64,000 nt of DNA from NCBI GenBank assembly GCA_964252035.1, contig OZ176205.1; one strand, written 5' to 3'. Numbering within the stretch: position 1 is the first letter of the stretch; every line of letters starts with the position of its first letter. The position numbers and the translations under genes were made by a program. Origin of the DNA: Podarcis erhardii (taxonomy: Eukaryota). A model generated the notes under the pieces. It searched no databases, was not told the origin of the DNA, and worked only from the letters and a program-made list of their open reading frames with translations. Below, one piece after another: positions 1-64,000 of the stretch.

Positions 1-234
1 ACAGGTGCATGTGTCATAGGAAAGGTTTATGTGAAAGGCAAAATTCAATCAAACGTTCATGAGACAGAGAGAAAGGAGGGGGAGGAAAGGAGAGAACAGA
101 GTGGCTGGTAGGAAGGGAGGAGGAGAAGTTGGATTCAGGACCTATTTAAAGACAAATCTATCAACTTTGCACTTTGCACAACAATATGTGGACCGAAACA
201 CAGCTTATCTTTGGAGTTTGCTAGAACCCTAAAA

Positions 235-695
235 CCCACGAACATCCAGTGAAGCTGAATGTTGGAAGATGCAGGACAGATTTTTAAAAGTATTTCTTCA
301 CACGACACATAGTTTATCTATGGAACTCCCTCCCACAGGTAGCAATGGCCACCAACCTAGATGGCCTTAAACAAATTCATGGATGAGAGAGCTATTGATG
401 GCTAACCATCGCTGGTATGCTTTTGAATACCAGCTGCTGGAAAGCACAGGAGGGAAGAGTCAGAAGCAGATTTAGGGGAGTGCAAGTGGTTTGGTCACAC
501 TGGGCGCAGAGCCCCAGGGCACCACGGGGGCACCACAACTATTGATGTGGAATGGAAGGTAAGAGGTGGGGAGGTGCCAAATGTTCGTGTCACAGAAGTT
601 GCCAGCGAAATCTTAGGCTCCTGCTTGTGGGTTTCCCACAGGCTTCTGGTCAGCCACTGCTGGATTGGTCTGATCTAGCAGGCTTTTCTTATGTT
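235..695 (+). mobile_element. CR1 LINE 3' end, interrupted near 470-615
   Basis: gaagctgaatgttggaagatgcaggacaga..tatttcttcac..ctatggaactc..atggccaccaacctagatgg..gatctagcaggcttttcttatgttc. Confidence 0.65.
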
Positions 696-3218
696 CACAC
701 ATATCTGAATTTTGCGGTGCAGTTCTCCAACTAAACAATAGTTGCAAAAATGCATATATATTTGGGGAAAATGTGCATAAAAAGGAAGACTTTGGTGAAA
801 ATAACATACATGTATATTGGGAGAAATTCACACTAAGATTGTAATTCTCAAGGGGATTTTAAAAAAAATTGTTTTGCAAATTGCTGCAAGAATGTGGAGA
901 ACTGAATTTAAGATGACTGGAATAATGGACAAGGGAGAGAAATGAAATTGACAGAGCCTTCCATTCCTAGCAAACATTAGCAGAGAGAAAGAGGCAAGAT
1001 TCTGGTGATCTGAAAATGAGCAGAGAGGATAAGCAGAATGGCCACAGAAGTTTAATTGGAGTGAAGGGGTATGTGGGCTGCTTATGAGAGGACAAAGAGC
1101 TAGAGGGATTCCTCTTCACCTTCCTCCTAGCAGCCGCCTCTGTGTTAGAGGCCTGCATCTCAGCAACTGCTGGCAGAAGCAGGCGAGGCCTGAAGGGATA
1201 AGCTGCTGAGTCCCAGCTGACAGCAGCTCATTACTAACAGACACAGTGGGCCTTTACAGTTTCAATGTGCGTCACGTGGCTCCGACATTGAATTTCTAGT
1301 CACATAGCAAGTACTTTTTCTCCCTCGCAGACTCCAGCATGCAGCACCGTAGGCCGAATCTTTTGAACTGAAGATCATAATAATAAAAAACTCTTAAAAC
1401 CCAGAATCTGAGCCCACGCTTCCCTGAACAGAAGCAGCAACAGATTGCAGGCAACATGCAGCAAATGCGTGTGCTACACGGGAGCTAATGAGAAGGTGTC
1501 CTTTCGGCGCACAGTTTGCCAACAGAGAGCTTTGTCCAGCTCCTGTTGGAATCTGTCCATTGATTTTAATGGAAACAGGAGCCATCCCTCGAACCTAAAT
1601 AATAGCTTGTTTTTCTATAACCCTTTCATCTCCAAGGAACCTTGCCGGATTTTGCAGAACGCATCCTTGCCTGTTGTTGCAAATGCAGATGTGGCTCAGG
1701 TCCGTTGGCCATCACAATTTTATCGCTATTTTGCAAAATATGGGGGGGGGGGGGAGCCAATCTGTAAAAGTTCTTTGCACACTGGTGAAAATTGGATCTT
1801 AATGAGGAAGTTTAACTAGGACAATATAATTAACAATCTCTGGCACTGTGAAAAGGCCCATGTGATTTTCTTAAGGACCATATAAGCAACTGGAACCATT
1901 ATTGAAACAAAGAACTTATGAAGAGGGATCAGAAGTGTGTGACCTTATTCATCAAAGAAAAAAGGAAGGATTGTGGTGAGGACCTATTTTCCACAAATTT
2001 ATTAGAGGGGGGGTAGTACAATAAAGGAAGGAGAGCTATTTAAACTAAAGAACAACACAAAAAGAAGCTTCTTAGCAGTGGTGGGAATGCAAGGAGACTG
2101 ACTGTAGGTGGAGTCAGAGCCAATAGTAGGCGGAGCCAAGAGTATGCTGGGATTGCCCAGCTGATACGGAGTATGAGAAGACTCTGTAAACAGTGCAAAC
2201 TGATTTATTCATGCAGAATAAACCCTAATATTTCTTCTTTGCTATTGCATTGAAGTAAATGATACCCTGATGCTTTCATAGCTGCCAAATGCGCCTGTGC
2301 CAGCAAAGCTGGGGAAAACACATAATCCCTGCAGATATAAAGCAAATGCATCAAGGGAAAAGACTAGGCTAAAGCCATCTTCTTTGTATGCTACATTGGC
2401 ACATATACAGTGAGGGGTTTTGTTTGTTTGTTTAAAATATTTCTAACCTGCCCTTCATCTCAAGTGTTCCTGGGGCAGGAGACCATAAAGAAAAGGAAAA
2501 GCACAAATGCCATCAACAACATCATAGAATCATAGAATCATAGAAGAGTTGGAAAACCAGATAAACCATTGGCTAACAGTGATAAACAATAACAAAACCT
2601 GGCCATGAGTATGGAAGGTTTGCTCAAATAAATGGATTTTCACTGGGTCTGAAAGGGGGGTGTATTCCATAATTGAGGGTGAACCACAGAGATGGCACAT
2701 TGGTACAAGATTTGGTATGTCAAACAAGTTTAGAGGATACACTCTTGCACTAATAAACAAGGGGTGAAGGATCCTATAGTAGAGAATCAGACTATGAGGA
2801 CATGTGCCGTGTGACCCATGCGATGATGTGGAAAGGAAGCCAGAAATGGCAGTCATGGCTATGCTGGGCAACCCAGTGAAGAGGAGAAGCTGCAGCATTG
2901 CTGGGGGAGGTGGGAGGGGGCGAGTTTTTCCTACCTACTAAAATCATGCCTCTCTGAAGTCTGTCTCCATGATCTGGTAAGCAACTCTCCTGCCATGCAA
3001 GGAAAAAGCCACACCCCTAATGAGATGAGACTCATGCAAAAGGAAAGTCTGAAGAACCTGTTCAACAGTGCAATCATTTCTCTCCAGAGGAAACAGAAGG
3101 ACAGAGCACTGTTAATTACAGCTACCTGCAATCACACTTAGATTGCTGGCTTTCCTTAGACAGCTGCTCGTTGGGGATTGGCCACAACCACAAGGAGTTG
3201 CTCGAGCTCAGGTATGAA

Positions 3219-3346
3219 GAACCTCTAACTCTCCAGATGTTGCTGAACTACAAGTCCCATCACTACTAGCATTGTCCCTTCTTGCTGGAGTTGATGGGAG
3301 TTGTAGTTGTGGCAACATCTGAACTGCCAAAGGTTCCCATCACCTG
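3219..3346. mobile_element. Short hairpin-type MITE (also partial near 28125-28240, 39291-39440, 54213-54300)
   Basis: ctccagatgttgctgaactacaagtcccatca..tgatgggagttgtagtt..gcaacatctg..aggttccc, an internal inverted repeat. Confidence 0.65.
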
Positions 3347-5791
3347 CTCTAGCTGATGGTTCCCCAGCCCTGAACTGAGTAGAGGTAAGCTCTGCTAATT
3401 GAAGGTGAGTTGGGAAGAGGAGAGATTTCCTTCAAAGTTAGGCACTGTCTCCCCACCCATAAAAGGCCCTCCGAAACTGTCATGATTTGGGGTGGGGTGG
3501 AGCTCAGTTACATACCAGCAAATTCAGGCTGTACAATTAAAGTTGATTTGTGGGGGGTGGCCTTCTGCGGAAAATCAGGCTTTTTGCAATAAGGAAAGCG
3601 ATTGTAAAATCAGGGCCGGCACAAACATTAGGTGGGGTGAAGCTGCTGCTTCAGGCGGTAGAAACCCCCAAGGTGGCACCCCTACAAGCACCTCACCTGC
3701 CCCACCACCAGTGGGGAGGTTGCGCTGGTATCAGCACTCTCACCGAAATCACAAGAGATATTGCAAAGTGCATGAGATCTCATCCAGAATTGGCATTGAT
3801 GGTGGTGCGCAGGCAGCAGGATTGGTGGCGCAGGTGGCAGGGCAGGGTGGCAACTCCCATTTCACCTCAAGCAGCAAAACAGGACTCACCTTCCCTGGGT
3901 AAAATGCATGGGAAGTGTGGGGTGGCACTTGCCTTGATGCAACCTAAGCTGCCCACAAACAATCGGGCTGAATAATGATTAAATAGCTGTGATTGCCTTA
4001 TCTCTCTGCAAACAAATCAGACTCAATGCTCATTAAATAAGTCATCTAGACAGAACCAAACAAGCAGTCTTGCCCTGCACACCATGGTTCCTACATCCCA
4101 GCAAACGCTGCATCAATAGGACTATGTGTTTTGCCTCAGCAGTATCATTTTTTGTGTGGAACCAGTTCATAGGCACACACTGTCCCCTTCCTCTCTCAAA
4201 GGATCATACAGTGAGAAATGATAGTGATAGGTTACAGCACCTCAGACCCAGCAGAGTATTCCTGTGGCAGAATGCAAAAAAGATTCTTTCCCCCAACTTC
4301 TCAAAGCTGAGAATGAAGAAGACTCGGCTATTGATCGTTATCCAGGGAATTCCTCATTACAGCTACCACTGTTTAACTAATCCTCTTGGTCTAGATTTTT
4401 TACTGCTGCGGATTTCTCAAAATCCTGACCTAGATTCAGCAATCACAGATGTGATTTATGACCCTAGACAAAGTCTTTTTTCCCTTGCCAGGCACACTGT
4501 CTGCATTAAGAGGGATGCGGTATTCTGAAACCCCTTCTGTGAAAAGTTCCCTGTGATCCTCACTGAAACTTAACGCAAGGGTCTAGCTGCTTGGCTTTTA
4601 CATTTCACAATCCTGTTCAGGATGTGAGTGCAGAGATAGATGCCAGGGACCTCCAAGTTTCAAAGAACAGCATTGAGCACCTTAAAGGTTGGACACTGGA
4701 TAAATTTGATCTCACAAAGTGGACTTCATAATATTTATTTATCTCCAGCGCATGTTGGAAGACCTGTGGGTAGAGGGGGAGGAAAACCAATTAAAATTAT
4801 TACTATTTTCACTCCTGGCCTCCTCTAAAAATGTTAAGATCGCTCAGTTCCTCTATAAATGTTTAAAGTAAGCATTCTACCTCTGCACAGTTTATCTCCC
4901 TCCCCTCCACGCTGAAATACATCCCAGTGGTTGAGACATTAAAACACACTCATAAATGTCTCATCTGGCACTTCCTGCTCAGAAGGGGCTCCCCATTTCC
5001 CCTCCCTGAAGCCCCTCAGTGGTGCAGTGCAATAAAACAGTAAATGACTTTGCATGCTACCTCCTGGCATCATTGGCTTCTAATTAAGAAATAATGAGGC
5101 AGACTCCATTCTAGACTGCGGAACTAATAAATGACGACCAACAGGTCCCCTGCCCCAGCTTTATTTCAGCAACCGAAATAATCCTGCCCAGCTCAGTGCT
5201 CCTATTTGCATAGGGCAGATTTTTGTAAGCGGGAAGAAGATTCTCATTATCTCAATGGAGGCAGGGGAGGAAGCAGAAACAGAACGGAATCCCTCGGCGT
5301 GAATCCTATCCATGCTTGTGCTCCACCCTGCATATAAAGCACATCTTTCCCTCCAGGCAAAGAGCACGTGGTGTGAAACCAATAACTTTAGACCCCTTGT
5401 GCTAGTGTCACTGGAGATCGCATAGAGCATTTCGCAGTCTAATTGTCTACTAATTTTGCCCCCCAAATGAGTTTTTGGGATATCATACTCCCCTTAAAGC
5501 AGAGTGTGTGCCAGCTAAGATGGAGAGCAAGGATGGGGAACCTTGGGCACCAGGGTCATCTTGCCATGGGCCCTGTGGCACTAGCTGGAAGGGGTTAGGA
5601 AAGACAGGATGTGTCAGAGGAGGAGGAGGACCCAAGGTCTTCTCTTCTAAGATTCTGGGCCATAAGAGGATAAGGAAAACCTGCTGGATCAAAGCAGTGG
5701 TCCATCGAGTACAGCATTCTGCTAAAAACCCACAAGCAGGACCTGAGTACAAGTTGTTCCTGAATACAGATCTTCAGTTTCCATACTCTCT

Positions 5792-5847
5792 GGAGGGGAG
5801 GGGAGGGGAGGGGAGGGGAGGGGAGGGGAGGGGAGGGGAGGGGAGGG
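5792..5847 (+). repeat. (GGGGA)n pentanucleotide repeat
   Basis: About 11 units, read directly. Confidence 0.97.
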
Positions 5848-6343
5848 AACCAACTGAAATCTGTGGAAATATGACCATTCCTCACCTTTGGGGGAATTGC
5901 TCTAGCTGGGCTTCCATTTGCTTCTTGCACAGACAGAGAAACATTAGCTGCTTTCCATAGCCCTTCTGCCCCTATCTGAAACTGGTGCTGCCTTGCAACC
6001 GGGAAAGGACTTCATTGTCCTTGTCAAGCTCTGTTTGGATGACATCTCACTCCCTGTTATCATTATGCACTGCCCATATTCCCTTGTCTGTCCCAGGTCT
6101 GGCTTCCTTCCACCACTTATACGAGTCCTGTGCCCCCTTTCCAGCCATGATGGAGGGAGAATGTTTTCAAGAACACACCTTAGCCATCAGCAGCAGTGAT
6201 GGACGGGGGAATGCCAGGAAAACAGTGCTTGGCAGTTTGATGGGCCCCAGCTGAAGTATTGCACAAGGTGTGTTGGCAAGAAGCCTTTACAAGGCATCTG
6301 CCAACAGTAAGAGCATTAGCTTTGTGTACAGACTATGCAGCTT

Positions 6344-6346
<3 letters not shown>

Positions 6347-6388
<42 letters not shown>
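6347..6388 (+). repeat. (GT)n microsatellite
   Basis: Read directly. Confidence 0.97.
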
Positions 6389-6391
<3 letters not shown>

Positions 6392-8859
6392 AGTGCTGTC
6401 TCTGCTTCTGTATTTTCTTAGCCACAGTTTATCTTCCCCCAAGAAGACTGAAGTTTATCAAAGTTAGATTCCATTACGCCAGTCATATGTTCTTCAAGGC
6501 TCAGCCTGGCGCAAAGGGATGGGAGGCTTTTTCAGTCAGCACAACATAAGGCTGAGGTGATCCATCAATGCTCAGACTGTCTAGAATGTGTCTGTCTGCC
6601 CACTAGGGACACCATCGCAGTCATGGCAGCTGCAATTCTGCAGTGATATGGAGTATGCAGCATAAGGAAGCAAATACAACTAGGGCAGGAACCACATTCT
6701 GCTTTCAGTAGCAGAAATATCATACTGTGGGTGGTGCACTACCTGATCCAGGAGTTGGAAGGGTCTGCTTCATTCCACACTAAGACACCCTGCTTCAATA
6801 TCCTATTCCACAGGTGGGCATCCTTGGTCTAATTTCAGTGGCTGACAAGGAGGAGGAGATGGAGATGAAAGGAGTAGAACAGAAAGAGAAAGGGGCAACA
6901 GAAAAAGAGAAAGAGATAATGGGACGGTTGAAAAAGAAGAGAGGGTGGCCCCAGCTACTTTTGGCTCTGGGTCCACCCATTTTTGGCTCTGAGCTTGCCT
7001 GCTTTAGAGTCTAGCCCAGCCCACTGCTGGTATGTGGTCCCTGACAGATTACCCCAAGTGAATGTGGCCCTGGACCAACCCCTGTTCTAAGCCAATAGTT
7101 GTATTGGCAAAATATCAGGGGTTTATCTGCACAGAGCAGCAGTTCTCAGTAGAGAAAGTACTGTCAGGTCCAGTAGGTGTTTAGGGAATAGGAACCCCTC
7201 CATGCATAATTATATAATACATGTGAGAGAGACTGTTTTCAGAAATAACTATCTTTCATATACATGCCATCCTTGCATTTGTGCTAGTATCCTGTCCCAG
7301 AATGCATTGTGCACCCCCTTCATTTCCTTTCCTTTTTCATGCCATCTGCATACCCCTCTTTTCTTTCCAAAAGGACAGCCCAAGCGGCCAATGACAACAA
7401 CCAAAACGAGCACCAAGATGTCAAAAAGAAGAAATCAAACAATATGGGAAAATATCCCACAATAAAAATATCACAATAATCTGTCAATTAAATCCCATGG
7501 TGGACATTAATAATTCAATTAATAAACATGATTCAAAATTCATGAACATCAACTCAAATTCCTAAAGTAAAATCAGCTAACCCAAGGTGCTCTAAGCAGG
7601 CAAACACAGATTAAGATAAGGCCCCGTCAAGCATTCAGCCTGGAGTTGCAAGGCCTTTAGTGGGGCAATGGGGAGTGGGGGCATATTCTTGACTAGGAAG
7701 AGGCTTTTAAGCTTGTTTACCTAAATATGCTTATAAGTCCCTCTGTACTTTGACTTAAAGAAGCTAAGACCAGGAGTGGATGGGGCATGCCTGGTGACAC
7801 ACGGGGGAGGGGCTGCCACCCTATGCACTTTAGCCCTCACATGTCAGGGCTGAACACACCAGCCCCTGACAAGAGACAAAAGAAAATGCAAGTGCCCTTG
7901 CTACTCGCCTAAGTCACCCAAGGTGATTCTTCTTTGGAGTTTCCCCTTTGCAATTAGAGAAGCCATCTTGGTTTCTGATTTGATCCTGGAGTGTCCCAGT
8001 TTTTCTTTTCCCGCCCTTCTCATCTTGGAGCACAATTAAAACTAGTGGACAGATCAGACTCCCCATCCTCCTGTCCTTTTTGGAAACAGGAGCCTTGCAG
8101 AGGAAGCTCTGTGTAATCCTGGCCACTGTGCAATTGGAGTTCCGGACCGCATGGAACCCTGCTGCATGCATGTATCTGTAGGCACACAGGGGAGGCCTTC
8201 AGCAATTCTGCTCCTTAGCCTGGACTTTTTTTTCCTGCCTTCCTTCAGGGCACACAAGTCTTTAGTAGCCAAAGTGAAGTGGTTGCCTCTCAGAATAATT
8301 AATTTACTTCCATGTCTGGCTATAAATACAAATCAGGCAGCCAGAAATGTAAAGAGCTTAAAGGAACTAAACAAAGATTCATCAATCCTCCCATTATTCA
8401 AAGAAGACAAGGCCTTTGAGGGGGAGGGGGAGGTAGTAATACAAGTTTGTACCATGTTCTGCTACCCAAGTTCCACCCCATGGCATCAGGAGAAATTAAA
8501 CCTAGCCCTCAGCATCCTGAGACTTGATCCTAAAATTATACATAGATTAATCCAAACCCCCACTTACATCGGACTGGGAAGGGGTTGGATTGAGCAGATG
8601 TGTCCCTTCACCCAGCTCTGCCAGCTAAACTGGCAAACGTGGGTGGGTGGAAGGCTCCTCGGCAATGTCCTCTGTCAATGTGCATCAGTGGAAAGCCCTG
8701 ATACGAAGGCAGGATTGAACTCTGGATCTCAAGGCATTTTTGTTACTGTGGTGCAAAAGCATCAGGTCTGATCCAGACCTGGTTTGCTGCACCAGCCTGG
8801 AGCTGGTTCAAGGATCAGGCCCAGTTGTCCTCCTTCCTATCAATGCCTTCTGCTATGAC

Positions 8860-8965
8860 TAGGGTTGCCATATTTCAAAAAGAGAAAAGTTGTTGAGCTT
8901 TTTTTCCCCAAAATCTGAAAGAAAAAATAGTTTTTTGTGCAAAATCGGGACACATGGCAACCCTA
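8860..8965. mobile_element. hAT-type MITE remnant
   Basis: 11-bp TIR tagggttgcca/tggcaacccta. Confidence 0.65.
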
Positions 8966-11284
8966 GCTAAGGGTTGGGGGTTGGATGGCACCCTTTAACC
9001 AGGAAGGATTCTCTTCACATACTGTACATGCAGAACATGTGTGCTTTAAAGAAGCAACTCTGCAAGACAGACCTGGTGCCTGCACATGACGTCTGTTGGC
9101 AGATGCTGGAGTCCCAGCAGAGCCCATCAATGCTGGGACTGGTCTGCCTCCCCACTTTTTTGTTAGGCCCTAACAAAAGTGTTAGCCCCCGCAGCAGGAC
9201 TCGTCAATGCCACCACCATTTTAATCCTCAGTGCAATCCCTTACCAAGACCACTACATTGTGAAAGACATTGAGAGGGAATTAAAAATGGTAAAAGCACC
9301 AGAAAAACTAGCTACATGGCATGAGACTTCATACCACCTGCTGAAAGTTTCTTTGCACAAATCATCTACCTGGTGGTCTGCACTCTATAGTCTTCTTGGC
9401 TGCCCTTTTTCCTGGGCTGAAATGTAGTTGGCTGTACAAAACTAAGAATTACATCTGTTGCTTCTCTCACTCTTGCCTCTTGCTCTGGCTGCCACTGGCA
9501 GGCAGCCTCCAGAAGGTCGCTCACATGATAATATGGCCCTATCAGAGTTACACACACAAACACACAAAATGGCTTTGCTTCACGACAGAGCACAGGGGTG
9601 CGGAGGAGAGGTTGGCTGGTTTTCAAATGATAAAAGCTTTGCTGGCTTCTCTGTTTTTCCTGCCAAAGCCGCTGAACAAATGCTTCTCCAATCAATTCAA
9701 GGCAGGGGAGAGAAAATGGAAAGCACTGCTGCCTGGTACTTTGTTGCCAACAGAGGTGCACATTCAATAACCCTTTTCCCTAGGGGTATTTCCTTGGTAC
9801 CACATAACAAACAAAATGAATGCTCTTCCAAGAGGGTAAAGCTGCCTCACAGACTGCAGGGCAAAAGGCAGGGAGAACTAGAAGAATAACAGGCAAGGGA
9901 CCAACCCTAGCTTTTTGTAAGAGAGACCTGCTAGATCTTGCCACTCACTCAGTTCCAGGATCCTTCACTGGGACTCCCTGCCACTGGGAGAGCAGCAAAG
10001 GGAAAGCGGATTAATATTTGTGCCAGACAAAAATGAAATGAGCAACATGGTAACCCAAGGGGAGAGGCCCATCCATCCATCGAATGTGGGAGCCATACTT
10101 GTCCCTTCCTGATGCTGCTGCAGGACCAGCATGTGCAATGTTCAGGGGTGATGGCCAGGCTTTTTTTCTGGTGAGCCCAAGTTGCCCACCTCACTTCTGC
10201 AACCCTCAGTGCTCATTCCCCATGGTTGTCTTGTGGGAGGGAGGAGGGTGGTTCAGGAATTGCTCCAGGCTTGGGACTCAGTGGGCCCTTCAAACAGCCA
10301 GGGTACAGCTGGAGAGGCAGTTTTCCAAATCATAGCATATCCCCCCCTTTTTGGACTAGAGAACCCAGCCATTGTCCAGCTCTGTCTCTGGTCTTAAACG
10401 AAACACACAGGTGCTCTTGTGCTTTTGTCTGGCAGCGGCAGCACAGCATGAGAGGAGCACCTAATCAACAGAGATCAAATCAGACTTCATAATAGGTACA
10501 AAATGAGGTTACATTTTGAGATGGAATAAGCTCTTCATCAGGGGAAATTTAGCTCAAAAGAGGCACCTTTTCATAAGCATCGTTGTATAGTTCCTGCAAA
10601 AGGCACTCTGTGTTGGCAGCTTGGATGCACTCAGCTGTTCTTGTTATGTTGCCTCCCTGAGGGAAATTGTTTTCTGCCAACTCTCCCCCTTCCGGATTCT
10701 GTTCAGCTCATATTCTTTTTCTCTATACCATTCCACCTTCATGGTGATTCATTCTCTCCACCACCCCCAAACCCAAACCTGGAGGTGGGCGTTGGAAGTG
10801 GGGGATGGGATGGTGGGCAGAGGCTGACTGGTTCACAAGATGCGGGTGGGAGAAGTCAGATGCCATAGCCAATCTTTCATTCAAGCCCCATGCTCTATAA
10901 TGCTGGTTCTAAATCTCCTCTTGCAGGCAGGGATAGCCTATTGATCCTAGCCTGGGAATGCAAACAAATGTATTTGTTTGATTGATCAAACAAGGTTGCA
11001 AGGGGGAGAAGTGGTTGCTTAGTAAAAAAAAATTCCTAGGCAGCCAAGGTCTAAGTAAAGCACAGAGCAGCAAGAGAACAGTCTGTTCTAGTGGTTAGGA
11101 TGGTGATGGTGGTGATACAGTGTTAATTAACACACCAGTACCAGAGTAGTTGCATTATATTCAACACTGCTTTGTGAATTGTCACTGGAATTATTTTGCA
11201 AAGTATTAATGCACTTATTACTGTCTGCATTTCTTGCGTTTAATTTCCCTCTGACATCACAGCTAACATTTTTTCCTCTTTACA

Positions 11285-11286
<2 letters not shown>

Positions 11287-11323
<37 letters not shown>
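11287..11323 (+). repeat. (TG)n microsatellite
   Basis: Read directly. Confidence 0.97.
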
Positions 11324-11326
<3 letters not shown>

Positions 11327-13706
11327 AAATCTGTCAATTTAGGATAACATTCCATTCATTCCATTCTATTCTATTGTCTTTGTTGGTACAAACTAGCATA
11401 GCTACCCCTTAATAAATTTATTTAATTGTTGTTGCAGCTGCTGCTGCTGCTGTTGTTATTAAATGTATTGTCAGATACCAGTACTGTACATCAAGTTTCA
11501 TCCCGCATTTTAACATTCAACAGAGTTAATGCATTACAAACTTACTAACACAATGGCAGATGGATGAGTGGTTAAACCAAAGACCTTATTAAGCTTGGTC
11601 AATGAACAACTAAGTAGCCTGTGTATCAGCTGTACATCACACAAGATTTGTCTTGTTTTTAACTGCTGATGGAAACTTTTGCTACCTGGATTTGCTACCT
11701 GGATTTGGTTTTTTCCCTTCTTCCCTCCCCATATTCCTCCCCCATTGGCACCATCTTTTGCAATGTAAGCTTGAGCAGAGTACTTATGGCCTGTTAAAAT
11801 CTTTGCATACCACCCAGAACATTTTTTGCATCTTATAAATAAAATGAAACAAATAAAAATAGTGTTAAGACAATTTGATCCACATACATAAAATCCCTGG
11901 CTATAATGCAGCAGACAAAATAGGTGTGATGACAGCTCTTAGCAAACGCTGCTTTTGTGCATCATAATCTTGAGTATATTCAAGTGCAAGCCTTTGAATC
12001 TTCCCAGGACTCTTCCAACCCCCACTGGGGTGCCAGAGAAAAAGGAAAGCCTGAAGGTAGCTAGAGGGCTCTAGCACAATGCAGGACTGCCTGGTTTATC
12101 CTCCCTCTCATCTGCCTTGTAATCTTGGGGGTGGCTTGCCCATTTTCCCTGGGATAAATCAGGGATGAGTGTGTAGGTGTGTGCATGAGAGTGAAATGTT
12201 ATATGTACACAATCCATTAGCCGCATCTTCAGAGCACCTATAATGTGCTAAAGCCTCCGACAATTATCTCATGCGATGAACAGGGAATGCACTACTAATG
12301 AGTTTACCAGCCTGCTTCTGTGAACAACCACACTCCCCTACGGTGGCTGGTTAGAACAAGGCACTGAAGGAAGCAGCAGAGAAATGTGTGGGACTTATTT
12401 TTAATTAGCTTCTTTGTTGCTTGGCATTCTGGTGACTTCCTGGAAGGCTGAATCTTCTGCTTGAGATCAAGCCAGAGGAGAGACTGGAACTGATCTGGGC
12501 TGGAAATCTGGGGGGGAGGAAGCTGGAATCCCAAGTGTGAGATTCGGCTGCATTAAGCTTAATGCGACCAGATGCAAAAGAGGGCTGGGGCTCCTGCATC
12601 TTTAATAACTGAGCAGAGGAGGAAAATTCAGCAGGTATTCTCTAAACCAAGGTGCAAGAACCCTGTCTTCTTTTGCATCAGCTACCCTAATTAGGCACTC
12701 TGCTCTGCAGAAATGCTTATGATATGTACTGTTATATGTTAGTTAGCATGTGCATTTTCTGGATTTAACCATGGGCTGCTGAGGGAAAAGAGAGTGAGGA
12801 AAGACAAGGTTCTTGCTTTTGTAAAAGCCATGTAGAAGAAGAAATTTGGGGGCATGCAGCTTCTCAGACAAGTAGCCCCCCACCTGCTGCAACTGCCTCT
12901 CCTGCACAACTATGAAAAGTTCATCACATTTGGTTACCCAAACTGGAAAGTATTTGCAAAAGATAGAGGAAGAATAAAAATGAAGTATTGAGCAGAAACC
13001 AACAGGCTTGAAGTAAAGATGGTGCTTCTGAAAACAGAGCTCAGAAATAGCCACGGGAGGTATGGAGCTAGCAACCAAAATCTTGCGGACATTAGCATGT
13101 CATGCACAGTCCCCAGATCTGCCAGGGCCACCATTCAGAAATGAGTATAGCTCTGTATATATGGGTTTACTTATTGAGGCTGCAATCCAATTCACGCTGA
13201 TCTGGGAGCAAATCCCATTGAACTCTTTGGGCTGTACATCTGAGTAGACATGGATGGGATTGCATGGTTATTTATTTCTAGTGCCATGGACAAGCAGTCA
13301 ATTGCTTTACAAAGAATGAGAGGGGAGGTCCCTGCCCCAAAGGGCATCTATAAATAGACATATCAGACACAAGAAAGGCAACAGGAGATGGAAACAGGTG
13401 AAGTGGAGTGGATTGTGCAATGAGTTCTATGCAGTGCTTTTTTTCAGCCGGAGCTTAGCTGGGCACCATTGCCATTCTAAGAGAACAAGGGAGAAGTTCA
13501 TGGTGAGTTCCAGGTACCTCTTTTTCTAGAAAAAAATGGCACTGGTTTTGTGGATTTAGCTTTAGTTACAACAGGGGCAGGTAAGGGTAGATCAGGATCT
13601 GTTGGTTGGACAGTTTAAGGTGGATCAGGAAGGATTTCTGGCTCCTGGTTGTTTAACTGTACCACCTGGGGGAAAAAGAAAAAGACTCTTCCCTCCTTAA
13701 ACTGTA

Positions 13707-13987
13707 TAATGGACCCTCTAGTAACGTACAGCTCTGGATATGTAACTTTTGGGTTACGAATGCGGCAAACCCGGAAGTGTATACTTCCAGGTTTCGGTGC
13801 GCGTGTATGCGCAGAAGTGCTCTGCACACTTCGTGCATGCACAGAAGTGCTCTGCGCACCACGTGCGCGTGCAGAAGTGCTCAATTGCACCGCACACATG
13901 CACAGAAGAAGCACCTCTGCCTTCAGACTTTTCAGGTTGCAGACGGACCCCCAGAACGAATTTAATTCGTATCCAGAGGGTCCACTG
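13707..13987. mobile_element. Tc1/mariner-type MITE with internal ~30-bp tandem repeats
   Basis: TA-(t)aatggaccctc..gagggtccactg-TA, with three to four gcagaagtgctc units. Confidence 0.7.
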
Positions 13988-15879
13988 TACTGCTGCTGAA
14001 ACAAAGAAATGGGAGGAATCAAAACCCAAACTCTGCCCTATTCCAGTCCCACCCAGGTATGCACCAGCAGCATCGGTGTCAGAAGGGTAGCTCCATAGCT
14101 CCACCACAGCACACATGCTAAGCTTGATGGACTTCAATGTAATCCAGCAATACTGTTCTTGTAGTCAGCATCAAGTGGTGAGCTGCATGTGCAGAAGAGC
14201 CACCACAGATGAAACTCCACAGACCAAATTTTTGTAGTCCATGACATCATCTGAACACATGCAGTTCAAACACACACACGACACTCCAGTGTTAAGCCAT
14301 AGCTTGCTGGCTAATAAAATAACAAACATGCTCATCTGAACCAACCTTCCATTTTTGGTATAACAATGGAAAGTGCACAATGCTTATCCTGATTCTCCTA
14401 ACAGGCAACCTTGTCGGATTGGTAGGGGAAGGCAGTCTGCAGAAAATGTCATAGGCACGTCTTATGCTGTTTAATAGTCTGATCCTGCTCAGTACTTAAG
14501 CTTCTATTTCCCGGGTAGCTTCAGTGCCTTGAGACATTTAGTGGGACATTAAGGTGCTGGGAGTTTGCAATAAGTGCAAAACACTCTGTAAGGCTTGGTC
14601 CTTTCAATGGATTGTCGGGGCAACATCTCAGTCCATCTGGTGTGTTTTCTGTGTTTATCTGTGCAGCCACCTGCTATCTCCTGAATTAATACATTTACAA
14701 TAACAGAATTTGACTTTATTTTATTTTTAACCTTCCACAAACAAGCTCCACCAGTCCCACCTGCCCACAATTGCTCTGTAATTAAAGATCTTGTTCTCTC
14801 AGTGAACCAATTGGCGGCTGTGCTGCAAGCACATGCAGTCCATTACAAAGGAGACAGATTGAATTTTAACAGCCTCTTGGAGGGTGCATTTGGGCTCCCG
14901 TGTGACTGGCCCAGGCCCCACAATAGCAGGATGATTAAATAAAAGAGATGCAGCCCTCTCGCAGAAACTACATTAAATTCTATTTAGGAGGCATTTGGAA
15001 AACTTCCAGCTGATGTCTGGGGACAGTGGTGCATAATGAGTTACCCAAAGGAAAAGTCAGTGTCCTCAGGGTCCTTGCTCTATGACTTCTATTTACCACT
15101 GTACTGCTGCCATCCAAGCACCCTGGTCCTAAAAGCACATGATTCAAAGTTAGTGCCAGTGCAATGGATGCAAATTCCTTCCAGATAAATGAGTTTAGAT
15201 GGAAGACAATCGGCTTCGTTTGATGCATCTTTTACATGTGCTGAAGGTTTCTTGAACAGAATGCACCTCTGGATATGCAGGGAGATAAGAAGCTTGATCC
15301 CTGATCCTAACCATAACTGTATATGTCTTACTGCATTCAGTGCAACTCTTTCCCAAGTAAACTGGCATTGGTCTCTATGTCCTAGGGAGCAACCTTCCCC
15401 AACCTGGTGCTCTCCAGATGTTTTGGCTGGATGGGGCTGATGGAAAGCCAGAGATTCTCCACCCCTGTAGTTAAAGCAATCATCTAGTTGCGATTTTCCC
15501 CATTTTCAAAGCTCTCGCCCTTTCCCATGATACTGACTTAGAAGTCACACCTGATGATAATGTACTCTTAAAAAACAATGACTGGGAATCAGTATTGTAG
15601 AATTATGAGCTCTTTTCTACACTGTATTGAACTCACGCTGTGAGTGTGCTAGCAGGGCTGCTGGATGTGGAAGGTGTGAAATCATGGAAAGGGAGGAGAT
15701 GCAGAGGAAAGATATATAATAGTATATGGAGTAAATGGAGAGGTGGACTAGATTTGATGGAACATGACTGCTTCCTTTTATGCCACATTTCTAGGTGCAG
15801 TGTGTCCGAGAACTTCCCCTTCCCCTTCTTTTGCCCTGGCACTTCCTCCCAAAAACCCACTCTTTACCACTGAATAGCA

Positions 15880-16234
15880 GGGACGCGGGTGGCGCTGTGG
15901 GTTAAACCAGAGAGCCTAGGACTTGCCAATCAGAAGATTGGCGGTTCGAATCCCCACGACGGGGTGAGCTCCCGTTGCTCGGTCCCTGCTCCTGCCAACC
16001 TAGCAGTTCGAAAGCACGTCAAAGTGCAAGTAGATAAATAGGTACCGCTCCAGCAGGAAGGCAAACAGTGTTTCCGTGCGTTGCTCTGGTTCGCCAGAAG
16101 TGGCTTAGTCATGCTGGCCACATGACCCGGAAGCTGTATGCCGGCTCCCTCGGCCAATAAAGAGAGAAGAGCGCCACAACCCCAGAGTCACGACTGGACC
16201 TAATGGTCAGGGGTCCCTTTACCTTTACCTTTTA
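15880..16234 (+). mobile_element. Sauria SINE (Squam1/POM type), full length
   Basis: gggacgcgggtggcgctgtgggttaaacc head, cctagcagttcgaaagc core, (acc)ttt tail. Confidence 0.92.
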
Positions 16235-17054
16235 GGAGTAAATAGCAATCCATGGGAAACCTGGAGAAGAGGAGAGAGAGGCGGCTGTAGGGAGGCAGGG
16301 ACCTTTAGTCTCGGCAATTGATCCATGGGAGGCAACTGATCCTACCCGGGATGAGTTCGAAACTCTGCCAAGTCTGTGTAGATCTTGTTCCTGCTAATAA
16401 AGGGTTAACGCCAACGTGCACATTGTGATTTACTGCTGGCTCACTCCTGTCACGTATGGATAGAAACATACAAGGACTCAGTAGGCTAGGAATGGCAAGC
16501 AGAAAGAAGAGAAAGAGAGAATGCAACGTCTCCACTTGTTATCCAGCATCTCTTCACAGCATCGTTGCAACCAATTAGGATGTCACTTGGTAGCAATTAT
16601 AGAACCTTAAGGTGCCTACGCACAGTGAATGTGAATGTTTTTGGTTAGTTAAGTTGGAAGTGCTTCAGAGTTTGTGTGTGTGAAAAAGATGCCCAAGATT
16701 TCAGAACTAGCAGTTGGGGATTTTAATGAGCAGCTACACTATGTGAGATGGTAGCTGTGGCAGGTGTGCTCAAATGCTAGTCAGAGAGATTTTGGCCCCA
16801 TGATGTGAACCTGCTGTGGGTCGGCTTCATCTCCTTCATTGAATCTAACATCCCAGGCTGTAGAGAGTTCTCTCTTTTGAAGAACTCTGCTCTCAAGAAT
16901 GTGAAAAATCTTTGTCCATGGCACCCTTAGGAACTTTAATTCTCTGACAGTACAAGAATTTTTTTTGTATCCTCATAGAACTTCCATTCAAAGATCTAGG
17001 GGGCGGGGGGGGCAGGTATCTGTGAAATAAAATTGGTAAACTTCATTATATTTG

Positions 17055-17262
17055 TTATTGCATTTAGATCCCACCTTTTTCTTCCAAGAAGCTTGAGACA
17101 TGGTTGTCTCCCCCTGCATTTAATCCCCACCACAACTCTGTGAGATTGCTTAAGCTGAGAGGCAGTGACTGGTCCAAGGCTACCCAGTGAGCTGCATGAC
17201 CAAGTGGGGATCTGAACCCTGGTCTCCTAGACCTTAACCTGACCTACACCACACTGGCTCTC
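17055..17262 (-). mobile_element. MIR-like/CORE SINE remnant
   Basis: cacaactctgtgag..agtgactggtccaaggctacccagtgagct..tgaaccctggtctcc..acaccacactggctctc. Confidence 0.6.
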
Positions 17263-19974
17263 ATGCATTTGCTCTGTGTATGTGGACTTGGGTTGGGAAA
17301 GAGCATAGAAAGTAAAATGGTACAGATGAATGGCCAAACTAATTGGAATTTGTTTTATTAAGCACTAATAAATCCTCCTGCAGTCACAATCATTCATTCA
17401 AGACTGTCACAAAGGACTGTGAAAAAATATGTGCAGGGCAATTCCCAGAATCCTCAATTCTGTCAAACAGCGACTAGTCCCATTTTTAAAACTCTGCTCC
17501 CAACTAACACACTGCACATTTTCCTTGCCCTCTTCCTGGCCCAAGGTATGTTGAAATGTGTGAAAGGGGAAAGCCACAGCTCTGTGTTCTCTTGTAAGCA
17601 GGATGTTGCTTGCAGTCAACTGGAAGTTTTCCAGAAAAATAAATTTTAAAATGTCCATTTTTCAAGCTTTCATTGGTGTCTGGTGCCCATTGGGACTGAT
17701 AGGACAGGATAGAGGAAGACCCAACACTAGCAGAGCCAATGGCAAGAAGAGTCAGCTAATTTTAGTTTTGTCTTTACACTCCTCCTCCCTTGCTGAGCAA
17801 ACCTGAGACTGAGGAAGATGAAGCTGACAGCCAGCACCATTCCCCAGCAAGTTGTAAGTAAGTTGGCAGGCAGGAGGAGGCATGGCTGGTTCAGGCCAAT
17901 CATGGAGCAGATAGAGCCCTTGGCCAAAGCCCAACCCCACCAGTCGCTGGTGCTGGAGCTGACTTCCTCTCTTCTCATTCACCGACATCAAGAAACATTA
18001 ACACTCATGCCTTAAAGTCCTGCCTGTTAGATTTATTTTATCACATAGATGGAATCTGCCACAGAAAAGATGGCAATGGGAGAAATGGGGCCATAATAAT
18101 TCAAACTGGAGCCTGTAGCTAAATAAAGCAAGCTAAATAACGAACCATGAAAGAGAAACCTAGTTCAACAGAGTTCAGCAGGGCAGGGACTAGCCTAAGG
18201 TCTCCTGCTAATTACCTTTGCAGCTCCTCCATTAGGTAAAATTGCTAAATCCATAATCAGAATTGACTAGCCCATATGCTTTGTGTGGCTGTTAACAATG
18301 AATGGCAGACAAGGAATCAGTAATAATGAGTGATAAGCACAAAATGATTAATGAGGAGTGACAGACGATGCAACTGTCATTCTGCACAGTTTGATTGCTA
18401 GAATACTGTCCTCCTTCACCCCCACCTCCCCCACACACCCCTCCTCTGTAACAAACTGTTTGCTAGAAGCTCATCTTCACCAAACCTCCACATTTGGACC
18501 TAGAAAGGACATTTAAGACAACGCCAGTACAAACGACATTATGGGTCTGACTGAAGGATTTCCACAAAGGTCTCCTACAATAATTGATGCAGTCCTCCTA
18601 CACTGAAGAGGGTGATTCCCTTCCCCACCTAAAACTCGTCTTATATCACAGGTGATTGAAAGCAAAGATGTAGGCTTTAACTGACCATGCAATGGCCACT
18701 TGGACCTCCTCTGGACCCAGGTTCCATGAAAGAGGAGAGGGCAAGCACTGACTGGTCCATAGGATGACCTAAAAGAGAAGTCCCAATTTGTTTTCACTGT
18801 TGTTTCTTTAAAAAATAACATTTATATAGCAATATTTTAATTTAAGAACTTGTATTCCAAAAGATTTGGTCCAGAATAAATGGATCCTTCCCCTCCTCGC
18901 CCTTTTAACATAACAAATAAAATACAAATAAATAAATAAGCCTATACCCACCTCCAATTGTATTTCCACCCTCCCAGAGCTTCAACCTCCAGATGTACAC
19001 ATAACATTAGAGGCACTTAACTAAATTAACAAAAAGATAAAAAGAATGGAGGGGGGAGAGAGAGAACAAAAATAAATGCCTTGAAAATAAACTGTATGCC
19101 GAGCCTTTTCAGAAAGGCTTCCTTAAAGCTGATTTGCTTTAACCCTCACTTTATACTCCCAATTCCAAATAGAAAAGATCAGCATTTCCAGATCAGTTTA
19201 ACGGTTCTTCTTCAAACCACCTCCTGGCTTTGAGGTTCAGAAAGAGAAAGACCCTGTGATTTGCAGAACAAAACCCCCAATCATCTATGAAGCTTAAACA
19301 TGCAACTTGCAATCATCATGCACTCCAGGAAAATTAAATGAACAAGGCTGTGGTTTTCCAAGGCCAAAGAAGTTAGTTACAGGCCCAATGCTCACTCTAT
19401 AAAGGGTGTCGGAGTAAAGATTATATGCCACTGCCTTGCTGTGGCCCATGTGCCAAAATTGATCCTTTGCATTTACGCTGCTGCCTTCCACAAGGTCTTT
19501 TGACTTTTATTATGCCAACTCCCGGAGGAACTGCACTAAAGAAAGGGTGGGCTGCATTGATTTTCACATCCTTCTTGATGGACCTTCATCTTTCTTTCCC
19601 CTCTCTGCGGATGTGTTTTCTTCCATAAATCCATCCAGATCGTGCAAAACAATGTATTTTCCTCTTTTAAAGGAGGCAGGTACAGCATAAGGTTCCTTCA
19701 TTTCCTTGAGACTGGAAAGTGATCTGGGGAAAACTGATCAAGAAATATAGGCAAACATTGTCTTTAAATAGAGACTCTGGACACACAAAAAGCAGGTGTA
19801 AAGAAGAGCTCCAGGCTAGGCTTTTCTCTGGCATGCCAGTTTTCTAGGTGTGCATGTTTTCTATGTATTTTTGTGAGAAGAGCATTCAATCACCTCTCTT
19901 CTCAAGGCTGCCCCAAGAGATTTTGCTGCCAGATGCTAAATACAAGAGGGTGCCCACTCCATGACTAGGTTGGC

Positions 19975-20232
19975 CATTGTTGTTTAATCACCTTCAACAC
20001 ACATCTCAAGGCAATGTACAAAATGCAATAAAAACAGTGAGCAACAATACAGAAAACAGTAGCAGAGTAGGTCTGGCAGAGAAATATTAATCCAGATGAG
20101 AAAGCTTGTTTGAACAAAAAGGTCTTCAATTGTTTATGGGAATGTGTAGCTGGTGGGTGCCTGTTGTATCTTCACAGGATACATGCTGTTCCACAGAACA
20201 GGGGCAGCCACACCAGGATGAATTAATAATAA

Positions 20233-20289
<57 letters not shown>

Positions 20290-20405
20290 ACCCCGTCCAT
20301 CCCGCTGGGCCTCTCCAGCCACTCTGGGTGGCTTCCAACAGAGATTAAAAAGACACTAAAACATCAGTCCTTATGAACTTCCCTAAACAGGGCTGCCTTC
20401 AGAAG
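19975..20405 (-). mobile_element. L2 LINE 3' remnants flanking a (TTG)n microsatellite
   Basis: aaagcttgtttgaacaaaaaggtcttcaat..ttccacagaacaggggcagccac, and cagccactctgggtggcttccaaca..cagggctgccttcag. Confidence 0.5.
20234..20289 (+). repeat. (TTG)n microsatellite
   Basis: Read directly. Confidence 0.97.
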
Positions 20406-20649
20406 CCCTGCTTTTAAGTGTTGACAGAGCACCCTTCAGATATCTTGGGGACATGAAAGTGACACTCTCCTGCAGACTGCACTGACCTACCAGGCATTTA
20501 AGGGGTAATGTGGTCTCTGAAGTAACATGGTCCTGAGTTGTATAATGCCTTATATGCTAGTACCAGCTAAGACTTATTTCAATACTCCAGGTGCTCTTGG
20601 AGGAAACTGGTTTAGGTGGAACAGCAGGGGGGGCCGCAGATGTGCTGCT

Positions 20650-20708
<59 letters not shown>
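20650..20708 (+). repeat. (AC)n(AG)n compound microsatellite
   Basis: Read directly. Confidence 0.97.
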
Positions 20709-20711
<3 letters not shown>

Positions 20712-21359
20712 CAGCTGCAACAACTGTCTCCTGAGGCAGCTACTTCATTCTGTCCAATTGTAGGGCCAGTTCCGTTTGCCCACTCTCAAGATTCAGCTGT
20801 CTCATCCTGCTGCATGCTATCGATCAAGCCTGACTTCTACTGGATTGTGCATTTAGCACCATGCCAGCAGATAAATGTATTAAAACATCCAAATGGCCAG
20901 TAGCAATCCCCGCATGGGTCTTCAAGCCAATTCACAAGTGAAACTAAGAACACATTTGAGCCTGCGATGTGTCTCTTATGAATGCCATTAATGTGGGTCT
21001 GGGAACGGAAGGAGAGTGATTTTTACAGCAGGTTTATCCATCCTACCTTCTCAGGGAACTTGTCTGTGAGAGTTGCAGTATGATCATAAGAGCACTGGGA
21101 AGATGGAGGCAGAATAATAGTTGTTGACATGGTTTTCCAAAGGAGGGCATGTCCCCCCGCCGCCCAGGAAGGAGATCGCTCTCTGATTAAGCTGCCAGCA
21201 GAGCAACCTGATGCGTTACTCACAAGCTGCCAATATAGCTCTTGACTGCGATCTGCACTCAAAAAAAGTGTTTGTGCATGAGTGCATACATGCACGCAAG
21301 ACTGAGAGAGAATATATTCTCTCTGAGCTACAAGCCTATGGTGGGCTATTCCTTTAAAA

Positions 21360-21364
<5 letters not shown>

Positions 21365-21406
<42 letters not shown>
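21365..21406 (+). repeat. (ACAG)n microsatellite
   Basis: Read directly. Confidence 0.95.
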
Positions 21407-22964
21407 GAAATTCTTTCCAGCAGTTGCAGTGTATGCATTTAACTTCTTTCTTCCTTTTTTGTGTGGAAATACTGTATACTGAATGAAGTGATCTCTTAAT
21501 CATGCATAACTTTTTCTGGATTGTGCAAAAATCATTCTAACTTTTATTTCCTCACTGTAGATTTCTGCTGTAAATCAATTAAACATTACAGCAAATCATA
21601 GTTAAGCAAGTTTAAGTGTGGATTTGTGTTTTGTCTGAACTGACAAACTGCGGTTTGTGACCAACCAACAAACCAGGATCAGAAGCTGTGCTTTGAAACA
21701 GGCTTGCAAACCATGTTTTGTGCTACCTGTGGTTTGGAGTTGTGTCTGAATTTATAAACCACAGTTTCCCCAACTTTGGAGGCCACTGTGCTCAGAGACA
21801 CAACTGCTGAGCTGGAAGGAAGGAAGGAATACAGAATTCAGTCATAAGCATGGAAAAGCCTGTTGGCCTGGATGAGACCCATTAGAATAAAGAATCATCA
21901 AAATAAAATAAAACGGGCAAATTCCCAGTATCTGCTGAGACCAAATTCCACACTGTCAATTTTCTTACTGAATTCCCATCTGGCAACTTCCTCTTAAAAC
22001 ATTTTTTTTTCTCTTGAAACATTTTTTTTAAGTACTGTAACCTTAAAGTTTGCTATAGAGTGCCTTGATGGACTAAAATGGACTCCTGTTGTTTTTTTAG
22101 AGTTACATTTTTGATGACCAATTTATCCTCTTCCACAGCAGATAACCATTTTGACATCTGTAAATGTTACAGGGATGCTATTGGCAGCTGATGGTGTATG
22201 CCACGTTGGAAGATGAGCAAGGGGACAAACTCTTGCTAGGACTCATATTGTAAAGTATCTATATAGTCCTACCTGGGTAGACAAGGTGACAGAGTTAGCA
22301 CACTAGTTTGTTGCAGGGTTTTATGTTTCTGCTGTAGCCCACCAGTATGTGGTAAATAGCCACTTCAGACTAGGGGGACTATTCATAAAGAAGAGCAGGC
22401 CCATCTCCAAATGGCCATGAGGGGGAAAGATCATCTCCCCAAATGAACTGCAGATACACTGAAGAGCTAAGAAATGCAGGTGACAAGTGGTGCCCTCTAA
22501 CTTTCTGTGCTGGGCCTGTCTTCCACATTCAGTGACTCCTGGGCGAACTACCCTCCAAGCCCTGTCAATCTGCTGCTGCCCGCCCCCACCCCTCCAGCAC
22601 ACACACACAATTCCCTGGTTGAGTACTGGATTTTAAGAATGCCTGGTGTAAATCCTGCAGGCATTGTTCTCTGTCAAAAGGACGGGCACAAATGCAGTGG
22701 TATCATAAGACTTGGCTTTAGGCAGTGGATCATGGGTGGGAAGAGGAAACAGGCAAACATTAAATCATAATATGGAAAGCCATGAGGCCTTTTTGGTCAA
22801 ACAATTTTCACAGAATGTCAACCCATGATGGACACATGCAGAACACACACAGTTCTGAAACACTGCCTCTGCCACACTTACAGCAGCTCTGTATGAAATC
22901 TCTACTATGCTAAGCTTTGACTCCTGTGTGTTGCTAGCTTGTGAATTTCGTTTCTTACACAAAG

Positions 22965-22986
22965 TTTTTTCGTTTATCTCTTTCAG
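22965..22986 (+). promoter_or_regulatory. Probable 3' splice acceptor of the LRRN2 coding exon
   Basis: ttttttcgtttatctctttcAG|gtgc is the strongest polypyrimidine+CAG site upstream of the ATG. It gives a 328-nt leader. Mammalian LRRN2 has non-coding upstream exon(s) and a long intron. Confidence 0.55.
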
Positions 22987-23314
22987 GTGCAGCCTTAAGA
23001 AGAAGTCTGAATGATGCAAGCCAGGGGAAAAATGAACCACTTATGGAGGAGGAAAAGGAGAAGCTCTGATTAGAAAAAGAAGGACCACAAGGCCCATTAG
23101 GATGACCTCTTTAGCTGAGGAAGCCTCCTACCCCTAGCACAGCACCCTCCCTCAGGAACAACAACTTCTGTGGAAGCTTCCGGGGGTGGCAGGGCAGTGG
23201 ATTTTTGCTGTCTGCTCGTTCCCGTTTCTGGGTTTTGTTTTTGCTTATGTTGAGTTCCAAATGTGTCCTGTAAAAGCTTACACCTTGCATGGAAGTTGGA
23301 CTTGCCAGTTGAAA

Positions 23315-25411
23315 ATGAGACACTTCCAACTGAACTTGCTTCTCATCTGTATGGCAACCACCACTGCAATCCCTGTTGTGCCCTGGAAGGTCAAATGCCC
23401 ACTGCAATGTGTCTGCCAGATCAGGCCATGGTACACGCCCAGGTCTGTGTACAGGGAAGCAGCCACAGTTGACTGTAATGATTTGTTTATCTCCACAGTG
23501 CCTGAAAGCTTGCCAGAGGGGACACAGATTCTTCTCTTGCAAAGTAACAATATTGCCAAGGTCGAGCAGAGCGAGCTGGACTATCTGAAAAACCTGACAG
23601 AGCTAGATTTGTCACAGAACAGCTTCTCAGACGTTTTGGACTTCGGCCTGAAGAATGTGCCCCAGTTGCTGAGCCTTCACCTGGAAGAGAACCAGCTGGC
23701 TGAACTGCCTGACAACAGCTTCCCGGGCCTGTCAAACCTCCAGGAGCTTTACCTTAACCACAATCAAATACGTAGGATTTCACCCCAAGCCTTCTCAGGC
23801 CTTGGAAGTCTCCTTCGGCTCCACCTCAACTCCAACTTCCTGAGGGCAGTTGACAGCCGCTGGTTCCAAGTGTTGCCCAGTTTGGAGATCCTCATGATTG
23901 GAGGCAACAAAGTGGATGCCATTTTGGATATGAACTTCAGGGCCCTATCCAATCTGAGGAGTTTGGTTCTGGCTGGAATGAACCTGAAGGAGATTTCAGA
24001 TTATGCACTAGTAGGCCTGAAAAGTCTGGAGAGCCTTTCTTTCTATGACAACAAGCTGGTCAATGTCCCCAAACGGGCGCTGCAACAAGTCCCTGGTCTC
24101 AAGTTCCTGGATCTGAACAAAAACCCGCTTCAGAGGATTAAGCAGAGTGACTTCACAAATATGCTACACCTCAAGGAACTGGGACTCAACAACATGGAGG
24201 AACTGGTTTCCATTGACAAGTTTGCCTTGATCAACCTGCCTGAACTGACCAAGCTGGATGTGACCAATAACCCTAAACTATCCTACATTCACCCGAGTGC
24301 TTTCCACCACCTCCCCCAGATGGAGACCCTCATGCTCAACAACAATGCCCTAAGTGCCTTGCATAAGCAGACACTGGAGTCCCTCCCCAATCTGCAGGAG
24401 ATCAGTATCCATAGCAACCCCATCCGCTGTGACTGCGTCATCCGCTGGGTCAACAGTACAGAGAACCGCATCCGCTTCATCGAGCCTCAATCCACATTAT
24501 GTGCTGAGCCACCAGACCTAAAGAGGAAGCACATCCGTGACGTCCCTTTCAGGGAAATGACTGACAGGTGCTTGCCCCTCATCTCCGACAAAAGCTTTCC
24601 TTCCCATTTGGAGGTGGCAGATGGTGAGGATGTCTCTCTTCACTGCAGGGCTCTGGCAGAACCAGAGCCAGAGATCTACTGGGTCACACCATCAGGTCTC
24701 AAGCTAATGCCCTACTCCGAAGATGGAAAGTATAAAGTGTACCCCGAAGGGACAATAGAGATCCGCAAGGTTACAGCACAAGAAGCTGGGCTGTACACAT
24801 GCATGGCTCAAAATCTCATTGGTGCCGATACAAGAAGCATCAGCTTGATGGTCAACAGTTCTTTCCCCTTCAGCGAGGATACTCTAGAGCTGCTGGTGAA
24901 GGACGTCCAGGCCTACCACATCTTGGTTGCTTGGAAACCTCATCTCAATACCATTTCTTCCAACCTCACATGGTCCAGCTTCAACCCCAGCCTGGACATG
25001 ATGAGCGTGGCCCGTCTCCCAACAGGCACCCACATGTACAACATCACACGGCTACACCACAGCACAGAATACTGGGCCTGCCTTCATGTCGCCTTCGTAG
25101 CCTTGCAGAGCAAGGTGTCCTGCGTCAATGCTAGGACTAAAGAGGCGCAATACCAGTACCTGGAAAACAGGCAGAGTGCCCTACTGGTGCTGTCTCTTTG
25201 CGTTTTGTTGCTGCTTATTAGCCTTATAGGCAACTATGGTTTGGGTGCTCTCAAGCCACAGCCTGGGAGCCACGGGGCCTGCATGCCATGGAAGTCAGGT
25301 TCCTCTTCAGTGCGTGTTGTGTATCCGACATATATCAAACACTGGGATCAAGCGAGGAAAAGTGAGACACTCCTAGCCATGGAGGTTCAAGCAACACCAC
25401 TAGACTCCTGA
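23315..25411 (+). CDS. LRRN2: Leucine-rich repeat neuronal protein 2, single coding exon, 698 aa
   Basis: Open frame from ATG 23315 (gaaaATGa) to TGA 25409-25411. Architecture: signal peptide, LRRNT (CPLQCVCQIRPWYTPRSVYREAATVDCND), LRR array, LRRCT (NPIRCDCVIRW), Ig domain (LHCRALAEPEPEIYW..LYTC), FN3, TM (ALLVLSLCVLLLLISLIG), short tail. Long stretches match human LRRN2 as I recall it (e.g. LEILMIGGNKVDAILDMNFR, KFLDLNKNPLQR). The track ORF start at 23186 is a GTG. Confidence 0.96.
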   Translation: MRHFQLNLLLICMATTTAIPVVPWKVKCPLQCVCQIRPWYTPRSVYREAATVDCNDLFISTVPESLPEGTQILLLQSNNIAKVEQSELDYLKNLTELDLSQNSFSDVLDFGLKNVPQLLSLHLEENQLAELPDNSFPGLSNLQELYLNHNQIRRISPQAFSGLGSLLRLHLNSNFLRAVDSRWFQVLPSLEILMIGGNKVDAILDMNFRALSNLRSLVLAGMNLKEISDYALVGLKSLESLSFYDNKLVNVPKRALQQVPGLKFLDLNKNPLQRIKQSDFTNMLHLKELGLNNMEELVSIDKFALINLPELTKLDVTNNPKLSYIHPSAFHHLPQMETLMLNNNALSALHKQTLESLPNLQEISIHSNPIRCDCVIRWVNSTENRIRFIEPQSTLCAEPPDLKRKHIRDVPFREMTDRCLPLISDKSFPSHLEVADGEDVSLHCRALAEPEPEIYWVTPSGLKLMPYSEDGKYKVYPEGTIEIRKVTAQEAGLYTCMAQNLIGADTRSISLMVNSSFPFSEDTLELLVKDVQAYHILVAWKPHLNTISSNLTWSSFNPSLDMMSVARLPTGTHMYNITRLHHSTEYWACLHVAFVALQSKVSCVNARTKEAQYQYLENRQSALLVLSLCVLLLLISLIGNYGLGALKPQPGSHGACMPWKSGSSSVRVVYPTYIKHWDQARKSETLLAMEVQATPLDS

Positions 25412-26938
25412 AGGATTCTGGGAGCTTTTTCCCCCCAGAGAGGGTGGGCAAGAAGTTCTGGTGGATTAAAAAAAAATACCAAATATAAATGGGGGGGAAA
25501 GCTCAACCATGAGAACAATAAGCATGGAGGATGAATACAACAAAAAGTCCCCTTTGGATGTCCCCTTACCCAACAAAAATCACCAGTTTGGCCAAACCAA
25601 TGTTCCTTTATACCAAGATGAACAATCCATTGTTTATGGAGGGAAAGTTCCAGCAAAGAAAGTCAGTGCCCAGAGAGCAGACAGCATGAGCTTGGAAGCA
25701 CCAAGCTTGGCATCTCACCATCCCTTTATAGGTTGCCTGTGGATCCCCTGGCAGCCTGCTACCAATGTACGTTTTGTTCAGCAAATTGCTGCTCCCTTGG
25801 AGATACAAAAAAGAGGCTTTTCCCTTATGTGTACATGTGTATTGCCCATCAAGAATCTAATCTTGAACCAAATCCACCGAGCCTCTTCTTGTAGGCTGCA
25901 TGGGTTGCCTCCTGGGGACCACCTTAGGGAAGGTGAATGTGGAGGAAAGGCAAACTTATGGGGCTATGAGATCACAAGGAACAATAATGGTCCTCAGAAC
26001 AATGAATGCATCCTTGAATCTATTAGCAACATCAGTTAGCAAAAATGGATTGGATCTCAAAAGTGGATTGGAGCTTAATTTCAAGGCTATTTTGTAAACT
26101 TTTGTGAATAATGTTTAAAAAAAAGAGGAAGGGGGAGGGTGAAGAAATTCCTGCTTTTCTGTTTTTTGTAAGAAAAAGAAAAGAAAAGAAAAAAATCCTT
26201 TGTATACCAATCTACCATAGCTAGAAGGCTTTATGCTAGGTCAGCATTGCTTCAGCTAAGGGGTGGGCAGTGGGGAGGGGAGGCTATGGGGGGATAATCT
26301 TTGATGTAAGAGAGGTTTCAAAGAATAAGAAACTCTTCGTTTTGAAGTGGCTGATCTCCACGCTGCATAGCTCAAAATATCCCAGGAGACAAAAGCAAGT
26401 GGAGTGGGTGAGGGGTTGAGGAAAAGGGGAGAGGATAAATGTTTCATTTTCTAACTCTGTCATCACCTCTTTGTCTCTGATAAGCCAATTAAAATTGCAA
26501 ATGAAACATACCAGTGGGCAGCGTGCTTTCCCCAAATCTCTTCCTAGTTGAGCAAAATAAAAAAATGCAGCAGTGGGTTAGGGAGTGCAACACCTAGGAA
26601 GAAACTGTTCTACAGAAGAACTATTGTCATTAGTGATTGATGGGGCATCAGCATTTACCTGACTTCCCATCACTGGTGCTGCTGCAGCTTATCAGGAGGA
26701 AGAAGGGCAAGGTTGGTGCAGTGCAAACACACCAGCAGGAGCACTAGATTGGCTCCACTGCTGCAAGTGACTCTGGATGCTGTTGGACTGCAACTCCCAC
26801 CAGCCCCAATCATCATGACTAATAGTCATGAATGATGGGATGTGTAATCCAGCAACAGCTGGAAGTGCACAGGATCCCCATCCCCGCCGAAAAGGATCAT
26901 GCAGCCGTCAGATGTGATGTAACAGTCACTTTATTCGT

Positions 26939-27728
26939 TAAGAATAATTTTTTTATTAACCGACCAATCACATCAAATCAAACCAAATTACATAAATTCC
27001 AAATTACACAGCCAAATTTTAATTTTTTGTTGGGGGTACCCATATTTCAAGTTCCTAAGGGATCCAATCAACTTCTTGCTTCTTACTGCTGTTTTAATGT
27101 CCACAAATCTAACCTTATGATGTTCACAGTACTATCCAGTCCTTTCTTATTATTTTTCCACATCTCTTGTTGTTATTTTCATATATTTTTCCTTTCTCTT
27201 TGTGACCTCTGATAGTCTCCACAAGCTGGTTAGAACAGTTTGTAATCCTGCGTGGATATTATTTTTTTTATCCAGTAGCCATATCCAGACGTTTTCCATA
27301 TAACATCACTTCCATACATCAAAACAGTCTTAGCGTCATTAATCTTCACCAATCTGCCTCCTTTCTCAAAACCTCTGAGGAGATTCACTAGGAATGCAGT
27401 CTGAAAACAAATCCGTTCTTCCTCCCAGCTATAAATCCTTTGGCAAGATGGCGACTCCGAATTAATTGCTGCGCCATTCCCAAATGCTCTTATTGCTTCT
27501 CGGTCTCCATAAAGCATACTTTTGGTTAAAGTTTATCTCCACACAGACCTTAATCATCCTGCTTGGGTCAGTTCAACCGACGGTTCTAATGAGGAGGGGT
27601 TCTTGTAAATCACATAGAAGGAAAGTAAAAAAGGTCCCCCCCCCCCATTCAGCCCCGTTGTCAACATACCCCGCCTTTGGTGTATCTTCATTGTAAAATA
27701 TTCCTGTTTCTGCAGCCCGTTGTCTTCT
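26939..27728 (-). mobile_element. 790-bp retroposed insertion (probably a 5'-truncated L1-type 3' UTR) with 19-bp TSD
   Basis: taacagtcactttattcgt occurs at 26920-26938 and 27729-27747. The minus strand ends ..ttAATAAAaaaattattctta. Confidence 0.7.
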
Positions 27729-30700
27729 TAACAGTCACTTTATTCGTATCCCACTTTTCCAGCTGGCACACAGTCAAGCATGACAAATGCATCCACTAGA
27801 TCTCTGCATAACCAACAATTTGGTGAACAGTTGCATAATAATAAAAGTATAGAGTGCAATTCCCTCTGGCCTAGATGATAATTGGCAGGATAGCTAACAG
27901 GGCTCTCTCGGCTGGCAATAGTCCAGCTAAGACCAGGAGCAGAATGAGTGGCCCTGGTGAGGGAGAGGAGGTTAGTCCTTAGTCCCATATACCAACAGCA
28001 CAATGGGACTGACCCCGGGCACAGTGTTCATCATAAGGCACTTCTAAGCAGCAGCTTCCCTTGCTTTCCATGGCACAATAAGAAGGTATCAATCCCTTCA
28101 GACAGGGATGGAGAATCTGTGAACCTCCATAGGTGGTTGGACTCCAACTCCCATCAGCTCCAGCCAGCATGGCCAGTGCAGATGGATAAGTAGAGTTGGA
28201 GTCCAACAATGTCTGGAGAGGTTCCTCTTTCCTGCCTTGGGATATTCCCACACCCACAGTAGGAAGCGAGTCTGGACGTACTCTTTTTGCTGCTTGCAGT
28301 GAACAACTTAAGGCAATCTTCCATGGACACCCAACCTTCTCACTAAGTGGGCCTACAGTGGCAAGGAACTCTCTCCAATATGACATGGGGTATGTATATT
28401 ATGCAGAACCTTCCTTGAGCAGCTATTCTAGCACCATTTTCTTCTTTCTTTGAGTTGTCATGAGATATGGTGAACCTGGAGCCCAAGGGCTGTTTCTTCT
28501 AGATGAAATATATCCAAAATTTCCTCTCCTGGAGGTGGGGCCTTCAGCCTGGTGATCTGGCTGTATTTGGTAGGTCACGTCCATCCAGAATGCCCATCCA
28601 TCAGAAAGGGCTGGTCCATTGTTCTCCAATCCCTGTCAGCAATGTGGATCACTGGTTCCTCAACATGAGTTACAATGCCAGGGACCAGAAGCCATACACA
28701 ACTGCATCCTAGCCCTCTAGACACACCTATGAACAAGAACTACTAGCTACACTCACCTTCCTCCCAATAAATTGGTCTGAAATTTCTGAGTTCTGAAAAC
28801 ATGTCCAGCCCTTTGCTTAACTTCCAGACATGTATGAATGAGCCCCTATCAGTAAGCCAACAATGGTCAAATAAACAGACGTGGGAATGACTTTGCACCT
28901 CTCTTAATAGAGGACCGAATCAGGATTGCAAAGGAGGAAGATAGATTGCCATTTTTTTTTTTTTTACAGAGCTGGGCTAGGTTTAGGACAAGAAGAGACA
29001 ATGTGGTGACTTCCAAATGTTGTTGGACTGTGTCTCTCATTATCTCTGACCATTGGCCATGCTGGCTGGGACCAATGGAACCTGGAGTCCAGTAATAGCC
29101 ATAGGATACTCTGTGAGCTGCCCCTGGCCTAGAAGATGGTAAGTTGGTGTGTATGCTGGGGGAGCAGGGGTCAAAATTCTGGAACAGCAAAAGGGTTTCA
29201 GCAGATCTGATGTCAGGAGTTCAACAGCATAGGATCAACGGCATAGGCAGAGCTCTGCAAAGGAAAGTTGCCTAGGGCTGTCCTGTGCAAAAGCCCATCC
29301 CTCCAGGGATTAAAAATCCCACTCCTTACTTTTTACAACCCGAGGTTGGGTTCATCAATTAAAAACTGAAGTGCCGGTGGGGAAATTCCAGTCACTTTTC
29401 AGCAGTAATCATCTAATGCAGAATATGCTGCATTAGCAAGCTTTAAAAAGCCCAGGGAGCAGTGCATACAAGATGCCAGAGTGCTGTAAACACAACGGTG
29501 CCAACTCCCTTTAGCAGGAGGGAGGCCTTGGCCCTTGAGTTGATCAGAGAGAAAAGGGAAAACCAACACGTTTCCCTTACGACTTACAGCAAGCCCGCTG
29601 CAGGTAACAACAGCAAATAACTCAGTGTTGCTCAAGGTGTACAATGGAAAGGCTGTCATTAAAAATTAAAAGGGCATGGGACAGATGCAGTCCCAGCCTT
29701 AGCAATCTGCCAGCAATGTGAGATTCATTTCTGCATGTGGTACCTATTAGCTCAAGAGGGGGTTGCCTGCAGTCTCGTGGAGGGGAGATGATATTCCATT
29801 TTCCAGTATTATTTACCACTCCCAACCCTCACGCCATGGTGTAATTTGACTCTGGCTGGACACTGTAGGTGACCTGCTTCCCATGAGAACTTTTAACCTT
29901 TCATCCCAGGTCACCTGAATCTTCCCAGGACAAGATTCATTTATGTATTTATTTATTTTTTTAAGTTTTTACAACACCTTTCACGGAAGGGGGGGGAAGC
30001 CCTCTTGAGGCAGCTGACAAATAAAACATACAAAATATATAACACAATTCATTAAAAACAGCTACATTTCAAAACTTCTCCTGCTGCCTTCTTCATGTCC
30101 AATATATAGAACTTTGTCTTGGAACAGACCACACTTGAACTGTTAGCTCAGCTCTTGGCCAGTTTCCCTAAACTGATCACAGCAGTGCTTAATAAAACAC
30201 GATGAGTGTGAAAAGGCTAACACTGGAATTTATTTTTCTAAGTGAGAAAGGGATTAGCCTTAAAGTCCGATGCTGGCTGCAAGTTTGCCTCATCTGGCAA
30301 AATGCAAGCCTCTTCTTTTTGGGTCTTCCCCTATAAAACACAACTGTATTTAGCTGGGCACCTCCTAGGAGACATTTTCTTGACAGCAGAAGCAAGGAGG
30401 ATGCAGTTTAATCCTTCAAGCTCCTGGTTTTAGGGGCCTTCTTGATGGCTTTTAAACACTTGCTCTTGGCAGCCATGGTGTCACTGAGCACAGCACTTAA
30501 TCTTCTGTTTAACTTTAATCATGTGCTTTAGCTCCATTGAGTAAATGGGGCCTAATTCCCATGTTTAAATTAAATGCATGCTTAAGTAACTTCCTAAATG
30601 AGGACTGCTGTCATGAAGCAAGGCTTCTTTGATCTACAGTACCCTTTCAAATTAGTTACTCAGGGGCATATGTGGGGGGAATCTGCATTCCCCCATTTAG

Positions 30701-31184
30701 GCAACTTACTACTCTATTCCCCAAGCCATACAATTCTAAAATCTGGTGCCAAGTCTTTGACAACAGTGTGTCATGTTTGAGCAGAAAAGCACTCTGTTTC
30801 CTTTGGTTTGTTGGGGTGGGATTCTTGATTTGTTTTGGTTTTTTGTTTGCTTATTTAATCCCAGGACTGGTTACAAAAGCATCCCAATTAAAACAGGTAC
30901 AATTTACAATAAAGTCCTAAAATAAAACCACAGAGCCAATATGTTAACAAAACAGCAGCACAGAGCAGCAATATCTAGCACTGGCCTGGCTGTCTCTGTT
31001 TCCTGGCCAGGCCAGGCAGGCCAAACACATATCTGGGTTTGCTTGTTACCTCCAGCAATGACATAAACAGCAAATCAGGGAGGAGTTCCAAAACTGTTGG
31101 ACACAGCTGACTCGGCAAAAATGCCTCAACAATAGCAATGTCTTCTATAGACATGGATTGCACAGGTGGGGTGTTCAACAAATT

Positions 31185-31348
31185 CATAGAATTGTAGAGT
31201 TGGAAGGGACTCTGGGGGTCATGTATTCCAACCCCCTGAAATGCAGGAATATCAACTAAAGCATCTGTAACAGATGGCCATCCAGCTTCTGCTTAAAAAC
31301 TTCCAGGGAAGGAGAGTCTACCACCTCCCATGGGCGAGTGTTCTACTT
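31185..31348 (-). mobile_element. CR1 LINE 3' fragment
   Basis: catagaattgtagagttggaagggac..cagatggccatccagcttctgcttaaaaacttccagggaaggagagtctaccacc. Confidence 0.7.
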
Positions 31349-31798
31349 TCCTCTGCCAACTCAGATGAGTCTCTCACCACTCTGAGCAGCCTGCCCTCCC
31401 CAAGAAGGAAAATGAACACAATCCTCTCTGAAAAACTCTAATTTCGACAAGCTCAGGAAGAAAACAGGATAGTTCTGGTCACTATTGCACGTACAATATT
31501 GATGTAAGCAACTTAATCTGTATGTCAGTTGTTTGACTTTTGCTTTCAGTCAAAAGCTGTTCCTTCCAGAACTGGTGAAATATATTATTCACCATTTTAT
31601 ACTTATTCACCATTTTATACTTCATTTTATACACACACACTTCAATCAGCCAGGAGGATCTTCATAATGTTTAGCAAGCTTTGGAATGTCAACAGAGAAA
31701 GTAGCCTTTGATATTTGACAAGACAAGATATTTGACATTCACCTGGCATTGAGGTCCTCCTTTTTATCCATTTGTTTGGATAGTCTACATCTAATCAG

Positions 31799-32048
31799 CA
31801 AGGGTCAGCAACCTTTTTCAGCCGTGGGCCGGTCCACTGTCCCTCAGACCATGAGGTGGGCTGGACTATATTTGGGGGGGGGCAATGAATGAATTCCTAT
31901 GCCCCACAAATAACCCAGAGATGCATTTTAAATAAAAGGACACATTCTACTCATGTAAAAACACACTGATTCCCAGACCATCCACAGGCCGGACTGAGAA
32001 GGCGATTGGGCCGCATGCGGCCCATGGGCCTTAGGTTGCCTACCCCTG
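31799..32048. mobile_element. hAT (Charlie-like) MITE
   Basis: Imperfect TIR caagggtcagcaacct/aggttgcctacccctg. The 8-mer gtctacat is on both sides, but the left copy is offset by 8 nt. Confidence 0.75.
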
Positions 32049-32236
32049 GTCTACATATTTTAATCTAGCTACATGCTAGCTGTGCAAACAATGAGGGAAA
32101 TGCACTGAGAACATCAACACTACAAATCCCGCTATTAACATTATGTTTATCTAAGTCTGTTTCTTTCATAATAATGGTTGGTCGATAAGGCAATGACTAT
32201 CCTCAACATTACTCAGGATAAAAACCTAACACATAG

Positions 32237-32435
32237 ACGGTGGCTCAGTGGCAGAGCATCTATTTGCAAGAAAATCATCCTAGGTTAAATCCCCAGCGTC
32301 TCCAGGTGGAGTTGGGGAAAGTTTCCTGCCAGAAATCCTAGAGAGCTGCTATCAGTCAGTGGAGACTGAGCTAGATAGACCAATACTGAGCTAGATGGAC
32401 CAATGGTCTGACTTGGTATAAGGCAGCTTCCTATG
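32237..32435 (+). mobile_element. tRNA-derived squamate SINE (Squam3-like)
   Basis: tggctcagtggcagagc A-box, ggttaaatcc B-box-like, 3' end ggtctgacttggtataaggcagcttcctatg, with an internal 20-bp duplication. Confidence 0.7.
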
Positions 32436-33442
32436 CTGCTGTGGCAGAGTCTTGCTTTAAGGACCCTATGGAACTGGACTGCCCACACGTGTCCAATATA
32501 TGATGGCAAAGCATAGTGGCCTGGCCACAGCACCCATCACTATTTGGATTCTTTCAGACAACCCAGTTCTGTGGGGACCTGAACCTATGGCAAGGTGGAA
32601 ATGGCCATCAGAAGAACCCACCTTGGGAAAACATATATTTGGTGCAAGGCCGGATGCTCAACACCAATGAATCCCTGGCAGGGAAGCGCAGAACTGTATT
32701 ACATGACATTTTGTGTTGCCCTTGCAACATGCACCTTTCTAATCTGACAGAGCTAACTGCTGGTATTACCCTGGATTGTGAGGCCAATATCAATTGTAAA
32801 GTAGCTTTCCTTTTCCTCTCTTTAGCTATTCTCCTTCCAAAGAGAGCAGTGCTTTCCCCTCCCCCCTGAATGACTCAGACAAGAGAGAAGCTGCCTAATG
32901 GTAAAAGACAAGCATCTGGTTCAATGCAAGGACGGTCATCATAATAAGCTATTGTTGAAGCATCAACACAAAAATTAGAAAAGATGCCCAGCTGTGCAGC
33001 TGGGTTGGAGCAAAGTAGCGTAGCCTTGGAAACATTTCCTGAGTATAGGACTTCAGACACAGTTAGACAGGCAGCCGCCTCTGGGCTAAGGCCTAATGAA
33101 AATAATGGATTGGCCTCCCTTCTCTAGGAAGAAAGCAACCCAAGCTTTGCCACTGCATTAGCTTTAAATACTCTTGCTCTTTTAGACTAGCCTTCCCCAA
33201 CCTGGTGCCCACTAGATGTTTTAGACTCCCATCAGCCCCAGACAACATAGCATTATCCAGAGAGTCACAGGTTTCCCACCCCAGCCACAGAGCGTTACAA
33301 TGGGCATACCAGGCAGGGGCTGGGGTCTTAGATGCTGACAGATGGACCGGTAATACTTCCTGGAGTCACAGCCCCCATGCATGTATCAAATAGCAAGCAA
33401 TGGAGGAAAGTAGCTTGTAATAGCTCCAGAGGCACATATCAC

Positions 33443-33753
33443 ACCCTCCAACATTTCTCCAATAAAAATAGGGACATCCTATTCCATAATAAAAATTTTA
33501 CTATTTATATCCCGCCCATCTGACTGGGTTGCCCCAGCTACTCTCAGTGGCTTCCAACATATGTAAAAACATAATAAAACATTAAACATTTTAAAAACTT
33601 CCCTTCAGATGGCTCAAGGGTTGGACAACTCCATACCCTCCAACATTTCTCTGATGAAGGAATAGCGGGACATTCCAGTATCAAATCAGAAGCAGGGACA
33701 GCTTTTGAAAATATGGGACTTTCCCTGGAAAGTAGGGACACTTGGAAGATCTG
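33443..33753 (+). repeat. Unclassified composite dispersed repeat (other copies 48210-48523 + and 52471-52612 -)
   Basis: Two ccctccaacatttctc..atgaa/aatagggac units flank an L2-tail-like segment, ending gggacacttgga(g)g(g)tctg. Three copies in the window. Confidence 0.7.
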
Positions 33754-36097
33754 AGAGAGCATCTTCAAAGCATTGGTGTTGGGTGTTGGTTTTTTTCCAA
33801 AGCAGTACAGAAACAAAAAATTTGCAAGCTCAGCTATTCCATCCTTGAGGGCAGATTAAAAAAACAAACTATCTGAGGTTTCTTTTAAGATGCATGTGTA
33901 GATAAGCTGCAGATAAACTGCCACAATCCCAGTGGCTGAATGTTAGAAAGCAATAACACCAGACAGAAAGAGTCTAATCTGGAATAAGGCAGCTCTATAG
34001 GTTCCTAAATCACCTCTAGAGAAAGCCACTTCAGACAAAGGCAAAAGGAACTTCTCTGGATCCCTTCCACTTCCATATGGCCCTTCGGTATTTGTCTGAA
34101 GTGGCTCACAGGCTGGCCCATGCACCAGAGTGGCAGACAAAGCCACAAATCAGTGAAGCTCCTATTAAAGTCAGCCTAGCCTTGCCTCCATGAATCACTA
34201 CCTTGAAGGTGGCACCGTGATAACATCACTAATCAGGAGGGAATAGTCAGAGGATGAACTGTGCACTGTGAATTATAATGGCTGCAAAATTTTATAGGCC
34301 CTGCTTATTGGGACTTATGGGCCACTGTGTAGCTCATGGCTGAATCCTGTGAATGGAGCAGTTGTGCGGCTCCACAGGGGGTATATTTTTGACTGCCAGG
34401 CATAAGTCACTTCCAGATGTTGTCTCACAAGAATGAAACAAAATGGCTCTCTCTAAGCTAGCCTCTCTCCATTTGCTTTATGTTCTTTTCAGAAGCCTGC
34501 CACTGGCTAGACAGATTCAGTAAGTGATGGTGCTAGAGGATGCCAGCACAATTGATGCCCACGAGGGTTGTAGCCAGAGTAGGAGCCAAGGGTCACACTA
34601 CCCCATTTGAGCACTGGTTTGTTCCAGTTCAGAGGGGGGGTTGTGTGTGTGTGTCAGGCATTGAAATAGAAATTACAGTTCGCAATTTCAATTTTAAAAG
34701 CCTCTTTTAAAGAAAATGCATAACTGGAACAAATCAGTGCTCAAGGCGGGGCAGTGCATCCATTGCTTGTTTTTAGAATAGGAACGTTTCTAGCTGCTGC
34801 CACTCAAAAGTGACCAGCATATCAAGCCCCACCAACGTGACTCAACACAGCTCTGCTTATCCAAAACATCCCCTGACTCAGAGTAGACCATTTCCAAATG
34901 AGCTATTGCCCTAACCATGCTTATCATCACCCTGGGGAAAGTGTGTCAGTAGGACAATGGGTAACATGAGACTGTTTTTATTTATTCAAGAAAGGTGTGC
35001 ATTAGAAAAGTTAATGAATGTTTGAAAAATGTTCTTATTAAGCTTATGACAAATGTATCTCACCCTTCCTGCAAGGAGACATTATTCATGAATCTCCCTC
35101 CATGTTATCCTCACAACGATCCCAAGGAGAGATAGTGACTGGCCCGAGATAACCCAGTGAGCTTTGTGGTTGAGTGGGGATTTTTACCTGGGTATCCCCA
35201 CTCACACCCTGTCTTTGGCCCCATCTGCACTATGCATTTAAAGCAGTATCATACCACTCTAAACAGTCATGAATCTTGGAAATGATTGTTTGGCAAGGGT
35301 TCTGAGAATTCTTAGGAGACCTCCTAGTGCTGTCACAGAGCTCCAATTGATTAGTCTTTGCAAGATACATTTTCTGCCATTAGGGCTGCTACATGGTGCA
35401 GTTGTACAGAGCAGGAAGGGAAGGGAAAGGAAAGTGTGTCTAGGTAGCAGATTCCTGCATATTTTTGTGCCACAGGGATATCTGATCATGAGTGACTTCA
35501 AACAGCTATGCCACCTTCTGCTTTCTAAGAACCCTGGTTCAGCAGCACTGGAGTCCAGGAGGAGAGGGCTTTTAATTCATTTCCCTTTCCTATGGAAATG
35601 CTTTTCAGCCTACTCACTTGCATGTTTATTCATTTATAGGATTTATAATCTGCTTTTTGGAAACCATGCTCCACAAAGCAGCTCACATATATAAATGACA
35701 AATCCAAGTCCAAGTACAATATAAAACCATTTTAAACCATTATTTTAAACCATTTCATAACAACCCTAAAAGCCTAACCAGTGCAGAAGCAGAACTAAAA
35801 TGTAGTAGAAGTAAAACTCAGATGGATCCTTCCATTACAACAGTCCTTGTTTATAGCCGTTTCTTCTGATATGAAGCAACGAGGGCCTTGGGACTTTTAT
35901 TGTTTCATCATAATCTGGGAGGAAAGTTGCCTGCAAGGGAACCATGGGCCACAGTTTGGAGAACCACTGGCACATCCCATGTATATGAAACAGATTCGGC
36001 ACTGGCACAACATACCAAAAGTACACTCATATCAAAATTGAGCTGCAATGCTGAAACTGGTGGTGTGATAGGTTTCAGACTGTTATCCATGGAGGTA

Positions 36098-36339
36098 CAG
36101 TGGTACCTCAGGTTAAGAACTTAATTCATTCTGGAGGTCCGTTCTTAACATGAAACTGTTCTTAACCTGAAGCACCACTTTAGCTAATGGGGCCTCCTGT
36201 TGCCACCGCGCCGCCAGAGCATGATTTCTGTTCACATCCTGAAGCAAAGTTCTTAACCTGAGGTACTATTTCTGGGTTAGCGGAGTCTGTAACCTGAAGC
36301 GTCTTTAACCTGAAGCGTCTTTAACCTGAGGTACCACTG
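36098..36339. mobile_element. Tc1/mariner-type MITE
   Basis: TIR cagtggtacctc/gaggtaccactg, TA TSD on both sides, internal ttaacctgaa repeats. Confidence 0.88.
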
Positions 36340-39300
36340 TAAATGAATGATTGTGACTGTTATTACACCCAGGGTGGGGGGGAAATCGCACTCCGTTCAG
36401 GATTGTGAACTTAGCCATATGATTACAAGGGTCAAGTGAAATTCTATCACACAATCACAACCATCACCTGGAGTTACAATCATGGATCTATGGGTGCATT
36501 ATACACAGCTTCTGAACAATAAAATGCACTTCATTGCAAGTTATCTGCACACCATGGTAAGTCCTAGAACCTGTTTTCAGAGCCGGCGCATGAGAGCTGT
36601 GGGGAACCGGTCCAGCTGTATCGGCTCATATAGTGAGGCACGCATATCCATTCTCTTCTTTTCAGTCTGGATCTGTGTTTTGCATATTGCAAACATAAAT
36701 ACTGCAGCATGTACAACAATATGTCAAACTCCAGTTCTGGGCTGAATTCAGCACGTGGCTCAATATTTCCTTGCCATGGGCTGATGGAACTGGAAATTCA
36801 GTATGGTCAGAGCTTTTGTCCACATTTGCAATGCACTGAAGTAGCCACACAGACACCTGCATATTCCTCTGTTTTCTTGAAAAGACAAGAGGCTGTGAGT
36901 TTCCATGAAGTCCTGGTGTTGGGGGGCAAGTGGCTTTCATACTATTTTCCCAATCAAAAGCTTCTCCCCACACAGCTTTGGACCCCGAGATGAGAAAGAT
37001 ACTGGTACGTTTCTCCCCCCCCCCCCCGCCCACAGGATGAAAAGCAGCTGGAGGGGAGAGGCTGAACAGAAAAAGAGATGGGAGGGGAAGAGTTAGGCAG
37101 CCACATCTTCCACGGGAATCTGCTTCTGGCAAAATAAAGAAAAAGTCAGAAATATATATGTGACTGCATATAATGCGTTGTTTGGACCCAAGAAGCTATG
37201 AGGATATACTTAGTGAAGGCGTCCCAAATATATGACTGCAATGGGGGGTGTTGAATGGGTAAATCAATTATTTGCTTGCCAACAGACATCACTTGCAGGA
37301 GCATTTCCAAAAAATACACTGTAGTTCAGCCACAGGTTAATGGGCCGAATGCAAGAATTATGGGTGAATTTCTCTACTTTGTGCTACACGGAAGATTAGA
37401 AAACTCATGTTCACAATGCTTCCTTCTGACCTTAAAATCTATGAACATGATAAAGGGGAAAGTTTTATGCTGCAGTTAAGCCTTCCTGAGTAAATAACAG
37501 GAACATTAAGAAAAACAGATGGGATGAAGAAATGATCTATTTGGGAGACCAAAAAACGATTCCTCGGCTGATGGTTTCATTTGCAGTGTGAAAGTCTTGT
37601 TGAAAGCATGTATCCCTGCCCCACTTTGAGGTCTCATCTCCCTCTTGCAAACCAGAAGACTTCTGCTGCCACTGTCACTGCCGTTATTATTGTTTACATC
37701 TTACATTTGCTTGGGGAATAACAATCTAACACATCAGGCACCTCCATGGCACCTTCTGCTCTCTACCTTCCCACCCTCGTCCTTCTTAGTGTAAACAGCT
37801 TTGTGAGTTTCATGTGGAATTTATTAAATTCAGGAAAATCCAGCTGAGGGCATTGTGTGCCACACTCTATTTTAAGCACTTGATTTTATTTTATTCTTTT
37901 TTTAAAAAAAAAAAAGTGGAAGAAATTTACTGCTGAATCTTTCTTTGCAAGAGAATGGTTATTGTTTGGATTAATGGTAGCTTTCACAGCTGCAATCAAG
38001 GGAAGTTTGGCCGCTACCAGACTGCCCTGGGCTTTATGCAGACTCAAGAGTGTGCAGAAGGAAAGTTACTGATAGAAGACTCTGCTGAAGCTTAAAGGGG
38101 AAATCCAGGAGCCTGATCCAGCTAAATCCCATTAAAAGCAATGAGGCTTCCTTTACTCATGACCAACACTCTACTTATTTCCATGGGACAAAAGTTTCTT
38201 CCATTCTTTTAGCTACGTAAAATGAATGCACCCAGTGGGGCAGCATCACGATGGCAGGCTCTGGTCCTGATGTACGTATCCGTATCATCAGGGCTGGCCC
38301 ATCCATGAAGCAAGGTGGGGCGACCACTTCAGGAAGCAGGATCCACAGGGGCAGCAGATCTGGCCTCCAAGGAATGCATAGCCTGGTGGTGCTGCTACAG
38401 TGACAACAACAGCTGCAGCACCCCTTGCAGGCTGGATCTGCTTTCTTCTAGGCACCCCACCTCCCCCCGTGCTACCTCTACAGCAGCCTCTTGGAAACAG
38501 CAGGCACAACTGGTCTCCTCCCACCCTTGTAGATCTTTATTCTGTGGCCATGCTCATCATAGTGTTTAAAAAGATCCTTGTGCGTATGACTGTACTCTTA
38601 CAGGCTTCTCATTGGCTTCTGGTGGCCACTCTGGGGACAGAATGTTGGACTAGACCCAGCAGGGCTCTTCTTATATTACATTATATTCTTCTTCATGCAT
38701 CCAGCAGCCCACTTTTCCAGAGCCCTCCATGGATACAGTTGGAAGCACAATGACCACATGTTAGTTAGGAGCAGAGCTTCTCCCATACACACATTCAAAA
38801 ACATGTGGAGAGACTTTAGTCATGACTAGCTTTAGTTGGACTGGGACATATTACAGTGACAACCTCTCAAACAGAGCTAAGCAAAACAAACATTTTAAAC
38901 ATAATCAGAGACAAAACTTGTTGAGAGAGGAATTCAAGTGTCAACTCATAAAACTATTCTGCATCAGCACAAGACAGATTCATTCCAATGGCTTTGGGGC
39001 CAGCAGAGCATTCGAAAGGACCAAGGTGTGCACATCACAGAAAGATCAAAATCATGTGGATGCTTTGGAATTTGTTGTGCAACTCTTGGCTTTCCAACAA
39101 GGGGAAGCAGCAACACAAAACTATGGGCGAGTTAACCCTTTTATTCCTAGCCCAGATACCACAGGCTCTGGTTATGAGCTCGCAGCACTTAAAAAAACAG
39201 GCATGTTATGAAATGTGTTCCAAACCAGTTGGTCACAACACCTTTCCCAATAAGATTGAAGTCATTGGCTTCAGAGCACAACCCATCCATCATAGGTCAC

Positions 39301-41288
39301 CAAAATGGTGCCCTTCAGATGTTGTTGGACTACAGCTCACATCATCCTTGATCATGGGCGTTGCTGATTGGGGCTGATGTGAGCTGGAGTCCAAGAATTT
39401 CTAGGGTGGGGGGAGGCATCTTGTGGGCTGTCCCGTCCTAGGATCTGCACTCTACCATGTATGAAACATGTCCCAGCTCTATACTAGTGTGCAACCAGAC
39501 CATAGTATGTAGATACAGAAACACTTTTTATTTATCTCTTTAACTGTTAAACATTGATCATTAAAATAGTCTCTTTGAATGCAAGAACAAAGAGACCATT
39601 AATTAAAAGAACACTAGTGATTTCAAGCAGGTAGCTTCCTATTAAATGTATGCCTGTTGAGAGTACAAGGGGACAAAAAAAGAAACAAATGAGTCATTTA
39701 CTGAGCTATCAGATGGGGGGGTGGGGTCATCATAACTAACCTCCCCAAGAGCCCCGTGGTTCCAATTTGCAATGAACCATGTTCAGAATTGCAGGCCTCA
39801 TCCATTGGCTTTATCATCTTTCAAATCTCATTAACTCATTTATCAAAACTCAGTATGTTCCTCATCAAGACTTACAGCAGGGTCACAGATCATAGCACGG
39901 CGGGTGAGGGTGAAAAGAACTGAAGCTATATTTTAATGAAACAGAAGTTGGAAAAAAGATATATACCCGTACTTTGACTCATGCTGACCTTTTTTGGTTT
40001 AATTAATTAATTTTAACTTTCTGGAGAAGTTTGGGGGCTGGTTACTTGGCAAGATCAGCAGGCGGCATGGAAGTTACTTAGGAACATAGAAAGGAACTTA
40101 TACTCCCTTGCTCTGTTTATCCATATAACCCAGTATTTTCTATTATGACTGGCAGCCCTTCTTCAGGATCTCATTACTTGGTGTTGGGCACTTTTAACTG
40201 GAGATACCAGAGATTCAAAGTGGGACCTTTTTGCATGCAAAACATGTGCTCTAGCCACCAAGGTGTTTAGAAGGAAACAGCTTCAGGAGCCACAGGTCAA
40301 GGTTTCACTGATATAAATTAACCAGCTCTTCCTATCATAGCTGTGTGTCTACCTGAAAGGCAAGAACTCAACCACTGGAGATGGATGAACCATTTGCCGA
40401 GTTCACCACAGGATTGTGGTTCTGCACCCCTGCACTGGAAGATAAAAGGTTGAAGATAAGAGAGAACAGACAGGCCTGTTTTGATGGTCACGTATTGTTG
40501 TGTAAAAGTCCAAATCTGGAGTTGACCAGCAAGGAGTTATATAGGTTTTGCGGCCAATCAGGATGTAGTAGATCCTGCAACAAATTGGGGAGTGGGGCAG
40601 AATCAGGAGAGTCCTGCCCCTTCTGATTCTGCCAAGGCTGGTGACTCTGCCAGCCTTCTCACCATTCACACAGTGAGCTGAGACTGTAATAGCTCTCAAG
40701 CTCATTGCTTAATGTAAAAAAATAAATCAGCTGAAGATGAATTGCTCAAACCTGAAGTAATCAAATGCGTACTAATTAACATTAGAAATGAAACAAACCA
40801 AGTGTGAATTAATTCAAGTTCAAATGCAAAATCTGTAAGCAAAATCAAATGAACATCAAAAGCTCAATTATTTTCAAGTCTCAGGTCTTCTCTTCCCAGA
40901 TCCTGCATTAGAAAATTGGTTCTCTCCATCTGTATAAACTCATGAGTATTATTCTAATTGGCCATGGGTAGTGCTCAACCACTGGGTGGCCTCAGGTAGG
41001 ATATCTGGTTGGTTATTATACCACTTCCTGTTCCAAATAATGTTTACCTGCCTTTAACAACTCTATAGCAAGGAGAAGTGAAGGAGATACACTTTCTCCT
41101 ATCACATCAGGAACCTAAGTAGCTGCCTTACACTGAGTCAGACCACTGGTATATTGTTGATACTGGCACCTCTCCAATGTTTCAGAAGGGAGTCATTCTA
41201 GCCCTACCTGGAGAACCTTGGATCCTCTGCATGTAAACCACATTGTAGCAGTGGCAGGAGAAGCAGGAGATCCTGTGGCCCTCCAGAT

Positions 41289-41448
41289 ATTTATCTACTT
41301 GCACTGGGGTGCTTTCAAACTGCTAGGTTGGCAGAAGCTGGGACAGAGCAATGGGAGCTCACTCCATCACGGGGATTTCAACCACCAACCTTCTGATCAG
41401 CAAGCCCAAGAGGCTCAGTGGTTTAGACCACAGCACCACCCACATCCC
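41289..41448 (-). mobile_element. Sauria SINE 5' half (tRNA-like head)
   Basis: Reverse complement of ggga(tg)tgggtggtgctgtggtctaaacc..cctagcagtttgaaagc..gtgcaagtagataaat. Confidence 0.85.
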
Positions 41449-41496
41449 CATCCCCATTTACCTTTTACCTGCTGAACTATAACTCCCATCATCCCT

Positions 41497-42359
41497 GTTA
41501 CAGATAGGTAGCCGTGTTGGTCTGCCATGGTCAAAACAAAATAAAAAAATTCCTTCCAGTAGCACCTTAAAGACCAACTGAGTTAGTTCTAGGTATGAGC
41601 TTTCGTGTGCATGCACACTTCTTCAGATACACTGAAACAGAAGTCACCGGACCTTTCAATATAGTGAGAAGGTGGGGAGGGGTATTACTCAGAAGGGTGG
41701 TGGGAATGGGTGATTGGCAGATAGCTGCGATGAGCCTGTTGACGACTCTTAACGACTGCAATAGGTCTAACAGGAAAAAGCAAGGGGTGAGAAGGTGAAA
41801 AATGGCTTTGTCATGTATAATGAGATAAGAATCCAATGTCTTTATTCAAACCAGGTCTCTCCATAGTTTTAAGTTTGGTGATAAGTTGCAATTCAGCAGC
41901 TTCTCTTTCCAGTCTATTTCTGAAATTCCTTTGTAATAGAACAGCTACTTTGAGATCTTGTATAGAATGTCCTGGGAGATTGAAGTGTTCTCCTACTGGT
42001 TTTTCTGTCTTGTGGTTCCTGATGTCGGATTTATGTCCATTTATTCTTTGGCGTAAGGTCTGGCCTGTTTGTCCAATATAGAGAGCTGAAGGACACTGTT
42101 GGCATTTTATGGCATACACAATGTTAGACGATGAGCAATTAAATAGTCCCGAGATGGTATGTGTGATGTTGTTGGGGCCAGTAATGGTGTTGTCCGGGTG
42201 TATGTGGCAGCAAAGTTGGCATCTGGGTTTATTGCAGGCTCTGGTGCCAGTGTCCGTGTTAAGTCTGGTTATAGTATTATTGTGGGTTAGGAGTTGTTTA
42301 AGATTGGGGGGCTGTCTGGAGGCAATGAAAGGTCTTCCTCCTTTCATTGCCTCCAGACA
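41497..42359 (-). mobile_element. Penelope-like retroelement (Neptune-type), 5'-truncated copy 1 with terminal 20-bp fold-back
   Basis: Minus-strand frame 41811-42341 encodes RQPPNLKQLL..CNKPRCQLC (Cys-rich linker)..VYAIKCQQCPSALYIGQTG (GIY-YIG)..RINGH..HF..EREAAE..GLN. Followed by a 3' non-coding region with a hammerhead motif and a tail ending at 41497. Confidence 0.9.
41593..41630 (-). ncRNA. Minimal type-I hammerhead ribozyme motif (PLE copy 1)
   Basis: Same 38-nt motif, unchanged although the flanking sequence differs from copy 2. Confidence 0.75.
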
Positions 42360-42410
42360 CTGGCTGGGGCCAATGGGAGTTGGAGTCCAGCAATATCTGG
42401 AGAGCCACAA

Positions 42411-43409
42411 TCAAAACAAAAAAATTCCTTCCAGTAGCACCTTAAAGACCAACTAAGTCAGTTCTTGGTATGAGCTTTCGTGTGCATGCACACTTCTTCA
42501 GATACACTGAAACAGAAGTTTCCAGACCTTTCTATATAGTGAGAAGGTGGGGAGGGGTATTACTCAGAAGGGTGGTAGGAATGGGTGATTGGCAGATAGC
42601 TGTGATGAGCCTGTTGATGACTCTTAACGACTGCAATAGGTCTTACAGGAGGAAGCAAGGGGTGAAAAGGTGAAAAATGGCTTTGTCATGTATAATGAGA
42701 TAAGAATCCAAGGTCTTTGTTCAGGCCAGGTTTTTCCATGGTTTTAAGTTTGGTGATAAGTTGTAATTCAGCAGCTTCTCTTTCCAGTCTATTTCTGAAA
42801 TTCCTTTGTAGTAAAACAGCTACTTTGAGATCTTGTATAGAATGTCCTGGGAGATTGAAGTGTTCTCCTACTGGTTTCTCTGTCTTGTGATTCCTGATGT
42901 CCGATTTATGTCCGTTTATTCTTTGGCGTAAGGTCTGGCCTGTTTGTCCAATATAGAGAGCTGAAGGACACTGTTGGCATTTTATGGCATACACAATGTT
43001 AGACGATGAGCAATTAAATAGTCCCGAAATGGTATGTGTGATGTTGTTGGGGCCAGTAATGGTGTTGTCCGGGTGTATGTGGCAGCAAAGTTGGCATCTG
43101 GGTTTATTACAGGCTCTGGTGCCAGTGTCTGTGTTAGGTCTGGTTGTAGTATTATTGTGGGTTAGGAGTTGTTTAAGACTGGGTGGCTGTCTGTAGGCAA
43201 TGAAAGGTCTTCCTCCCAGAGCTTGAGAAAGAGAACTGTCATTGTCCAGGAGAGGTTGTAGATCTCTGATGATGCGTTGTACTGTTTTAACTTGGGAGCT
43301 GTATGTGATGACTAGAGGTGTTCTGTTATTTTCTTTTTTGGGTCTGTCTTGCAGCAAGTTCTCTCTGGGTATCAGTCTGGCTCTGTTGATCTGTTGTCTA
43401 ACTTCATCT
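42411..43409 (-). mobile_element. Penelope-like element copy 2, left arm of palindrome (RT-EN linker plus GIY-YIG endonuclease remnant, 3' region lacking the last 34 nt)
   Basis: Minus ORF DEVRQQINRAR..YIGQTG..GLNKDLGFLSHYT* (stop at 42686-42688). Mirror of the right arm: paired coordinates sum to 86812. Confidence 0.92.
42468..42505 (-). ncRNA. Minimal type-I hammerhead ribozyme motif (PLE left arm)
   Basis: Exact reverse complement of 44307-44344. Confidence 0.75.
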
Positions 43410-44435
43410 GTTAGACAACAGATCAACAGAGCCAGACTGATACCCAGAGAGAACTTGCTGCAAGACAGACCCAAAAAAGAAAATAACAGAACACCTCTAG
43501 TCATCACATACAGCTCCCAAGTTAAAACAGTACAACGCATCATCAGAGATCTACAACCTCTCCTGGACAATGACAGTTCTCTTTCTCAAGCTCTGGGAGG
43601 AAGACCTTTCATTGCCTACAGACAGCCACCCAGTCTTAAACAACTCCTAACCCACAATAATACTACAACCAGACCTAACACAGACACTGGCACCAGAGCC
43701 TGTAATAAACCCAGATGCCAACTTTGCTGCCACATACACCCGGACAACACCATTACTGGCCCCAACAACATCACACATACCATTTCGGGACTATTTAATT
43801 GCTCATCGTCTAACATTGTGTATGCCATAAAATGCCAACAGTGTCCTTCAGCTCTCTATATTGGACAAACAGGCCAGACCTTACGCCAAAGAATAAACGG
43901 ACATAAATCGGACATCAGGAATCACAAGACAGAGAAACCAGTAGGAGAACACTTCAATCTCCCAGGACATTCTATACAAGATCTCAAAGTAGCTGTTTTA
44001 CTACAAAGGAATTTCAGAAATAGACTGGAAAGAGAAGCTGCTGAATTACAACTTATCACCAAACTTAAAACCATGGAAAAACCTGGCCTGAACAAAGACC
44101 TTGGATTCTTATCTCATTATACATGACAAAGCCATTTTTCACCTTTTCACCCCTTGCTTCCTCCTGTAAGACCTATTGCAGTCGTTAAGAGTCATCAACA
44201 GGCTCATCACAGCTATCTGCCAATCACCCATTCCTACCACCCTTCTGAGTAATACCCCTCCCCACCTTCTCACTATATAGAAAGGTCTGGAAACTTCTGT
44301 TTCAGTGTATCTGAAGAAGTGTGCATGCACACGAAAGCTCATACCAAGAACTGACTTAGTTGGTCTTTAAGGTGCTACTGGAAGGAATTTTTTTGTTTTG
44401 ACTGTGGCAGACCAACACGGCTACCTATCTGTAAC
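43410..44435 (+). mobile_element. Penelope-like element copy 2, right arm of palindrome with complete 3' tail
   Basis: Plus ORF VRQQINRAR..GIY-YIG..SHYT* (43410-44126), then the 3' region, hammerhead motif and 34-nt tail to 44435. The 13-bp direct repeat tggagagccacaa lies at 42398-42410 and 44436-44448. Confidence 0.92.
44307..44344 (+). ncRNA. Minimal type-I hammerhead ribozyme motif (PLE right arm)
   Basis: GUAU-CUGAAGA-A-GUGUGCAUGCACAC-GAAA-GCUC|AUAC. Stem I is GUAU/AUAC, the core is CUGANGA and GAAA, and stem II is a palindrome. Predicted cleavage after C44340. Confidence 0.75.
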
Positions 44436-44679
44436 TGGAGAGCCACAAGTTAGCCACCCCTGCTGTAGAATCTATAAGAAAGCTTCCTAAAGAAAACTGA
44501 AAACTCCCCAGGCATGGTCACCATATGGAGGCACAGAGCTACACATTCTGCTAGCAAATGTGCAATTCCTAAACACACACCTGCCAGGTAAAATCAATAC
44601 AAAAGCAAGAGAGGGGTATTTGGCTAGTAGAAGCAGCAGTCAGTTCTCCATGGGAAACGCCCCCTGCAGTAGCAACATG

Positions 44680-44857
44680 CAGTGGCGTAGCATGGGGGTG
44701 CAGGGGGGGGCGGCCGCACCGGGCGCAACATCTGGGGGTTAGGGTTAGGGATAGGGTTAGGGGGTGCAAATCCAGGGTTAGGGGGCGCAAATCCAGGGTT
44801 AGGGGGCGCAAATTACTTGCCTTGCCCCGGGTGCTGACAACCCACGCTACGCCACTG
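44680..44857. mobile_element. hAT-type MITE containing TTAGGG repeats
   Basis: TIR cagtggcgtagc/gctacgccactg and a perfect 8-bp TSD gcaacatg (44672-44679, 44858-44865). Confidence 0.88.
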
Positions 44858-45864
44858 GCAACATGAGGAAAAGGGCTTCCCTTGGAAAATAATGCCCCAC
44901 GCTCAAAAGGAATGTTCCACACTCAAACAGGTCTAACACAACTCATGCTATTCTATTATAAGTATAAGTATATATTTTAAAGTAATAGTCATGTTTGAAT
45001 CTGGACTCTCGGTAAGCCTAGCTTATTCTCTGCAGCTGCAGCTTTGGCTTTGCTGTTTAAAACCTTTGCACCAGGGTAATGCTTGGAATGCATGAATAAT
45101 GTCCTGGAATTGCTGCTGTAACACTGCTGCCTAGGTTGGTTCAGCAGCCAGCAAATCCATCCCAAGTATTTATTTGCTGGCCCAGCAAGCCATAGGATCA
45201 GGTAGTAAAGCTCTGTAAACAAAATAAAGTAAAAACGGGTAGTGGAGAGAGCAGAGAATTTGAAGAAATGGTTTTGTTTTGTTTTTTACAAAAAACCAAT
45301 GTTGTCAGTTTCAAATGTGCATATATGCTTGTGTGTGCTCATGGAAACTAACCATTTTGTTTTTCTGTTTTGCTTGTCCAAGTTTACCCAAACTGGCCAT
45401 AGTACGGACATTAATCCTTCCAGGCTCCAGCATAGTACAGTGATTGTGGAGATTATTTCTATGGCTCTTCCTCTCTACCCCAGTCTTAATGTTTTATCAG
45501 TAGATGAGTTATGGTGCCTGGCCATGCTGTTACCATTTGAAATTATAGCCGCTACAGAAGACTGCAACATAGAATACAGTAGTACAAAACTAAGAGATTA
45601 CAGCCTTGCTACAGTATGTTACAGCTTACAGAAGGGAAGCTTGAAATAGGAATGCCCAGGCACCCTGATCCTTAAAAAGGTGTAGCTGCGACACAGAGTT
45701 GTACAGACAAGGGCAGAATGCACCTAGGTTGATGTAACAGCATTTGGTGCAAGATCAGCAGGGCACAAGGGATGGGGAACCTGTGGCTGACCACTGACCA
45801 TGCTAGATGGGGCCAACAGAAGATGGGGTCCCACAAAACCTGTAAGGTGCTGCCCTATATGTTT

Positions 45865-46217
45865 AAAAGGTAAAGGACCCCCTGGACCATTAAGTCCAGT
45901 CAAAGGGATTGCAGTGCTCATCTCACTTTCACGCCAAGGGAGACGGCGTTTGTCCACAGACAGCTTTCTGGGTCATGTGGCCAGCAAGACTAAACCGCTT
46001 CTGGCACAACGGAACAGCATGACAGAAACTAGAGCGCACGGAAATGCCGTTTACCTTCCCGCCAGAGTGGTACCTATTTATCTACTTGCACTTTTTGGCG
46101 TGCTTTCGAACTGCTAGGTTGGCAGGAGCTGGGACAGAGCAATGCAAGCTCATCCCATTGCCAAGCTTCTGATCGGCAAGCCCAAGAGGCTAGGTGGTTT
46201 AAACCACAGCGCCACCC
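45865..46217 (-). mobile_element. Sauria SINE, full length
   Basis: aaaggtaaaggacccc tail on the plus strand, and head ccacagcgccacc at the right end. Confidence 0.9.
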
Positions 46218-47371
46218 TATGTTTATCAGCTTGGGGACCATAGCACTCCCCTGAAAGGATATTTAACCTAACCCAGCAAGAATATTTTCCTTTCGTTTTT
46301 ATCAGGAGTAGCCAGCATGGTTTCCTCTAAATGTTGTTTAACTCGGTAACTCCCATCCGCCCCACCCAGCATGGCCAATAATTAGGGATGATGGGAATTG
46401 TAGCCCTGCAATATCTAGAAGGACCACTTAGACTAATCCTGCTCTTGTGGTTTCATTCTGCAAACTTAACTGGCAGGCATAGGGAGGTTTCTAAGACCAG
46501 ACATCAATCATTTCCACTTGAAAGGTGAAGGTGTAACCCATCTAGCAAAAAAAGCCAGAGAGAGAGAAATAAGAGTTGGCCAACAAATGGAGGGCATCCA
46601 CAGTCAACCCTTACCATCCCTACGGACTGCTTCAAGCATGATGACTGACAAGTGTTCACTGCTGGATGCCACGGTGACAGGGAATAGCAGCCAATCCATC
46701 CTCCACCACTCAGCCAATATACTTGAGTAGCAATATATCAGTTACATGCACACATTGCATTGCCCTGATTTGTACACATAAAGCATTTTATGCGTGCATG
46801 TAATACAAAGTAATAATGTGTGCCCCTCAGTAGTAGTAAAATGTGGCATCAAATCTCAGTTATAGGCCAACTTCAGTCCTAATGGTTTTGGCATATGCAT
46901 ACTTGTCCCTATGCCAAAAGGCAGTGCTGGGAGTGCTACCTGAAACAGACATACAGCATTTGGAGATGGGAAACTTCCATGACATATGCCTGACCTTTTG
47001 CTAAACTCCATGGGATCAGTAATATCTGCAGTCAGAAGAAAAAGAGAATGAGATTCTTTTGGGGTATGTGAGGATGCACATAAAGGAGTCTCCAAGTTAT
47101 TCTGGCACTTTGAAAGGATGCAATTCCCCAGCCGAGAGCAAGAACATATGTCTGATGAGCACCTATAGGTATCAGCACTGATGTAAAAGTCACTGTGTTC
47201 TCTCTTTCAGCTGATTGCACTGACCTTGAAACTGTACCGAGATGGGTAATGAAACCCCTGTGGCCTTGAGTTAAGATTCTGTCAGACTAGATCTAGGTGA
47301 TGCCAACCCCCACCCCTAAAAGCCATCTTGCTTCTCCTCTAGCAGTAACTGTTCCCTTCTAGAGAGCTCTT

Positions 47372-47376
<5 letters not shown>

Positions 47377-47433
<57 letters not shown>

Positions 47434-47434
47434 T
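47377..47434 (+). repeat. (CT)n(GT)n compound microsatellite
   Basis: Read directly. Confidence 0.95.
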
Positions 47435-48843
47435 ATTTGTGTGTGTGAAATATACTCGGAATTTCATGCTCTTTATTCAGCTCATAGTAGCAATCAATGA
47501 AACTTCCCCCAAAATGTCTAGCTATATATACATTATTTACACAATGGGCCCCGCGTGACTGGCTAATTCCGGGCTGTTCCTGCAGGCCAATCAGGTCGCT
47601 GATTCATTTCCACCTGGAGCTGGATTGGGTGGCTCCTGCGGACCAATCAGACTGCTGCATTCTGGATCCTGTTGTTCTAGGATTCAGCTCAGTACATAAC
47701 ACCCTGGCGCTCTCTCAAGCACACACACAAGAACAAATCAAGTGTCCTGATATGCAGGGCAATCCATGCATAGAGAAGAACCTAGCAAAGGTGCAATCCA
47801 AGTAATTCTGTATGAGATGTCTTCCTGTCTGCATACCATTCAACCCAAATTGCAGGGTAGATAAATGCAAGTGAGCACAGGTGGTGAAAATGCTGCCAAT
47901 TGGATGTATGCCACAGCGAACCCTGAACCACATGCTATTCCAAGCTCCTGGTATAGCTTAAAGTAGGATGCAAATTCTAACATATCTTTATTGTGGTATA
48001 TAGTATCTGAGAGGCTACAACCATTTTTTGAATGACACTTCCTGGTTTTAAAAGGTATAAGGGCCCAGGTGGACCTACCTAAAAGCTGAGAAGGCTTTTG
48101 GCCTGCAAAAAAGGTTCTTGAGTAAATCAGATACTCATCTGTGGGACCTGATAGTTAGCTACAGGGCTAACTGAAAAGTCAAAGACGGTTTCGTATATCT
48201 CACTGTATGCATATCCTCCCACATTTCTCTGATGAAAATAGGGACGTCCCATTCCATCTTACTGGGTTGCCCCTGCCACTTTGGGCAGCTTCCAACGTAA
48301 TGAAAACATAATAAAACATTAAACATTAAAAAGAAAACTTCCCTATACGGGATTGCCTTCAGACGGCTCGGGGGTCAGATAATTCCATAACCTCCAACAT
48401 TTCTCCAATGAAAATAGAGATAGCCTAAGGAAAAGTGGGACATTCTGGGGTCAAATCAGAAACTGGAATTAGCTTCTCTAAATCAGGGACGGCCCTGGAA
48501 AATAGGGACACTTGGAGGGTCTGCTGTATGCAGTAGGCATGCATTCAAGAAATGCCAAAGCTGGAGGTTTTTCCTATAGCATTGGTGTCACTTCAGTGTT
48601 TGCCAATATCTATATTAAAGCCAGTTTCTGAAACAAAAAGGGTGGGGGAGATAATGGCAATACCGAGGAACCTAACCTATAGCTAGAAATGCCCCACATT
48701 TCAATGTCGCTTAAAATATTTAAGCAGAAAAGGGGCCACGGCGGGGGGGGGGGATGAAGGTTCAAAATAAGCAAATATAAACAGATACACATTGGGGCAA
48801 AAACATCGCAACTTCACATATAAGAGAAGTTGGCTCATATTAA

Positions 48844-49045
48844 GAGCCAATGTGGTGAAGCGGCTAGCATGGATAAGGATTAGGAGGCCAGGCTTTAAAT
48901 CCCTGCTCAGCCCTGAAACTCACTGGGTAACCGTGGGCCAGTCACAGTCACTCAGCCTAACCTACCTCAAAGGATTGTTTGTAAAGATACAATGGGGAGG
49001 AAGTGAAATATGTTTGCTACCTTGACCTCTTTGGAGGAGAGATGG
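48844..49045 (+). mobile_element. MIR-like/CORE SINE remnant running into the assembly gap
   Basis: gagccaatgtggtgaagcggct..ctcactgggtaaccgtgggccagtcac..ctcagcctaacctacctcaaaggattgtt. Confidence 0.6.
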
Positions 49046-49381
49046 NNNNNNNNNNNNNNNNNNNNNNNNNNNNNNNNNNNNNNNNNNNNNNNNNNNNNNN
49101 NNNNNNNNNNNNNNNNNNNNNNNNNNNNNNNNNNNNNNNNNNNNNNNNNNNNNNNNNNNNNNNNNNNNNNNNNNNNNNNNNNNNNNNNNNNNNNNNNNNN
49201 NNNNNNNNNNNNNNNNNNNNNNNNNNNNNNNNNNNNNNNNNNNNNNNNNNNNNNNNNNNNNNNNNNNNNNNNNNNNNNNNNNNNNNNNNNNNNNNNNNNN
49301 NNNNNNNNNNNNNNNNNNNNNNNNNNNNNNNNNNNNNNNNNNNNNNNNNNNNNNNNNNNNNNNNNNNNNNNNNNNNNNNNN
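49046..49381. other. Assembly gap (336 N)
   Basis: Run of N. Confidence 1.
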
Positions 49382-50321
49382 GATATAATTTTTCCAGGAT
49401 GAGGTTGGGAGGGGGAAAGTTTTGCTATCAGGCCGTGGCCATCTTGCCAGACACAAGTCTGCTAGTCTCTTACAAGAGGCCCTGCCAGGTAAGATCATTC
49501 ATGAGCGCAAGTTCAGTGTTTCTCCTCACAGGCATTTTGCTTGGAGCCCTGCCGATTCCAATCAAGCGAAGCAGCGGCAGGAGCAGCATCCCTCATTTGC
49601 CAAGGACGGCCAGGAGACAGGAGGAGCAAGCAAAAGTTCTGTTGCAGAGAAATGCCTTCCAGGCAAAACATCCCGAGCCTCAGATTTCACCCTCTGCACC
49701 TCCCCTCTTGCTGTCTTGTAGCCTGTTGTCTGAAGGATGCCGGACTTTTATTATTAATCTTGCTGCTCCCGTGCCATTCTAGGGCCATATTAAAACTTAA
49801 TTAGGGGGGAAATCTATTTCTGATTTGCATACAGAGAAGGGCAGGATTTGGGTTGATGAGAAATTAATATTAATATGTGCTAACAATCGTGCGCCCAGCT
49901 CTGATGCACAATGCAGGAATTGGAGGAGAGCGGGCAAGCAGAGCAAGCCGTCCACCCACCCTCAAAAAACCCCACCCACAACCACTCAGCTGGAGCATTT
50001 GAGAGAGCAGGACGAAGGCCCTTTGGAAAGAAAGGCAGACCTGAGCTGACAATCAGGGCTGTTTTCTGAGCAGCTTGCGGAGCTAATGGGGATGAGGGCA
50101 AGAGGGTCAGCCTGATATGCAGATCAGTTCCACTTAGAAGGGACAAACATCTAATTAAGGCATGTCAGTCTGTCTTCACGCAGCACAAGCACAGTCACTA
50201 CCTTCCCCAGTTAAAGGGCTCTGTTTCCTTTACAAAACCCCATCATATCCTTTACAAATAGGGGCAGGTGTAATCGCCCAAAATCATCAAGCACTCACAG
50301 CATGGGGCACCTCTTAGACAG

Positions 50322-50374
<53 letters not shown>
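50322..50374 (+). repeat. (CT)n(CA)n compound microsatellite
   Basis: Read directly. Confidence 0.95.
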
Positions 50375-50378
<4 letters not shown>

Positions 50379-53300
50379 AATGGTGATAACGTGCTGTAAA
50401 GGAAATGGGAGAAGCAAGCAACCAAATGCCAGCATCTTCTCTGTGAAATGCCTGGTCCACAGGGTGTTCCACGCTCACTGCTGCCTGGGATGGAGGTTAG
50501 TCTGACAAAGGTACACAAGAGCAATGCAGAATGGTATCATCATGATGCAGGAGAGAGATGTGCCTCTGTTATCAAGCGGCAGCAATTCTATCAGGCTACA
50601 TCAGAGGGGAAGATGGGACCACAGGGCTTCTCCATCCGCTCAGCTGAGAGTGCAGCCTTTGGCTTCTCCCGTCCTTGAATTCTTTCCATCCCAACTGGTC
50701 ACTACAAGAACTCTGTAACAAATAATTACTGCCCGAGTTTCCTTTGTCCCTCTTCCCTCCCTCACCTATTTTCCCTTTGTGTCCTGACTTTTAGATTGTA
50801 AGCCTAAGGGGAGGGACTATCTTATTGATATTTGTAAAACACTCTGAAAGCCTCTTTTTTCTTTTTGGGAAGAGCAGAGTAAATCGGCTGTCTCTGGAAT
50901 GACTTCCCCTTAGAGATGCATCTAGCACTGACTTGGTTGGTTCATGAAGACATGCCTCTTTGCTCCAGTTTTTGGGTGGGGGTGATAACTGTAATGAGCC
51001 GCTCAGTCTGAAGCTGCTGCTGGTTGATCTGGTGTCATTTGAAGATGTTTAATGATGTTTTCATTGCTATGTGACTGTTTTATTGACTTGCTGCTGTTTC
51101 GTTGTTGTATTCCCTTGTTGCATTCCCACTTTTGGACCAGTTGGGGAAAGGTGGGCTACAAATATAATGTATAAATAACAAATACTAAGAACTCCAGCAG
51201 AACCTGGAAATTATATAAGCAGGAAGTAAGGCATGAACGGTCTCCCATGGTCACCTGACATCCTGTTTCAAGAGGCATCTCTTGCCCAGTTATGTATCCT
51301 AAATGGCTAGAGACACCCACAATGTCCTCCTTTGTCCAGCTGTTCTGGTGGTGTCCTGTGGCCAGGCTAGGGTGGAAGCCCAAGCAGTGGTTCAGCCAGG
51401 AGCTCAGGCCCAAGCAGAAAGCCCAACCATCTAAAACCAGAAGCAGATTCTGTTGCCAAGTTTTTCTACAGATGCATTCTAAAGGCTGGCCGTTAACTCT
51501 GCCTTCTGCACAATAAGTATCAAATATTTAAGATCTCCCTCCGGTCTGGATCCTAGATATATTCTAGAATATCAATCTGGCAGAAACTTTTCTGGGTGTA
51601 GGGAGCAAGCGGTACTTGTATGAGATGGACACTTTGGGGGACCTGAGGTTTTAGAAGTGGCTGGTTGTGACATTTTGTACAAAGTCACACCCGTTGCAAA
51701 AACAGGGTCTCTCGTACAAGGAACAAAGTCAAAATGCCAAAAATGGAGTGGAAGGAAAAGGCAGCACAACATGCTCACATCAGGGGTTGCAGACACATCT
51801 GTTACACATTCCTATTCAATTATGCAGGATTCTTTGTCCTGCATTAATTTGTTTGGTGAATTATCCCCTGAATATTTCAGCTCATAGAGTCTAAAGACGA
51901 GGCAGGTGATTAATAAAACATGGCGGCATATATATCCCTTGAGCTCTTTGGAGCAACAGATGCAGCGTGTGACCAGTCCCATCAGTCCTTGGCCTGACCT
52001 GGTGCATAGCCCAGAACTGGATTTTAATCATTCATGATCTGCTAACACCAGCAAGCCTGTGGAGCTGATCCTGTCTCTGGAGGAAGGGGGTGTGATGCCA
52101 ATGGACCTTTGCTGGGATAATGCATCATTCAGCACAGAATGCTGAGCTCAGTCGCAACAAAAGCTAGGTCAGGAGACAAGAGAGGTGTGCGTATAGCAGG
52201 ATGAAGTGCAGAGAACAGACTGTTCAAGGAGCATCTCCAACTCTAGAGCTAAGCCCAGTGTGGGGCTGGAAAGCTTCCAGAATGGGCTGCATCTTAGGCT
52301 CCACCAGCACTATTCATTTAAAGCAGCGTCATACCACTTTAGGGGAAGCAGCCATGGCTTCCCCCAAAGAATCCTGGGCCGTGTGGTTTGTTAAGGGTGC
52401 TGAGAGTTGTTAGGATACTCTTATTCACCTCCCAGAAAGACAGTTCCCACAGTTCACCCTCAAAGAGGGACAGACCTTCCAAATGTCTCTATTTTCCAGG
52501 GATGTCCCTGATTTAAAGAAAACATCCCAGTTTCTCGTTTGATCTTGCAATGTCCCACTTTTCCTTAGGATGTCCCTATTTTCACTGGAGAAATGTTGGA
52601 AAGTATGGAGGGATTGACTGTTAAGCCACTCTGGGAACCGTAGTTCTAGGACTGGCCCACTCATTAGCTTCGGTGAGATAGTCACCTCAGGCAGCAGGCT
52701 GGGGACAGGTGGGAGGGGTGGCAGATCTAGACCCCCAAGCAGCAGATCACTTTCCACCTTGTACACTTGTCACTTGCAGCCACCATCTGCTAATCCCTGG
52801 CTTCCAATTTTCTCCCCTGCTTATCTTTAGCGTGTCAGGGCTTCCCCGAAGTGCCTCCAGTCGCCTCAGTTGGTGAATGAGGTGGTGGGAAAACACCATT
52901 TTCTGTTTTGCCTCAAGTGGTAAAATGTCTTGGACTAGCTCTGTGTAGCTCTGTGAGGGGAGTCTCCTGAGAACTCTGAGCACCCTTAACAAATGACACT
53001 GGCCAGGATTCTTGTGGGGAAGCCATGACTGTTTAGCGACATGATATTGCTTCAAATGTAGACAGGAGTCCTCATTCTTTGAGGGATAACCAAATTGACC
53101 AACTATGCGTCTAGAAGTTAGGACCTCTCTTCTTTCACACACACACACACACACACCAAGCTGTGTTTTGGAACCACTCTCCCTGTAGTTTTAGAACACT
53201 TTCGGCTTACAGCAAGAAACAAATCGAGGAGGGCTGAGGAGTTCCACAGCCCGGGTGGCTCCATCGACTCTTCCGTGTGCTCTCACAAGCCACATCTCTG

Positions 53301-54880
53301 ATGGAGATCATATATGCAGGAGGACCACTCCAGTTACACCAATCAAAAGTAGGCAACATTAGGCTAGAAGAACCATTATAAAGCCAACTTCGTAGGCCTT
53401 TCTGTGAACAGGAAGATTAAGTGAAAGGAAAATTCCAGCGGCTAAGCAAGTGGAAAACATGGCATGCTGCCGCCAAATCTGGGCCACTGCCTGAGAAGCT
53501 GAGGCCCTGAACAAACAGCTCCCAAACACCGGTGATATCCAGCCCAAATGCTAAACAGCTTTGATCTTTTACCAATCCTTTCTAAATCTTGAGCTGTGTC
53601 TTGTAAATCTTTAATTACAAGAAAATTGCAACCCTAACAGTGAACACACAAACTGTGTTGCTAAATATTTAAAATTGCTACAGCGACAGATCTGAAGGGA
53701 TTAGGAAAAGATATATTGGAGTGACAGTTATTAAACACTAAATCCCAGTAAATGTTACAGAGCAGATAAATAATGCAGGCCCCTGACAGCCATTCCGACG
53801 CTGACAGACCAGGAGAGACATCTGCTCTGGGGGGTGATTGGGGGAGGGGGCTGCAGGGCTGCTTGATGACTGACACCTCCAGAAGCACAGGTTTGTGTTT
53901 GCTGGGAAGGAGGGAGGGAGGGATGAGGTTTGGCGGAATAAAAAGGAAAGGAAAATGGCAGGCTCTGGAGCAAAGTGCAACTGGGTAAACGGTAACATTT
54001 TACAGACTCAAAATGAGTGCTGAAATACTTGAGCACCCTGCCTCTTTAACTGTGTGAGTGCAGGTGGGGAGAAGGGAGAAGAGAGGAGCAGTAGGCATTT
54101 CAGTCGTGAAAACCAACTTCAGAATTCTCATTGGTCCAGAACCAATGCTGGAACCAATGGAGCTGCATTACCCCAGGTCAACTTTGTTCACCTAGGCCAC
54201 TATTGTGTACTGCAAGTGTGGGAAACCTTTGGCCCTCCAGATGTTGCTGAACCGCAACTCCCACTATTCCTGGTCATTGACCATGCCCCAGCAAGCACTG
54301 ACCATGCCCACACCTAGACTACTGTGGCTGACAGCTGCTCTCCACAGCCTGCAATAGAGGACTTCCATGTCACCTGCAGCAACCCCACCAGAGACCATCT
54401 TCCTGCAAAGCATGCACTCTCCCACTGATGCATAGCCCCTCCCCATTCAGATATAATTAATAAGTTGCATCCTGCACATTAAAAATATTGCAAATTTTAA
54501 AAACAACAGTTGCAATCTTACTCATTATTATTAATTATATTTCTTATCTCCCACCCTTCTTCTCATGAGAGCCCGAGAGGGCTAACTACAAATGCAGAAC
54601 ATTAAAATCAAAGTAAAAGCACAGTAGGCAAGTCAACATTAAATTATACACATGCAAATGATGTCACTCTCATGATGCTCCAAAGGGTTTTTGAAAGCCT
54701 CGGAAGCTCATTAGCAGAGATCACTTTGGGTATATCAACACTGTGTGTGTGGTTGTGTGTACATTCCGCCACTTTAATTATTACATTCCCCCCCCCAAAA
54801 AAAAAAAAAAATCTGAAAATTGTAGTTTGGCCATGTTGAGAGATCTCTTTAAAAAGTCTGTAACTCCTACCTTACCATTT

Positions 54881-54887
54881 ACACACA

Positions 54888-54928
<41 letters not shown>
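54881..54928 (+). repeat. (AC)n(TC)n compound microsatellite
   Basis: Read directly. Confidence 0.95.
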
Positions 54929-54930
<2 letters not shown>

Positions 54931-55080
54931 GCCCATACTGGTCCTTTCTGCTTGAGTGAGGATTGTTCCCATTGCTGGCAAATTACAACAAATGACCACT
55001 TATCACAGCAGTGCATAAACACCATGGCAATTGTCACTTAACAAATGGATGGTCCTCTGAAAACATTTAAAATACCCTTA

Positions 55081-55145
55081 GGCCTTTTGGCTAAGATCAA
55101 GTGTAGTATCTGTTCCTATCAGTTTAATATCTGATATGTCCACTA
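55081..55145 (+). pseudogene. U2 snRNA pseudogene fragment (about nt 11-75, 3'-truncated)
   Basis: ggccttttggctaagatcaagtgtagtatctgttcctatcagtttaatatctgatatgtc matches vertebrate U2 nt 11-70 (from memory) with 2 mismatches, including the branch-point recognition GTAGTA. No Sm site, 3' half or recognisable PSE. Confidence 0.9.
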
Positions 55146-55146
55146 A

Positions 55147-55506
55147 GGGACGCGGGTGGCGCTGTGGGTAAAAGCCTCAGCGCCTAGGGCTTGCTGATTG
55201 AAAGGTTGGTGGTTTGAATCCTAGCGGCGGGGTGCGCTCCCGTTGCTCAGTCCCAGCGCCTGACAACCTAGCAGTTCGAAAGCACCCCCGGGTGCAAGTA
55301 GATAAATAGGGACCGCTTACTGGCGGGAAGGTAAATGGCGTTTCCGTGTGCTGCGCTGGCTCGCCAGATGCAGCTTTGTCACGCTGGCCACGTGACCCGG
55401 AAGTGTCTCCGGACAGCGCTGGCCCCCGGCCTCTTGAGTGAGATGGGCACACAACCCTAGAGTCTGTCAAGACTGGCCTGTATGGGCAGGGGTACCTTTA
55501 CCTTTA
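55147..55506 (+). mobile_element. Sauria SINE, full length (different subfamily from 15880)
   Basis: gggacgcgggtggcgctgtgggtaaa head and ggtacctttaccttt tail. Confidence 0.9.
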
Positions 55507-55976
55507 TATATTTCAAGACTCACCCTATTTTACGTGACTGCATGTTGTTGTTTTTATAATTGTAAGTTTTAAAAATTGTTTCTAAGTATTTTAGTGTTTC
55601 TAACATTGTATTGTTGTAACCCACCCTGGGATCTTAGGGTGAAGGGCAGTTAAATAGTGCCGTTATTGTTACTCAATCATCTGACTTTGTCTGGTGGCCC
55701 TAAATGAAATTTCAGAGAATTATACCAAGAGAGAGTGCAATCAAACCATGGTTTCTTGAAAGTACATTTGATTCTAAAGGACATATCAAACCTCTAATGC
55801 ATGCGTTTTACTTCAGACAACAGTATGGGGATGGAGAAATGGTGCCCCTCCAGATTCTGTTGGACTCCCAGCTCCCATCATCTTTGAACATTTGCCTTGT
55901 TTGAGCCCAACAACACCTGAAATATCATGTATTCCCAATCCCTAATATTACAAAAAAAGAGAGGTAGCTATTACAG

Positions 55977-56125
55977 CAGGGGTGGGGAACCTCCAGCCCA
56001 TAGGTCTAACCTGACATCATAGAGATATCAGGCAACTGAAAGATGGACAGCCCTGTCATATTTGGCCTAACATGGTTCAAAGAGATAAGAAATTGGCCCA
56101 CCTTCCAGAAAAGGTTCCCACCCTG
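55977..56125. mobile_element. hAT-type MITE remnant
   Basis: TIR caggggtggggaacct/aggttcccaccctg. Confidence 0.55.
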
Positions 56126-57139
56126 CATTAGATTGTATATCCGATTTACAATATGGATGGTGGCAAGTCTCAGGGTTACCTATCAGCGGATTTCCTCTCT
56201 CCTGAACAGAGTTTATTTTCTTTCCTGAGGTAACACCAAAATTTAATATGCTACACAATGACTTAAGAGGCAATTTTCAGAGCAAGGAGCAATAAGGTAT
56301 TTTCTCTCTACAGCTATGCCTGGCAACTACAGAGTCATCTTCCGACTGAAATCCGCCATGCTAAATCTGTTAACGTTTTAAAAATGGCAAATACAAAGTT
56401 GTGTGGGGGGTTTTTAAGGAAAGTTAGATGTTTCTCATTACTGGTCTTTAAACGACGAGAAGCCTTGGGAGTCTTTGTGAAGTAGTCAACGGAGCTGTTA
56501 CTGCGCTTCTGCCAAAGTTGGCATCAAGGGATGACAAAACATGTCAGGTTTAGAAGACTTTCCTTGTTGAAACTTAAAGACAAAATTAAATCAAATCCTC
56601 AGGAGCCTCTACCAGCAATCCCTGTATAACAGGACTCTTGTTTAAGGAGTGTGCTGTTCAATGGAATGTTAATTTAACCTCCTCCCCCAAATATCTAGTT
56701 ATTAAACCCAGATTTGTGGATTGTAGCTAAGGTGTTGACTGGAGGAGAAGGTGGAGGCGGCAGACCACAGGAACAGAGTGCAGGTTAGCAGTCGTTAGAA
56801 ATATTTGGATTCAAATTAGTAGCTCAGTTTGAAGTCTTTTTCCTTTCTCCAAAAAATGTTTTGCTTAAAACAAAAAGCATACACTTATGTGATTGTTCAA
56901 CAAATATTGAACTATTCCAAAGCAAAATCATGAAATATATATGAGTGGACAATAAATGTTGCAAGAACAATTCAGAAAAAGGAGAGATATTGAACGAGCA
57001 ATCGCAAAGAAACTCTGTAGAAAATGGTACAGAATGTTGCAACCTACCAATAAGAGACCTTGTTGCATATTTTCCAAGTTGTTCTTCCGCCTGCCCTGTG
57101 GAACGCCCTCCCATCAGATGTCAGGGAAATAAACAACTA

Positions 57140-57240
57140 CAGTGGTACCTCGGGTTAAGAACTTAATTTGTTCTGGAGGTCCGTTCTTAACCTGAAACTG
57201 TTCTTAACCTGAGGTACCACTTTAGCTAACGGGGCCTCCT
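57140..57240. mobile_element. Tc1/mariner-type MITE, left half only
   Basis: TA-cagtggtacctcgggttaagaacttaat.. truncated after ggggcctcc. Confidence 0.8.
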
Positions 57241-58989
57241 GATGTTTTATTCTGTTTTTAATCTGTTGGGAGCCACCCAGAGTGGCTGGGGAAACCCAGC
57301 TGGACGGCCGGGGCATAAATAATAATTTGTTGCTGTTGTTATTGCTATTGTTATAAGGACTGTGTTATTGTTATAAGGACTGTGGCAACAATCTGGCCAA
57401 ATTCTGAACTGAATCAGACTGATTCAAGGTGGCACCAGATTGGATCAAAGCAACTCCAGATCATGTTGAGTCCACCCAAAGCAAACTGTAAGAAAACCGC
57501 TCTGTCAGAAAGCCAGACAGCCTGTTTCTGAAGTGTTGTGATTATTATATAGACAATACCGGGTTGTGAGAGTGTCAGCAGAATTCACTCATTGGCCATT
57601 CTAACTTCCAATCCAAGTCTAACACCTTACCCAGCCCCCAGAAAAAATCTGACTTTAAAAGGTGGCTACCACAGAAGTCCACTGAGCAACAGATCTGAAA
57701 TGTGGCATGTTTAACCCCCTCTTGAAGTGCTACTATGTCTCCAATTTTCATATACCTATTGTGAAAAAACAAAAAAGTTGTGGCTGTTATGGTTTCTTGA
57801 TAGAAATGAATGGGAGAGCCAATGTTTCGGATTTCCAGATTTTAATTCAGATCTGTGGGTCTGGATTGATCTGGGCCCCAATCCAAATCACAGAAATCAA
57901 ATCAGAGGTGGCCTTGCACAACTCTAATGCTAACAGTGTGGAATGCAAGTAAGCTTAGGTTCTTGTACATGTCTTGTCTCAGCCAGGGGAGCCCTCATTA
58001 TAGGAAGGCTGGAAGGATCTGGCCTTAACCAAGCCCTAGATCTGGCTCCATCTGAGGGTGAGGAACCAGGATCTTGCAACAACAAGGGGCCACCCACACC
58101 CAGATGAGTTCAGCCTCTAATTTCAGGCCCAACATGTGCCAAGTCCGAGGGTGGCAGCTTAAATACTAGGCAGAAACCAAGTCCATCAAGAGAAGTGCCT
58201 GACTGCAGGCAAGAACTCCAGGGGTAGAGGTCTCCTTGAGAGTAAATGTGGTTCCCACAACTCCAGCTCAAAAACCCTTGTGCTGGGCTGGAAGAGCTGC
58301 CTGAACAACATCTATGTACTAGTTTTGTGCCCTACCTGCTGTTGCATCACCTGCCTATGCAAACCTGACCACAGACTACTCTGACCTTGCCTCTTGCCTG
58401 AGCCTTATGGTGAACTCCGCTAGCTTGGACCCTGACCTTTGATTGGCCCTGGAAACCACTTTAGTTGCTGCTCTTTTTGTTTTGCCACTGGCAAGTTCCC
58501 TGTTTGCTTAGGAGCCAGATGAGAGTAGCTCTGATATTACTTTGGCCATGATCACATACTAGGAATAACCAACCAGAACAACCTTATAAACCCGTCATTC
58601 TATTCTGTTTTAATAATTTCTTAACTGCCTTTCAGGACACATTGCCCTCACGAGGCAGCATACCAAAATACATTTAAAAACACATAAAACATCAGAAATA
58701 CAATCCGCACAACAAATTACTGTTCACAACCGTCAATTAAAACCAGCAGCAGTTAAACACTTTCAAGCGCAGCATTTCAAAGGTAACAAAATAAAGAAAT
58801 GTTTTTTGTTTAATTGACTTCAAATTCTCACCAATAAAATTAGTTCCAAACAACAAACAATAATTTTAAAAAGCTAAACACAGTAGCAGCTGCAACAAAC
58901 AAACTGGTTATTAAAAACCTGAGTTCTTAAATGAAATGATTTATTTACCTGGCAGCTGAAAGACAACAAAGGCGGCACCAGGTACCGTA

Positions 58990-59160
58990 CATAGGAAGAT
59001 GAGCAAGTTGCTTTCTACCCAACCAGACTATTGGTGCTTCTAGCTCAGCATTATTCACAATGACTGGCAGTGGCTCTGCCAACCCTACCAAGAGATACCC
59101 AAGATTGAACCGGAGACATTTCAAATACACAGTACAGGCTCTGTCACTGAGCTAGACCCC
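58990..59160 (-). mobile_element. tRNA-derived squamate SINE (Squam3-like), degraded
   Basis: Reverse complement of the 32237 family (cataggaag..tagctcagcatt..gattgaacc..cactgagcta). Weaker copies near 40085-40262 and 41110-41240. Confidence 0.6.
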
Positions 59161-59819
59161 TTTCCGCCAGAGGTGTCTTTGGGGAGCATGTTCCACAACT
59201 GAGGCACCATCACCAAAAAGGCCCTGCCTCTGGTAAGTATCCACTTACAATCTGAAGGCATGTATACCCAGAGCAAAGCTGTAGGAAAGGAGAGCCAGGA
59301 ACTCAGAGCTGAACCACAGCCAAGGAACTGAGCCAGGAGTCAAAGTCACATAACACATCAGGAAATGCTCAACCAAAACAAGAAGTCTTTTATAGCCCTT
59401 CCTATTTAGCAGGGCTTGGGCAGGGGCAGGAGGATCAAACCAGAGCCTGAGAATACTTCACTGTTCCAACTACAGTTCTGTGGTTCACCATATGGGGCAG
59501 CCACACAGAGTTGAGAGCTCTTGGCCCCTTCCTGGCAATGGTGTCTGATCATAAGATGTGAACAGTTTCATATAGGAACTAGTGGTCTTTCAGTAGCCCT
59601 GGTCCCAAAGCATACAGAACTTTACAGGTTAAAAGTCATCACATTGATTGTGCCTAGGTGGAAAAAACCCTTCTAGGTATTGACGATCTTGGAATACCGG
59701 TGAGATGGGTTCCAACCGGAAAATACTGTTCAGCAATATACATGCTATATTTTGAACCAGTTGAATTTCCTACACAATTTCCAGCTGCAAGTCTCTGTAC
59801 AATGTTTTACAATACTGTA

Positions 59820-60039
59820 CAGTGGTACCTCTGGTTATGTACTTAATTCGTTCCGGAGGTCCATTCTTAACCTGAAACTGTTCTTAACCTGAAGCACCAC
59901 TTTAGCTAATGTGGTGCTGCGTGATTTCTGTTCTCATCCTGAAGCAAAGTTCTTAACCCAAGATACTATTTCTGGGTTAGTGGAGTCTGTAACCTGAAGT
60001 GTATGTAACCTGAAGCATATGTAACCCGAGGTGCCACTG
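59820..60039. mobile_element. Tc1/mariner-type MITE, same family as 36098
   Basis: TA-cagtggtacctc..gaggtgccactg-TA. Confidence 0.88.
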
Positions 60040-60106
60040 TAACTGAATCTGGATGTTACCACAGCATGAAGAACTTTAGCCAGGAGCTTGCAACACACCC
60101 GCTAAG

Positions 60107-60817
60107 TGTCATAAACTGGCAGGACAATGGGGAGGAGGAAGAGGATCCCAGCAAGAGTTGTAATCGGGACTGGGACACACCAGGGCAAGCAGAAGATGGG
60201 GAAGGAAGTACTCACAAGGTGGCAGAGGATGGTGAGTGGATGGAGGTCAATGCACAGGAACCAGAGCAGCAGGACCCATCACCAGAGTCAGAGGGACCCC
60301 TGTCCCCACAAACACAGTGGGCTCTGGGGTGTAGAGAGCAGCAGGAGTAGAGCTCTAGGAGACTGAGGCAGGCAAGGGCCCACGGCCCAGGTCTCTAGCT
60401 GGCCAGGTGAGGCTCACTAGCTCCGGGAGGAGGGATATGATTCCTCAGCTGGAGTAGGCTTGGAACAGGTGAGGGTCACGTGCCTCATCAAGCCCAGATG
60501 CTGCAATCAGCATGCAAAAGGGAAGCAGAGCTGAGGTGCTGTGTCTGCTCAAGAGCCTATGTTGATGTACCTTAGCTTGGATGTGCCTGGACCTCTAAGG
60601 GGCTGTGCTTGAATCTTGAAGCCTGGACCTCTAAGGGGCTGTGCTTCAAGATTCACTCTGGACTGTACCCTGACTGTTGGATTTCAGACTTGGCTACTTG
60701 GATTGACCTCTGGGCTGTGTTTCCTGACCTTTGGACTTTGTGTGGATGGACCCCCAGACTTTGAACTGTGGACTTCACATACTGACTTGGTGCCAGGTAA
60801 GCCAGAGGTTCAGGACA
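60107..60817. mobile_element. Solo LTR (Gypsy/BEL/ERV class unresolved)
   Basis: Begins TGT and ends ACA, with a perfect 5-bp TSD ctaag at 60102-60106 and 60818-60822. Length 711 bp. Confidence 0.8.
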
Positions 60818-62176
60818 CTAAGTTGGTAAAAGGATGTTTCAATGTATGTCACCTGAGCATCCAGAAAGGACCACTCTCCAAATGCCAACCTTGGTCCTTA
60901 GGAGAAATGCAACCCTTTTAGAACACATTGAGCACATTCTTCCAGGTTACTGGAACCACCTATCATCTCATCACCTCAAATGCCTGCATTTATGATAGCA
61001 ACTTCCAAACTAGGTACTGCAATATCATTAAGCCCCAAGATATGCCTCGCTCACAGGTTTACAATGTACAAGCGACATGGGGGAAACCTGCGGAAAAGGA
61101 AAACGTGGAGTGCTTCAAGCAGAACTTCTGGCTGCGCTTTCAGGTAGGAATGTGTTTCAGTCAATAGAGTTCTACAAATTCCACGCTGGCATATTGGCCT
61201 TTGGAATGGAGTCCAACACGCTTCCTCTGTGCCTCACTGGACTCCCACGGAAGCTCTCCGTCAGCTTCCTTCAGCAGAGTTCGACACAGCAGCAGAAGCC
61301 TGTTGCAATGCGTGTGTGTGTAATAAATCAGGCGTTCTTGCTTATCTTTAACAGTCTTTAATCGTGTAGAAAACGTCATAAATCAACCCGGCGAGAGAGC
61401 GCACATCATGCTGCCTCGCCACACAAGCGAAGAAGAAAAAAAAAACAGACAGAGAAAACACTCCCCTCTGGAACAAAACGCCACGCCTCAGAATGGGAGA
61501 CGTCACTCAGAACTGTTTAACCCTGTAAGTTCTGATTCTCCTACTCTGTTCTATTGATAAATCAACTTGACTTGAAGCATCCAACTAGCTAAGGGGCACT
61601 GGTGCTGGAGCAGAAAGTCAGTTTGAGGGGAAGGACAGTATCGATGTAAGATCAATAATGCATTGGCACATTCTGCTTTCCCAACAGCTTATTGCTCCCA
61701 TGGCTGATTCTGAATCAAATGAAAAGAATGCCACTCTCTGAAAACACAGGTCTTGTGCCTCAGCTTCATTCTGCTTGAATTTGGGCACAAAACATCTTGT
61801 GAAATTACTATAAAGGTGAGTGCATAATTGCTGCACACACTTTTTTCCTTGTCTATCAGCAGGATTTCCTGTGTTAGATTTCTTTCCGCCTTGACCACCT
61901 TTCATTTAAAGTTAACTAGAGTTTTCTTACAGAATTCCCAGCCAACATTAAATATTCATTCATCCACTAAAGGCAAGTAGCAAAATAAGTTAATTATTCC
62001 AATCAGCCTGGCCTGCAGCCATGTGGACAGAGATGCAATAAGCAAAAATTAGTCCAGTTTCTCCCTTAATAAAAATAACAATTCCCCTCACCCTAAAAAT
62101 TATGATTTAAATATGCCCATTATAAACACGAGGATAGAGATATCCACAAACGGGCTGGAGGGTTGGTGTGTGCATG

Positions 62177-62526
62177 CATAGAATCACAGAATTATACAGC
62201 TGGAACATAGCTGTCAACATTTCTCTTTTTTTTAAGGGAAATTCCCTTATTCTGAATAGGATTCCTCGCAAGAAAAGGGAAAAGTTGACGGCTATGAGCA
62301 GGAAGTGACTCTGAAGGTCATCTGGCCCAACCCTGTGAAAAGCAGGAATCTCAGCTAAAGCACCCATGACAGATAGCCATCCAACCTCTGCTTTAAAACC
62401 TTCAGTGAAGGAGAGTCCACAACACCTCTTACTGTCAGGTGTTCTTCCTGATGGTTAGCTGGAATCTCCTTTCTTGTAACTTGAAGCCATTGGTTTGGGT
62501 CCTACCCTCTAGAGCAGGAGAAAACA
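62177..62526 (-). mobile_element. CR1 LINE 3' fragment
   Basis: catagaatcacagaatt..gacagatagccatccaacctctgctttaaaacc..gaaggagagtccac..tcctttcttgtaacttgaagccattgg. Confidence 0.7.
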
Positions 62527-64000
62527 TACATCCCTCAAAGTCCCATCACTCAACGAGGGGCATGATGGTTATGCTCTGCCTCCAGAGCTGGAGACAGTAA
62601 TCCTTCTGAATACCAGTTGCTTGACCTGCTGGATGCTGCCCCCTGCCTTGTCCGCTTCACCACACACAAATAAGTTGCTCAGGAAAGTTTAGGAAATGGC
62701 AAGAGGAGCACAAGATGCAAAGCAAAGACCAATCTATCTGTGTGAGAGATCACGCTTTATATTTAAGTTGTCTGTTTTCCTGTTTGGTCCAACTGAGTGC
62801 CTCAAGGAGGCTTTCAAATTTTATTGGCCTCCCTTTATTACATAAAGGTTGTTTTACAGTGTGATTTGTGTAACGGCAACTCTGTTAAGCTGTTTTCTCT
62901 CCCCCAATTTCATTGTTCATAGGAATTGCTTATTTGGGGAATTCTATTTATGCTCTTAGAATATTTTATTTGTCCTCAACTTTTGTGCAGGAACATATCA
63001 TTGTTATATTCTTGATGTATTTATACATCAGTGAGGAGAAAACCATGCACATCTACAGATGCACACAGGCCAACCCCTTTCTGGAAGGCTGGATGGCATA
63101 ACTTAGGGAGTCCTTAATAGGCAATTACCTACTGAGTCTCTTCATGATATCCTTGAAGGAAAGTGTCTCTACAGGCTCTCTAAGTGGCTTAGTTCATTGC
63201 TGAATTGCACTTAGAACTAGAAAAGCAGAGTGTCAGAGCAGGACAGTAGCCTCAGGGTGTATTGTTGGGGCTAGGTGCCTCCCTAGGGATATTTGGTGCC
63301 CTCTCCCTGAACTTTCAGCTTTCATTTTCAAAAGTAAGTCTCTAGCCTTTTCACTTGCAGAGATAAAAGGGAGAATGTGAGCTGGTAGTATTCTCTGCAA
63401 CTGCTCACCAAGATGCAATGCATTTAAATTATAATAAATATGATAGGATATTCTTATGATACTAAGTTTTTTACATTGTTTTTAATATTGTGTTTTATTG
63501 TTGTAAACCACCCTGGGACCTTCGGGTGAAAGGCTGGTAGTAAATAAGTAATCTCTGTGCTGTTCTGCAAGGATGCCTGGCCCCTTCATCACAAATGTCA
63601 AAAACATCTTAATTCAAAATAAACAGATGCACAAAAATGGCTGTGTGGGCATCAAACTGGCATTTAGGAATGTTGAAAACCAAGTTTCAGTTGGGTTTCT
63701 CCCTGCTCATGGGAAATATCGCATTACAGTAGGTTTTATATCTTTCCTGCTCAACTTGAAAACAGGTATCAAGACCAAACTGATGCTGAAATGTGGAGTG
63801 GTGTCTCTTAAATGCACCTCACTTAATTTTTATTCCAATATCTGAATCACATACTTGACAATATATTTTGGATTTTCTTCCCTTCAGAAATGGACTTGGA
63901 GGGTGAGCTGATATTCTAATTTGAAACACACAGCTGAATACGCCTACCCAGTTTCATTCCAATATCTCAATGTTCCAGGGAGAAATGACGGTAGAAACAA

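What the first reader, a model, noticed from the sequence alone, without database searches (positions are those of the whole stretch)
42398..44448. 2-kb apparently perfect palindrome made of a Penelope-like retroelement, inserted as one unit
Seen: 42411-43402 is the reverse complement of 43410-44401 (992-bp arms, 7-nt spacer ttcatct). ORFs in several frames translate identically on both arms, and I found no mismatch in the parts I compared by eye. A 13-bp direct repeat (tggagagccacaa) flanks the whole structure. Known: inverted arrangements occur in Penelope-like elements, and near-spacerless long palindromes are unstable and form cruciforms. Inference: this is a very young, single integration of a fold-back PLE DNA, which implies a hairpin intermediate rather than ordinary TPRT.
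Basis: partly seen in the sequence, partly recalled or inferred. Interest (0 to 1): 0.85.

Follow-up and report, generated by a model that had tools for sequence, protein, structure and literature searches.

The report
Head-to-head Penelope retroelement insertion palindrome
A lizard genome holds a recent insertion of a Penelope-like jumping gene laid down as two mirror-image 992-base halves; this layout is a known signature of the element class, so it is an unusually clean, readable example and not a new kind of thing.

Summary
Arms 42411-43402 and 43410-44401 are exact reverse complements (992 nt, 0 mismatches) around the 7-nt spacer TTCATCT. An exact 13-bp direct repeat flanks the unit. Paralogous copies of the flanking repeat carry that 13-mer once, so it is a true target-site duplication.

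The arms are the 3' third of a Penelope-like element (PLE): GIY-YIG endonuclease end plus pLTR-like tail region.

- The right arm runs on for 34 nt (44402-44435) of element sequence before the TSD. This matches the published one-sided PLE "tail".
- The 7-nt spacer is native coding sequence of the left-arm copy.

So both outer ends look like reverse-transcription start junctions, one with the tail and one without. This fits in vitro work on an anole PLE, which cuts and extends both target strands and starts at two sites about 34 nt apart. The centre is a turn-around of the top-strand-primed cDNA.

Head-to-head inverted PLE copies, tails and self-priming proposals are already published. This scan has noted many such palindromes in the same genome on other DNA.

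The read check was inconclusive: only short-read contigs were available, and none shown spans the structure. Verdict: real, young, single insertion; a new member of a known kind; modest mechanistic value.

The parts
42398..42410 (.). Left copy of the 13-bp target-site duplication tggagagccacaa. On my reading its 3' end is the top-strand primer.
   Evidence: (family D11). Paralogous repeat copies have it once.
42404..42409 (+). 6-nt microhomology: gccaca of the target complements tgtggc (44403-44408), the element letters just 3' of where the left arm starts.
   Evidence: Chance of 6 or more of 7 matching at a fixed register is about 0.0014.
42411..43402 (-). Left arm: PLE 3' part (element sense on the - strand). 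It starts at the tail-less boundary and is exactly complementary to the right arm.
   Evidence: Its ORF 42686-43570 (-) gives the same protein as the right arm.
43403..43409 (-). 7-nt spacer. On the - strand it reads GAT GAA (Asp-Glu) in frame before VRQQINRAR. It is native element sequence belonging to the left-arm copy.
   Evidence: Relatives have (A/E/V)E before V(K/R)(K/Q)Q; the closest, Podarcis P0034, has EEVKQQ. Contigs of other copies run from the left arm to 43407/43408/43410 (records 20 and 29, loose ends in X1).
43410..44401 (+). Right arm: the same PLE segment in sense orientation. It holds the ORF remnant 43410-44126 with the GIY-YIG domain, then about 275 nt of pLTR-like 3' region.
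   Evidence: (PF01541, E 7.4e-06, above its cut-off).
44402..44435 (+). 34-nt 'tail': element sequence present only on the right arm, ending the element at ...ctgtaac.
   Evidence: 32/34 identical to the 3' end of the neighbouring older copy (41497-41530, - strand). Length and one-sidedness match the published PLE tail (PMC8557442, PMC3846280, PMC11167929).
44436..44448 (.). Right copy of the 13-bp TSD. On my reading its complement is the bottom-strand primer.
44311..44340 (+). Hammerhead-like motif CTGAAGA-A-GTGTGCATGCACAC-GAAA-GCTC, read by eye. A mirrored copy lies at 42472-42501 (-) and another in the older copy at about 41597-41626 (-). A tatata box lies about 35 nt upstream.
   Evidence: Pattern found three times. 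No Rfam hammerhead match even at E up to 10, so this is a motif, not a shown ribozyme.
41497..42359 (-). Neighbouring older copy of the same family (94.9% identical), with tail and with its own small fold-back: 20-nt arms 42313-42332 / 42340-42359 around a 7-nt loop tcttcct that is native antisense sequence.
   Evidence: (I2, I5).
42360..42397 (+). Left flank: part of a dispersed short repeat (R) into which the palindrome inserted. It continues at 44449-44475.

Best explanation
This is a genuine, recent, single insertion of a 5'-truncated Penelope-like element, laid down head-to-head.

Shown:
- Perfect 992-nt arms.
- A true 13-bp TSD.
- PLE identity of the sequence.
- A 34-nt tail on the right arm only.
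- A spacer that is native to the left-arm copy.

Inferred:
1. The element's endonuclease cut both target strands 13 bp apart.
2. The bottom-strand 3' end primed reverse transcription at the outer start site, so the tail is included next to TSD2.
3. The top-strand 3' end (…gccacaa), helped by 6 nt of pairing with the RNA, primed at the inner start site 34 nt upstream. That gives the tail-less left arm next to TSD1.
4. The top-strand cDNA ran about 1 kb to 7-8 nt beyond the arm end and then turned round, with a 1-nt terminal pairing (g 43410 with c 43402). The turn was one of two things: a snap-back on itself, later switching onto the short bottom-strand tail cDNA; or cross-priming with the 3' end of a long bottom-strand cDNA following it on the same RNA.
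5. Each strand was then completed on the other.

Both outer junctions are therefore '3'-type' start junctions, and the two 5' truncation points meet in the middle.
For: - Exact arms, spacer and TSD.
- The 13-mer occurs once in paralogous R copies, which run straight on into the right-flank sequence.
- GIY-YIG domain. Lizard and turtle relatives whose longer models carry RVT_1 upstream of the homologous region.
- The tail is present at 44402-44435 and at the older copy's end, and absent from the left arm.
- The tail lies 62-95 nt after the predicted hammerhead cut (44340/44341). In the anole PAc element the about 34-nt tail spans nt 85-119 with the cut at +26, that is 59-93 nt after it: PMC11167929 text and Fig. 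S2 legend.
- PAc cuts and extends both strands and starts RT at two sites that bound the tail.
- The spacer read on the - strand gives Asp-Glu, matching the conserved xE before V(K/R)xQ in relatives. Read on the + strand it gives Ser-Ser.
- Microhomology at the left junction.
- The neighbouring copy shows the same kind of turn-around with a 7-nt native loop and 2-nt terminal pairing.
- Head-to-head inverted copies with a one-sided tail are the published PLE norm.
- Lead only: AI notes list many palindromic PLE insertions with 12-16-bp TSDs in this genome.
Against: - No read or independent contig was shown to span the centre or both arms (exact-ORF look-ups blank), so the structure rests on one assembly.
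- The two start sites are inferred by analogy with a different PLE family (PAc). In this window they rest on only three element ends.
- Zero mismatches could partly reflect polishing or arm-to-arm gene conversion, so youth is an upper-bound argument.
- The data do not separate self snap-back from cross-priming between two cDNAs.
Confidence: 0.7

Rival explanations
1. Single-primer hairpin: one target-primed cDNA folds back, copies itself completely, and the hairpin DNA is integrated as a unit without a second priming event.
For: The perfect arm identity and tiny spacer are what self-copying gives. The neighbouring copy shows a small fold-back (I5). Self-priming has been proposed for PLEs (PMC3846280).
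Against: The spacer is native to the left arm, so the folding strand is the tail-less one. A copy of it cannot contain the 34-nt tail found on the right arm; it would run into an inverted copy of the TSD and left flank instead, and 44402 is c where that would give t. A separate template carrying the tail next to TSD2 is required.
Confidence: 0.1
2. Later inverted duplication: an ordinary one-arm insertion (43410-44435 with its TSD) was copied backwards next to itself by a replication template switch, unrelated to retrotransposition.
For: Fold-back inverted duplications with short spacers and 1-2-nt microhomology occur in host DNA. An AI note reports one in this genome (s1-232452; unchecked).
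Against: The copied segment would have to stop exactly at the tail boundary and land exactly against the left TSD copy. The spacer would then be expected to be native to the original right-arm copy, not the left one. The same layout recurs with TSDs at many PLE insertions (literature; AI notes).
Confidence: 0.08
3. Assembly artefact: a chimeric fold-back long read or a mis-join created or lengthened the palindrome, and polishing made the arms identical.
For: No spanning read evidence was obtained. PLE inverted structures are known to trouble assemblies (PMC8557442). A gap lies 4.6 kb away (49046-49381). In the best-holding run, a contig covering the right flank departs from the window exactly at 44435 (record 16).
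Against: The palindrome is internal and has unique flanks on both sides that together form one continuous repeat copy with a duplicated 13-mer. An artefact would not produce a TSD, a one-sided tail at the published boundary, or a left arm ending at the other boundary. The record-16 observation fits a second, empty allele as well.
Confidence: 0.07

Closest known systems
Head-to-head inverted PLE insertions with pLTRs and a one-sided 30-40-bp tail (Evgen'ev & Arkhipova 2005; Arkhipova et al. 2013, PMC3846280; Craig et al. 2021, PMC8557442)
   Same: An inverted 5'-truncated copy adjoins the 5' end of another copy. The whole unit lies inside one TSD. A 34-nt extension is present at one end only. 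There is a palindromic junction, and the sequence is the GIY-YIG and pLTR region.
   Different: Here there is no full-length or tandem copy. Both arms are the same 5'-truncated segment, truncated within 7 nt of each other, and they are perfectly identical, so the whole insertion is one palindrome.
PAc (Poseidon_Ac, Anolis carolinensis) in vitro TPRT (Frangieh et al. 2024, PMC11167929)
   Same: Both target strands are used. Two RT start sites lie about 34 nt apart and bound the tail. The position of the tail relative to the hammerhead cut is nearly the same (62-95 nt here, 59-93 nt in PAc).
   Different: It is a different PLE family: by reading, the endonuclease region bears little likeness to the PAc protein in File S1 (no alignment run). 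The target here is not AT-rich (ctggagagccacaag). There are 6 nt of primer-template pairing at one junction, whereas the paper reports none. The paper does not derive inverted copies from its findings.
L1 twin priming, 5' inversion (Ostertag & Kazazian 2001; from my own knowledge)
   Same: The second target strand primes reverse transcription on the element RNA, giving an inverted 5' portion inside one TSD.
   Different: Twin priming joins two different, neighbouring segments of the element, one of them inverted. Here both arms are the same segment, and the second priming is at a defined site near the 3' end, not at a random internal site.
Snap-back (hairpin-primed) second-strand synthesis and template jumping by reverse transcriptases (classical cDNA cloning; R2 template jumps; from my own knowledge)
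   Same: A cDNA 3' end turns back with a short loop and minimal terminal pairing (1-2 nt here) and copies DNA.
   Different: Here the product ends up integrated in a chromosome with a TSD, and it needs a second, target-primed piece to supply the tail.

Membership tests
Penelope-like elements (EN+ PLE) | C-terminal GIY-YIG endonuclease domain in the element ORF | tested here: met
   PF01541 at residues 136-188 of the 238-aa arm ORF, E 7.4e-06, 26.6 bits against a cut-off of 22.6. Cys-rich block upstream.
Penelope-like elements (EN+ PLE) | PLE/telomerase-like reverse transcriptase upstream in the same ORF | tested here: inconclusive
   This copy is truncated after the RT. Relatives at 60-65% identity (P0029, P0007) have RVT_1 N-terminal to the homologous region. 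The PLE-type phylogeny of that RT was not tested.
Penelope-like elements (EN+ PLE) | Direct or inverted repeat arrangement of copies inside one TSD | tested here: met
   Inverted pair inside a 13-bp TSD.
Penelope-like elements (EN+ PLE) | Optional 30-40-bp tail at one end of the unit | tested here: met
   34 nt at 44402-44435 on the right arm only. The same sequence ends the neighbouring copy.
Penelope-like elements (EN+ PLE) | Hammerhead ribozyme motif in the pLTR | tested here: inconclusive
   CTGAAGA...GAAA motif with a palindromic stem II is present in all three copies. No Rfam hammerhead hit at E up to 10. There is an extra A in the core. Cleavage was not tested.
Poseidon_Ac (PAc) family of Anolis | Sequence identity to the Poseidon_Ac consensus | not tested
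   The consensus was read in File S1. By eye the endonuclease region differs strongly.
L1-type twin-priming inversion | Inverted and direct parts are different, adjoining segments of the element | tested here: not met
   Both arms are the same segment, 992/992 identical.

The most novel reading that the evidence does not exclude
Insertions like this one may be the in vivo footprint of a distinct 'double target-primed' pathway. A dimeric PLE particle would prime from both cut strands at two start sites 34 nt apart on one RNA, with two polymerases running in tandem. When the trailing one catches the leading one, their cDNA 3' ends cross-prime, giving a finished duplex without any host second-strand synthesis. 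This would explain head-to-head copies and one-sided tails in a single scheme. It predicts that the spacer is always native to the tail-less arm.
Probability: 0.25. Interest if true: 0.6.

Novelty: new member of a known kind. Interest (0 to 1): 0.33.

Why it matters
How Penelope-like elements integrate, and why they leave tandem or inverted copies and tails, is still called undefined in the literature (PMC8557442). The only biochemical study (PMC11167929) stops before second-strand synthesis.

A pristine insertion in which every junction can be read to the base gives testable rules for a genome-wide census and for in vitro assays:
- two start-type outer junctions;
- a tail on one arm;
- a spacer native to the other arm;
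- 1-2-nt terminal pairing at the turn.

Practically, such perfect kilobase palindromes are a hazard for assembly. They could form cruciforms, or long double-stranded RNA if transcribed through, so it is useful to know that they are common young insertions in this lizard.

Tried and rejected
- **Reads.** The only read-laying run returned Logan short-read contigs. The family is so abundant (tens of thousands of pieces laid per run) that no piece spanning the centre, a whole arm or an empty site was listed. Depth figures are per contig and not usable as copy number. The result is inconclusive for assembly truth and for presence or absence in relatives.
- **Exact-product look-ups.** Look-ups of the two ORFs that cross the centre found nothing.
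- **Rfam.** It gave only sub-threshold miRNA-like hits, caused by the hairpin itself, and no hammerhead. The miRNA hits are rejected as artefacts of any long inverted repeat.
- **RNA folding of the 3' region 44340-44435.** The fold is no better than shuffles (z -0.25), so I make no claim of a conserved 'AC-rich stem-loop' here.
- **A fixed 7-nt loop rule.** Rejected as a general rule, because AI notes list spacers of 0-70 nt elsewhere in this genome (unchecked).
- **Membership in the PAc family.** Considered and set aside.

Full report
**1. Observation**

- The window holds an exact inverted repeat. Positions 42411-43402 pair with 43410-44401 (992 nt, no mismatch) around the spacer TTCATCT at 43403-43409.
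- The repeat finder reports 999 nt. This is only because six bases of the left flank (gccaca, 42404-42409) happen to complement tgtggc at 44403-44408, across a mismatch at 42410/44402.
- The 13-mer tggagagccacaa is exact at 42398-42410 and at 44436-44448.
- As single-stranded DNA, the central 201 nt fold into a perfect hairpin (-122.5 kcal/mol, z -29.8).

**2. [quoted passage not shown]

- Read outward from the centre, each arm encodes the same 238 residues and then a stop.
- These residues carry a GIY-YIG domain above Pfam's cut-off.
- The nearest proteins in public data are unnamed gene models of lacertid lizards (82-84% identity) and turtles (about 60-65%).
- Longer turtle models have a reverse-transcriptase domain upstream of the homologous region.
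- An RT followed by a C-terminal GIY-YIG domain is the hallmark of endonuclease-bearing PLEs (PMC8557442, PMC11167929).
- The last 300 nt of each arm hold a tatata box and a hammerhead-like motif (CTGAAGA, a palindromic stem, GAAA, GCTC), found three times in the window. Rfam does not recognise it, so I call it a motif only.
- The family is very abundant in the eight related organisms whose runs hold it: tens of thousands of contig pieces were laid per run.
- The window has one more copy at 41497-42341 on the minus strand, 94.9% identical.
- A much older, divergent PLE fragment lies at 21919-22756.

**3. One insertion with a true target-site duplication**

- The left flank, one 13-mer and the right flank together form one continuous copy of a short dispersed repeat.
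- Four other copies of that repeat in the window run straight through the homologous place with the 13-mer present once.
- These serve as paralogous empty sites, so the 13-mer was duplicated when the 2,025-bp unit (42411-44435) went in.

**4. The unit is asymmetric in two informative ways**

*The tail.* The 34 nt at 44402-44435 are element sequence.
- They match the 3' end of the neighbouring older copy at 32 of 34 positions, and both copies end at ...ctgtaac.
- A 30-40-bp 'tail' at only one end of an inverted PLE unit is a published peculiarity of the class (PMC3846280, PMC8557442).
- In the anole element PAc the tail is about 34 nt and is the stretch between two reverse-transcription start sites (PMC11167929).
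- Counted from the predicted hammerhead cut, the tail here spans nt 62-95. In PAc it spans about nt 59-93.
- So the right arm ends at the outer start site and the left arm ends at the inner one.

*The spacer.* The 7-nt spacer belongs to the left-arm copy.
- On the minus strand it reads GAT GAA, giving Asp-Glu in frame before VRQQINRAR.
- Relatives have Ala/Glu/Val-Glu there, and the closest one (Podarcis) has Glu-Glu-Val-Lys-Gln-Gln.
- On the plus strand it would read Ser-Ser.
- Contigs of other copies in three genomes also run from the left arm into the spacer, up to 43407, 43408 or 43410.

**5. Mechanism (inferred)**

- On the plus strand the order is: TSD, antisense copy from the inner start site, 7 more native bases, a turn, the sense copy, the tail, TSD.
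- The strand that turned is therefore the cDNA primed by the top-strand 3' end.
- A copy of that strand cannot contain the tail. The tail next to the right TSD therefore needs a second cDNA, primed by the bottom strand at the outer start site.
- So both outer junctions are start junctions, and both target strands primed. This is what purified PAc does in vitro: it cleaves and extends both strands, unlike R2 and L1.
- The top-strand end (...gccacaa) can pair over 6 nt with the RNA just 3' of the inner site (chance about 0.0014 at that register). This may have helped priming, or it may be coincidence.
- At the centre the last base before the turn (g, 43410) can pair with c at 43402, which closes a 7-nt loop.

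I cannot tell apart two versions of the centre:
- **(a) Snap-back.** The top-strand cDNA snaps back on itself and copies 992 nt. It then switches onto a bottom-strand cDNA that stalled after 34 nt.
- **(b) Cross-priming.** Two polymerases run in tandem on one RNA. The leading, tail-less one ends 7 nt ahead, and the two 3' ends cross-prime.

Both versions predict that the spacer is native to the tail-less arm, as observed.

The neighbouring older copy shows that turning back is a habit of this element. Its cDNA strand runs 7 native bases (tcttcct) past the turn, pairs by 2 nt and copies 20 nt (42313-42332 / 42340-42359). The equal loop length may be chance, since AI notes list spacers from 0 to 70 nt elsewhere in this genome.

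**6. Rivals**

- *Later inverted duplication of a simple insertion.* It would have to stop exactly at the tail boundary against the TSD, and it would put the native spacer on the wrong arm.
- *Assembly artefact.* It would not make a TSD, a one-sided tail or an arm ending at the inner boundary. But I could not obtain spanning reads, so a small probability remains.
- *A loose end.* In the best-holding run, a 286-nt contig matches 44435-44704 perfectly, yet its last 16 letters do not lie on the tail (record 16). Position 44435 is the first base that a filled and an empty site share. That sample may therefore also carry an empty allele, but the letters were not shown.

**7. Age**

- There are no differences in 992 paired sites and the TSD copies are identical.
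- At 1e-9 substitutions per site per year, this bounds the age at about 1.5 million years.
- The rate is an assumption from general knowledge. Arm-to-arm conversion or polishing could hide differences, so this is only an upper bound.

**8. Comparison with what is known, and novelty**

- Already published: head-to-head inverted 5'-truncated copies, one-sided tails, palindromes at the inverted junction and a self-priming proposal (PMC3846280, PMC8557442); dual-strand extension and two start sites (PMC11167929).
- This scan has already reported the same kind of palindromic PLE insertion on other DNA of the same genome (for example s1-229643 and s1-254797) and judged it a known signature. I agree.
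- This locus adds a base-by-base reading that ties the one-sided tail and the native spacer to priming from both strands, and that yields a testable rule.
- That is a modest contribution: a new member of a known kind.

Noticed in passing
window 41497-42359: An older copy of the same PLE family (94.9% identical, with tail) ends in a 20-nt fold-back around a 7-nt loop of native sequence. It sits at the apex between two inverted halves of the short repeat R (41470-41496 and 42360-42410), with no evident TSD.
   Followed up: partly
window 44672-44865: A 178-bp element with 17-bp terminal inverted repeats (cagtggcgtagcatggg / cccacgctacgccactg) and an 8-bp TSD gcaacatg looks like a hAT-type MITE. 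It holds TTAGGG-like units and a 21-nt tandem repeat. A contig of a related organism (X18, record 23) skips exactly 44672-44857, which is an empty site in a relative.
   Followed up: partly
window 28103-28220, 54208-54263, 55828-55878, 3229-3260, 33249-33285, 29062-29097: Copies of a short dispersed repeat (core atgggagttggagtccagcaacatctggagggccacaggtt) often occur as inverted pairs, in a hairpin-MITE-like layout. Both PLE copies landed in one such unit.
   Followed up: partly
window 21919-22756 (-): An old, divergent PLE fragment, 30-37% amino-acid identity to turtle PLE gene models.
   Followed up: no
window 44435-44704: In the best-holding run (X15), a 286-nt contig matches this stretch perfectly but leaves the window at 44435, the first base shared by a filled and an empty site. 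This may be a sign that the insertion is heterozygous or polymorphic.
   Followed up: no
proteins P0008, P0011, P0012, P0029, P0042: Several turtle and gecko gene models named after host genes (endothelin-3, MVB12B, copper uptake protein 1, KIAA0930 homolog, CD94-like) contain this PLE's endonuclease region. These are likely annotation chimeras or exonised PLE fragments.
   Followed up: no
window 49046-49381: A run of 336 N (gap or masked stretch) lies 4.6 kb downstream of the palindrome. It was left untouched.
   Followed up: no
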